Shown here: piece by piece, positions 1 through 32,000 of the stretch
Layout of the letters: each line of letters begins with the position of its first letter
How positions within the stretch are numbered: position 1 is the first letter of the stretch
Assembly: GCA_942493105.1 (NCBI GenBank)
Contig: OW818668.1
Coordinates: 1,410,001 to 1,442,000 of the forward strand
Direction: 5' to 3'
DNA length: 32,000 bases
Source: an uncultured Erysipelotrichaceae bacterium
Lineage (GTDB): Bacteria > Bacillota_I > Bacilli_A > Erysipelotrichales > Erysipelotrichaceae
Notes under the pieces: generated by a model
Seen by the model: the letters and a program-made list of their open reading frames with translations, nothing else
Told to the model about the DNA's origin: nothing
Database searches by the model: none
Made by a program: the position numbers and the translations under genes

Positions 1-573
1 AATGCCCAGTTTACCACAGTACAGCAACATGTTCATTTCATATTCGTAGCGGTCACCTTTGACTTTGACGAATTTATCAAGCGTAATTTTACTAAAGGCA
101 CGAAGTCCGGTTTGCGTATCCTTGATTTTCTGACCAATCAAATAACTGGTGATCAATCGGGTTATTTTATTGCCCAACATACTTTTTAATGGGACTTGTC
201 GTTCATTGAAACTCCGGCTACCTAAAACTAATGCGTTTGGATGTTGCTGAGCAGCTTCAAGGACTCTTACAATGTCTTTGGTTTGATGCTGACCATCCGC
301 ATCGACAGTAACAAAGACATCAATATCACTTTGTGTTTGACAATACTCCATAGCTGTTTTTAATGCTCTGCCTTTTCCTTGATTGACCTTGTGAGTCAAA
401 ACAACCACGTGGTTTTGTTGGGATGCCAAATCAAAAAACTCGTCACAAGTGGCTTTACTGCCATCATTGATGACGATGATCAAATCTGCTGCTGAAACTA
501 AATTAAGTTCATCAATCAGTTTGTTTAAACGGAAATCGGGTTGATATGCTGGAATCAATATTGCTTTTTTCAT
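1..573 (-). CDS. Family-2 glycosyltransferase (GT2/GT-A), N-terminal 191 codons; the gene runs off the left edge
   Basis: Absent from the ORF track because no stop lies in the window. The reverse complement from ATG (573-571) gives 191 open codons: MKKAILIPAYQPDFRLNKLIDEL..VINDGSKATCDEFF..VNQGKGRALKTAMEY..VTVDADGQH..DTQTGLRAF..GDRYEYEMNMLLYCGKLGI. NDGS, the DxD-type DAD and QTGLRAF are classic GT2 motifs. Confidence 0.8.
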   Translation of the reverse strand, partial: MKKAILIPAYQPDFRLNKLIDELNLVSAADLIIVINDGSKATCDEFFDLASQQNHVVVLTHKVNQGKGRALKTAMEYCQTQSDIDVFVTVDADGQHQTKDIVRVLEAAQQHPNALVLGSRSFNERQVPLKSMLGNKITRLITSYLIGQKIKDTQTGLRAFSKITLDKFVKVKGDRYEYEMNMLLYCGKLGI

Positions 574-660
574 AGGACATAGATATTATACTGTATTAAA
601 ATGAGACAGACATTAAAAAGTTATAAAAGCATTGCAATCATGGTAAAATAATATGGTACT

Positions 661-3546
661 ATGTTGAAAATTTCTAGACAGCATTTCATTCGCAATGGCG
701 TCATTATGTTAACGATCACCGCACTTATATGCGGGGCTTTGTTGTTAAGCTTGATGTCTGAAAGTATAAAAGTCGTTAATCAAGATCCTGATGTGATCGA
801 ACCTGATGGAACCAGTGCCCTTCATGCTTTGGTGATCCATGAAATCATGAGCTCTAATAAGGGCGCCGTAGCAGATCCCCAAGGCAATACCTATGATTGG
901 ATCGAATTGTATAACGGAACCAGCCGAGACATCGACTTAAGTAATTATGGATTAAGTGATACTAAAAATGAAACCAAGTGGATCTTTCCTAAGACCATTA
1001 TCAAAGCAAAGACCTTTTTAGTCATCTATTTGACCAATAAAACAATGCCTGGATTATATGCTAATTTTGGCTTAAAAAGTGAAGGCGGCGAGACTGTCGT
1101 TTTAAGGGATTCAGGAGGTATGATCGTTGATCAAGTGGATGTCCCAGCTTTAGGTGCCAATTGGGTCTTGGCTAGAAACAATAGTGGATCATGGGTTATT
1201 TATGATCAGGCTACTCCTGGATTTTCAAACACAGCTTTAGGATTTGATGCTTATATCGCATCGATCACCAAAGAAAAAGGGGCTGTCTTGATCAGTGAAG
1301 TGTTCCCTAGGAATGCTGGCAACTTTAAATCGGATTTGGCAGGATTACCTGGATATATTGAAATTACCAATACTGGAACTTTATCAGTCAATCTAGAAAA
1401 CTATTCGATTGGAGATGAATTTACTTCACCCTTTCAATGGGGCTTTCCTTCAATCAGTTTGGAAGCAGGTCAATCGATTGTTGTCTATACTTCAAATTTA
1501 AATCGAAAAGAAGGGGAACTGCATGCGGATTTCAGTTTGAATGCGCAAAATGGTTCAGTTTTCTTAAGCGATGGGACAGGTCATATCATTGATCGTGTGG
1601 ACTATAAAATGTTGCCTAATGGTTATGCTTTACAGAGAAATAACGGCGTTTATGAAGTGTCGGCTGCCCTAAGCCCAGGTTATCCAAATACGATCAGTGG
1701 GATTACCGCTTATCAAAAGACACTAAAGACACCCAGCGGTTTGATCCTTAATGAGATCATGACCAACAACAATACACTTCTAAAACACAATGGAGCCAAT
1801 GCCTACAATTGGGTCGAATTAAAAAATAATACCAATACCACCATCGACTTAAGCGAATATACGATTTCTGAATCTTTCAATGTGCTCAATGCGGTTTCAT
1901 TGCCTAAAGTATTGCTTGAACCAGGAGCTTATATCATATTAATGGGTTCTGGAGATGCCTCATTAAGCACAAGTATTTATCATCATATCGACTTAAAGAT
2001 CAACAATGATGAATCTTTATATCTGTTTAAAGGTCAACAACTTCAAGATTGTTTATTTGCATCTGGGCTCAAAGCAGAAACCAGCTATGGACGAGCAGAT
2101 GATCATGGTTTTATCTACATGAATGATCCAAGCCCCAATGCTGCAAACAATTCAGGTGTTAGAGCCATTAGTATCGCAGCAGTATCAACGATTGAAAGCG
2201 GTGTATATGATCGCTCAAGCATCACCTTTAATTTACTATCAGGGGGGAATGTTTATTACACCACCAATGGTTCTACTCCCAATTCCAGTAGCCCCAAAGC
2301 CACACAACCCATCACCCTTTCAAAGTCAGCAGTTGTGAAAGCCATCACACTAGAAGATGGCAAATGGCCCTCTGAGGTCATTTCTTACACCTATATCATC
2401 AATGAAAAATTTACGTTACCCGTTGTTTCTTTATCAATGAATGAAGCACATTTCAGTGATTTACAAGCTAACCCTTGGAACAGCACATTGGAGTATCCTG
2501 GCTATATCGAATATTATGCAAATGATGGGGGATTTTCTAGTCCCTGCGGTGTCCAACTATTTGGAGGTTCTGTTAGGGGTTTGCCTAAAAAGAGTTTCGC
2601 AATTACATTTGAAGCACAGTATGGAGCCAGTAAACTAAATTATAAAGTATTCGAAAAACGGGATTTTTCAGTTTTTGATACCTTGGTCTTAAGGTCTGGT
2701 TCACAGGATTATGAAACGACATTTTTTAGGGATATTTTGGCGTCTTCTGTTATGGAAGATTCTGATACGGTAGAAGTTCAAGCCTTTACTTCCGTGATCT
2801 TGTTTATCAATGGTAAATATTGGGGACTTTATGATTTTCGTGAAAAAATTGATGATGATTTTATCGCAACCCATCTAAATGTCGATGAATCCACCGTTTC
2901 TGTCGTTAGGACAGGAGGTTCGATTTCGGCAGGTAACAAGATTGCATATAATGCATTGATGACTTATGTTGATACACATGATCTATCGATTCAATCCAAT
3001 TATGAACATGTTAAAACCTTACTCAACATTGACAGTTATATCGACTTTTGGATCGCAGAACTCTTTACAACCAATAATGATGTCATCAATACCCGCTATT
3101 TTTCTTCGACCGAGTATGATGATGGAAGAATAAGTATGATTGCCTATGACTTTGATTTTGCCTGGTATTTTCCAGATCGAGAATATTATAAATTCATGAC
3201 TGATCCTGCTGGGATGAGTCGGCTTTTGGTTTCAACTTTACTGAATCGTCGACTTTTTGAAAGCGAAGCTTATCGTACACGTTTTTTAGAGCGTCTCAGT
3301 TTGAATCTCAAGACCATATGGAAAGAAGAAAATGTTCTGGCAAAACTAGAGATGCTTTATACGACATTGAAACCTGAAATCAGACGTGACTTTCAGCGAT
3401 GGAACCTAGATCCAAATTCATGGGAAGGCAATGTCGATTTTTTAAGAAACTTTATAAAATCACGTACCAAAAGCTTACTTAAACAAACCAAAGCTTTCTT
3501 TAACTTAACCCAAGCTGAATTTGATGCTTACTTTGGAGACTTATAA
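661..3546 (+). CDS. CotH-family atypical kinase-like protein: N-terminal membrane anchor, three lamin-tail domains (LTD), a chitobiase/Fn3-associated-like module and a C-terminal CotH domain
   Basis: 961-aa ORF. A basic N-terminus (K3, R6, R11) precedes a hydrophobic helix (VIMLTITALICGALLLSLM). Three repeats have the LTD pattern (IHEIMSSN..YDWIELYN..IDLSNYGLSD; LISEVFPRN..GYIEITN..VNLENYSIGD; ILNEIMTNN..YNWVELKN..IDLSEYTISE). The segment VYYTTNGSTP..AVVKAITLEDGKWPSEV resembles a chitobiase C-terminal module. The C-terminal ~370 aa (FRDILASSVMEDS..ILFINGKYWGLYDFREKIDDDF..FDFAW) matches the CotH pattern. Confidence 0.8.
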   Translation: MLKISRQHFIRNGVIMLTITALICGALLLSLMSESIKVVNQDPDVIEPDGTSALHALVIHEIMSSNKGAVADPQGNTYDWIELYNGTSRDIDLSNYGLSDTKNETKWIFPKTIIKAKTFLVIYLTNKTMPGLYANFGLKSEGGETVVLRDSGGMIVDQVDVPALGANWVLARNNSGSWVIYDQATPGFSNTALGFDAYIASITKEKGAVLISEVFPRNAGNFKSDLAGLPGYIEITNTGTLSVNLENYSIGDEFTSPFQWGFPSISLEAGQSIVVYTSNLNRKEGELHADFSLNAQNGSVFLSDGTGHIIDRVDYKMLPNGYALQRNNGVYEVSAALSPGYPNTISGITAYQKTLKTPSGLILNEIMTNNNTLLKHNGANAYNWVELKNNTNTTIDLSEYTISESFNVLNAVSLPKVLLEPGAYIILMGSGDASLSTSIYHHIDLKINNDESLYLFKGQQLQDCLFASGLKAETSYGRADDHGFIYMNDPSPNAANNSGVRAISIAAVSTIESGVYDRSSITFNLLSGGNVYYTTNGSTPNSSSPKATQPITLSKSAVVKAITLEDGKWPSEVISYTYIINEKFTLPVVSLSMNEAHFSDLQANPWNSTLEYPGYIEYYANDGGFSSPCGVQLFGGSVRGLPKKSFAITFEAQYGASKLNYKVFEKRDFSVFDTLVLRSGSQDYETTFFRDILASSVMEDSDTVEVQAFTSVILFINGKYWGLYDFREKIDDDFIATHLNVDESTVSVVRTGGSISAGNKIAYNALMTYVDTHDLSIQSNYEHVKTLLNIDSYIDFWIAELFTTNNDVINTRYFSSTEYDDGRISMIAYDFDFAWYFPDREYYKFMTDPAGMSRLLVSTLLNRRLFESEAYRTRFLERLSLNLKTIWKEENVLAKLEMLYTTLKPEIRRDFQRWNLDPNSWEGNVDFLRNFIKSRTKSLLKQTKAFFNLTQAEFDAYFGDL

Positions 3547-4223
3547 TGGAATACCGCCATGAACTAAAGTTCATCATGACGCCGACCAATGCGATGCTTC
3601 TTAAGAAAATCTTGCGCAATTTAATGGAAATCGATCGTAATGGGGACGCGAATGGATGTTATATGGTAAGAAGTCTCTACTTTGATACCTTGGGAGGCGC
3701 AGCATTCTTTGATAAAATGGATGGGGTAGAATATCGTAAGAAATACAGAATACGTTACTACAACAGCAATACGGACTTCATCCGAATGGAATCTAAGATG
3801 AAAATTGATGACCTGTCGGTTAAGAAACAAGAACGAATCGAATTGAAACAAGCTCAAGACCTCATTCAAGGTCACATTGAATCTGTTCCATTAAAACCAA
3901 ATTCCGTCATGACCGATTTTGTATGTGATCTAAAGTTACAAGGATTAAGGCCTTCTGTCATCGTGGATTATCAAAGAACAGCTTTTCTGCATCAAGCACT
4001 GGATGTGAGGATCACCTTCGATGAGAATATACGATCACGAATCTATGATACTGATTTGTTTAAAACAAATTTTGCCTCCATCAGAGTCTTAGATCCCAAT
4101 GAAGTTGTCTTAGAAGTCAAATACAACGATATTATTCCGCAATCCATAGCCGATGTGATCAAGCATGTTCCGATGACACGGTTGGCGGTCAGTAAATATG
4201 CATATTGCTACAACAAAAAATAG
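3546..4223 (+). CDS. VTC-domain / triphosphate-tunnel-metalloenzyme (TTM) protein, polyphosphate-polymerase-like, soluble
   Basis: 225-aa ORF. The start overlaps the CotH stop (TAATG). It has the N-terminal YRHELKF (ExK-type TTM signature) and alternating charged beta-strand motifs (VRSLYFDT, KYRIRYY, RMESKMKI, VIVDYQRTAF, VRITFDENIR, VLEVKYN) typical of bacterial VTC-domain proteins. No hydrophobic segments. Confidence 0.7.
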   Translation: MEYRHELKFIMTPTNAMLLKKILRNLMEIDRNGDANGCYMVRSLYFDTLGGAAFFDKMDGVEYRKKYRIRYYNSNTDFIRMESKMKIDDLSVKKQERIELKQAQDLIQGHIESVPLKPNSVMTDFVCDLKLQGLRPSVIVDYQRTAFLHQALDVRITFDENIRSRIYDTDLFKTNFASIRVLDPNEVVLEVKYNDIIPQSIADVIKHVPMTRLAVSKYAYCYNKK

Positions 4224-4232
4224 GAGGATTTC

Positions 4233-4904
4233 ATGGAAATCATCGAACTGATTCAGAATGCGATCGTACAACAGTTTACCGGCACCATATCACTAACCAG
4301 TATCTTATTATCACTGTTTAGTTCCTTTGTGATTGCTTTGTTTATTCTTGTGGTCTATAAGCGAACCTACAATGGGGTCGTAATGTCGAGATCCTTCAGT
4401 TTACTGTTGGTGCTCTTGGCCATGGTTACTTCATTAGCCGTTAGAACCATCAGTTCTAACTTGGCTTTATCCTTGGGGATGGTGGGTGCTTTATCCATCG
4501 TACGTTATCGTACAGCCGTCAAAGATCCCATGGATACCGGTTTTATCTTCTGGGCCATCATGGCTGGGATCATGACCGGGATTGGTTTGTATCTGATTGC
4601 CATCGTGTCTGCGTTAGCGTTGGGTTTATTGTTTATGTTGGTGTTTGGCTTTCAAATCAAACGAAGCGCTCAATTCTTATTGATCGTACGTTATGAATCG
4701 TTAGCTCATGAAGCTGTATTGACGGCTTTATCTAAATTACCTGCGCATAAACTTAGAAATAAAACCATGGTGGGTTCAACGATCGAACTGACTTATGACA
4801 TTGAAATCAAAGCCCATGAAGAACAGATCGTAGACCCCATCAAAGCCATCCGTGGCGTAGAATCCGTGAATCTGATTTCTTATCAACATGATTATGGACT
4901 ATAA
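4233..4904 (+). CDS. DUF4956-family polytopic membrane protein with a C-terminal soluble domain
   Basis: 223-aa ORF with AGGAGG 6 nt upstream. At least four hydrophobic segments lie in residues ~20-140. It carries the conserved-looking core GALSIVRYRTAVKDPMDTGFIFWAIMAGIMTGIG, which I recognise as DUF4956-like. The last ~75 aa are hydrophilic. Confidence 0.65.
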   Translation: MEIIELIQNAIVQQFTGTISLTSILLSLFSSFVIALFILVVYKRTYNGVVMSRSFSLLLVLLAMVTSLAVRTISSNLALSLGMVGALSIVRYRTAVKDPMDTGFIFWAIMAGIMTGIGLYLIAIVSALALGLLFMLVFGFQIKRSAQFLLIVRYESLAHEAVLTALSKLPAHKLRNKTMVGSTIELTYDIEIKAHEEQIVDPIKAIRGVESVNLISYQHDYGL

Positions 4905-4931
4905 ACAAGCATCTTGAGATGCTTGTTTCTT
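4903..4931 (+). terminator. Rho-independent terminator ending the CotH-VTC-DUF4956 operon
   Basis: Perfect 11-bp stem AAACAAGCATC (4903-4913) / GATGCTTGTTT (4918-4928) with loop TTGA, followed by a CTT tail. It begins inside the TAA stop. Confidence 0.7.
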
Positions 4932-4956
4932 AGTGAATCAGAAAGTCTGTGATAAA

Positions 4957-5682
4957 ATGAAACCTGTGAAAAACACATACGATGAGATCCTTGAAACCAT
5001 CGATCATGCTTTATCCAAAGGACAAATCAAAACAGCTTTGGACTTGATCGATGAAGAACTGCGAATGCCTTATGTTCCGTCTTATGTTTTGGCTAAACTG
5101 ATGCAGTTTAAGGAGATCGCGCTAACGGCTCAAAAAATGAATCAAGAGATTCATTTGGATATGAGCGAAGAAGGGATCTTGGCTTATCTAAAACAAGATG
5201 AGCTTCATCAGCTCAGAGCCCTAGAAGCTTTTAGTGTCATGAATATGCGTTCTGTCATCCCCTTGGTTCAAAAAGCTTTCGATCTGATCGATAAAAGACT
5301 ATTGAAGTGCCTTTTGTGCAAATTGACCATTGAGCAAGCTTTGACTGAATCCTTTACCTTCAGTGATGAAGGGATAAGGTATGAATTCATCCCGGCTGCT
5401 TTGACTTTACCTGAAGACAGTGAAGGCATTCAGAAAGCAAAAGCTTATCTTAAGAGCTGGCTTGAGGATGATGATCCGTCGATGCTGAAGTTGTGTTTGG
5501 AACAAATGGAATTAGAAAGCTTGTTGAAACTGCCTGAAACGATTGATGAAGACGAGGCTTTTGATCTAGCCTTTCAAATTCTGGAAACCATTTTTCTGAT
5601 GTTGTCGACCAAGGAACGCTTTGAAGCATTCCTCATCGATAAAGGACTTCGAAAAAGCGGTCGTTTAGCACTCTTTAATTGA
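4957..5682 (+). CDS. Hypothetical all-helical acidic protein (possibly DUF3196/MPN330-like)
   Basis: The ORF track starts at GTG 4933, but that codon abuts the terminator hairpin, so the in-frame ATG at 4957 (MKPVKNTYDEILETIDHAL..) is more plausible. No catalytic motifs recognised. It sits directly upstream of tig-lon. Confidence 0.5.
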   Translation: MKPVKNTYDEILETIDHALSKGQIKTALDLIDEELRMPYVPSYVLAKLMQFKEIALTAQKMNQEIHLDMSEEGILAYLKQDELHQLRALEAFSVMNMRSVIPLVQKAFDLIDKRLLKCLLCKLTIEQALTESFTFSDEGIRYEFIPAALTLPEDSEGIQKAKAYLKSWLEDDDPSMLKLCLEQMELESLLKLPETIDEDEAFDLAFQILETIFLMLSTKERFEAFLIDKGLRKSGRLALFN

Positions 5683-5706
5683 CAGTGCTAAATAAAGTGT
5701 TATAAT
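5679..5706 (+). promoter_or_regulatory. Sigma-A type promoter for tig
   Basis: TTGACA (5679-5684), a 16-nt spacer, then the extended -10 TGtTATAAT (5698-5706). AGGAGG at 5720-5725 lies 5 nt before the tig ATG. Confidence 0.6.
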
Positions 5707-5730
5707 TATTAAGCAATTTAGGAGGTCCTC

Positions 5731-6999
5731 ATGAAATCAACTTGGACATTAAACGAAAAATCAAATGGAGTATTGAGTGTCAGTCTCGACGGTGAAGCAT
5801 GGGTCAAAGCCCAAGCCAAAGCCCTAAAAAAACTGGCTGAAAAAACGGAAATCAAGGGCTTCCGTAAAGGTAAGGCCCCTGTCGATAAAGTAAAAGCCTC
5901 TTTGAGTGAACAAGAAATCTTGATCAACGCGGTGGAAACGATTGCCCAAGAAGCTTTAGAATTTGGCTTGGAAGAATCGAAAATCGATCCGATCAGCCGT
6001 CCGGAATTGGGTGTTGAGAAGTTAACGGCTGAAGAAGTCGTAATGACCTTTACCTTTGATGTCAAACCAGAAGTCACATTAGGTCAATACAAAGACTTAG
6101 GCATCAAACGTGAAAAAGTTGAAGTAACACAAGCTGAAATCGATGTAGAAGTTGAAAAACTCAGAGAAGAATTCGCTGAACTTGTTTTAAAAGAAACAGG
6201 ACAAGTTGAAGACAAAGATACCGCTGTGATCGATTTTGAAGGCTTTAAAGACGGGATTGCTTTTGAAGGCGGTAAAGGTGAAAACTACGCTTTAGAAATC
6301 GGATCCAACAGCTTTATTCCTGGTTTTGAAGAAGCTTTGATTGGTTTAGAAACAGGTTCAACCAAAGATGTTGAATTGACTTTCCCTGAAAACTATCAAG
6401 CTGAACATTTAGCAGGCCAAAAAGTTGTCTTCAAAGTTAAAATCAATGAAATCAAATCCAAACAACTCCCTGAAGTCAATGATGATTTCGCTAAGACGGT
6501 CAATCATCATGAAACAGATACCTTGGTAGGTTTACTCGAACATCTCGAAATGCATTTGAAAGAAGATAAAGAACAAAAAGCAGATGAAGCTTATACCAAT
6601 GCGATCTTGACGAAAGTCGTGGATGGCGCAAGTGTTGAAGTTCCTTCTTCACTGGTCAGTGAAGAAGCAGATCGCATGATGGAAGATTTCAAAGCCAGAT
6701 TGCAGCAACAAGGATTCTCATTTGAACAGTTTACGCAAATCACAGGTCAAAGTGTGGATTCACTCAGAGACCAAATGAGTGTTGATGCGTCTGGTAAAGT
6801 TAAAGTAAGATTGGTCTTGGATGCGGTTGCGACTGCAGAAAACATCGAAGTCAGTCCTGAAGAAATAGAAGCAGAATACCAAAAGATCGCAGAGACGTAT
6901 ACGATGGAAGTCAGTAAGGTCAAAGAATTGGCTCAGCCTGAAACCATTGCATATGATTTGCGTTTACGCAAAGCCTTTGATTTAATCAAAGCAGACTAA
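5731..6999 (+). CDS. tig: Trigger factor (ribosome-associated PPIase chaperone)
   Basis: 422 aa. N-terminal ribosome-binding signature GFRKGKAP. Central FKBP domain (IDFEGFKDGIAFEGGKGENYALEIGSNSFIPGFEEALIGL). Strong SD. Confidence 0.95.
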   Translation: MKSTWTLNEKSNGVLSVSLDGEAWVKAQAKALKKLAEKTEIKGFRKGKAPVDKVKASLSEQEILINAVETIAQEALEFGLEESKIDPISRPELGVEKLTAEEVVMTFTFDVKPEVTLGQYKDLGIKREKVEVTQAEIDVEVEKLREEFAELVLKETGQVEDKDTAVIDFEGFKDGIAFEGGKGENYALEIGSNSFIPGFEEALIGLETGSTKDVELTFPENYQAEHLAGQKVVFKVKINEIKSKQLPEVNDDFAKTVNHHETDTLVGLLEHLEMHLKEDKEQKADEAYTNAILTKVVDGASVEVPSSLVSEEADRMMEDFKARLQQQGFSFEQFTQITGQSVDSLRDQMSVDASGKVKVRLVLDAVATAENIEVSPEEIEAEYQKIAETYTMEVSKVKELAQPETIAYDLRLRKAFDLIKAD

Positions 7000-7029
7000 T
7001 TTGTCTTCCTAAACCAGGAGGTGAATTTA

Positions 7030-9348
7030 ATGACAAATCTTAATCTAGAAATGAACGTACCTGCCGTTGCGACGCGCGGTGTACTTATTTTCCCCAACCA
7101 AGAAGTAATGATTGAGGTTGGCCGCGAAAAATCTATGAATGCGGTCGATGAATCCCTCAACTACTTCGATGGCCAAGTGTTTATCGTTTCCCAAAGAGAT
7201 GTATTGGTGGATGAACCACATGATAAGGATCTGTTTATCATGGGAACCTTGTGTAAAATCAAAACCGCTCGTAAAAAAGAAGGTTTTCAACGGGTTACCT
7301 TTGTGGGGATCAAACGCGCTAAGATCATCCGTCTTTCCGAAGACGACAAGATGCTTTTCGCCACCATTCAACCTTTAGAAGACATCATCGGAGATCCTAC
7401 TGAAGAAATCGCCTTGGTTCGCCAGGTCGGCAAGTCTTTGGAACAGATCACCAATGCCCAGAACCATTTCCCTCAAGAAGTGTTCAATCAGCTTACCAAA
7501 GGCGTTTCTGCGTCTCAGTTGGCTGATCAAGTGGCTCAATATTTCCCCATGAATGTCGATGATCGACAATCCTTACTTGAAGAACTCAGTCTCAATGCCA
7601 GATTGCTTTTAATTGTTGGTAATCTTAAAAAAGAAAAAGAATTGACTGCGATTGAAGCAGGCATCAATGAAAAAGTTCGTGAACGTATCGAAGAAAATCA
7701 ACGTGAATATTATTTACGAGAAAAACTCAGAGCCATCAAAGAAGAATTAGGGGATGTCCCCAATGGCACTGACGATGTGGAAGATCTAAGACGTTTGGTC
7801 GAAGAAAATCCTTATCCTGAAAACATCAAAGCCAAAGCTTTGGATGAAATCCAACGCTATGAAATGTTGCCATCAGCTTCAGGCGAAAGCGGCGTCATCC
7901 GGACTTATTTGGATTGGTTACTTAAAACCCCATGGTGGCAAGAAACCAAAGACAATGAGGACTTATCCGCTGTCAGAGCTTTTCTAGATCACGATCATTA
8001 TGGTCTTGAAAAGGTCAAAGATCGTATCATGGAATACTTGGCTGTCAAACTGATGACCAAGAGTTTAAATGCGCCAATTTTATGTTTGGTTGGTCCTCCA
8101 GGGGTTGGTAAAACATCCTTGGCCAAATCGATCGCCAATGCATTAGGACGCAACTTCATCAAGGCCTCCTTAGGTGGCGTTCGTGATGAAGCTGAAATAC
8201 GTGGTCATCGCAGAACTTACTTAGGCTCATTACCAGGCCGTATCATCCAAGGGATGAAAAAAGCTGGAGTCGTTAACCCTGTCTTCTTGATCGATGAGAT
8301 CGATAAGATGTCATCAGACTATAAAGGAGACCCCAGTTCAGCCATGCTTGAAGTCTTAGATCCTGAACAAAACTCAATGTTTTCAGATCATTATCTGGAA
8401 GAACCTTATGATTTATCCAAAGTCATGTTTATCGCAACAGCCAATTATTTGGAAGATATTCCAGCGGCTTTGCGTGACCGTTTAGAAATCATTCATTTGG
8501 ATTCCTATACCGAAGACGAAAAAGTTAAGATTGCCTTGAATCATTTGATTCCTAAGCAAGTGGCCATCAATGGTTTAAAGAAAGCTCAGTTTACCTTAAA
8601 AGAAAAAGAACTCTTACATATCGTACGTAACTATACCCGTGAAGCAGGGGTTCGTCAGCTAGAAAGACACATCGCAGCCTTGTGCCGTAAGAGTGTTTTG
8701 ATGATCCTCAAAGACAACAAGCGCAGTGTCAACATTTCAGACAAGCAATTGATGGAATGGTTGGGCAAAGAAATCTATGAGTATGGACGCAAAGAAACAC
8801 AGAATCAAATCGGTGTAGTCACCGGTTTAGCCTACACGTCTTTTGGCGGAGATGTGTTACCAGTCGAAGTGACCACTTTTGAAGGCAAGGGACGTTTGAT
8901 CGTCACTGGCCAATTGGGCAATGTCATGAAAGAATCGACTGAAATCGCTTTGGGTTATGTAAAATCCAATGCGAAGAAATACAACATCGATCCTAAGTTC
9001 TTTGAAGACCATGATATCCATATCCATGTCCCAGAAGGGGCTGTTCCAAAAGATGGCCCAAGTGCTGGGATCACCTTGACTACCGCCATCATGTCGGCTT
9101 TGACCCATCGTGCCGTGTATTCCAATTTGGCCATGACGGGCGAAGTCACATTACGCGGACTGGTTCTGCCGATTGGCGGCTTGAAGGAAAAATCCTTGGC
9201 TGCACATCGCGTTGGCATCACAAAAATTCTTATTCCGAAACTCAATGCGAAGGATCTCGATGAGATGGCTCCTGTCGTTAAAGAATCCATCACCTTTGTC
9301 CCTGTTGAAACCATGGATCAAGTCCTTCATGAAGCATTGGTTGCCTAA
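7030..9348 (+). CDS. lon: ATP-dependent Lon protease (LonA)
   Basis: Walker A GPPGVGKTS, Walker B FLIDEIDK, protease Ser motif PKDGPSAGIT. The ORF track starts at GTG 7021, but AGGAGGTG (7015-7022) sits directly on it. ATG 7030 has correct SD spacing. Confidence 0.95.
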   Translation: MTNLNLEMNVPAVATRGVLIFPNQEVMIEVGREKSMNAVDESLNYFDGQVFIVSQRDVLVDEPHDKDLFIMGTLCKIKTARKKEGFQRVTFVGIKRAKIIRLSEDDKMLFATIQPLEDIIGDPTEEIALVRQVGKSLEQITNAQNHFPQEVFNQLTKGVSASQLADQVAQYFPMNVDDRQSLLEELSLNARLLLIVGNLKKEKELTAIEAGINEKVRERIEENQREYYLREKLRAIKEELGDVPNGTDDVEDLRRLVEENPYPENIKAKALDEIQRYEMLPSASGESGVIRTYLDWLLKTPWWQETKDNEDLSAVRAFLDHDHYGLEKVKDRIMEYLAVKLMTKSLNAPILCLVGPPGVGKTSLAKSIANALGRNFIKASLGGVRDEAEIRGHRRTYLGSLPGRIIQGMKKAGVVNPVFLIDEIDKMSSDYKGDPSSAMLEVLDPEQNSMFSDHYLEEPYDLSKVMFIATANYLEDIPAALRDRLEIIHLDSYTEDEKVKIALNHLIPKQVAINGLKKAQFTLKEKELLHIVRNYTREAGVRQLERHIAALCRKSVLMILKDNKRSVNISDKQLMEWLGKEIYEYGRKETQNQIGVVTGLAYTSFGGDVLPVEVTTFEGKGRLIVTGQLGNVMKESTEIALGYVKSNAKKYNIDPKFFEDHDIHIHVPEGAVPKDGPSAGITLTTAIMSALTHRAVYSNLAMTGEVTLRGLVLPIGGLKEKSLAAHRVGITKILIPKLNAKDLDEMAPVVKESITFVPVETMDQVLHEALVA

Positions 9349-9926
9349 TGGCTGGTTTCCAGCAAGCCGTCTTTGTGACGACAGCCGTATCTAAAACAGG
9401 CTTTGCCTTAACGGATTTGCCTGAATTGGTATTGGCTGGAAGAAGCAATGTCGGAAAGTCGAGTTTCATCAATACCCTATGTCGCCAAAAGTCGCTGGCC
9501 TATGTTGGCAAACGTCCTGGTAAGACCCGCTATATCAACTTTTATCAAGTTGAAGGATTATTATCCATGGTGGATGTTCCAGGTTATGGTTATGCCAATC
9601 GATCAAAAAGCGAACTCAAAGCGTATGGTACCTTGATGGAAGACTACTTCAACACGCGTCAAAACATCAAAGCGGTGATCTTGGTCATCGATTCACGTCA
9701 TGGTTTGACCGGCGATGATGAAGATATGCTGAACTATGTCACTGAAAAGAAACTGCCATTGTTGATCGTTGCAACCAAGTCTGATAAGTTGACTCAGTCT
9801 GAAAAGATGAAGACCAATAAAGAACTTCAGTTAAGATTTGGAAGCAATGTGATCTTATTTTCTGCCCTTAGACATTTGGGCATTGAAGAGGTCGAAAACT
9901 GGATCATGAATAAAATAAAAACCTAA
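9348..9926 (+). CDS. engB: Ribosome-biogenesis GTPase EngB/YsxC
   Basis: 192 aa with G1 GRSNVGKSSFIN, G3 DVPGYG and G4 TKSDK. The start overlaps the lon stop (TAATG). Conserved lon-ysxC synteny. Confidence 0.9.
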   Translation: MAGFQQAVFVTTAVSKTGFALTDLPELVLAGRSNVGKSSFINTLCRQKSLAYVGKRPGKTRYINFYQVEGLLSMVDVPGYGYANRSKSELKAYGTLMEDYFNTRQNIKAVILVIDSRHGLTGDDEDMLNYVTEKKLPLLIVATKSDKLTQSEKMKTNKELQLRFGSNVILFSALRHLGIEEVENWIMNKIKT

Positions 9927-9944
9927 GCATGCTTAGGTTTTTTT
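9921..9944 (+). terminator. Rho-independent terminator after engB
   Basis: Palindrome ACCTAAGC-AT-GCTTAGGT followed by a run of 7 T (9938-9944). Confidence 0.75.
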
Positions 9945-9952
9945 GATATAAT
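9944..9952 (+). promoter_or_regulatory. Extended -10 promoter element (TGaTATAAT) upstream of the 565-aa ORF
   Basis: TGATATAAT lies 24 nt upstream of ATG 9977. AGGAGA SD at 9965-9970. Confidence 0.4.
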
Positions 9953-9976
9953 AGGGCAATAGTTAGGAGAAAACCG

Positions 9977-11674
9977 ATGAAACAAGCCCTCTACATCAAA
10001 GACAATACAGCCATCATCAACTTTTCTACTTTTTTTGCACAGACGACGGATGAATTCATCTCTTCGGATAGTTTCAAGAAAATGATGAGTCATTATGTGA
10101 GCTCTTTAAAGATAGAAAACAAAGAACGTTATGATTGGTTGACCAAAGGGCTCAGTGAATCAGAAGCCTTGAATCAATTGGTGAAGGTCTTTAAGCTATT
10201 GTTGGTATTGGATGTCGAAGAAGTTTCACATCCCTTGCTTAGTGACCGCAATCGCTTCAACGCCATGATTGAGGACTGGTATAACAGCTGGAGACAACTT
10301 CAACGCTGTTCTGTCATCAAGATCTCTTCTTCTCACTCTGGTCAAGTCAATAACTTCATCGAAGCGGACACGAAATTTAACGCATTGATCCTATCTGTTT
10401 ATCGTGGGATCCAAGAAAAAATACAAGGTCATAAAAATCGTGTTTATCGTCAACTTCAAGCTGGAACAAATGCTTCGATGGTGCTTAAGGATGTCAGATG
10501 GCCCATTTTTGAAGGCTATGAAGCTTTAAAAGGCATCCCGTTTGTCGATTCAATGTTGATTCGGGCCCCTTTACTGCTTCATCCGAGAAGCTCAAAACGA
10601 GTGGGTTCATTTGAACCAGTCTTGGTCAATCCATTTAATGGGTTGACACTCGATCGTGAAGAATGGTTTTGTTATCCCGCTAAAGTAGGCAGTTTACTGA
10701 TCTTGATTTATGTTCATATCGACTTTACCTTCTCTGGGATCACCAACGCCAATCTCTTTGAATTGGCCAGCGATGAAGAAGTCTTAAAATCTAGACCAGA
10801 TGGGATCGTCTTATTTGGACTCAAAGATAAATCCGATGAATGTACGTATACTTATGACGATAAAAATAAAGTCTGGATCGGTAAAGTACCTTATCAAACC
10901 CGTATCGAATACTTTGGGTATATGAAAAAAATGGTCTTGACCATTCATAATGTGATCATGATGAAAAATGGATGGTTACCGATCCATGGGTCCATGATCA
11001 ATGTCAATTTTAAAGATGGTCGAAAAATAGGGGTCGTCTTTATGGGCGACAGTGGAGCTGGTAAATCCGAAACCATTGAAGCCATACAAATGTGCGGTCA
11101 TGAAGATCTTGTCTCCATGGATGTCATCTTTGATGATATGGGATCCTTTCATGTTGAAAATGGTCAATTGGTGGCTCAAGGAACGGAGATTGGTGCTTTC
11201 ATCAGATTGGATGATCTTGATAAAGGTTCACCGTACAAAACCATGGATCGTTCCATCTTTATGAATCCGGAATCTACCGTCAATGCCCGAGTCGTTATTC
11301 CTGTCAATACCTATAAAGAAATCGTAAAAAATCACAAAGTCGATTACTTCTTATATGCCAATAATTATGCTGATAAAACAGGCTTATTGATTGCGAAAAG
11401 TGCGGCTGATCTTAAGCACGTCTTCATCGAAGGGAAACGAATGGCCATGGCGACGACCCATGAGTCAGGTTTATCGACCACGTATTTTGCCAATCCTTTT
11501 GGACCCATGCAAAATCAAGCCCTGTGTGATCCCTTGATCGAACATTACTTCAAAGTCCTCGATGAAACACAGGTCAAGACTGGTGAAGTTTATACAGGTC
11601 TAGGCCTAAAAGAAAAGGTGGATAACCACCTCGAATTGACTGCCCAAGCTGTCTTAAATCTCATTCACGACTAA
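9977..11674 (+). CDS. Uncharacterised PEPCK(ATP)/HprK-superfamily P-loop kinase-like protein
   Basis: 565 aa. The motif order parallels ATP-PEPCK: HPRSSKRVG (cf GRSPKDK); YFGYMKKMVLTIHNV..LPIHGSMINV (cf YxGEMKK..MNY.LP...MHCSAN); P-loop FMGDSGAGKSETI (cf GLSGTGKTTLS, but identical in style to HprK GDSGxGKSE); IFDDMGSF (cf IGDDEHGW); NARVVIPV (cf NTRxxYP). Substrate-binding residues differ from canonical PckA. Confidence 0.55.
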   Translation: MKQALYIKDNTAIINFSTFFAQTTDEFISSDSFKKMMSHYVSSLKIENKERYDWLTKGLSESEALNQLVKVFKLLLVLDVEEVSHPLLSDRNRFNAMIEDWYNSWRQLQRCSVIKISSSHSGQVNNFIEADTKFNALILSVYRGIQEKIQGHKNRVYRQLQAGTNASMVLKDVRWPIFEGYEALKGIPFVDSMLIRAPLLLHPRSSKRVGSFEPVLVNPFNGLTLDREEWFCYPAKVGSLLILIYVHIDFTFSGITNANLFELASDEEVLKSRPDGIVLFGLKDKSDECTYTYDDKNKVWIGKVPYQTRIEYFGYMKKMVLTIHNVIMMKNGWLPIHGSMINVNFKDGRKIGVVFMGDSGAGKSETIEAIQMCGHEDLVSMDVIFDDMGSFHVENGQLVAQGTEIGAFIRLDDLDKGSPYKTMDRSIFMNPESTVNARVVIPVNTYKEIVKNHKVDYFLYANNYADKTGLLIAKSAADLKHVFIEGKRMAMATTHESGLSTTYFANPFGPMQNQALCDPLIEHYFKVLDETQVKTGEVYTGLGLKEKVDNHLELTAQAVLNLIHD

Positions 11675-12456
11675 TCAACCAAATAGCCCAATCGACTCAG
11701 AATCTTAGCGATGCCATCATGATCGACATCTTCTGTAACATAATGGGCTATTTTTTTTAGGGGTTCAACCGCATTGCCCATCGCCACACTGATGGGAGCA
11801 TGTTGCAGCATTTCATAATCGTTAAAGGAATCCCCAAAGGCAATATAATAGTCAGAGTAACCATAGGTCGATAAGACATCAAGGATACTGCTGTGTTTAG
11901 ATACACCGGCTGACATGACATCGGCTGATGTCGTCATGGTGGCTTTTATGTCCAGATCGTCTATATCATCAAAAATGCGCCAATCAAAACCAACTTTCTC
12001 ATAGAGGGCGATTTTATCAATGGGTTCATTTTCATAAAGTTTAACCTTTGGGATGGGTTCTTGATAATAAGCATGAGACGTTTTGACATAGTCATTGGGT
12101 TCTTGACTCAACATATCGCCTTGTGGACCTCCACAAAACACAGGAATATGATGTTCCTTGGCTCGTTTGATCAAGGTATGTATCGTTTCAGGATTGACGA
12201 AATGTTGGCGGATGACCTTGAAGTTTTCATCCAGGATGACATGTCCATTACTCAAGATCACAAATTTCCATTTGACAACATGTTCAAGATGAAGTTGAGA
12301 AAACATATATTGATCTCGCCCTGATGCGATACAAATCGCATAACCTTGATCCGCTAACTTATTTAAAGCAAGAATGGCTGAGTGTGGGATCTCATGGGTA
12401 TTGGTATCGAGTAAGGTTCCATCGATATCAAAGAATAGGGTGTTGGGTAAGTTCAT
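11671..12456 (-). CDS. HAD-superfamily Cof-type (IIB) sugar-phosphate phosphatase
   Basis: 261 aa. Motif I FFDIDGTLLD, motif II SGR, motif IV GDSFNDYEML. Confidence 0.85.
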   Translation of the reverse strand: MNLPNTLFFDIDGTLLDTNTHEIPHSAILALNKLADQGYAICIASGRDQYMFSQLHLEHVVKWKFVILSNGHVILDENFKVIRQHFVNPETIHTLIKRAKEHHIPVFCGGPQGDMLSQEPNDYVKTSHAYYQEPIPKVKLYENEPIDKIALYEKVGFDWRIFDDIDDLDIKATMTTSADVMSAGVSKHSSILDVLSTYGYSDYYIAFGDSFNDYEMLQHAPISVAMGNAVEPLKKIAHYVTEDVDHDGIAKILSRLGYLVD

Positions 12457-12462
12457 GAGTTT

Positions 12463-12471
12463 ATTATAGCA
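12463..12471 (-). promoter_or_regulatory. Extended -10 element TGcTATAAT, 6 nt upstream of the minus-strand HAD ATG (leaderless configuration)
   Basis: The minus strand reads TGC-TATAAT (12471->12463), then AAACTC, then ATG (12456). No SD-like purine run. Confidence 0.45.
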
Positions 12472-12497
12472 AAGCTGTTCTCTTGAATGGACTTTAA

Positions 12498-12506
12498 TGA
12501 TAGAAT
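12498..12506 (+). promoter_or_regulatory. Extended -10 element TGaTAGAAT, 6 nt upstream of the plus-strand HAD ATG (leaderless configuration)
   Basis: TGATAGAAT (12498-12506), then ACTTTC, then ATG 12513. No SD. Confidence 0.45.
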
Positions 12507-12512
12507 ACTTTC

Positions 12513-13325
12513 ATGATTAAACTATTCGTATGCGATGTCGACAATACCTTGTTGACCCATCAAGCAGGCTTACCTCAAGAAAACATCGAGGCGATTTTAA
12601 CATTACAAAAAAACGGCATCATCGTTGCCTTAGCCAGTGGCAGGATCATACCAGGTATGATCGAAGTGGCCATGCAACTTGAACTTAAAAAATATGGGGG
12701 ATACTTGGTGGCTTCCAATGGGGCAACCGTGATCTCACTTAAAGATGACAGAGTCTTATTGGATGAAAGAATTTCATTAAGCAAGCTCAAAGAAATTGTA
12801 GAAACAACTCAACGTTTAGGCATACATTCGCATATCCAACAAGGCAATGTCCTTTATTACACCCAAGAAAATGAAGCTTTGAGATATAATCGAGACATCG
12901 TTGGGTTACAAGTCAAGAAACAAACCGACATGAGTTCAGTTCTTTATGAATCCGCCCCAAAAGTTGAAATCACCAGTTGGTTTCAAAGCGATAAGAAGCC
13001 TTTTGATGAATTCGTTAAGCGTTATGAACACGAATATACCTTGATTCGAGGATATCGTAATTTCATTGACCTAACACCTTTAAATGTGACCAAAGCCACT
13101 GGTGTGGCAGCCATCATGAAAGAATTGGGTTTAAAAGCCAGTGAAGTCGCCGCCATAGGAGATGGTGAAAATGATCGGCATATGCTTAAAGCTGCTGGAT
13201 TATCCGCAACTTTGGCCAATGCGGATCTATCTCTGCAATCTGAAGTCGATCATGTGGTTGCCTCTGTTGAACAGGCAGGACTATCCCACTTTGCCCAACT
13301 AGTATTGGCGAAGAATGCAAGTTGA
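12513..13325 (+). CDS. HAD-superfamily Cof-type (IIB) phosphatase
   Basis: 270 aa. Motif I FVCDVDNTLL, motif II ASGR, motif IV GDGENDRHML. Confidence 0.85.
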   Translation: MIKLFVCDVDNTLLTHQAGLPQENIEAILTLQKNGIIVALASGRIIPGMIEVAMQLELKKYGGYLVASNGATVISLKDDRVLLDERISLSKLKEIVETTQRLGIHSHIQQGNVLYYTQENEALRYNRDIVGLQVKKQTDMSSVLYESAPKVEITSWFQSDKKPFDEFVKRYEHEYTLIRGYRNFIDLTPLNVTKATGVAAIMKELGLKASEVAAIGDGENDRHMLKAAGLSATLANADLSLQSEVDHVVASVEQAGLSHFAQLVLAKNAS

Positions 13326-13332
13326 TTTAAAC

Positions 13333-13356
13333 AAGAGCGATATAAAGCTCTTTTTT
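13333..13356. terminator. Probable bidirectional terminator between convergent genes
   Basis: Stem AAGAGC (13333-13338) / GCTCTT (13347-13352). It is followed by a T-run on the + strand and by GTTTAAA on the - strand. It overlaps the stop of the minus-strand phosphoesterase gene. Confidence 0.55.
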
Positions 13357-14176
13357 ATTGTTTCAGTGTAATAACAACCAACTCAGGTCCATTAAACAAA
13401 CGTAAAGGCAAGACACTTTCTCCTAAACCTCGACTGATAATCATAGTGGTTGCATCTTTTGTAAATGATCCAGCTGTATATTTAGGTAAGATTCCCTCAT
13501 TAGGGGCATACAGTCCTTGGCCAAAGAATCGCCATTGACCACCATGAGCATGTCCAACCAACACGACATCAACACCAAGTCTTACATAATCTTCAAAGTC
13601 ATTGGGATGATGAGCCAAGAGTAAGTTGAAACTTGTTGGAATGACTTGATCTCGTACATAAATCCCACGATCTTCAACAAGAAATCGTTCTTTTAATCCG
13701 ATCAGATTGATTGAGCTATCTTGTTTGGTGATCAACATGGATTCATCTTCCAACACAAGCCCACCCGCATCGATCATGGCTTGTTTTTGAATGGGATAGG
13801 TTATTTCACGGGCATCATGATTCCCATCGACAATGATTACCGGTGCGATCTTGAGGGCTTCTTGGATGAGAACCAATGAGTGATTATACTTAGCATCCCA
13901 ACTATCTACCATATCTCCAGTTAAAACTATCAAATCTGGATTTTGAGTTTTGATGGCTTGAATGAGTTTCTCTTGATTCTTCCCAAATGATTTGTTATGC
14001 AGATCTGAGACTTGGACGATCACATAACCATCAAAAGCTTCTGGGATCTTTGTTGAATTGATCTCATAAGATGTGATCGTAATCTTTGAATTAGGCAATG
14101 TACCAATGACTAAAATGCCTGTACACAGTATGAGAAGGATCCAGGATAAGGTAAACCAATTGAATTGAAATTTCAT
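13355..14176 (-). CDS. Membrane-anchored calcineurin-like metallophosphoesterase (YkuE/YaeI-like)
   Basis: 273 aa with an N-terminal TM helix (WFTLSWILLILCTGILVIGTL). Metallophosphatase motifs SDLHN, GDMVD, GNHD and GHAHGGQ. Confidence 0.85.
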   Translation of the reverse strand: MKFQFNWFTLSWILLILCTGILVIGTLPNSKITITSYEINSTKIPEAFDGYVIVQVSDLHNKSFGKNQEKLIQAIKTQNPDLIVLTGDMVDSWDAKYNHSLVLIQEALKIAPVIIVDGNHDAREITYPIQKQAMIDAGGLVLEDESMLITKQDSSINLIGLKERFLVEDRGIYVRDQVIPTSFNLLLAHHPNDFEDYVRLGVDVVLVGHAHGGQWRFFGQGLYAPNEGILPKYTAGSFTKDATTMIISRGLGESVLPLRLFNGPELVVITLKQ

Positions 14177-14241
14177 AATGTCCTTATTATTGATGGAAAA
14201 TATCGATGAATTGAATTGTTATGATGTGAAATTGTCGAAAA

Positions 14242-15579
14242 TCAAGGGTGTAGCTTCGCTAAGATCTGTTCATGTTCTTGCGTCGTGAACTTATAGAAAA
14301 ACATAGGAATCAAGCTCAATAAACAGGCAATGGCAGGAAACAGAGACAAGAGTGAGAATATGCCTTGGTAAGCCAAAGGTGTTTGTTGAAGCACGTCTCC
14401 TTGATAACCAACGAGCGATAACACGATTCCGATGAAAGCCAGTCCTAAAGCACTTTGTAGCTTCGTGGTAAAGGTGTTGAGTGAAAAGATCATGCCTTCA
14501 GCACGTAGACCTGTTTTATGTTCCATATAATCAACGGTATCCCCAACGATTGAATACACGACCACATCATTGATGCCTAAGGATATCCCGCAGATAAACA
14601 GAAGTCCAAAGACAACGATTAGATTTTCATAACCTATGATAAAGAGTACAGCATGAGCAATGAATCCTAGAATCAAGGAGTAATTGTAAGTGAGTTTCTT
14701 TCCCCATAAACGAACACATAAAGGGGCAAAAAACATCGATACGATCATGGCAGCGATCAAGATCCCGCCTAAGATCGTATATTGAGTCGGATCGGCTAAA
14801 TTTTTATTGGCGAAATAGAGTCCTGCGGTCGCGATGACCATTCTGAAAGCACCCAATACGCGACTAAATTGTAAAATCAATAATGGTTTATTCTTCGCAA
14901 GAATCCTGAATTTAGGTGTTTCAGTACTGACTTGATGTACCCGTTCTTTCGTAAAGAAACCGGCCAAGGCAAATAAGGCTGAACCGATGATCCCAATGAT
15001 CATAGCGGTGTATAAATAAGCTTGGCTGTTACCAGCAACATTTTCAACAGTTGATCCGCCTAAACTGTTGATCAAGATCGGAGGAACCAAGATCCCAATC
15101 GCCATCCCGATATTACAGAAGATACGGACCATGGTCACTAAATGCAAGCGTTCCTTAGGATTATCTGTGATCGCTACCGACATGCCCCAATAAGGAATAT
15201 CGCTGACGGTATAAGTCATGCTCCAAAGATTGTAACTGATGATCGCATATAAGATACGGATCGATTCGCTCATATTGGGAACCGCAAAAGTCAAGATCGT
15301 AAAGATCGCGATTGGAATAGGCACAGCCATCAAATAAGGTCTGAGTTTACCAAATCGTGTTTTCGTTTTATCGACGATCACGCCCATTATTGGGTCATTG
15401 ATCGCATCCCATAAGCGAGAAAAAAACAAGATTGACGCAACCACTTCAGGTTTTATAAGAGCCACATCCGTATAATAAAACATAACCAAGGTAATGACTA
15501 AATTATAGACGACGTTTTGACCCATGCCTGCTAAACTAAAGGACAACTTCTCAAACAAAGACAACTTGTGTTTTTGCAT
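14242..15579 (-). CDS. Glycoside-pentoside-hexuronide (GPH):cation symporter family MFS transporter
   Basis: 445 aa with about 12 hydrophobic segments. The N-terminal pattern LSLFEKLSFSLAGMGQNVVYNLV..FYYTDV..SRLWDAINDPIMG is typical of the MelB/GPH family. Confidence 0.8.
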   Translation of the reverse strand: MQKHKLSLFEKLSFSLAGMGQNVVYNLVITLVMFYYTDVALIKPEVVASILFFSRLWDAINDPIMGVIVDKTKTRFGKLRPYLMAVPIPIAIFTILTFAVPNMSESIRILYAIISYNLWSMTYTVSDIPYWGMSVAITDNPKERLHLVTMVRIFCNIGMAIGILVPPILINSLGGSTVENVAGNSQAYLYTAMIIGIIGSALFALAGFFTKERVHQVSTETPKFRILAKNKPLLILQFSRVLGAFRMVIATAGLYFANKNLADPTQYTILGGILIAAMIVSMFFAPLCVRLWGKKLTYNYSLILGFIAHAVLFIIGYENLIVVFGLLFICGISLGINDVVVYSIVGDTVDYMEHKTGLRAEGMIFSLNTFTTKLQSALGLAFIGIVLSLVGYQGDVLQQTPLAYQGIFSLLSLFPAIACLLSLIPMFFYKFTTQEHEQILAKLHP

Positions 15580-15622
15580 AAAAAACCCTCTTTAATTTCA
15601 AGTATAGCGTATTTTTAAGCTA

Positions 15623-15631
15623 TGGTATACT
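15623..15631 (+). promoter_or_regulatory. Extended -10 element TGgTATACT, 6 nt upstream of a 58-codon ORF
   Basis: TGGTATACT, then TGTTTC, then ATG 15638. Same geometry as the two HAD genes. Confidence 0.35.
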
Positions 15632-15637
15632 TGTTTC

Positions 15638-15814
15638 ATGAACGAAACCTTTGAAAACAGAAATACTTTAGCCAAAGCCATTGCGATTAAAGCAGCTGAT
15701 TTGCTTGAACACTATCAATGGGGTAAACAATCCGTCAGTAACGATGTTGTTTTAAAGTCCCTTGATGAACTTCAAACACTTATATTAAAACTTCAAGAAT
15801 CACTCAGGGATTAA
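15638..15814 (+). CDS. 58-aa ORF resembling a truncated, degenerate MazG-like nucleotide pyrophosphohydrolase helix pair (possible gene remnant)
   Basis: Below the ORF-track cutoff. Hand translation: MNETFENRNTLAKAIAIKAADLLEHYQWGKQSVSNDVVLKSLDELQTLILKLQESLRD. The segment NTLAKAIAIKAADLLEHYQW parallels the PKNLAMALSVEAsELLEiFQW core of small MazG-like proteins. However, the first acidic metal ligand is K, and the protein is about half the usual length. Confidence 0.35.
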   Translation: MNETFENRNTLAKAIAIKAADLLEHYQWGKQSVSNDVVLKSLDELQTLILKLQESLRD

Positions 15815-15848
15815 TCATCGTTCTTCGTAAAAGTGAGTGGAGGACATC

Positions 15849-15974
15849 ATGACAACATCAAGTATTCTTATGTTTGTTGCGATCGCAGCCGGAATCGCTG
15901 CCATCTACAAGCTTCTGACCTCAGGACGAGGCAGGGTGAGTATTCCCGGGATAGAAATGACTTGGGGAAAATGA
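15849..15974 (+). CDS. 41-aa single-pass hydrophobic peptide, unknown function
   Basis: Below the ORF-track cutoff. GGAGG (15839-15843) lies 5 nt before the ATG. Translation: MTTSSILMFVAIAAGIAAIYKLLTSGRGRVSIPGIEMTWGK (a TM helix followed by a basic flank). Confidence 0.35.
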   Translation: MTTSSILMFVAIAAGIAAIYKLLTSGRGRVSIPGIEMTWGK

Positions 15975-15991
15975 GGACTTAGTCCTCTTTT
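15973..15991 (+). terminator. Weak hairpin plus T-run after the 41-codon ORF
   Basis: GAGGA-CTTAG-TCCTC followed by TTTTATT. Only a 5-bp stem, 4 nt before the radC ATG. Confidence 0.25.
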
Positions 15992-15994
15992 ATT

Positions 15995-16672
15995 ATGAAA
16001 ATAAAAGATACGGTGATCAGTGATCGTCCTCGAGAGAAACTTCAAAGATTAGGTGTCAGAGCTTTAAATGATGATGAATTGATCGCAATCTTGCTTAGAA
16101 GCGGAATCCAAGGTAAATCTGCTTTGGATGTGGCGCGAGAGATCTTGAATTTATGTGGTTCTTTGAATAATCTTCCTGCCTTAGATGAACTTGCTTTGAA
16201 AGCCATCAAAGGCATAAAAACAGCCAAAGCATCTGAAATCTTAGCCCTGTGTGAAATCAGTCGAAGGATGGCTCAAGAAGCATCCTTAGAAGTCAATGTG
16301 ATCGATCAGCCTTCACGTTTGGTTCATTGGCTTAAGAAAGAACTAGGATCTGCTCAGCAAGAACATTTCATGGTGGTTTTTCTGAATACGAAAAACCACA
16401 TCATCGGGCATAAGATCTTGTATACAGGGGGTTTGGATCGATCCATTGTTCATCCTCGAGAAGTCTACAAAGAAGCGCTAAAAGTCTCCGCAGCCCGCAT
16501 CATCGTTGTTCATAATCATCCCAGCGGAGATGTCAGTCCCAGTGAAAATGATCATCTGGTCACCAAAGTTTTACAGGAAGCAGGGGAAACCATGGGGATC
16601 CCGCTCTTGGATCATTTGATTGTTTCTCATTACGGATTTACCAGCTTACGTCAAATACTGAAAAAAGATTGA
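15995..16672 (+). CDS. radC: RadC-like JAB/MPN-domain protein (UPF0758)
   Basis: 225 aa. N-terminal HhH-like region (LSDDELIAILLRSG motif: LNDDELIAILLRSGIQG). JAMM-type motif HNHPSGDVSPSENDHLVT. Confidence 0.9.
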   Translation: MKIKDTVISDRPREKLQRLGVRALNDDELIAILLRSGIQGKSALDVAREILNLCGSLNNLPALDELALKAIKGIKTAKASEILALCEISRRMAQEASLEVNVIDQPSRLVHWLKKELGSAQQEHFMVVFLNTKNHIIGHKILYTGGLDRSIVHPREVYKEALKVSAARIIVVHNHPSGDVSPSENDHLVTKVLQEAGETMGIPLLDHLIVSHYGFTSLRQILKKD

Positions 16673-16710
16673 AGAAAGGGTCCCATCTCTTTATAATAGG
16701 GGGTAGACTT

Positions 16711-17565
16711 ATGAACCGACTCAATCCTTTAAACCGATTCTTACTTAAACTCATAGCGGGTTTGCTTGCCATATCCGTGTTTTTAGCTGCAGTCAGATTT
16801 AATTCATCGTTACAAAGTTCAACCGATCAGGCTTTTGGTTTCTTTACGAGCTTAAGAGTGACCTTGTTTGATCAACCGATCCAAGCCTTGGGCAATTTCA
16901 TTACGGATTTTACGTCACTTTATGCCCTAAAGGCTGAAAATGATCGTTTACGTTTACAAATCGACATGCTTGAACAATTTCAAGCACGTTTAGAAGAAGC
17001 CTATCGCGATATTGAAGATCTAAAAGTGCTCAACGATCTTAAACAGTCGATGACAGAATATCATGTGATTGCGGCAATGGTGCTCAATCGTCCCGCTGAC
17101 AGCTTCAATCATAAGATACGTTTGAATGTTGGGACATTGGATGGGGTAGCCCTAAATGATGCGGTCATCAGTTCTGAAGGTTTGATTGGGAAAGTTGTGA
17201 CCGTGACGTCATCGACCTGTGATGTGTTGCTGTTGACCACTGAACAAGAACTCAACAAAGTATCCGTCAAGATCCAAATCTCAAAAACAGACACGATTGA
17301 AGCATTGCTGGAATATTATGATGTCAATGAAGGCGCCTATGTCTTAAGTCTGCTTGAAACCAGTTCATCTGTCGTTGAAGGTATGAGTGTCATCTCCAGT
17401 GGTTTGGGTGAAACTTATCCTAGCGGATTATTGGTCGGCAAAGTTTTAAAAGTTGATACCACGCAAAGTGCAGGCGGTATAAAAGTATTTGTACGTCCAT
17501 CTGCCGATTTTACGCATCTCAATTATGTGGCCATCGTCAAGCGGGGAAATCTCAATGTGGATTGA
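16711..17565 (+). CDS. mreC: Rod shape-determining protein MreC
   Basis: TM anchor, a coiled-coil (ENDRLRLQIDMLEQFQARLEEAYRDIEDLK), then the beta-barrel region (GLIGKV..; SGLGETYPSGLLVGKV). The track ORF starts at TTG 16669. ATG 16711 with AGGGGG 7 nt upstream is preferred. Confidence 0.85.
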   Translation: MNRLNPLNRFLLKLIAGLLAISVFLAAVRFNSSLQSSTDQAFGFFTSLRVTLFDQPIQALGNFITDFTSLYALKAENDRLRLQIDMLEQFQARLEEAYRDIEDLKVLNDLKQSMTEYHVIAAMVLNRPADSFNHKIRLNVGTLDGVALNDAVISSEGLIGKVVTVTSSTCDVLLLTTEQELNKVSVKIQISKTDTIEALLEYYDVNEGAYVLSLLETSSSVVEGMSVISSGLGETYPSGLLVGKVLKVDTTQSAGGIKVFVRPSADFTHLNYVAIVKRGNLNVD

Positions 17566-18106
17566 CCTCGCTTTTGTTTTTGCTGGTTTTACTCTAGACA
17601 GCATCTTAAGGATGATTTTTCCGATCGATCCGGCATTACGTTTTCTTGTCTTTGTGCCTAATCTGGGTTTTTTAGCGTTCTTGCTGGTTTCTCTTAAAAA
17701 AACTTTTCCTCAAGCGTTGATCATGGCTTTTTTATGTGGACTTACGGTTGATTTTTTAAGAAATGAAATGTTGGCCAATGTCATCGCCTATCCCATCAGT
17801 ATCTATGTCATCAAAGTATGGGCCAATCAACTCAATGAATCTATATTTGAGCAGGTTTTTATTGGAACGATAGGCTTGTTTCTAAAAGAGTTTATCTTGT
17901 TTGGGGTATTGACCTTGGGTGGAATCACCCACATCAGCCTCAACAATTGGTTTGTTAAACGTGAATTCTTAACGATCATTGGACATATCCCGCTTTTATT
18001 GGGTTTAAGTATGCTAAATCGAACCAAATCGGGGGCTCAAAATGTCTTAGAACGAAAGAAAAAGCGCCGGGAAAGAGTGCTTTGGAATCCTACTGTAAAG
18101 CCATAG
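17555..18106 (+). CDS. mreD: Rod shape-determining protein MreD
   Basis: A polytopic small membrane protein directly after mreC, overlapping it by 11 nt. The track ORF (from 17489) would lie inside mreC. ATG 17555 (MWIDLAFVFAGFTLDSIL) is preferred. Confidence 0.7.
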   Translation: MWIDLAFVFAGFTLDSILRMIFPIDPALRFLVFVPNLGFLAFLLVSLKKTFPQALIMAFLCGLTVDFLRNEMLANVIAYPISIYVIKVWANQLNESIFEQVFIGTIGLFLKEFILFGVLTLGGITHISLNNWFVKREFLTIIGHIPLLLGLSMLNRTKSGAQNVLERKKKRRERVLWNPTVKP

Positions 18107-18108
18107 TG

Positions 18109-18117
18109 TGCTATAAT
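18109..18117 (+). promoter_or_regulatory. Extended -10 element TGcTATAAT upstream of the lipoprotein gene
   Basis: TGCTATAAT lies just after the mreD stop. GGAG at 18129-18132 lies 5 nt before ATG 18138. Confidence 0.4.
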
Positions 18118-18137
18118 TATTTGGAAATGGAGTCGAC

Positions 18138-19094
18138 ATGCGTAAAAAATTCTTCGTCTTGATGATATCGATGCTCACCATTTTGGGCAGTTTAAGTGGC
18201 TGTAAGTTAAGCGTGCTTGAAATCGGGGTATCAACCTATCCTGTGGAATATTTGGTCAAACGGATCGCAAAAGACAAAGTCAATGTGGTCATGTTAAGCA
18301 TGGGGACAAACATCACCAGAGCTCAAGCCGTTGATGATTTTAAATCAAAACTTGAAAAATTGGATGTCTTTTTTCAGATGGGTCAATTAGAGCCTTATAT
18401 TTCTGTACACTTAGAAGATGTCCGAAAAAGCAATGTTAAAATCATTGATTTGGTAGGGACATCAGCTGTCTATGCCTTCAAACGCTACACTTTAAATATG
18501 ATTGGGTCTCAAATCATAACGGTTACCAGTGACTATTATGATGGCAACTTATTTGATGCAGTCGATATGTATGAAACAGATCCCTACTTATGGATCGATC
18601 CCATCACCATGACTTCCATGGCTTCAACCATCAAAAAATGGTTGATCAGCAATTATCCTGAAGAAAAGGCATTTTTTGAAGCTAATTTTGCGGATCTTGA
18701 AGTAGAATTGGCCAATATGGATGCCAATTATCAGGTTTTACGCAATAAAGAAATCTCGTTTATGAGTGTGACGCCAAGTTTTGGAAATTGGCAAAAAGCG
18801 TATGGAATCAGAGTATATCCAGTCATCTTATCGCGCTATGGGGTTTTGCCTAATGCTCAGCAATTATCCGTCATCAAAGCCAGGGCCAAAGAAGAAGGTG
18901 TCCAATATATCGTCAAAGATCCTTTGATGACTGAAGACATGTTGGCTCTGCATAATCTGTTAAAGACAGAATTGGGTCTAGATGAGATCGTGTTACATAG
19001 TTTGGCTTTCCTAAGTGAAAAAGACATTGAAGACAAGAAAGACTACATGACGATCATGTATGAGAATCTTGCGGTATTGAAATCGATTGATTAA
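18138..19094 (+). CDS. ZnuA/TroA-fold (cluster A-I) substrate-binding lipoprotein, lacking canonical metal ligands, with no adjacent ABC partners
   Basis: 318 aa with lipobox LSGC (Cys22). The family pattern is EIGVSTYPVEYLVKRIA.., DPYLWIDPITMTSMASTIKKWL..EKAFFEANFADLEVELANMD. The usual His positions (DPH.Y.P, DPH.W, .H.AF.Y) read GTNITRA, DPYLW and TPSFGNW. Confidence 0.7.
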   Translation: MRKKFFVLMISMLTILGSLSGCKLSVLEIGVSTYPVEYLVKRIAKDKVNVVMLSMGTNITRAQAVDDFKSKLEKLDVFFQMGQLEPYISVHLEDVRKSNVKIIDLVGTSAVYAFKRYTLNMIGSQIITVTSDYYDGNLFDAVDMYETDPYLWIDPITMTSMASTIKKWLISNYPEEKAFFEANFADLEVELANMDANYQVLRNKEISFMSVTPSFGNWQKAYGIRVYPVILSRYGVLPNAQQLSVIKARAKEEGVQYIVKDPLMTEDMLALHNLLKTELGLDEIVLHSLAFLSEKDIEDKKDYMTIMYENLAVLKSID

Positions 19095-19118
19095 GTGAAT
19101 CCTCAGGGATTCACTTTT
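19094..19118 (+). terminator. Rho-independent terminator after the lipoprotein gene
   Basis: 9-bp stem AGTGAATCC / GGATTCACT with loop TCAG, then TTT. Confidence 0.6.
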
Positions 19119-19139
19119 GACATAAAGTGAGGTCAACCT

Positions 19140-21671
19140 ATGAAGAAAATGCTCTTGGTAGATGGAAATTCCATGTTTTTCAGGGCTTATTATGCCACTG
19201 CTTATACACGTTTGAGTGCTAACAGTCAAGGCGTCTATACCAACGCTGTCTTTGGCTTTGTGAGCATGCTCAATAAAGCCGTTGAATTGGTTCAGCCTCA
19301 AGCTTTGATGGTTGCCTTTGACAGCGGCAAAAAAACATTCAGACACGATCAATTTGCAGAATATAAAGGAACACGTAAAGCTTTACCAGAAGAGCTCATC
19401 ATGCAGTTTCCTATTGTTAGGGAATACTGTGATGCTGCCCATATCTGTCATTATCAACAAGATGGTTTAGAAGCTGATGACATCATCGGTTCTTTGGTGA
19501 AACGTTTTCCGGATTGGGACATCAATGTCTTAAGCAGCGATAAAGATCTGTTACAGCTGATCGATCCAACGACTTCAGTGTGGTTGATGAAAAAAGGTCT
19601 CACTGAAATCAAGAAAATGGATGAGGCTGCTTTGATGGAAGAAATGGCTTTGAAGCCCCATCAGATCTGTGATCTGAAAGGATTAATGGGGGATGCCTCA
19701 GATAATATCCCTGGTTTACCAGGTGTTGGTGAAAAAACAGCACTTAAACTATTGGCAGATTATGGAAGCTTAGAAAATGTCTTAGATCATAAAGATGAAC
19801 TCAAAGGCAAACTTAAAGAAAATGTAGAAACCTATGCCCAACAAGCCATTTTTTCAAAGTGGCTGGCAACCATTAAAACAGATGCCCAGATCGATCTTGC
19901 GTTAGATAAGATGGTGTATCAGCCTGAAACCAGTCAAGCCAATCCTTTCTTTGAACGCTATGAAATGAAATCTTTACTTAAGGTTGAAAAAGTAAAAGTA
20001 GAACATCTTGAAAGCGGAGATCGTTTTGAAGATCTTAAACAAGACCAACTCTTTATTTTCCCTCATTATCGTTTGGATACCCAATGGCCTCATCCTTTCT
20101 TCGGATTGGCCTTTTCTGATGGCTCTAAGAGCTGTTTTATCAGTGCTGAACATCTTCATCAAGAACCCAACATCATCGCTTATTTGAGCTCCAATGAACC
20201 CAAGCGCGTGTATGATGCGAAAGCTTTCCTGCATGCTTGTGATGCACAGAAGGTTCATGTGGGAGGATCATTTATTGATCCGACGATCTTGATTTATCTG
20301 GATGACTCTTCAATCAATTCTTATGAAAAGATCCAAGCTAAACTGACTTGGCCGGAGTATCCAAAAGCGGTCCTTAATGAAGATACAATCAATCTATCGC
20401 GATTGATTGCTCAAAAGATGGCTCAAGATACCCCGGTCTATCTTGAGAAAATTGAAATAAAATCGATGAAAACATTATATGACACGATCGAAGAACCTTT
20501 GATCAGGATCCTTTATCATATGGAAAGAGAAGGGATCTGTGTCGATGAAGAAGTACTCAATACGATCGCGGATGAAACATTGGCTAAACTCAATGATTTA
20601 TCAGCTCAGATCTATCAAGCTGCAGGACATTCCTTCAATGTGAATTCACCCAAGCAATTGGCTGAAGTCTTGTTTGAAGAACTCAATTTACCAAGTGGTA
20701 AGAAACAATCCACAGCCATCGATGTGTTGGAAGGATTGGTGGATGCGCATCCGATCATTTCGCTTTTGATCGATTATCGTAAGTATCAAAAACTGTATTC
20801 AACTTATGCCCAAGGCTTAAAGAAATACATCTTGAGTGATCATAAGATCCATACGGTCTATAGTCAAACCACCGCTCAAACCGGACGTTTGTCTTCCTAT
20901 GATCCTAACCTACAAAACATTTCAGTACGTGATGAAGAATCGCGTTTGATCCGCAAAGCATTTATCCCAAGTCCCGGACATGTTTTATTTGCCTGTGATT
21001 ATTCACAGATCGAACTACGGGTTTTGGCCCACATGGCTGATGAAAGTGCCATGATCGAAGCCTTTAGGACCAAACTGGATATCCATACCAAGACGGCCAT
21101 GGATGTGTTTAAAGTAGAAGCAGATAAAGTGACTTCTTCTATGAGAAGACAAGCCAAAGCGGTCAACTTTGGGATCATCTATGGGATCAGTGATTTTGGA
21201 TTGGCTGTACAGCTGGGAACAGACCGCAAAAGCGCCCAAAAGTTCATCGAAGCCTATTTGATGTCTTATCCCAATATCCAACGCTACATGGATGAAACAG
21301 TCTTTGGCGTTCAAAGACAAGGCTATGTAGAAACTTTATTTAAACGCAGAAGAGAGATCCCTGAGATCTTTGATAAATCATATCAGATTCGAGAATTTGG
21401 TAAACGAGCTGCGATGAATGCACCGATTCAAGGCACAGCCGCCGACATCATCAAACTTGCGATGATCAAAGTCGATCAAGCTCTAAAATTGAATCATTAT
21501 AAGACAAAAATGATCCTGCAGGTTCACGATGAACTGGTATTTGATGTCCCTAAGGATGAACTGCAGGCCATTCGACAATTGATCCAAGAGACAATGATCC
21601 ACGCGGTTGATTTGAAAGTGCCCATAGAAGTCTCTGAAGCCTATGGGAATTCTTGGTATGAGGCCAAATAA
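19140..21671 (+). CDS. polA: DNA polymerase I
   Basis: 843 aa. 5'-3' exonuclease/FEN domain (LLVDGNS..FRAYYA; GLEADDIIG; GDASDNIPGLPGVGEKTA). Pol motif A DYSQIELRVLAH, motif B RRQAKAVNFGIIYG, motif C QVHDELVF. Confidence 0.95.
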   Translation: MKKMLLVDGNSMFFRAYYATAYTRLSANSQGVYTNAVFGFVSMLNKAVELVQPQALMVAFDSGKKTFRHDQFAEYKGTRKALPEELIMQFPIVREYCDAAHICHYQQDGLEADDIIGSLVKRFPDWDINVLSSDKDLLQLIDPTTSVWLMKKGLTEIKKMDEAALMEEMALKPHQICDLKGLMGDASDNIPGLPGVGEKTALKLLADYGSLENVLDHKDELKGKLKENVETYAQQAIFSKWLATIKTDAQIDLALDKMVYQPETSQANPFFERYEMKSLLKVEKVKVEHLESGDRFEDLKQDQLFIFPHYRLDTQWPHPFFGLAFSDGSKSCFISAEHLHQEPNIIAYLSSNEPKRVYDAKAFLHACDAQKVHVGGSFIDPTILIYLDDSSINSYEKIQAKLTWPEYPKAVLNEDTINLSRLIAQKMAQDTPVYLEKIEIKSMKTLYDTIEEPLIRILYHMEREGICVDEEVLNTIADETLAKLNDLSAQIYQAAGHSFNVNSPKQLAEVLFEELNLPSGKKQSTAIDVLEGLVDAHPIISLLIDYRKYQKLYSTYAQGLKKYILSDHKIHTVYSQTTAQTGRLSSYDPNLQNISVRDEESRLIRKAFIPSPGHVLFACDYSQIELRVLAHMADESAMIEAFRTKLDIHTKTAMDVFKVEADKVTSSMRRQAKAVNFGIIYGISDFGLAVQLGTDRKSAQKFIEAYLMSYPNIQRYMDETVFGVQRQGYVETLFKRRREIPEIFDKSYQIREFGKRAAMNAPIQGTAADIIKLAMIKVDQALKLNHYKTKMILQVHDELVFDVPKDELQAIRQLIQETMIHAVDLKVPIEVSEAYGNSWYEAK

Positions 21672-22477
21672 TGCCAGAATTACCCGAAGTTGAAACGGTT
21701 GTTCAAACCTTAAGACATCAGATCCTCCATCAAAAGATCCTGAGTGCTCAGGTCTTTTGGAAAAGGACCATTTATGAATCTGAGACCTTCATTCGTGATG
21801 TATCTAACCAACATATACAAGACATCACCCGTAGAGGCAAATACATTATCTTTACTTTAAATCAAGGATTTATGAGTGTTCATTTGAGAATGGAAGGACG
21901 GTTTTATTTGACGCCTTTGGATGAAGCTCCTAAAAAGCATACGCATGTGGTCTTCTATCTTGAACATCAGAAATTAGAATTCAACGACACACGTAAATTT
22001 GGACGCATCAAATACAGCGTAGAAGATCCTGTAGGCTTGTTGACACAATTGGGGCTTGAACCCTTCGATGAACGTCTAAATCCTGCTTATTTAAGACTGA
22101 AATCTAAAAACAGAAGTGTTCCCATCAAGACTTTCTTACTGGATCAGTCTGTGATTGCGGGTGTTGGGAACATCTATGCCGATGAGATCTGTTTCTTATG
22201 TCATTTATCACCATTAAAAAGAGTCAACAGGTTGACGCTTAAACAATGGCAGGAACTGATCGATCAAGTGCGTATGGTATTAAGTGATGCGATTCTTGCG
22301 GGAGGGACGACGGTTCGTTCCTATACCTCATCATTAGGTGTCACAGGTCGATTCCAAAACACCTTAAACGTCTATGGCCGGGCATCACAAGCGTGTGTCA
22401 CTTGCGGAACCTCCCTAAAAAGCATTAAAATAGGACAAAGGACATCGGTGTATTGTCCGATTTGTCAGAAAGGCTGA
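21671..22477 (+). CDS. mutM: Formamidopyrimidine-DNA glycosylase
   Basis: N-terminal MPELPEVETV, H2TH region, C-terminal zinc finger CVTCGTSL..YCPICQ. The start overlaps the polA stop (TAATG). Confidence 0.95.
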   Translation: MPELPEVETVVQTLRHQILHQKILSAQVFWKRTIYESETFIRDVSNQHIQDITRRGKYIIFTLNQGFMSVHLRMEGRFYLTPLDEAPKKHTHVVFYLEHQKLEFNDTRKFGRIKYSVEDPVGLLTQLGLEPFDERLNPAYLRLKSKNRSVPIKTFLLDQSVIAGVGNIYADEICFLCHLSPLKRVNRLTLKQWQELIDQVRMVLSDAILAGGTTVRSYTSSLGVTGRFQNTLNVYGRASQACVTCGTSLKSIKIGQRTSVYCPICQKG

Positions 22478-22478
22478 T

Positions 22479-23075
22479 ATGCACATTGCAATCACAGGAA
22501 ATATTGGCAGTGGTAAATCCAGTGTCAGTAGAATATTGAGATCATTAGGTTATCCTGTTTTTGATGCGGACAGTATCGCTAAAGCCCAATATGAAAAAGC
22601 AGAAGTCAAAGCAGCCATCAATGATTATTTTCATGAGGATCTTTATAAAAACGGAGCCATTGATCCAGCCCGTTTGTCTCAGTTGATCTTTCAAGATACG
22701 CGAGTCGAAGCCAGGCAGTTCGTTGAAGCGTTGATTCATCCTTTGGCTCTTGAAGATCTTAATCGCTTGGCCATTGAAAGCAAGGAACCAATCGTTTTCA
22801 GTGAGGTTCCGCTTCTATATGAATCGCATGGGGAAACCAATTTTGATCGTGTGCTTTTGGTGATTAGCGATGATGATATTGCGGATAAACGTTTGATGGA
22901 GCAACGTGGCTTAGATCTTAAAGAAATCAGACGCAGACGTAAACTGCAGCTTAGTCCTAAAATAAAAGCAGTCTTGGCGGATGACATCATTGAAAACAAC
23001 GATGATGAATCCAGTTTGGTTGATAAAGTAAGCCGCTACAGTGATAAAATAAGAAGTATCTATGGAAAGAAATAG
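22479..23075 (+). CDS. coaE: Dephospho-CoA kinase
   Basis: 198 aa with P-loop ITGNIGSGKSSV. Conserved polA-mutM-coaE order. Confidence 0.9.
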   Translation: MHIAITGNIGSGKSSVSRILRSLGYPVFDADSIAKAQYEKAEVKAAINDYFHEDLYKNGAIDPARLSQLIFQDTRVEARQFVEALIHPLALEDLNRLAIESKEPIVFSEVPLLYESHGETNFDRVLLVISDDDIADKRLMEQRGLDLKEIRRRRKLQLSPKIKAVLADDIIENNDDESSLVDKVSRYSDKIRSIYGKK

Positions 23076-24210
23076 AAACGCCATCATCCACATCGAATCT
23101 TTTTCAAATCCTCTGGATACTGCCAGTCTTTTTATGGTGTATCAGAAATTATGTTCAAGCAGTGCCATTGCCTGTTATGGCATGATGGTGCATTTGTCTG
23201 TTCCTGAACATTTTACGCATGCTCAATTGGCTGAGCTTTTAGGGACGACGCATCAAAACCTGTGTGTTGATTTTGAAGCCCTTGAACAAGTTTCCTTACT
23301 CGAAAGTTATCATCATCCACTTGAGGATTCCTATTTATATGTTATGAAGATGCCCCTTAAGATCACTGAAGTTTTAAATCATCCTGTGTTGGGAAGGGCA
23401 TTCTTAAAAGCCGTCGGTGAAGTTCATTATCATGCCATCAAGCAACGTTATGCGTCACATAAGATCGTTAAAAGCGGTTATGAATCGATCAGTAAACCTT
23501 TTGAAGCACAGCGTTTAAAAGACTTTGATCCACACTCAGAAACTCATTTTGTGCCTGAAAACAGTGAACTCAGCGGTTTGCGTTTCAATATCCTGGAGTT
23601 TAAACAAAGATGTTCAGATCTGGTTTTTCCACCACAATTGAGAACCGCTGAAAATCTTAAATTGATAGAAGAACTGGGTTCAGTGTATGGCGTCAGTGTT
23701 GCGAAAATGATCCAATGTTTGGGTGATTGCATCAACATTCAATCCCTGACTTTTGATACCGAAAAATTAGAACGAATGATCCGTAAAGTCAAAGATCCAG
23801 TTTCTATGCCTGATGATCCATATTTAAGTGAACCTGTTGTCTTTTTACGCTGGTTACAAGAAGGCAAAGAACCCACGGATACTGAAAAACGTTTATTAAG
23901 TGCATTGGTCAGAGAACAACGGCTTAATCCTGAAGTCGTCAATGTGTTGATCAAACATGCCCTTGATACCAGCAATCAATCCCTAAAGAAATCGTATGTA
24001 GAGACCATTGCGGCGTCATGGAGCCGTTTAAAGATCACCACCAAGGATCAAGCCTTAGCGCATATTCAAGGCATAACTAAGAAGCCTGATAAGGGTCGGA
24101 AAGAACCGATTCCTGATTATAAAACAGAGTCACAACCCATGAGTCATCATGAATTGGATGACTTAAAAGCAAGACTAAAGAAACTGGGAGAAAAGCATGG
24201 AAAAGATTAA
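23062..24210 (+). CDS. dnaB: Replication initiation / membrane attachment protein (Bacillus DnaB-type, DnaD-like domains), helicase-loading partner of DnaI
   Basis: 382 aa. C-terminal DnaB_2/DDBH2-like motif (LNPEVVNVLIKHAL..SYVETIAASWSRLKITTKDQA). Sits immediately upstream of dnaI and overlaps it. Confidence 0.75.
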   Translation: MERNRNAIIHIESFSNPLDTASLFMVYQKLCSSSAIACYGMMVHLSVPEHFTHAQLAELLGTTHQNLCVDFEALEQVSLLESYHHPLEDSYLYVMKMPLKITEVLNHPVLGRAFLKAVGEVHYHAIKQRYASHKIVKSGYESISKPFEAQRLKDFDPHSETHFVPENSELSGLRFNILEFKQRCSDLVFPPQLRTAENLKLIEELGSVYGVSVAKMIQCLGDCINIQSLTFDTEKLERMIRKVKDPVSMPDDPYLSEPVVFLRWLQEGKEPTDTEKRLLSALVREQRLNPEVVNVLIKHALDTSNQSLKKSYVETIAASWSRLKITTKDQALAHIQGITKKPDKGRKEPIPDYKTESQPMSHHELDDLKARLKKLGEKHGKD

Positions 24211-25111
24211 CATCAATTTCGAACTCAATGAACAACAACAAGCAGCCCGTGCTTTATTGATCCAAAACGTCCTTAAAGATCCCAAAGTCATCGGCTTTAT
24301 GAAAGTTCATCATTTGGATGAATCCTTTATATCGAGACATGTTCAGCGTTTTGCGGATTGGTCGCAAGAACTGGGACGCTGTGACAATTGTCCAGGTTTA
24401 CATGCCTGCAAACAAAAAGAAACAGGACATTTCTTAGACCTTGAATTTGAAGGCATTTTACAAACGGTTTTTAAACCTTGCGTTTATCAAAGTGCTCAAA
24501 ATATAAAAACAGCGCATGAGAAACAATATTTGATCAGAGATGGCGGAAAAGAAGTCTTATTGGCTGAATTTTCAGATTTGTTGAATGCTGATTTTGATGC
24601 GACTTATGCGGAAAGCATTGCGAAAATCGCCTCATGGATCGAACAACCCACAGAAAAAGGCTTTTATCTGTATGGCAACAGTGGGGTAGGTAAGACCTAT
24701 TTGGCTTCTGCCGTATTAAACATTTATGCCAAACAAGGTTTAAATGTGGCTTTGGTTCATGTGCCTTCACTGGCCATCAAGGTCAAACAAAGCTTTGATA
24801 CACCCGATGTGATCGATTTTACAATGGCCATGATCAAAAAAGCCAGAGTTGTTGTTTTTGACGATATTGGGGCAGAGTCTTTATCGGGATGGTTTAGAGA
24901 TGAAATCTTATTGCCTTTACTGAACTATCGGATGGAACATCAAAAAATCACCTGGTTTACCAGTAATTTGAAAATCGATGGCTTACGCTCTCACTTCAGA
25001 TTCAATCTAAAAGGAGATGATGAGGCCTTAAAAGCCAACCGTTTGATGGAACGCATCGAAAGTTTGGCCAGTCCACTTTTAGTGGGTGGAAATAACCGCA
25101 GAAACAAGTAA
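24197..25111 (+). CDS. dnaI: Primosomal helicase loader DnaI
   Basis: 304 aa. N-terminal Zn-binding region (CDNCPGLHAC), AAA+ Walker A GNSGVGKTYL, Walker B VVFDDIGAE. Confidence 0.9.
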   Translation: MEKININFELNEQQQAARALLIQNVLKDPKVIGFMKVHHLDESFISRHVQRFADWSQELGRCDNCPGLHACKQKETGHFLDLEFEGILQTVFKPCVYQSAQNIKTAHEKQYLIRDGGKEVLLAEFSDLLNADFDATYAESIAKIASWIEQPTEKGFYLYGNSGVGKTYLASAVLNIYAKQGLNVALVHVPSLAIKVKQSFDTPDVIDFTMAMIKKARVVVFDDIGAESLSGWFRDEILLPLLNYRMEHQKITWFTSNLKIDGLRSHFRFNLKGDDEALKANRLMERIESLASPLLVGGNNRRNK

Positions 25112-25136
25112 AAAGATACACAAAAAGGCCTCATAA

Positions 25137-25145
25137 TGATAAAAT
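25137..25145 (+). promoter_or_regulatory. Extended -10 element TGaTAAAAT for pfkA-pyk
   Basis: TGATAAAAT lies 25 nt before ATG 25171. AAAAGGTG SD at 25158-25165. Confidence 0.4.
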
Positions 25146-25170
25146 TGATGAGGATAAAAAAGGTGCAGAT

Positions 25171-26133
25171 ATGATCAAAAGAATTGGTGTATTGACTTCA
25201 GGTGGTGACTCACCAGGCATGAATGCTGCCATCAGAGCGATCGTGAGATCGGCTTTGGCGCGTGGTTTAGAAGTGGTCGCCATTGAAGATGGTTATAAAG
25301 GCATGGTTGAAGGACGGATGTGGCAAATGAACACGCGAAGTGTCAGTGACATCATTCTAAGAGGCGGGACGATATTGGGAACCGCTCGCTTACCTGAATT
25401 CAAGGATCGTGCTGTCAGAGCAGCTGCCATTCGCAACCTTGAAGAAAACGGCGTGGAAGCCGTGGTGGTCATCGGTGGTGATGGAACCTATCGCGGTGCA
25501 CAAGCATTGACCGATATGGGCATCAACTGTATCGGATTACCTGGAACCATCGATAATGATGTGTCCTCCAGCGATTATACGATTGGTTTTGATACGGCCC
25601 TTAATACGGTCATTCAAAACATAGATAAATTAAGAGATACTTCTTCTTCGCATCATCGTTGCTCCGTGGTCGAAGTCATGGGCAATCGCTGTGGTGACTT
25701 GGCAGTTTTCGCAGGTATCAGCTGTGGTGCCGAAATGATCATTACCCCTGAAAGAGGCTATGATGAAGCAGCCGTTATCGCTAAACTGAAATATTTTGAT
25801 GAAGTACGTAAGAAACGGCATGCGATCGTTGTGATCAGTGAAAAGATCACGGACGTCAATGCCTTAGCCAATAAAATCAGTGAATCAACCAGTTTCTCAG
25901 GTCGTGCAACGGTTTTGGGTCACATCCAGCGTGGTGGATCCCCCACGGCATTTGATCGTGTCTTAGCGACCAGAATGGGCGATAAGGCGGTTGAATTGTT
26001 GGTTAATGGCATTGGTGGTCATTGTGTCGGCATGCTTAAAAACGAAATTGTATCCATGCCTATCGCAGAGGCTTTGGCATTGCCTAGAAGATCAAGAGAA
26101 GATTTGCTTGCCTTGCATGAAAGGCTGATCTAA
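25171..26133 (+). CDS. pfkA: ATP-dependent 6-phosphofructokinase
   Basis: 320 aa with GVLTSGGDSPGMNAAIR, IGGDGTY, PGTIDND and MGNRCGDLA. Confidence 0.95.
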   Translation: MIKRIGVLTSGGDSPGMNAAIRAIVRSALARGLEVVAIEDGYKGMVEGRMWQMNTRSVSDIILRGGTILGTARLPEFKDRAVRAAAIRNLEENGVEAVVVIGGDGTYRGAQALTDMGINCIGLPGTIDNDVSSSDYTIGFDTALNTVIQNIDKLRDTSSSHHRCSVVEVMGNRCGDLAVFAGISCGAEMIITPERGYDEAAVIAKLKYFDEVRKKRHAIVVISEKITDVNALANKISESTSFSGRATVLGHIQRGGSPTAFDRVLATRMGDKAVELLVNGIGGHCVGMLKNEIVSMPIAEALALPRRSREDLLALHERLI

Positions 26134-26142
26134 GGAGGTCAC

Positions 26143-27567
26143 ATGAATAAGATCCGAAAAACTAAGATTATATGTACACTGGGTCCTGCCAGTCAGACAA
26201 GAGAGATGATTGTCAGTCTTGCGGAAGCTGGAATGAACATCGTTCGCTTGAATTTCTCACACGGGGATCATAACGACCATGGCGAAAGAATCCGTTTGGT
26301 CAACGATGTCAATGATGTATCCGGCTACAATTTAGCCATCATGTTGGACACCAAAGGTCCAGAAATTCGTTGTGGAGAGATGGAAAACGGGATCCTTACC
26401 TTTAAAAAAGGGGATTTGGTGAAAGTAGTCCGTGAAGTCGTCATTGGAAACAATGAACGTTTCCATGTCGATTGTGCTGAAATGTATGAAGATGTCAAAC
26501 CAGGAAATTATCTGTTGATCGATGATGGAAAAATGAGATTGACTGTTCTTGAAGTCAAAGATGGTGAATTAAGCTGCAGAATAGAAAATTCAGGTGTCAT
26601 CAAAACGAAAAAAGGGGTCAACGTACCTAACGTTACCTTATCGATGCCTTTTATCTCAGAGAAAGACGATGCTGATTTAAGATTTGGATGTAAGATGGAT
26701 GTTGATTTTATCGCAGCAAGTTTTGTCAGACGTCCTGCGGATGTCTTGGCGATTCGTAAGATCTTGCTTGCCGAAGGTAAACCAAAGATTCAAATCATCG
26801 CTAAAATTGAAAATCAAGAAGGCTATGATAATCTGGAATCGATCTTAGAAGTTGCAGATGGGGTCATGGTCGCAAGAGGCGATTTGGGTGTTGAAGTATC
26901 TACCCAACTGGTTCCAATCTATCAAAAGAAAATGATCAAGATGGCCAATGAAATGGGTAAACCAGTCATTACTGCGACCCATATGCTTGAATCCATGATG
27001 GCCAATCCGCGTCCTACCAGAGCTGAAGCCTCAGATGTTGCCAATGCTGTACTGGATGGCTCAGATGCGATCATGTTGTCTGGTGAAACAGCGGCTGGTG
27101 AATATCCTTTAGAAGCCGTCAGAACGATGGATATCATCGCTACGGCCATGGAAGAAATCTTACCTTATCGCGAAAGATTGGATTTAGCCATCAAATCATC
27201 CCGCAAAACCATTCAAGATGCGATTGGGATCTCAGTCGCTGACTCTGCTTTACAGCTGGATGAAGTCAAAGCCATCATTGCGTTTACCCAAGGCGGATCA
27301 ACCGCAAAACGTATTTCTAAATTCAGACCTTCTGTTCCAATATTCGCGGTGACTTTTACAAAATCAGTTCAACGCAAACTTAATTTATACTGGGGTGTTA
27401 TCCCTGTCTTCTCAGACATTCAAAACAGTATGACCAATGATGATGAATTAGCCAGCATCATCGCCAAAGACAATGGGTTTAGAGCAGGTGACTTCGTGAT
27501 CATCACAGCTGGTTATCCAACCGGTGAAGGCACCGCAAACATGATGAAAATCGTCGAGGTAAAATAA
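26143..27567 (+). CDS. pyk: Pyruvate kinase (no C-terminal PEP-utiliser extension)
   Basis: 474 aa with KIICTLGPAS, NFSHG, MLDTKGPEIR and MVARGDLGVE. AAGGAGG SD. Confidence 0.95.
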   Translation: MNKIRKTKIICTLGPASQTREMIVSLAEAGMNIVRLNFSHGDHNDHGERIRLVNDVNDVSGYNLAIMLDTKGPEIRCGEMENGILTFKKGDLVKVVREVVIGNNERFHVDCAEMYEDVKPGNYLLIDDGKMRLTVLEVKDGELSCRIENSGVIKTKKGVNVPNVTLSMPFISEKDDADLRFGCKMDVDFIAASFVRRPADVLAIRKILLAEGKPKIQIIAKIENQEGYDNLESILEVADGVMVARGDLGVEVSTQLVPIYQKKMIKMANEMGKPVITATHMLESMMANPRPTRAEASDVANAVLDGSDAIMLSGETAAGEYPLEAVRTMDIIATAMEEILPYRERLDLAIKSSRKTIQDAIGISVADSALQLDEVKAIIAFTQGGSTAKRISKFRPSVPIFAVTFTKSVQRKLNLYWGVIPVFSDIQNSMTNDDELASIIAKDNGFRAGDFVIITAGYPTGEGTANMMKIVEVK

Positions 27568-27569
27568 AC

Positions 27570-28469
27570 ATGAAAACAGTGATCGGCATCGATTTAGGCG
27601 GCACCAACGTTCGCGTCGCCAAAGTAACCGTTGATGGGAAGATCCTTCAAGAATTCAAAAGCCCATCGTATGCTCAAGAAGGACCTGAAAAGGTCACTTC
27701 AAACATCATTTCATTGATCAAAAAAATTGATGGGATCAAAGATTGTGTCGGAATCGGCATTGGGGTTCCAGGTCCTGTCGATACGATCGCCAACATCATG
27801 AAAATGTCGACCAATCTAAAAGGATTTACCAATTATCCATTAGGTGACATCTTAGAGAAAGAATTTGGCATCCCGTGTTATTTAGACAATGATGCGAATG
27901 TTGCCGGTTTGGCTGAAGCATTATTAGGTGCAGGCCGTGGTGAAAAAGTTGTTTATTTCATTACCCATTCCACAGGAATCGGAGGAGCTTTGGTCGTAGG
28001 TGGTCAAGTTATTTCCGGTAAGAATGGTTATGCCGGTGAAGTTGGAAACATCATCGTGACCCGTGAAGGTGAAAAAATCAATCATCTCAATGTTGGAGCC
28101 GTTGAAAATCTGGCTTCAGGTTTGGCTTTAATCAAAGCAGCTCAAACCAAAATCGATCCTAAGATCGACTCTGCTTATGAACTATTTAAACTCGCTAAGG
28201 AAAACCATCCGGTTGCCTTAGAAATCATCGATAGAATGGCCTTTGATTTTGCGTCGATGTGCTCTGCGATTGGACATGTCGTTGACCCAGCTGTCTTTGT
28301 GATTGGGGGAGGCGTTAGCCAATCTCATGAACAATATTTCCCGCTGATCAAGAAATATTATCAAGGTTTAGTGCATACAGGTATGAGAGATGTTGAGTTC
28401 AAACTTGCTGAATTGGATGAACCGGGAATCTTAGGCGCTGCAATGCTGCCAATATCCCACGGCAAATAA
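27570..28469 (+). CDS. ROK-family sugar kinase (glucokinase-like) lacking the Zn-binding Cys/His motif
   Basis: 299 aa with GIDLGGTN, DNDANVAGLAE, STGIGGA and GYAGEVGN. In place of GH..C.CG..GC.E it reads GNIIVTREGEKINHLNVGAVEN. Confidence 0.8.
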   Translation: MKTVIGIDLGGTNVRVAKVTVDGKILQEFKSPSYAQEGPEKVTSNIISLIKKIDGIKDCVGIGIGVPGPVDTIANIMKMSTNLKGFTNYPLGDILEKEFGIPCYLDNDANVAGLAEALLGAGRGEKVVYFITHSTGIGGALVVGGQVISGKNGYAGEVGNIIVTREGEKINHLNVGAVENLASGLALIKAAQTKIDPKIDSAYELFKLAKENHPVALEIIDRMAFDFASMCSAIGHVVDPAVFVIGGGVSQSHEQYFPLIKKYYQGLVHTGMRDVEFKLAELDEPGILGAAMLPISHGK

Positions 28470-28477
28470 AGGAGAAT

Positions 28478-29716
28478 ATGATGCCCAGTCAAAGAATGTT
28501 GAAGAAGTATGCCAAGCTTGCGGTTTGTGTCGGTGCGAATGTCAGAAAAGGTCAGCCTTTACTCATTTCAGCTTCCGTTGAAACCAAAGATTTCGTTCGT
28601 TTATGTGTTGAAGAAGGCTATAAAGCAGGGGCTTCGATGGTTTCAGTCCGCTGGTTGGATCAAATGGTTTCCCATACGACCTTCAAATATGCCAGTATCG
28701 ATGTGTTGACCGAAGTACCAAATTATTTGATCGATCAAATGAAATTCTATATCGATAAAGGTTATGCCGCCATCAGTATTTCAGCGGACACCCCAGGGGT
28801 TATGGCCGATATCGATCCCATCAAGCTTCAAAAAGCTGGAATGGCGACCGGAAAAGCTCTGAAATTTTACAGTGAACACATGATGGGCAACAGAACCCAA
28901 TGGTGTGTCGTTTCAGTGCCTACAGAAGGTTGGGCCAAGAAAGTATTCCCCAATGAGCGTCCAAACAAAGCCGTTGAGAAACTGTGGGATGCGATCTTAA
29001 GTGCAGTCAGAATCACCAAAGACAACGATCCGGTCAAAGAATGGAAAGCGCATAATGAGATTTTGCATAAACACAACAACATGCTTAATCAATACAACTT
29101 CAAAGCCCTTAAGTTCAAAAATGGTTTAGGGACTGATTTGACGGTTGGTTTGGTCAAAAATCATGTATGGGCCGGCGGTAATGAAAAATCAACCAAAGGC
29201 ATCGTCTTTAATCCCAATATGCCTACAGAAGAAAGCTTTACAATGCCTGAGAAGAAAGGCGTCGATGGGAAAGTTGTCGCGACCAAACCATTGAATTATA
29301 ACGGTTCTTTGATTGAAGATTTCTGGTTGACGTTCAAAGATGGAAAAGTCGTTGATTTTGATGCGAGAACATCTAAAGAAGCACTATCGACCTTGGTCAA
29401 TTATGATGAAGGATCCTGCTACTTAGGTGAAGTTGCGCTGATTTCTCATGATTCACCGATTTCTAACTCCAACATCTTATTCTTCAATACCTTATTTGAT
29501 GAGAATGCATCTTGTCACTTAGCGTTAGGCCGTGCTTATCCAATGAATGTCAAAGGGGGCACATCAATGACCCAGGAACAATTGGATGCGGCAGGTGCCA
29601 ATAATTCGATGACCCACAATGATTTCATGTTTGGCTCAGCCGATATGTCGATCACCGGCATTACGCAAGATGATCATGAAGTCGTCGTCTTTAAAAACGG
29701 AAATTTCGTCTTTTAA
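28478..29716 (+). CDS. pepS: M29-family aminopeptidase (PepS/AmpS type)
   Basis: 412 aa. The N-terminus LKKYAKLAVCVGANVRKGQPL and the C-terminus FDENASCHLALGRAYP..NNSMTHNDFMFG are typical of M29 family members. The second ATG at 28481 has better SD spacing (AAAGGAG at 28468-28474). Confidence 0.85.
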   Translation: MMPSQRMLKKYAKLAVCVGANVRKGQPLLISASVETKDFVRLCVEEGYKAGASMVSVRWLDQMVSHTTFKYASIDVLTEVPNYLIDQMKFYIDKGYAAISISADTPGVMADIDPIKLQKAGMATGKALKFYSEHMMGNRTQWCVVSVPTEGWAKKVFPNERPNKAVEKLWDAILSAVRITKDNDPVKEWKAHNEILHKHNNMLNQYNFKALKFKNGLGTDLTVGLVKNHVWAGGNEKSTKGIVFNPNMPTEESFTMPEKKGVDGKVVATKPLNYNGSLIEDFWLTFKDGKVVDFDARTSKEALSTLVNYDEGSCYLGEVALISHDSPISNSNILFFNTLFDENASCHLALGRAYPMNVKGGTSMTQEQLDAAGANNSMTHNDFMFGSADMSITGITQDDHEVVVFKNGNFVF

Positions 29717-29745
29717 TTGACAAGTTTTCGCTTTAGCCTTACACT
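29717..29745 (+). promoter_or_regulatory. Candidate promoter for the thrS leader
   Basis: TTGACA (29717-29722), a 17-nt spacer, then TACACT (29740-29745). Confidence 0.4.
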
Positions 29746-29751
29746 TATTTC

Positions 29752-29951
29752 ATAAACCAACAACACAGAATAACAGACTTTTCCGCCAATAGAGAGAAAG
29801 CGCAGGGTGAAAGCTTTCATAAGGATCATGTCTTACCATCTGTGAGGGAACTTTGAAAAGTTACGTGACTCTGCGTTAATGAGTTGAGCGCATAAAAGTG
29901 CGAAATCAAGGTGGTACCACGAGACACTCGTCCTTATGACGGGTGTTTTTT
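29752..29951 (+). promoter_or_regulatory. T-box riboswitch leader (threonine specifier)
   Basis: AGAGAGA element (29791-29797). Candidate specifier ACC followed by A (29835-29838). F-box-like GCGTTA (29873-29878). T-box sequence AATCAAGGTGGTACCACGAG (29904-29923). Terminator stem CACTCGTC (29925-29932) / GACGGGTG (29938-29945) followed by T6. Confidence 0.85.
29925..29951 (+). terminator. T-box attenuator terminator
   Basis: 8-bp stem (one G-U pair), loop CTTAT, then TTTTTT. The 5' arm overlaps the 3' end of the T-box/antiterminator sequence. Confidence 0.8.
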
Positions 29952-29968
29952 ATTTAAAAGGAGGATCT

Positions 29969-31702
29969 ATGATCAACATCAAAGAAGATGAAAAACTCAG
30001 TGTATTGAATCATTCTGCAGCCCACATGATGGCTCAGGCCATTAAACGGCTTTATCCACAGGCTTTGTTTTGGGTTGGACCAGTCATTACCGAAGGCTTC
30101 TATTACGACATCGATTTAGGGGATGCGATCATCAATGATGAAGCATTGGTTAAGATCGAAGCTGAAATGAAAAAGATCGCGAAAGACGGGAAGCGAATCG
30201 TTCGTGAAGAACTCACCAAAGCAGAAGCATTGGAGAAGTTCAAAGATGATCCGTATAAGTTGGATCTCATCTCAAACATGGAAGAAGGATCCATTATCTC
30301 AACCTATCGTCAAGATGAGTTCGTTGACTTATGTCGCGGACCGCATGCGAACACAACAAAAGAACTGAAGTTTTTTAAACTGTTGAAAGTTTCGGGAGCC
30401 TATTGGAAAGGCGATGCCAACAATAAGATGCTTCAAAGAGTTTATGGGATCTGCTTTGACAGTCAAGAAGCTTTGGATGCCCACTTACATTTACTGGAAG
30501 AAGCCAAAAAACGCGATCATAAAAAATTGGGTAAAGAACTCGATCTCTTTATGATGAGCGAATATGGACCTGGTTTTCCATTTTGGTTACCCAATGGGAT
30601 GATCCTAAGAAACATCCTAGAAAACTTCTGGTATGAAGAACATACGAAGGAAGGCTATGAGTTCATTAAGACGCCAATCATGTTGAATCAAGATCTCTGG
30701 GAAGTTTCAGGTCACTGGTTCAACTATCGTGAAAACATGTATGTTTCGGAAATCGATGATCATAAATTTGCAATCAAGCCGATGAATTGTCCAGGTGGTA
30801 TTTTAGTCTATAAAAATAGTTTGCATTCCTACAAAGATCTGCCGATTCGTACTGGAGAATTGGGTCTGGTTCATCGCCATGAAGCTTCTGGTGCCCTCAA
30901 CGGCCTATTTAGAGTCAGAACTTTTACTCAAGATGATGCCCATATCTACATGCGTCCAGATCAGATTGAAAGTGAAGTCGTACGTCTCATCAACTTCTTT
31001 GATCGTTTCTATAAACTGTTTAATTTACAGTATACGATCGAATTATCGACGCGTCCTGAGTCCAAATACATTGGATCGATCGAAGTATGGGATGCCTCTG
31101 AATTGGCTCTACAGAAAGCCTGTGAAGCTGCAGGTAAGTCCTTTAAAATCAATCCAGGAGATGGCGCATTCTACGGACCTAAACTGGATTTCCACATCAG
31201 TGATTCTTTAGGTCGTGAATGGCAATGCGGTACGATCCAATTGGACATGAACTTACCTGAACGTTTTGACATGACCTATATCGATTCAGATGGCGAAAAG
31301 AAACGCCCAGTCATGTTGCACAGAGTAATTTTTGGTTCAGTTGAACGCTTCATTGGCATCTTGATTGAACATTATGCAGGAGCCTTCCCATTATGGTTGG
31401 CACCGGTTCAAATTGCGATCTTAGGGGTCAACGGGGAACTTCATGATGATTATTGTGAAGCTCTGAAATTAAAGCTGTCTGCCCTCAAGTTTAGAGCCAT
31501 CGTCGATAATCGTAATGAAAAACTGGGTTATCGTATGCGTGATGCCCAAATGAAAAAGATCCCGATCCAATTGGTCATAGGGGATGGAGAATTAGCTTCT
31601 AATTCAGTCAATGTCAGAAGATATGGTAAAAATGAATCGGTATCGATGTCGATCGATGCCTTTATCGAAAGCATTCAAATAGAGCAGGCCAGCAAACAAT
31701 GA
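29969..31702 (+). CDS. thrS: Threonine--tRNA ligase (short form without N-terminal TGS domain)
   Basis: The start is ATG 29969, with AAAGGAGGA 4 nt upstream. The track start at 29936 lies inside the attenuator. 577 aa beginning at the editing/second additional domain (LNHSAAHMMAQA). Class II core HRHEASGALNGLFRVRTFTQDDAHIY. Anticodon-binding C-terminus. Confidence 0.95.
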   Translation: MINIKEDEKLSVLNHSAAHMMAQAIKRLYPQALFWVGPVITEGFYYDIDLGDAIINDEALVKIEAEMKKIAKDGKRIVREELTKAEALEKFKDDPYKLDLISNMEEGSIISTYRQDEFVDLCRGPHANTTKELKFFKLLKVSGAYWKGDANNKMLQRVYGICFDSQEALDAHLHLLEEAKKRDHKKLGKELDLFMMSEYGPGFPFWLPNGMILRNILENFWYEEHTKEGYEFIKTPIMLNQDLWEVSGHWFNYRENMYVSEIDDHKFAIKPMNCPGGILVYKNSLHSYKDLPIRTGELGLVHRHEASGALNGLFRVRTFTQDDAHIYMRPDQIESEVVRLINFFDRFYKLFNLQYTIELSTRPESKYIGSIEVWDASELALQKACEAAGKSFKINPGDGAFYGPKLDFHISDSLGREWQCGTIQLDMNLPERFDMTYIDSDGEKKRPVMLHRVIFGSVERFIGILIEHYAGAFPLWLAPVQIAILGVNGELHDDYCEALKLKLSALKFRAIVDNRNEKLGYRMRDAQMKKIPIQLVIGDGELASNSVNVRRYGKNESVSMSIDAFIESIQIEQASKQ

Positions 31703-32000
31703 AGAAACTAATCTTATTGTTGGTCCTTGTTTTAAGCTTGACTGCTTGTGTTCCAGCTAAAAAGGTTCCTTTCACTTGGCTTGCCCCAAAAGGAGCACCA
31801 TCGGTTGCCTTGATCCCCATTTTAAAAGCTGATTTTGATCAAGTGGAATCTGTGGATGGAACGGATATCCTTTCCGCTGCTTTGATTCAAGGCAGTAAAG
31901 ACATCATCATTGCCCCCATCAATTTGGGATCCAAACTGATCCAAGCTGGAAATGCGAATTATAAACTTATAGCCGTAGTGACTTGGGGCAACCTGTATAT
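31699..32000 (+). CDS. Substrate-binding-protein-like lipoprotein, 5' part only (runs off the right edge)
   Basis: Not in the ORF track (no stop in the window). The ATG overlaps the thrS stop (ATGA). Translation: MKKLILLLVLVLSLTACVPAKKVPFTWLAPKGAPSVALIPIL..DIIIAPINLGSKLIQAGNANYKLIAVVTWGNLY. It has a lipobox LTAC, and the pattern resembles type-2 periplasmic-binding-fold ABC components. Confidence 0.6.
   Translation, partial: MKKLILLLVLVLSLTACVPAKKVPFTWLAPKGAPSVALIPILKADFDQVESVDGTDILSAALIQGSKDIIIAPINLGSKLIQAGNANYKLIAVVTWGNLY

Follow-up and report, generated by a model that had tools for sequence, protein, structure and literature searches.

A CotH kinase, VTC-domain and DUF4956 operon outside Pel loci in an Erysipelotrichaceae bacterium, and its possible role in polyphosphate-dependent surface phosphorylation

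The combination of cotH, a poly-phosphate polymerase gene and a DUF4956 gene was described in 2020 as an accessory set of Gram-positive Pel loci (PMC7112168). Each of the three genes was deleted in S. intermedius in 2025 (SIR_1594, SIR_1593 and SIR_1592), with mild phenotypes: deletion of CotH or of DUF4956 altered the Pel level and aggregation, the two having opposite effects on the Pel level, deletion of the VTC homologue gave no phenotype, and the authors favour polyphosphate (polyP) remaining in the cytoplasm (PMC12345266). A first-pass annotation of the DNA studied here knew of no experimental characterisation of this gene set; given these two papers, the view that nothing is known about it is not supported. 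The same families occur in C. perfringens NELoc-2, which carries a VTC protein, a 'tubulin/FtsZ-like' membrane protein, CotH, a 685-aa protein, a HEAT protein and a glycosyltransferase (PMC2879425). The CotH of Bacillus (PDB 5jd9) has about 360 aa and no anchor, acts in the mother-cell cytoplasm with ATP and targets CotB and CotG (PMC7821199). Another described relative is the yeast VTC complex, in which Vtc4 is accompanied by Vtc1, Vtc2, Vtc3 and Vtc5 and which both polymerises and translocates polyphosphate in eukaryotes.

We analysed a window (the whole stretch of 32,000 nucleotides) from an uncultured Erysipelotrichaceae bacterium. Positions 661-4904 form a tight three-gene operon in the order CotH-like, VTC, DUF4956, all on the plus strand, and the remaining content of the window is housekeeping genes. 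The features of the locus are:

573-1, minus strand: GT2 gene, first 191 aa, cut by the window start, divergent from the operon (ORF)
574-660, no strand: divergent GT2/CotH intergenic region, 87 bp (sequence)
661-3546, plus strand: CotH-family gene, 961 aa (ORF)
700-756, plus strand: predicted N-terminal hydrophobic anchor, aa 14-32 of the CotH protein, preceded by K3, R6 and R11 (Kyte-Doolittle)
814-1143, plus strand: LTD (lamin-tail) domain 1, aa 52-161 (Pfam, E 1.2e-16, protein fragment)
1273-1608, plus strand: LTD domain 2, aa 205-316 (Pfam, E 7.5e-17)
1729-2031, plus strand: LTD domain 3, aa 357-457 (Pfam, E 1.8e-10)
2197-2394, plus strand: CHB_HEX_C_1 / Fn3_assoc domain, aa 513-578 (Pfam, E 4e-12 and, in a second search, 2e-13)
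2554-3477, plus strand: CotH kinase domain, aa 632-939 (Pfam CotH PF08757, E 2.8e-40)
3546-4223, plus strand: VTC-domain gene, 225 aa (ORF)
4222-4227, plus strand: Shine-Dalgarno AGGAGG of the DUF4956 gene, 5 nt before its ATG (sequence)
4233-4904, plus strand: DUF4956 gene, 223 aa (ORF)
4903-4928, plus strand: operon-closing hairpin, perfect 11-bp stem and 4-nt loop, beginning within the DUF4956 stop codon

The CotH and VTC genes are joined by a TAATG overlap at 3544-3548, through which the VTC gene is, judging from the sequence, translationally coupled to the CotH gene, and the gap between VTC and DUF4956 is 9 nt (4224-4232). Promoter-like matches at the GT2/CotH divergence are weak (9/12 each, at 574-602 on the plus strand and 676-648 on the minus strand). 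Folding confirmed the stem of the closing hairpin (-14.9 kcal/mol, z-score -2.8), which is absent from the list given by the terminator scan of the window because its tail, CUUAGUG, is U-poor. The compact operon first annotated, with its overlap, its 9-nt gap with Shine-Dalgarno, its 11-bp hairpin and the divergent GT2 gene, therefore stands at the coordinates claimed.

The families first assigned from the letters and translations (CotH, VTC, DUF4956, LTD and GT2) were borne out by HMM searches, in which every Pfam match exceeds its curated cut-off. The 961-aa protein matches CotH PF08757 at 139 bits against a cut-off of 23.8 and LTD in three copies (E 1.7e-43). The VTC model PF09359 is matched by the full length of the 225-aa protein (E 1.8e-36; 126 bits against 23), residues 4-222 covering profile positions 2-231 of 235, and DUF4956 PF16316 is matched at E 1.1e-10 (42 bits against 30.6), as it is by all 24 aligned members of that family. 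The GT2 fragment matches Glycos_transf_2 (E 4e-16). NCBIfam holds no model for the CotH, VTC or DUF4956 proteins of the window, and the NCBIfam family that the GT2 fragment resembles most, the polyprenyl-phosphate sugar synthases (PpgS), gives only 81 bits where the cut-off is 370.

To compare genomic contexts we sampled 85 loci by means of the VTC protein alone; an exact look-up of the window's own VTC protein gave no match, and homologues were used instead. DUF4956 adjoins VTC in 82 of the 85 loci and CotH does so in about 70, a co-occurrence far above chance, which the first-pass annotation had named as a test, and we reject chance adjacency of the three genes. They are found in three gene orders across Erysipelotrichia, RF39-type Bacilli, Clostridia, Paenibacillaceae and Chloroflexota, and the pairwise divergences of the three proteins are correlated (Mantel r 0.85-0.91, p 0.001). 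Seven loci have the VTC-DUF4956 pair without CotH, which is consistent with a supplier and an optional user. Clustering of all neighbours revealed no additional universal partner; one large neighbour cluster was an artefact of antisense ORFs. At 50% identity the bacterial Vtc4-like family as a whole forms 5,303 protein clusters, in nearly every case accompanied by that same membrane protein.

The contexts of the three genes point to glycans. L029 is a Pel locus (PelG-CotH-VTC-DUF4956-DUF4832), L087 places them within an exopolysaccharide cluster on plasmid pNP95, and L088, on a Planococcus plasmid, has them with a HEAT protein and a glycosyltransferase. Only 1 of 84 related loci is of the Pel type, and the published remark that synteny of these genes is confined to Pel loci does not hold. 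For the GT2 gene, full-length orthologues from close relatives, outside the window (L001, L004, L085 and L089; about 347 aa), carry a C-terminal GtrA_DPMS_TM domain, which was seen only in them, and are followed by NAGPA, a phosphodiester glycosidase, and by a small membrane protein. The GT2 association first suspected is thus kept, GT2-GtrA and NAGPA lying divergent from the three genes in L001, L004 and L085 and co-directional with them in L089. In L085, a near-identical locus, NAGPA, the small protein and an ABC transporter lie upstream. The resulting six-gene module has other flanks in L004 and adjoins transposase genes in L001 and L002, which favours the earlier view of an inserted accessory module; the window itself, however, has neither insertion scars nor a G+C shift, and the view is partly supported.

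The set described here is therefore one that is already known, in an instance that lies outside Pel, is joined to GT2-GtrA and NAGPA, and differs from the published one. Both share the same three contiguous families beside polysaccharide genes and the same arrangement of an exported CotH, a cytoplasmic VTC protein and a membrane protein ending in an ACT-like domain. Neither the window nor the upstream 6 kb of L085 contains pel genes or DUF4832, the partners in this lineage are GT2-GtrA and NAGPA, and the kinase is built differently: SIR_1594 has about 570 aa with an N-terminal kinase and FN3, whereas the protein of the window has 961 aa, three LTD domains, CHB_HEX_C_1 and a C-terminal kinase. 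NELoc-2 likewise places the three genes next to a glycosyltransferase, an arrangement repeated on the Planococcus plasmid, and differs in the order VTC-DUF4956-CotH, in a short CotH, and in HEAT and chitin-synthase-like glycosyltransferase partners. A likeness in logic alone may be drawn with animal mannose-6-phosphate tagging (GlcNAc-1-phosphotransferase, then NAGPA) and the Fam20 kinases, where a NAGPA-family enzyme and a distant kinase relative of Fam20 would act together outside the cytoplasm on glycan-related substrates; no Stealth or GNPTAB homologue is present at the locus. This parallel is a lead that comes partly from general background and partly from PMC7821199 and PMC13474241.

The reading we prefer, at a probability of roughly 40%, is that polyP made inside the cell crosses the membrane and serves a kinase outside, which modifies a surface glycan. 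The three proteins would then form one membrane-spanning machine. The VTC protein would be a tunnel enzyme of the Vtc4 type that makes polyP from ATP at the inner membrane face. DUF4956, with a basic loop (R91, R93, K97) and an ACT-like C-terminal domain that would both lie on the cytoplasmic side, would dock this enzyme and carry polyP, or the phosphoryl groups taken from it, to the other side. From that supply the CotH kinase, held at the surface by its three LTD domains and the hexosaminidase-type domain, would phosphorylate a surface polymer, in this lineage most probably a glycan derived from a polyprenyl-phosphate sugar (GT2-GtrA) and processed by NAGPA. Family assignments, folds, conserved catalytic residues, predicted topology and gene linkage come from the analysis; that polyP is made, that it crosses the membrane, that the kinase draws on it and that a glycan is the target are inferences.

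Transfer across the membrane is the step on which the strongest alternative differs. The AF2 model of the DUF4956 protein (pLDDT 71) has five predicted membrane helices, in keeping with the polytopic neighbour first described, followed by a C-terminal beta-alpha-beta-beta-alpha-beta domain; the charges of the loops fit a predicted topology that puts the N-terminus outside and the C-terminus inside. Across 79 DUF4956 sequences, S88-I-V-R91-x-R93-T94-A-x-K97-x-P99-x-D101 does not vary. No match was found in a sequence search of the PDB. Foldseek aligned the C-terminal domain only, and weakly; its list contains no Vtc chain, and its two best matches are MgtC C-terminal domains (E 2e-3). MgtC, SapB and YhiD share with DUF4956 the five membrane helices and a cytoplasmic ACT-like C-terminal domain, and differ in lacking the invariant RxRTAxKxPxD loop specific to DUF4956. 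MgtC/SapB PF02308 scored 12.9 bits on the DUF4956 protein of the window against a cut-off of 31.4, weak Pfam MgtC matches occur in 10 of 24 members (best E 0.0074), and hhalign against E. coli YhiD gave E 0.057 at a probability of about 1%. We therefore rejected membership of the MgtC family: neither the family-model nor the hhalign scores are significant, and the likeness is one of architecture and C-terminal fold only. To our knowledge, no channel activity is known for MgtC.

This MgtC-like architecture, the two best Foldseek matches and the weak Pfam matches lend some weight to a scheme without export, in which VTC and DUF4956 make or control polyP, or the balance of phosphate and ATP, on the cytoplasmic side, much as has been proposed for MgtC in Salmonella, and CotH separately uses extracellular ATP. 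Joint tuning of the output of exopolysaccharide or biofilm would then be the only reason for their common operon. The deletions in S. intermedius agree with it, their phenotypes being quantitative in the Pel level and that of VTC silent, as does the preference of the authors of that study for cytoplasmic polyP (PMC12345266), and genes of OmpR-type two-component systems lie directly upstream of six loci (L024, L048, L053, L082, L083 and L084) and within 1 kb of L055. We nevertheless consider this scheme rather unlikely, if still a serious contender, since the relation to MgtC is non-significant and the scheme explains neither the joint divergence of the three proteins nor why, across three gene orders, an exported kinase is the third partner kept most often.

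For export of polyP, the VTC protein has first to be a polymerase. Its AF2 model (pLDDT 92) is a closed beta-tunnel with no membrane helix and indicates a soluble, single-domain protein, as the first-pass annotation had supposed. The first 13 ranks of the Foldseek search are taken up by Vtc4, Vtc3 or Vtc2 entries (E 2e-12 to 3e-9), with Vtc4 at the top (E 2e-12, TM 0.71), ygiF at 8e-8, and CYTH and AtTTM3 at about 1e-6; the model is thus closest to Vtc4 rather than to the hydrolase and cyclase tunnel enzymes. A PDB search with the single sequence was marginal (Vtc4 E 0.2), and a profile search was used instead, giving E 2.9e-8 against Vtc4. Residues K8, R68, R70, K84, Y142, R144 and R155 align with Vtc4 K200, R264, R266, K281, Y359, R361 and R373. 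In 150 representatives of the family, selected at or below 50% identity, these seven tunnel residues are invariant or nearly so, in line with the earlier expectation that they would be conserved, and E190-x-K192 and K217 are invariant, with S216 kept in 148 of 151. Sequence alignment to Vtc4 failed in the C-terminal third of the protein; for this reason the equivalences proposed there rest on motifs, by which E190 would correspond to Vtc4 E426 (metal) and S216/K217 to S457/K458 (catalytic Lys). Among the best 150 VTC proteins, 19 are long; these have disordered N-terminal extensions rich in K, E and R, and none of them is a VTC-DUF4956 fusion. Comparison with the yeast complex shows a shared Pfam family, the closest fold, the tunnel residues and the pairing with a membrane component; the bacterial protein differs in lacking both an SPX domain and built-in membrane helices, the membrane component is DUF4956, encoded separately and unrelated to the Vtc membrane domain, and the far side would be the cell exterior rather than the vacuole.

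Small ligands are what ACT domains usually bind. On this ground the VTC-like protein might instead be a hydrolase or cyclase acting on a small phosphorylated signal that the ACT-like domain of DUF4956 senses, the three proteins signalling to surface glycan synthesis. The characterised bacterial tunnel enzymes are mostly hydrolases or cyclases, ygiF and CYTH appear in the Foldseek list, and E6, the second Glu of the hydrolase ExExK and a Thr198 in Vtc4 (PMC4641920), is invariant. We judge this improbable in view of the Pfam VTC match and of Vtc4 being structurally nearest, with an E-value lower by a factor of 10^4 to 10^6. Hydrolase tunnel enzymes have acidic residues (PMC4641920) at two positions that are basic here as in Vtc4: R4, aligned with Vtc4 R196, and K192, placed by motif only. 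Y142, R144 and R155 are invariant, and the same is true of the motif-placed pair S216-K217 apart from the three exceptions at S216. Overall the VTC protein looks more like a polymerase.

The CotH protein is predicted to have its bulk outside the cell, anchored by one N-terminal helix, as first proposed. Its best 19-aa Kyte-Doolittle window (2.52) begins at aa 14, and 61 of the 69 homologues that are untruncated have an N-terminal anchor or signal, lipobox forms among them. The single-sequence PDB search was again marginal (CotH E 0.058), and the profile search used in its place matched B. cereus CotH 5jd9 at E 2.4e-12. Through 5jd9, D807 (nt 3079-3081) aligns with the catalytic D228 of B. subtilis and D830 (nt 3148-3150) with the metal-binding D251, both of which are residues required for the activity of B. 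subtilis CotH (PMC7821199). Kinase family and aspartates are therefore shared with Bacillus CotH, from which the protein differs in its 961 aa, its anchor and its place outside; neither cotB nor cotG is present alongside the three genes. A spore-coat function was rejected because of this size, the anchor, the extracellular-type domains and the neighbours VTC, DUF4956 and GT2. That the protein lacks catalysis and serves as an adhesin or structural element of the surface, as proposed for the CotH invasins of Mucorales, with only an indirect tie to VTC and DUF4956, is also very improbable. Its large extracellular part does consist of binding-type domains (LTD, CHB_HEX_C_1), and fungal CotH proteins are host-cell ligands (PMC9973265). 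Yet 23 diverse homologues show no variation in the catalytic loop (N805, D807, N810) or at the metal-binding D830 and D832, which match the residues needed for activity in B. subtilis (PMC7821199).

Across the VTC and CotH proteins, all catalytic residues that could be mapped appear from the alignments to be kept. In favour of polyP export to a surface kinase we count the polymerase-like fold and tunnel of the VTC protein with its basic R4 and motif-placed K192, the anchored CotH with apparently intact catalytic aspartates, and the DUF4956 C-terminus, predicted to face the enzyme. The linkage of the three genes, the correlated divergence, the glycan contexts and the effects of the CotH and DUF4956 deletions in S. 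intermedius (PMC12345266) point the same way. Against it stand the invariant E6, the dissimilarity of DUF4956 to the yeast VTC membrane domain (it weakly resembles MgtC alone), the preference of the S. intermedius authors for cytoplasmic polyP, the lack of a VTC-DUF4956 fusion among the proteins inspected, the silent VTC deletion and the opposite effects of the CotH and DUF4956 deletions on Pel (PMC12345266). As for the phosphate donor, we know of no kinase of the CotH fold that uses polyphosphate.

Work on bacterial polyphosphate rests almost wholly on PPK1 and PPK2. Our literature search found no report of polyP synthesis by a bacterial VTC-domain protein and no biochemical study of bacterial VTC or DUF4956 proteins. 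If the Vtc4-like family is a true polymerase, it would be a third bacterial polyphosphate synthase. The wider proposal of a third bacterial polyP route, with a Vtc4-like polymerase docked on DUF4956 and feeding an outside CotH kinase that acts on exopolysaccharides or wall glycans, is conceivable and on balance doubtful; if true, it would be the first extracytoplasmic phosphorylation system independent of ATP outside the cell. Export of polyP, if it occurs, would account for the phosphate donor of a kinase that works outside the cell. In S. intermedius (Pel) and C. perfringens (NELoc-2) the three genes lie in polysaccharide loci linked to aggregation and virulence, and glycans of the biofilm or wall that carry added phosphate are thus a possible product. 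Since the instance reported here lies outside Pel and is joined to GT2-GtrA and NAGPA, it is suited to separating the function of the three genes from Pel biosynthesis.

Analysis of the open reading frames in the window confirms that three tightly packed plus-strand genes (661-4904) lie beside a divergent glycosyltransferase gene. The first-pass annotation had described this arrangement, and all the families that it named (CotH, LTD, VTC, DUF4956 and Glycos_transf_2) exceeded the curated Pfam cut-offs.

661-3546, plus strand: 961-aa CotH family protein (CotH, E 2.8e-40; three LTD copies, E 1.7e-43; CHB_HEX_C_1/Fn3_assoc, E about 5e-12)
3546-4223, plus strand: 225-aa VTC family protein (VTC over its full length, E 1.8e-36)
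4233-4904, plus strand: 223-aa DUF4956 family protein (E 1.1e-10)
573 to the window edge, minus strand: divergent GT2 gene, cut by the edge (Glycos_transf_2, E 4e-16)
4903-4928, 3' of the DUF4956 gene: perfect 11-bp hairpin (-14.9 kcal/mol, z -2.8 against shuffled sequences)

The junctions also agreed with the earlier description: the VTC ATG and the CotH TAA have one base in common (TAATG, 3544-3548), and a 9-nt gap separates the VTC and DUF4956 genes, with AGGAGG 5 nt upstream of the DUF4956 ATG. The hairpin was unlisted by a consensus terminator scan because its tail is U-poor. The nearest public relative of the DUF4956 protein (96% identity) belongs to an Erysipelotrichaceae metagenome-assembled genome. 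The remaining window is housekeeping chromosome (DUF3196, tig, lon, engB-like, polA, fpg, coaE, dnaI-like, pfk, pyk, thrS). The DUF3196 gene (4933-5682; weak Pfam match, E 2.5e-7) separates the module from tig in the window, in a near-identical locus (L085) and in two relatives at 80% identity (L001 and L002); its start is more likely the ATG at 4948 than the listed GTG, which overlaps the hairpin. At 5679-5706, shortly before the trigger factor gene (start at 5731), lies a perfect match to a sigma-70-type promoter (TTGACA, 16 nt, TATAAT, upstream TG). A 565-aa protein (9977-11674), conserved in L001, matches PEPCK_ATP only weakly and in part (E 9e-7, residues 310-452), and an ORF of 205 aa that matches no Pfam family (17489-18106), directly after mreC and overlapping its end, may be mreD given that position.

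To survey the neighbourhood, 80 loci with VTC relatives (found by scanning one genome per species) and five others were collected, their ORFs were called, and they were searched with profiles built up from the proteins of the window. The linkage of the three genes is near-obligate: DUF4956 adjoins VTC in 82 of the 85 loci, the remaining loci being cut at an end, and a CotH protein adjoins the pair in about 70, in the orders CotH-VTC-DUF4956, CotH-DUF4956-VTC and VTC-DUF4956-CotH. In seven loci the pair has no CotH partner within 10 kb. The loci come from Erysipelotrichia, RF39-type Bacilli, many Clostridia including C. difficile, Paenibacillaceae and one Chloroflexota genome. Across 52 loci, pairwise distances correlate among the three proteins (Mantel r 0.85-0.91, p 0.001), which shows joint inheritance rather than contact, since shared descent alone could give such a correlation. 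Neighbour clustering across loci found no other universal partner of the trio.

In the window's lineage the link to the GT2 gene holds as well. Full-length copies, from the near-identical L085 to the more distant L001 and L004, encode GT2 fused to GtrA_DPMS_TM; next come genes for a NAGPA phosphodiester glycosidase and a membrane protein of 129-132 aa, all divergent from the trio (L085:3971-6344, L001:1433-3808, L004:4609-6977). The small membrane protein has no Pfam family and measures 93-133 aa when L089 (below) is included. The flanks of L004 differ, which indicates that the six genes move together. A further locus, L089 (2698-5036 and 9507-10791), has these genes co-directional with the trio, two NAGPA genes, and all eight genes on one strand. 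Transposase genes (HTH_Tnp_2, rve) lie just past the small membrane-protein gene at L001:948-1346 and L002:103-1466; in L085 the same flank is an ABC transporter. In RF39-type Bacilli NAGPA is kept and GT2-GtrA is replaced by an unannotated 340-465-aa protein, anchored at its N-terminus and matching no Pfam family (L009:11377-12756, L014:5724-7028, L015:6016-7044, L016:11354-12619, L090:3641-5038), always paired with NAGPA beside the trio, either downstream or divergent. The trio-NAGPA link therefore survives several rearrangements.

The trio is recurrently placed in glycan loci. We found it in a Pel-type locus (L029, PelG ... DUF4832) and in an exopolysaccharide cluster on plasmid pNP95 of Pseudobutyrivibrio (L087), and on a Planococcus plasmid (L088) with a 689-aa protein, a HEAT protein and a glycosyltransferase, the same arrangement as in C. 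perfringens NELoc-2 (PMC2879425). An OmpR-type regulator and a histidine kinase lie directly upstream in six loci from several Clostridia (L024:7661-9818, L084:7998-9889, L048, L053, L082 and L083) and within 1 kb upstream in L055, which suggests a dedicated regulon in those Clostridia. The first-pass annotation knew of no characterisation, a statement that has to be withdrawn: cotH, a 'poly-phosphate polymerase', DUF4956 and DUF4832 directly adjoin pelDEADAFG as accessory genes in streptococci, clostridia and bifidobacteria (Whitfield et al., PMC7112168), and each gene of the trio was deleted in S. intermedius (PMC12345266). There, Pel fell without the CotH homologue and rose without the DUF4956 homologue, either loss reduced aggregation in sputum medium, and deleting the VTC homologue gave no phenotype. 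The study's authors suggested that polyP remains cytoplasmic. They also reported no three-gene synteny outside Pel loci, the opposite of our sample, where one locus in 84 is Pel-type. A rival reading, which we consider rather unlikely, is that nothing is exported and that the three proteins jointly regulate polysaccharide output. Literature searches turned up no assay of enzyme activity for any VTC or DUF4956 protein from bacteria. The window's set differs from the Pel accessory set in its CotH architecture and in the GT2-GtrA/NAGPA context that replaces Pel; it is a variant of a gene set already described, biochemically uncharacterised.

The best solved relative of the VTC protein is yeast Vtc4 (E 2.9e-8, profile of 25 homologues), and K8, R68, R70, K84, Y142, R144 and R155 align with Vtc4 K200, R264, R266, K281, Y359, R361 and R373; no sequence alignment to Vtc4 was obtained for the C-terminal third. 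The AF2 model (pLDDT 92) is a beta-tunnel with no membrane helix, and the enzyme is placed inside the cell. Foldseek ranked Vtc4, Vtc3 and Vtc2 at 1-13 (E 2e-12 to 3e-9), followed by hydrolase/cyclase tunnel enzymes (ygiF, 8e-8; CYTH and AtTTM3, near 1e-6). Within a family of 5,303 clusters (E up to 1e-3), 11 of the 23 tunnel/motif positions checked were strictly invariant and 11 at least 96% conserved among 150 representatives at or below 50% identity; position 86 is K in 139 of 151 sequences and R in 11. Hydrolase tunnel enzymes carry four glutamates at positions that are basic in Vtc4 (Martinez et al., PMC4641920). The first strand here (R4-x-E6-x-K8) and a later one (E190-x-K192) would make two of these positions basic, as in Vtc4, with R4 aligned to Vtc4 R196 and K192 placed by motif, and E6 retains one hydrolase-type glutamate, invariant in the representatives. 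E6 is the sole feature at odds with a pure polymerase. That the tunnel enzyme is no polymerase and forms part of a signalling unit draws on E6 and faces the conserved Vtc4-type residues; we regard it as improbable. About 19 of the 150 best representatives (among them P0256, P0263, P0277, P0296, P0259 and P0261) have a disordered-looking, Lys/Glu/Arg-rich N-terminal extension of 140-400 aa, some with the common start motif FKKLNKEKPLVK; it is not DUF4956.

The DUF4956 model (pLDDT 71) starts with a helix, continues with five membrane helices and ends in a beta-alpha-beta-beta-alpha-beta domain. Lys/Arg are concentrated in two loops (43-52 and 90-99) and behind helix 5, which fits a predicted topology in which the N-terminus is out and the C-terminus in. 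The motif S88-I-V-R91-x-R93-T-A-x-K97-x-P99-x-D101 is invariant in 79 sequences; in that topology this basic loop and the ACT-like domain would face the Vtc4-like enzyme. Sequence comparison with solved structures found no related structure. The top Foldseek matches were MgtC C-terminal domains (E 2e-3), and the architecture is MgtC-like. Membership of the MgtC family was rejected, as Pfam MgtC matches were sub-threshold (10 of 24 members) and hhalign against E. coli YhiD was not significant (E 0.057).

A profile of 23 CotH kinase domains matched B. cereus CotH (E 2.4e-12). N805, D807, N810, D830 and D832 are invariant in these domains, and D807 and D830 align with B. subtilis CotH D228 and D251, at which mutation inactivates the kinase (PMC7821199). 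K3, R6 and R11 precede a hydrophobic stretch of 19 residues and form with it an N-terminal anchor feature, present in 61 of 69 untruncated homologues, lipobox forms included; the others look like over-extended start codons. The kinase, which is intact, is therefore predicted to lie outside the cell. With such residues conserved, a non-catalytic adhesin is very hard to credit. Models and anchor together bear out the earlier view of a soluble VTC protein, a polytopic DUF4956 and a CotH mostly outside; with the families, the linkage and the GT2 link, this supports the first-pass interpretation in part. In the Erysipelotrichaceae assembly GCA_008080535.1 (L086:6482-9314) the CotH gene is broken into three ORFs; tig and ABC transporter genes are also split there, so an assembly error seems likelier than a pseudogene.

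Stalk-forming Zetaproteobacteria have a CotH protein in a polysaccharide gene cluster adjoining an ATP/ADP antiporter gene (PMC8250860). Such a pairing would supply an exported kinase by a different route; this parallel is a lead only. For the trio, our preferred reading, with a probability of about 0.4, extends the earlier proposal: the VTC enzyme would make polyP, DUF4956 would dock the enzyme and pass the product through the membrane, and the outside CotH kinase, with no ATP pool of its own, would draw on this product when phosphorylating a glycan at the surface. In this lineage that glycan may derive from a polyprenyl-phosphate sugar and be processed by NAGPA.

Follow-up and report, generated by a model that had tools for sequence, protein, structure and literature searches.

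A conserved protein family of Erysipelotrichales and other bacteria couples a predicted PEP carboxykinase-type catalytic domain to a family-specific N-terminal module

The window analysed here is a 32,000-nt stretch of DNA from an uncultured Erysipelotrichaceae bacterium. It contained a real gene of 565 codons on the forward strand, and the open reading frame list gave exactly the coordinates and length claimed in an earlier reading of the sequence (the first-pass annotation). The gene was separated from the upstream tig-lon-engB unit by a terminator-like hairpin that takes in the engB stop codon and is followed by a T-tract. This hairpin had a z of -4.0 against shuffled sequences, and a terminator scan flagged the same site. 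A candidate promoter element and a Shine-Dalgarno sequence lay between the hairpin and the start codon, which agrees with the claim that the gene has its own expression signals and makes transcription from the extended -10 box TGATATAAT a candidate. The features of this region were as follows.

9917..9942, forward strand: terminator-like hairpin closing the tig-lon-engB unit (11-bp stem, -11 kcal/mol)
9944..9952, forward strand: candidate extended -10 promoter element TGATATAAT, read from the sequence as a consensus match only
9965..9969, forward strand: Shine-Dalgarno sequence AGGAG, 7 nt before the ATG
9977..11674, forward strand: open reading frame of 565 aa plus stop codon, with an ATG start

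In the window, the 565-aa gene was flanked by phosphatase genes, two of the Cof-type HAD kind and one for a metallophosphoesterase, so its described position held locally, but at few other loci. When the flanking open reading frames of 78 loci were clustered, Cof-type HAD genes were located within four genes of the family gene at only seven loci, and in a 60%-identical relative four genes were inserted between them. A functional link to the phosphatases was rejected, and their proximity was attributed to local synteny. The search across the 78 loci found no conserved neighbour gene. Recurrent neighbours included U32 peptidases, a SpoU methylase, ProS, an ABC exporter, a Bax-inhibitor protein, and Cof phosphatases, which are unrelated housekeeping genes that were each present in a subset of the loci only. 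The gap upstream of the family gene was mostly 50-200 nt.

Canonical ATP-dependent PEP carboxykinase (PEPCK), represented by PckA (EC 4.1.1.49, PF01293, TIGR00224; e.g., E. coli 1AQ2/1OEN), served as the main reference. The family profile was uninformative on PDB sequences, in which PckA reached just 12 bits and ranked under ABC transporters; fold search and hhalign were therefore needed. The AlphaFold (AF2) model of the whole protein had a pLDDT of 85.1 and a pTM of 0.87. The best 35 Foldseek matches of this model in the PDB were all ATP-PEPCKs (E 1e-16 to 1e-14), and GTP-PEPCKs came next. Identity to the ATP-PEPCK structures was only about 16-18%, and the whole-protein TM was ~0.48, as expected if the match spans only the C-terminal 55%. 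Alignment of a core family alignment (31 sequences) with a PckA profile of nine sequences gave a probability of 95.5% (E 1.3e-8, 268 columns), and the probabilities against E. coli PckA and this profile ranged from 94.5 to 95.5%. The Pfam model PEPCK_ATP (PF01293) matched residues 310-452 at 28.4 bits against a cutoff of 26.5, covering profile positions 173-317 of 465 only. The Pfam, hhalign, and Foldseek results together indicate that the likeness of the motifs to PEPCK is not due to chance, and the model-based comparison shows the C-terminal ~315 residues as a predicted PEPCK-type catalytic domain, with the following features.

10727..11602, forward strand: PEPCK-homologous region, residues 251-542, equivalent to E. 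coli PckA 141-443 (hhalign, Foldseek)
10910..10930, forward strand: PEPCK-specific motif YFGYMKK, residues 312-318 (alignment)
10979..11002, forward strand: PIHGSMIN, with H337 equivalent to H232 and PckA HCSAN replaced by HGSMIN (alignment)
11045..11071, forward strand: P-loop GDSGAGKSE, residues 357-365, with K363 equivalent to K254 and S364 to T255 (alignment)
11129..11143, forward strand: kinase-2 motif FDDMG, residues 385-389, with D386 equivalent to D268 and D387 to D269 (hhalign)
11174..11221, forward strand: family-specific signature AQGTEIGAFIRLDDLD (alignments)
11282..11302, forward strand: NARVVIP, residues 436-442, with N436 equivalent to N331, R438 to R333, and P442 to P337 (hhalign)
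11432..11512, forward strand: predicted mobile active-site lid and FANPFGPxQ motif, residues 486-512 (AF2 pLDDT, hhalign)

The order and spacing of the motifs (YFGYMKK, HGS, the P-loop, DD, and NAR..IP) were found at the places where they had been reported. In the alignment of PckA YGGEMKK with YFGYMKK, Y312, K317, and K318 corresponded to Y207, K212, and K213, and HGS began at residue 337, 19 residues past K318, which is the spacing between K213 and H232 in E. coli PckA. The alignment also bore out the proposed replacement of HCSAN by HGSMIN. In PckA, K213, H232, and D269 are Mn2+ ligands, and R333 binds the gamma-phosphate and the substrate carboxylate. The family kept Y207, G209, K212, K213, H232, S250, K254, D268, D269, N331, R333, P337, T394/E395/G397, F409/F413, and T441/G442 of PckA, whereas E210 was changed to Y, C233 to G, L249 to D, T255/T256 to S/E, and D363 to N. 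Conservation was counted in 91 family representatives. The tyrosine and the two lysines of YFGYMKK were kept in 78, 86, and 72 of these, respectively, H337 in 78, D386 in 81, D387 in 82, and R438 in 71; H337, D387, K363, and R438 were each retained in 71-82 of the 91. Catalytic positions were conserved in roughly 80-95% of the representatives and invariant in the 31-sequence alignment, which argues for an active enzyme; some distant subgroups had degraded motifs.

PEPCK encloses its small substrate under an omega-loop lid. Residues 489-511 were the sole stretch of the whole-protein model with a pLDDT below 50, yet they were highly conserved, and they are predicted to form such a mobile lid. 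T494, E496, and G498 corresponded to T394, E395, and G397 of the PckA omega-loop, and F504 and F508 to F409 and F413. This stretch was paired by hhalign with the PckA segment GFTAKLAGTERGIT...FSACFGAAF, in which LAGTERG lay opposite ATTHESG (residues 492-498). The invariant motifs GTEIGAFxRLDDL, YANNY, and FANPFGPxQ were new relative to PckA. The signature AQGTEIGAFIRLDDLD followed a 7-residue gap at PckA K288, and its conserved residues E404, R410, D412, and D413 had no counterpart in PckA. The protein scored far below the cutoffs of curated PckA models, with 21.5 bits against 590 for the equivalog TIGR00224 and 29.2 bits against 369 for NF006821, the best NCBIfam model, whereas the S. aureus PckA control reached 792 and 848 bits on the curated models.

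The P-loop differed from that of PckA (GLSGTGKTT), and GDSGAGKSET is by its sequence of the HPr kinase/phosphorylase (HprK/P) type, as had been proposed: the best PDB match of a 69-aa core segment was L. casei HprK/P, aligned to the query GVVFMGDSGAGKSETIEAIQMCGH. The P-loop and its flanks were near identical to those of HprK/P (G-V-x-x-x-GDSGxGKSET-x-x-x-x-x-x-x-GH). The nucleotide site also departed from PckA downstream of the P-loop. In PckA, K288 and E297 contact the ribose and alpha-phosphate of ATP, and R449/I452/T455 form the adenine loop. K288 fell in the 7-residue gap, E297 was paired with G402, and the alignment stopped at T441/G442/W443, which left the adenine loop after NTGW unaligned.

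The first-pass annotation had recognised nothing in the N-terminal ~200 aa, and this held and could be extended to ~250 aa, which had no match in Pfam, among PDB sequences, or among PDB folds.

9977..10726, forward strand: family-specific N-terminal module, residues 1-250 (folding alone, searches)
10583..10612, forward strand: loop PRSSKRVGSF, residues 203-212, with PRSSKRV at 203-209 (conservation, models)

In the AF2 model, this module was predicted to consist of a helical bundle spanning about residues 24-150 and then a beta-rich part, and it folded alone with a pLDDT of 83.7. Foldseek of the module alone against the PDB returned nothing at E<=1e-3, and none of its top 50 matches was a PEPCK; hhalign with the nine-sequence PckA profile aligned nothing upstream of residue 251. 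The module occupies the place of PckA residues 1-140, including R65, and has no detectable counterpart to that segment. Its invariant residues included R106, R110, R143, R158, Q159, G163, and R208. The proposed pairing of PRSSKRV with the oxaloacetate/PEP-binding motif GRSPKDK had no support: no profile or fold alignment reached the region, R204 (opposite R65 in that pairing) was variable, and the conserved arginine was R208, four residues on. R208 was present in 70 of the 91 representatives and K207 in 40; R208 was invariant in the core alignment, as were G210 and F212 of the loop. R208 is a candidate substrate-binding arginine. The confidence of the loop was about 75 in the whole-protein model versus below 50 (residues 200-203) when the module was folded alone, and the loop is thus predicted to pack against the C-terminal domain.

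A divergent PCK group has been studied in Streptococcus bovis and Lactobacillus casei (BAE46992 and ZP_00386357; also S. gallolyticus, Enterococcus, and Tetragenococcus). It was recovered here from metagenomes and confirmed as S. gallolyticus PckA. Like the present family, it occurs in Bacillota, is about 550 aa in length, has diverged from canonical PckA, shows YFG..KK where canonical PckA has YGG..KK, follows its P-loop lysine with a serine, and falls under the NCBIfam PckA cutoffs. However, its alignment with canonical PckA spanned 354 columns and took in both the R65 motif (VVGRTAxARR opposite TGRSPKDK) and the nucleotide region at the C-terminus, and the group scored 68.7 bits on PF01293 (positions 70-439). 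The present family aligned with it by hhalign over only 89 columns (residues 309-401), with YFGYMKK, GAGKSE, and FDD against YFGELKK, GSGKST, and HDD, and the N-terminal region of the family was absent from the S. bovis type. Identity of the two groups was rejected on the basis of this profile comparison, as the S. bovis/L. casei PCK is a full-length divergent PckA and a separate lineage. A weak local likeness to DUF4914 (PF16260) was also detected on residues 317-376, from YxGxxKK to the P-loop, at 18.9 bits against a cutoff of 25.7 and over 60 of 612 profile positions; two family members carried a precomputed PF16260 match. DUF4914 seems to represent a further branch of this superfamily that is likewise uncharacterised, and a search for literature on it found none.

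A search of 1.84 billion proteins with the family profile returned 695 representatives, the best 150 of which all scored at least ~150 bits, whereas PckA and the family matched each other at 12-28 bits in either direction. The family comprised more than 4,700 clusters at 90% identity, was seen in at least 489 species genomes, and contained full-length homologues at 42-96% identity. It also has subgroups with proteins of ~490 aa and ~650 aa. Its hosts were mainly Erysipelotrichales, and also Limosilactobacillus fermentum, Mogibacterium, Clostridium, Turicibacter, and Cetobacterium. One plasmid-database record, a 252-kb fragment, carried a family member, and defence-system models (PADLOC) gave no match. 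Automated pipelines label the L. fermentum orthologue AYP99509.1 as PEPCK. Such names have been passed on by homology from a borderline Pfam match (28.4 bits here and 23.9 in L. fermentum, the latter below the cutoff of 26.5), and many members had no precomputed PF01293 match; the database names "PEP carboxykinase" and "hypothetical" are both guesses. Literature searches on DUF4914, PEPCK-like kinases, Erysipelotrichaceae/Erysipelothrix PEPCK, and lactobacillal pck found no report on the family. These data support a strongly conserved, distinct, and previously uncharacterised branch of the PEPCK/HprK P-loop phosphotransferase superfamily that is non-orthologous to PckA. The proposal of a distinct branch thus stood, given the TIGR00224 score and the N-terminal ~250 aa that did not align to PckA; the profiles neither placed the protein inside orthologous PckA nor denied its kinship with the superfamily. 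The further statement that it is "not a gluconeogenic PckA" was upheld as to orthology, but went beyond the evidence as to activity.

The gene may well encode a stand-alone cytoplasmic PEPCK-fold phosphotransferase that has been re-targeted by its new N-terminal module to a small anionic substrate, although this reading is held tentatively. The retained Mn2+-binding residues (K318, H337, and D387) would hold the catalytic metal as in PckA, with K363 as the P-loop lysine, S364 as the Mg2+ ligand, and D386 as the second acidic residue. R438 would bridge the gamma-phosphate and the substrate carboxylate as it does in PckA, and the PEPCK-specific Y312 and K317 are also kept. A phosphoryl group would be moved between a nucleotide, or possibly PPi, and a small anionic substrate bearing a carboxylate or enolate, which, by analogy with PEPCK chemistry, would sit on Mn2+ beneath the closing lid. 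The use of PPi as donor is a speculation, made because the P-loop is of the HprK type and the adenine and ribose contacts of PckA are missing. The N-terminal module, with R208 and its other invariant arginines, would supply the acceptor-binding site, and the substrate would thus probably be other or larger than oxaloacetate or PEP, while probably still small and anionic. The own promoter and the lack of a conserved partner gene suggest that the enzyme acts alone, without a dedicated operon pathway. Against this reading, Y207 and K212 are specific to PEPCK rather than superfamily-wide, and they would fit an unchanged PEP/oxaloacetate reaction equally.

Since the PEPCK-specific catalytic residues of the C-terminal domain are all kept, a genuine PEP/oxaloacetate reaction is conceivable from the sequence, and there is some likelihood, though a limited one, that the protein is a functional PEPCK. 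It would then be a third, highly divergent isoform catalysing PEP + CO2 + ADP <-> oxaloacetate + ATP with R208 in place of R65, and would have an anaplerotic or gluconeogenic role in fermentative Bacillota. The preservation of Y207, K212/K213, the Mn2+ ligands, R333, and the TxExG lid, together with the identical 19-residue spacing from K213 to H232, is consistent with this role. In the model, the invariant R208 is placed on a loop that joins two short strands, just ahead of the hairpin and helix with which the PckA-alignable region opens, a topology that may resemble the surroundings of R65. A widely conserved, housekeeping-like stand-alone gene would suit an anaplerotic enzyme, the pipeline name of the L. 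fermentum orthologue is of this kind, and the S. bovis type, which is also very divergent, is accepted as a PCK. On the other hand, the S. bovis-type PCK keeps the PEPCK N-domain, whereas the N-terminal 250 aa of the present protein resemble that domain in neither fold nor sequence. The protein lacks K288 and the adenine-binding loop, and it has Y for E210, G for C233, D for L249, and S/E for T255/T256. The new invariant residues R410, D412, D413, R425, and R488, along with five invariant arginines of the N-terminal module, suggest a different or larger ligand, and the name of the L. fermentum orthologue stems from the borderline Pfam match.

It is improbable that the protein is an HprK/P-like protein kinase/phosphorylase that uses ATP or PPi and recognises a protein substrate through its N-terminal module, even though its P-loop GDSGAGKSET hardly differs from that of HprK/P and a large new module could be a protein-docking domain. 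HprK/P (PF07475, TIGR00679; e.g., L. casei 1JB1/2QMH) is about 310 aa in length, has another N-terminal domain, and phosphorylates a protein. The H, DD, and R positions are reportedly common to the superfamily, including HprK. The match to Hpr_kinase_C (PF07475) was weak, with 16.7 bits against a cutoff of 33.3 and only 43 of the 171 profile positions (9-51), TIGR00679 gave 18.1 bits against a cutoff of 240, and Hpr_kinase_N had no match in the 565-aa protein. The fold search placed PEPCKs far above, with no HprK structure among the 50 matches listed. Furthermore, the family keeps YxGxxKK and the lid, PEPCK features for small-molecule enolate chemistry that are, to our knowledge, absent from HprK/P, and there is no conserved neighbour gene from which a protein substrate could come. 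A non-catalytic nucleotide-binding or regulatory pseudoenzyme derived from PEPCK, which the lost substrate-binding N-domain and adenine contacts and the degraded motifs of some distant subgroups would allow, is more improbable still, as the metal-binding and phosphoryl-transfer residues of the core family are invariant or nearly so among orthologues of 42-96% identity that span several orders and two phyla, a pattern suggestive of a working active site.

Very few reactions are known for the PEPCK fold, namely those of the ATP-, GTP-, and PPi-dependent PEPCKs and the phosphorylation of HPr. A widespread family that has a PEPCK core and a swapped substrate-binding half, such as the re-targeted phosphotransferase favoured here, is a good place to seek a new activity. 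The family might represent a third major enzymatic lineage of the PEPCK fold, a suggestion made with some reserve, in which Mn2+/lid chemistry is combined with a new N-domain and an HprK-like, possibly PPi-capable donor site in an undescribed reaction. The setting is that of gut and food-fermentation bacteria, including Erysipelotrichaceae, L. fermentum, Turicibacter, and Clostridium. At present, the label of PEPCK puts a possibly non-existent link between PEP and oxaloacetate into metabolic reconstructions, and the label of "hypothetical protein" obscures the fact that the gene is clearly enzymatic. If the protein is nevertheless a true PEPCK, the R65-bearing N-domain would be dispensable for the reaction, which would be of interest to PEPCK enzymologists. 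The family occurs across hundreds of gut and fermentative Bacillota, Limosilactobacillus fermentum among them; if it is a true third lineage, its present annotation there as PckA or hypothetical is wrong.

The target gene lies exactly where the first-pass annotation had placed it (9977..11674, + strand; ATG start, 565 aa in the ORF list), and the motif strings quoted there were all found in the protein in the claimed order. The 19-residue spacing described there is also present, with K318 to H337 in the target equalling K213 to H232 in E. coli PckA.

Motifs of the target protein and signals 5' of its gene, read from sequence
Residues 203-209, PRSSKRV
Residues 312-318, YFGYMKK
Residue 337, HGS
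Residues 357-365, GDSGAGKSE
Residues 385-389, FDDMG
Residues 436-442, NARVVIP
9917-9942, 5' of the target, 11-bp hairpin (-11 kcal/mol, z = -4.0) covering the engB stop codon, then a T-run
9944-9952, 5' of the target, candidate extended -10 box TGATATAAT
9965-9969, AGGAG, 7 nt 5' of the target ATG

The C-terminal half of the target was related to PEP carboxykinase by sequence profile and by fold. Pfam PEPCK_ATP matched residues 310-452 only (28.4 bits, cutoff 26.5), while DUF4914 and Hpr_kinase_C were both sub-threshold in the Pfam search. The AlphaFold2 model built from a 31-sequence alignment (pLDDT 85.1, pTM 0.87) was compared with the PDB using Foldseek; the top 35 matches were all ATP-PEPCKs (E 1e-16 to 1e-14), followed by GTP-PEPCKs (~1e-13). 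For residue mapping, a PckA profile was assembled from E. coli pck of an annotated genome and eight divergent pckA genes from a plasmid/chromid collection, and hhalign aligned the family to it over 268 columns with 95.5% probability, target residues 251-542 corresponding to E. coli PckA 141-443.

Target residues and their E. coli PckA counterparts (hhalign)
Y312, Y207
G314, G209
K317 and K318, K212 and K213
H337, H232
S359, S250
K363, K254
S364, T255
D386 and D387, D268 and D269
N436, R438 and P442, N331, R333 and P337
T494, E496 and G498, T394, E395 and G397 (omega-loop lid)
F504 and F508, F409 and F413
T540 and G541, T441 and G442

These positions were invariant in the 31-sequence core alignment; among 91 representatives taken at 50% identity, each was kept in 58-86, and most in over 70. 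Residues 489-511, the one stretch that the model predicts with low confidence, are among the most conserved and align to the PEPCK lid, as is characteristic of a functional mobile loop.

Residues 1-250 were reached by no profile alignment, including hhalign against the PckA profile. Modelled alone from a 16-sequence alignment, this N-terminal module reached a pLDDT of 83.7, and Foldseek against the PDB returned no match at E<=1e-3 and no PEPCK among the top 50. Pfam and PDB sequence searches were likewise empty, which extends to residue 250 the earlier remark that the N-terminal ~200 aa match nothing; PckA 1-140, with the GRSPKDK loop and its substrate arginine R65, therefore has no detectable counterpart. 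The whole-target TM score of ~0.48 against PEPCK structures is the value expected if a good match spans the C-terminal 55% only. In place of PckA 1-140 stands a module specific to the family, in which a helical bundle leads into a beta-rich part. The proposal that PRSSKRV replaces GRSPKDK was not supported, as position 204, which that pairing sets opposite R65, varies between K, P, R, S, A, and E among family members. Numerous residues of the module are invariant, five arginines among them (R106, R110, R143, R158, and R208). R208, invariant in the core set, was found in 70 of the 91 representatives, and confidence in its loop falls once the C-domain is left out of the model, so R208 may lie at the domain interface.

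More than 4,700 clusters of homologues came out of a word-indexed search; the best 120 were nearly all 559-572 aa long (96-100% query coverage, 49-100% identity), were in the majority from Erysipelotrichaceae, and bore the name 'hypothetical protein' or 'phosphoenolpyruvate carboxykinase'. When 1.84 billion representatives were searched exhaustively with the family profile, only 695 matched at E<=1e-3 (186 of them at E<=1e-30), which marks the family as compact and well bounded. Scanning species-representative genomes established at least 489 loci, with members in Erysipelotrichales (Erysipelothrix, Allobaculum, Dubosiella, Faecalibaculum, Bulleidia, Turicibacter, and Thomasclavelia) and further carriers in Mogibacterium, Peptostreptococcus, several Clostridium species, Desnuesiella, and Cetobacterium (Fusobacteriota). 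Limosilactobacillus fermentum harbors a chromosomal copy (47% identity over residues 96-561) that annotation pipelines uniformly name 'phosphoenolpyruvate carboxykinase'. The target is thus a real, widespread gene.

Several variants were observed within the family. An uncultured Bulleidia sp. MAG (CAKVLT01) contained two paralogues, L033 and L074 (46 and 42% identity to the target); therefore, the gene is duplicated in some lineages. Residues 1462-1720 of the 2146-aa protein P0262 matched family profile positions 260-493 (E 2e-40), and the PEPCK-like core may be one domain of a multidomain protein there. A distant ~650-aa subgroup (P0228, P0229, P0239, P0257, and P0269; 642-673 aa) retains YFGYxKK, PLHC, ADDMG, NAR, NNY, and ANPFP; its P-loop region did not align with the family profile and may carry an insertion or no longer contain a Walker A motif. 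In a further subgroup, of ~490 aa (P0208, P0214, P0232, and others), the N-terminus is shorter and the motifs have drifted. The name 'energy-coupling factor transporter ATP-binding protein EcfA2', given by one source to the family member P0286 (Anaerorhabdus sp., 567 aa), is a mis-annotation, probably set off by the P-loop.

No literature on the target family or DUF4914 was found. A 2007 PCK phylogeny described 'PCKs' of Streptococcus bovis and Lactobacillus casei with an odd P-loop and ATP pocket, listing the motifs YFGE-LKK / SGSGKST / VLHDD in its Table 2 (PMC2684135). This group was recovered from metagenomes with a back-translated pattern, one sequence matching the S. gallolyticus 'PEP carboxykinase (ATP)' at 100% identity, and comprised at least 7,871 clusters (S. 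bovis/Enterococcus/Tetragenococcus; locus L173, 754-2394, alignment A4). Its alignment to canonical PckA spanned 354 columns and took in VVGRTAxARR opposite TGRSPKDK as well as the C-terminal nucleotide region, whereas only 89 columns aligned with the target family, and it was ruled out on these counts as a characterised member of that family. Its best NCBIfam PckA model scored 122.7 bits (cutoff 369), the R65 loop still being kept as VVGRTAxARR.

PF01293 scores and profile positions covered
S. aureus PckA, 742 bits, positions 4-464
S. bovis type, 68.7 bits, positions 70-439
Window protein, 28.4 bits, positions 173-317
L. fermentum member, 23.9 bits (below cutoff), positions 116-248

By the column counts and this gradient, the S. 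bovis type is a full-length PckA of a second, divergent lineage, and the target family is a separate, third lineage. Family names are inconsistent because the scores straddle the Pfam threshold.

Outside the target, the window is ordinary core chromosome containing tig, lon, engB, two Cof phosphatases, a metallophosphoesterase, an MFS_2 transporter, radC, mreC, polA, fpg, coaE, dnaB-like, dnaI-like, pfkA, pyk, a ROK kinase, and thrS. The target stop codon overlaps that of a convergent Cof-type HAD gene (11671-12456, - strand) by 4 nt (11671-11674), which leaves no room for an intergenic terminator between them. A 60%-identical relative retains the tig-lon-engB-target order, with genes for a DeoR regulator, a radical-SAM activase, a PFL-like enzyme, and a transaldolase inserted ahead of the Cof genes. 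A DUF3196 gene lies directly 5' of tig in the window (4933-5682, + strand) and in that relative (L001, 2909-3622), and together with the tig-lon-engB block it forms conserved synteny. Homologues in ~50%-identity relatives occupy quite different genomic sites. The flanking ORFs of 78 family loci were clustered, and the neighbors were as follows.

Neighbors among 78 family loci
Two U32 peptidases, 23
SpoU methylase, 17
ProS, 10
ABC exporter, 9
Bax-inhibitor protein, 8
Cof-type HAD phosphatases, 7

The phosphatase association suggested by the first-pass annotation is accordingly local synteny in the window, and these flanking ORFs gave no functional lead. Gaps 5' of the family genes were mostly 50-200 nt across the 78 loci, and the gene behaves as a unit of its own. 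Elsewhere in the window, there are three abutting co-directional genes (661-4904, + strand). One encodes a 961-aa protein that combines three lamin-tail domains with CHB_HEX_C/Fn3_assoc domains and a CotH kinase domain, and the other two encode a VTC-domain protein and a DUF4956 protein; together they look like a polyphosphate/CotH-type cluster. A 205-aa ORF with a TTG start (17489-18106, + strand), 3' of mreC and overlapping its 3' end by ~77 nt, had no match in the Pfam search and, judged by position, may represent mreD, its true start then lying further 3'. The highest GC content (0.46) and GC skew of the window, at 25001-27000, coincide with the pfkA-pyk pair.

Judged by its conserved residues, the target is evidently a functional PEPCK-fold phosphotransferase with a complete predicted metal, phosphoryl-transfer, and lid apparatus. 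The C-terminal half also departs from PckA at several points. K288 of PckA falls opposite a 7-residue gap in the family (hhalign); the alignment ends at NTGW, leaving the adenine-binding loop R449 to T455 without a counterpart; E210, C233, L249, and D363 are replaced by Y, G, D, and N; and GTEIGAFxRLDDL, YANNY, GKRxAxxTTxExG, and FANPFGPxQ are invariant motifs specific to the family. The ribose and adenine contacts of PckA appear to be lost. We tentatively favor PEPCK chemistry on a different substrate. A genuine, highly divergent PEP carboxykinase is a possible but second-ranked explanation. The curated PckA equivalog TIGR00224 scored only 21.5 bits (cutoff 590), which, with the unaligned residues 1-250, supports the earlier view of a distinct branch that is not orthologous PckA. 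The HprK-type P-loop was confirmed (GDSGAGKSET; the best PDB match of the core segment by sequence search was L. casei HprK/P), and yet an HprK-like protein kinase, ranked third, is improbable with Hpr_kinase_C below threshold. A pseudoenzyme, ranked last, is the least probable, with the catalytic positions so widely kept. Under the favored reading of PEPCK chemistry on a different substrate, phosphoryl transfer would proceed onto a small Mn2+-bound anionic substrate beneath a closing lid, the N-terminal module would define the acceptor, and the donor may be a nucleotide bound in a different manner, or PPi. The target represents a new, uncharacterised variant inside a known superfamily.
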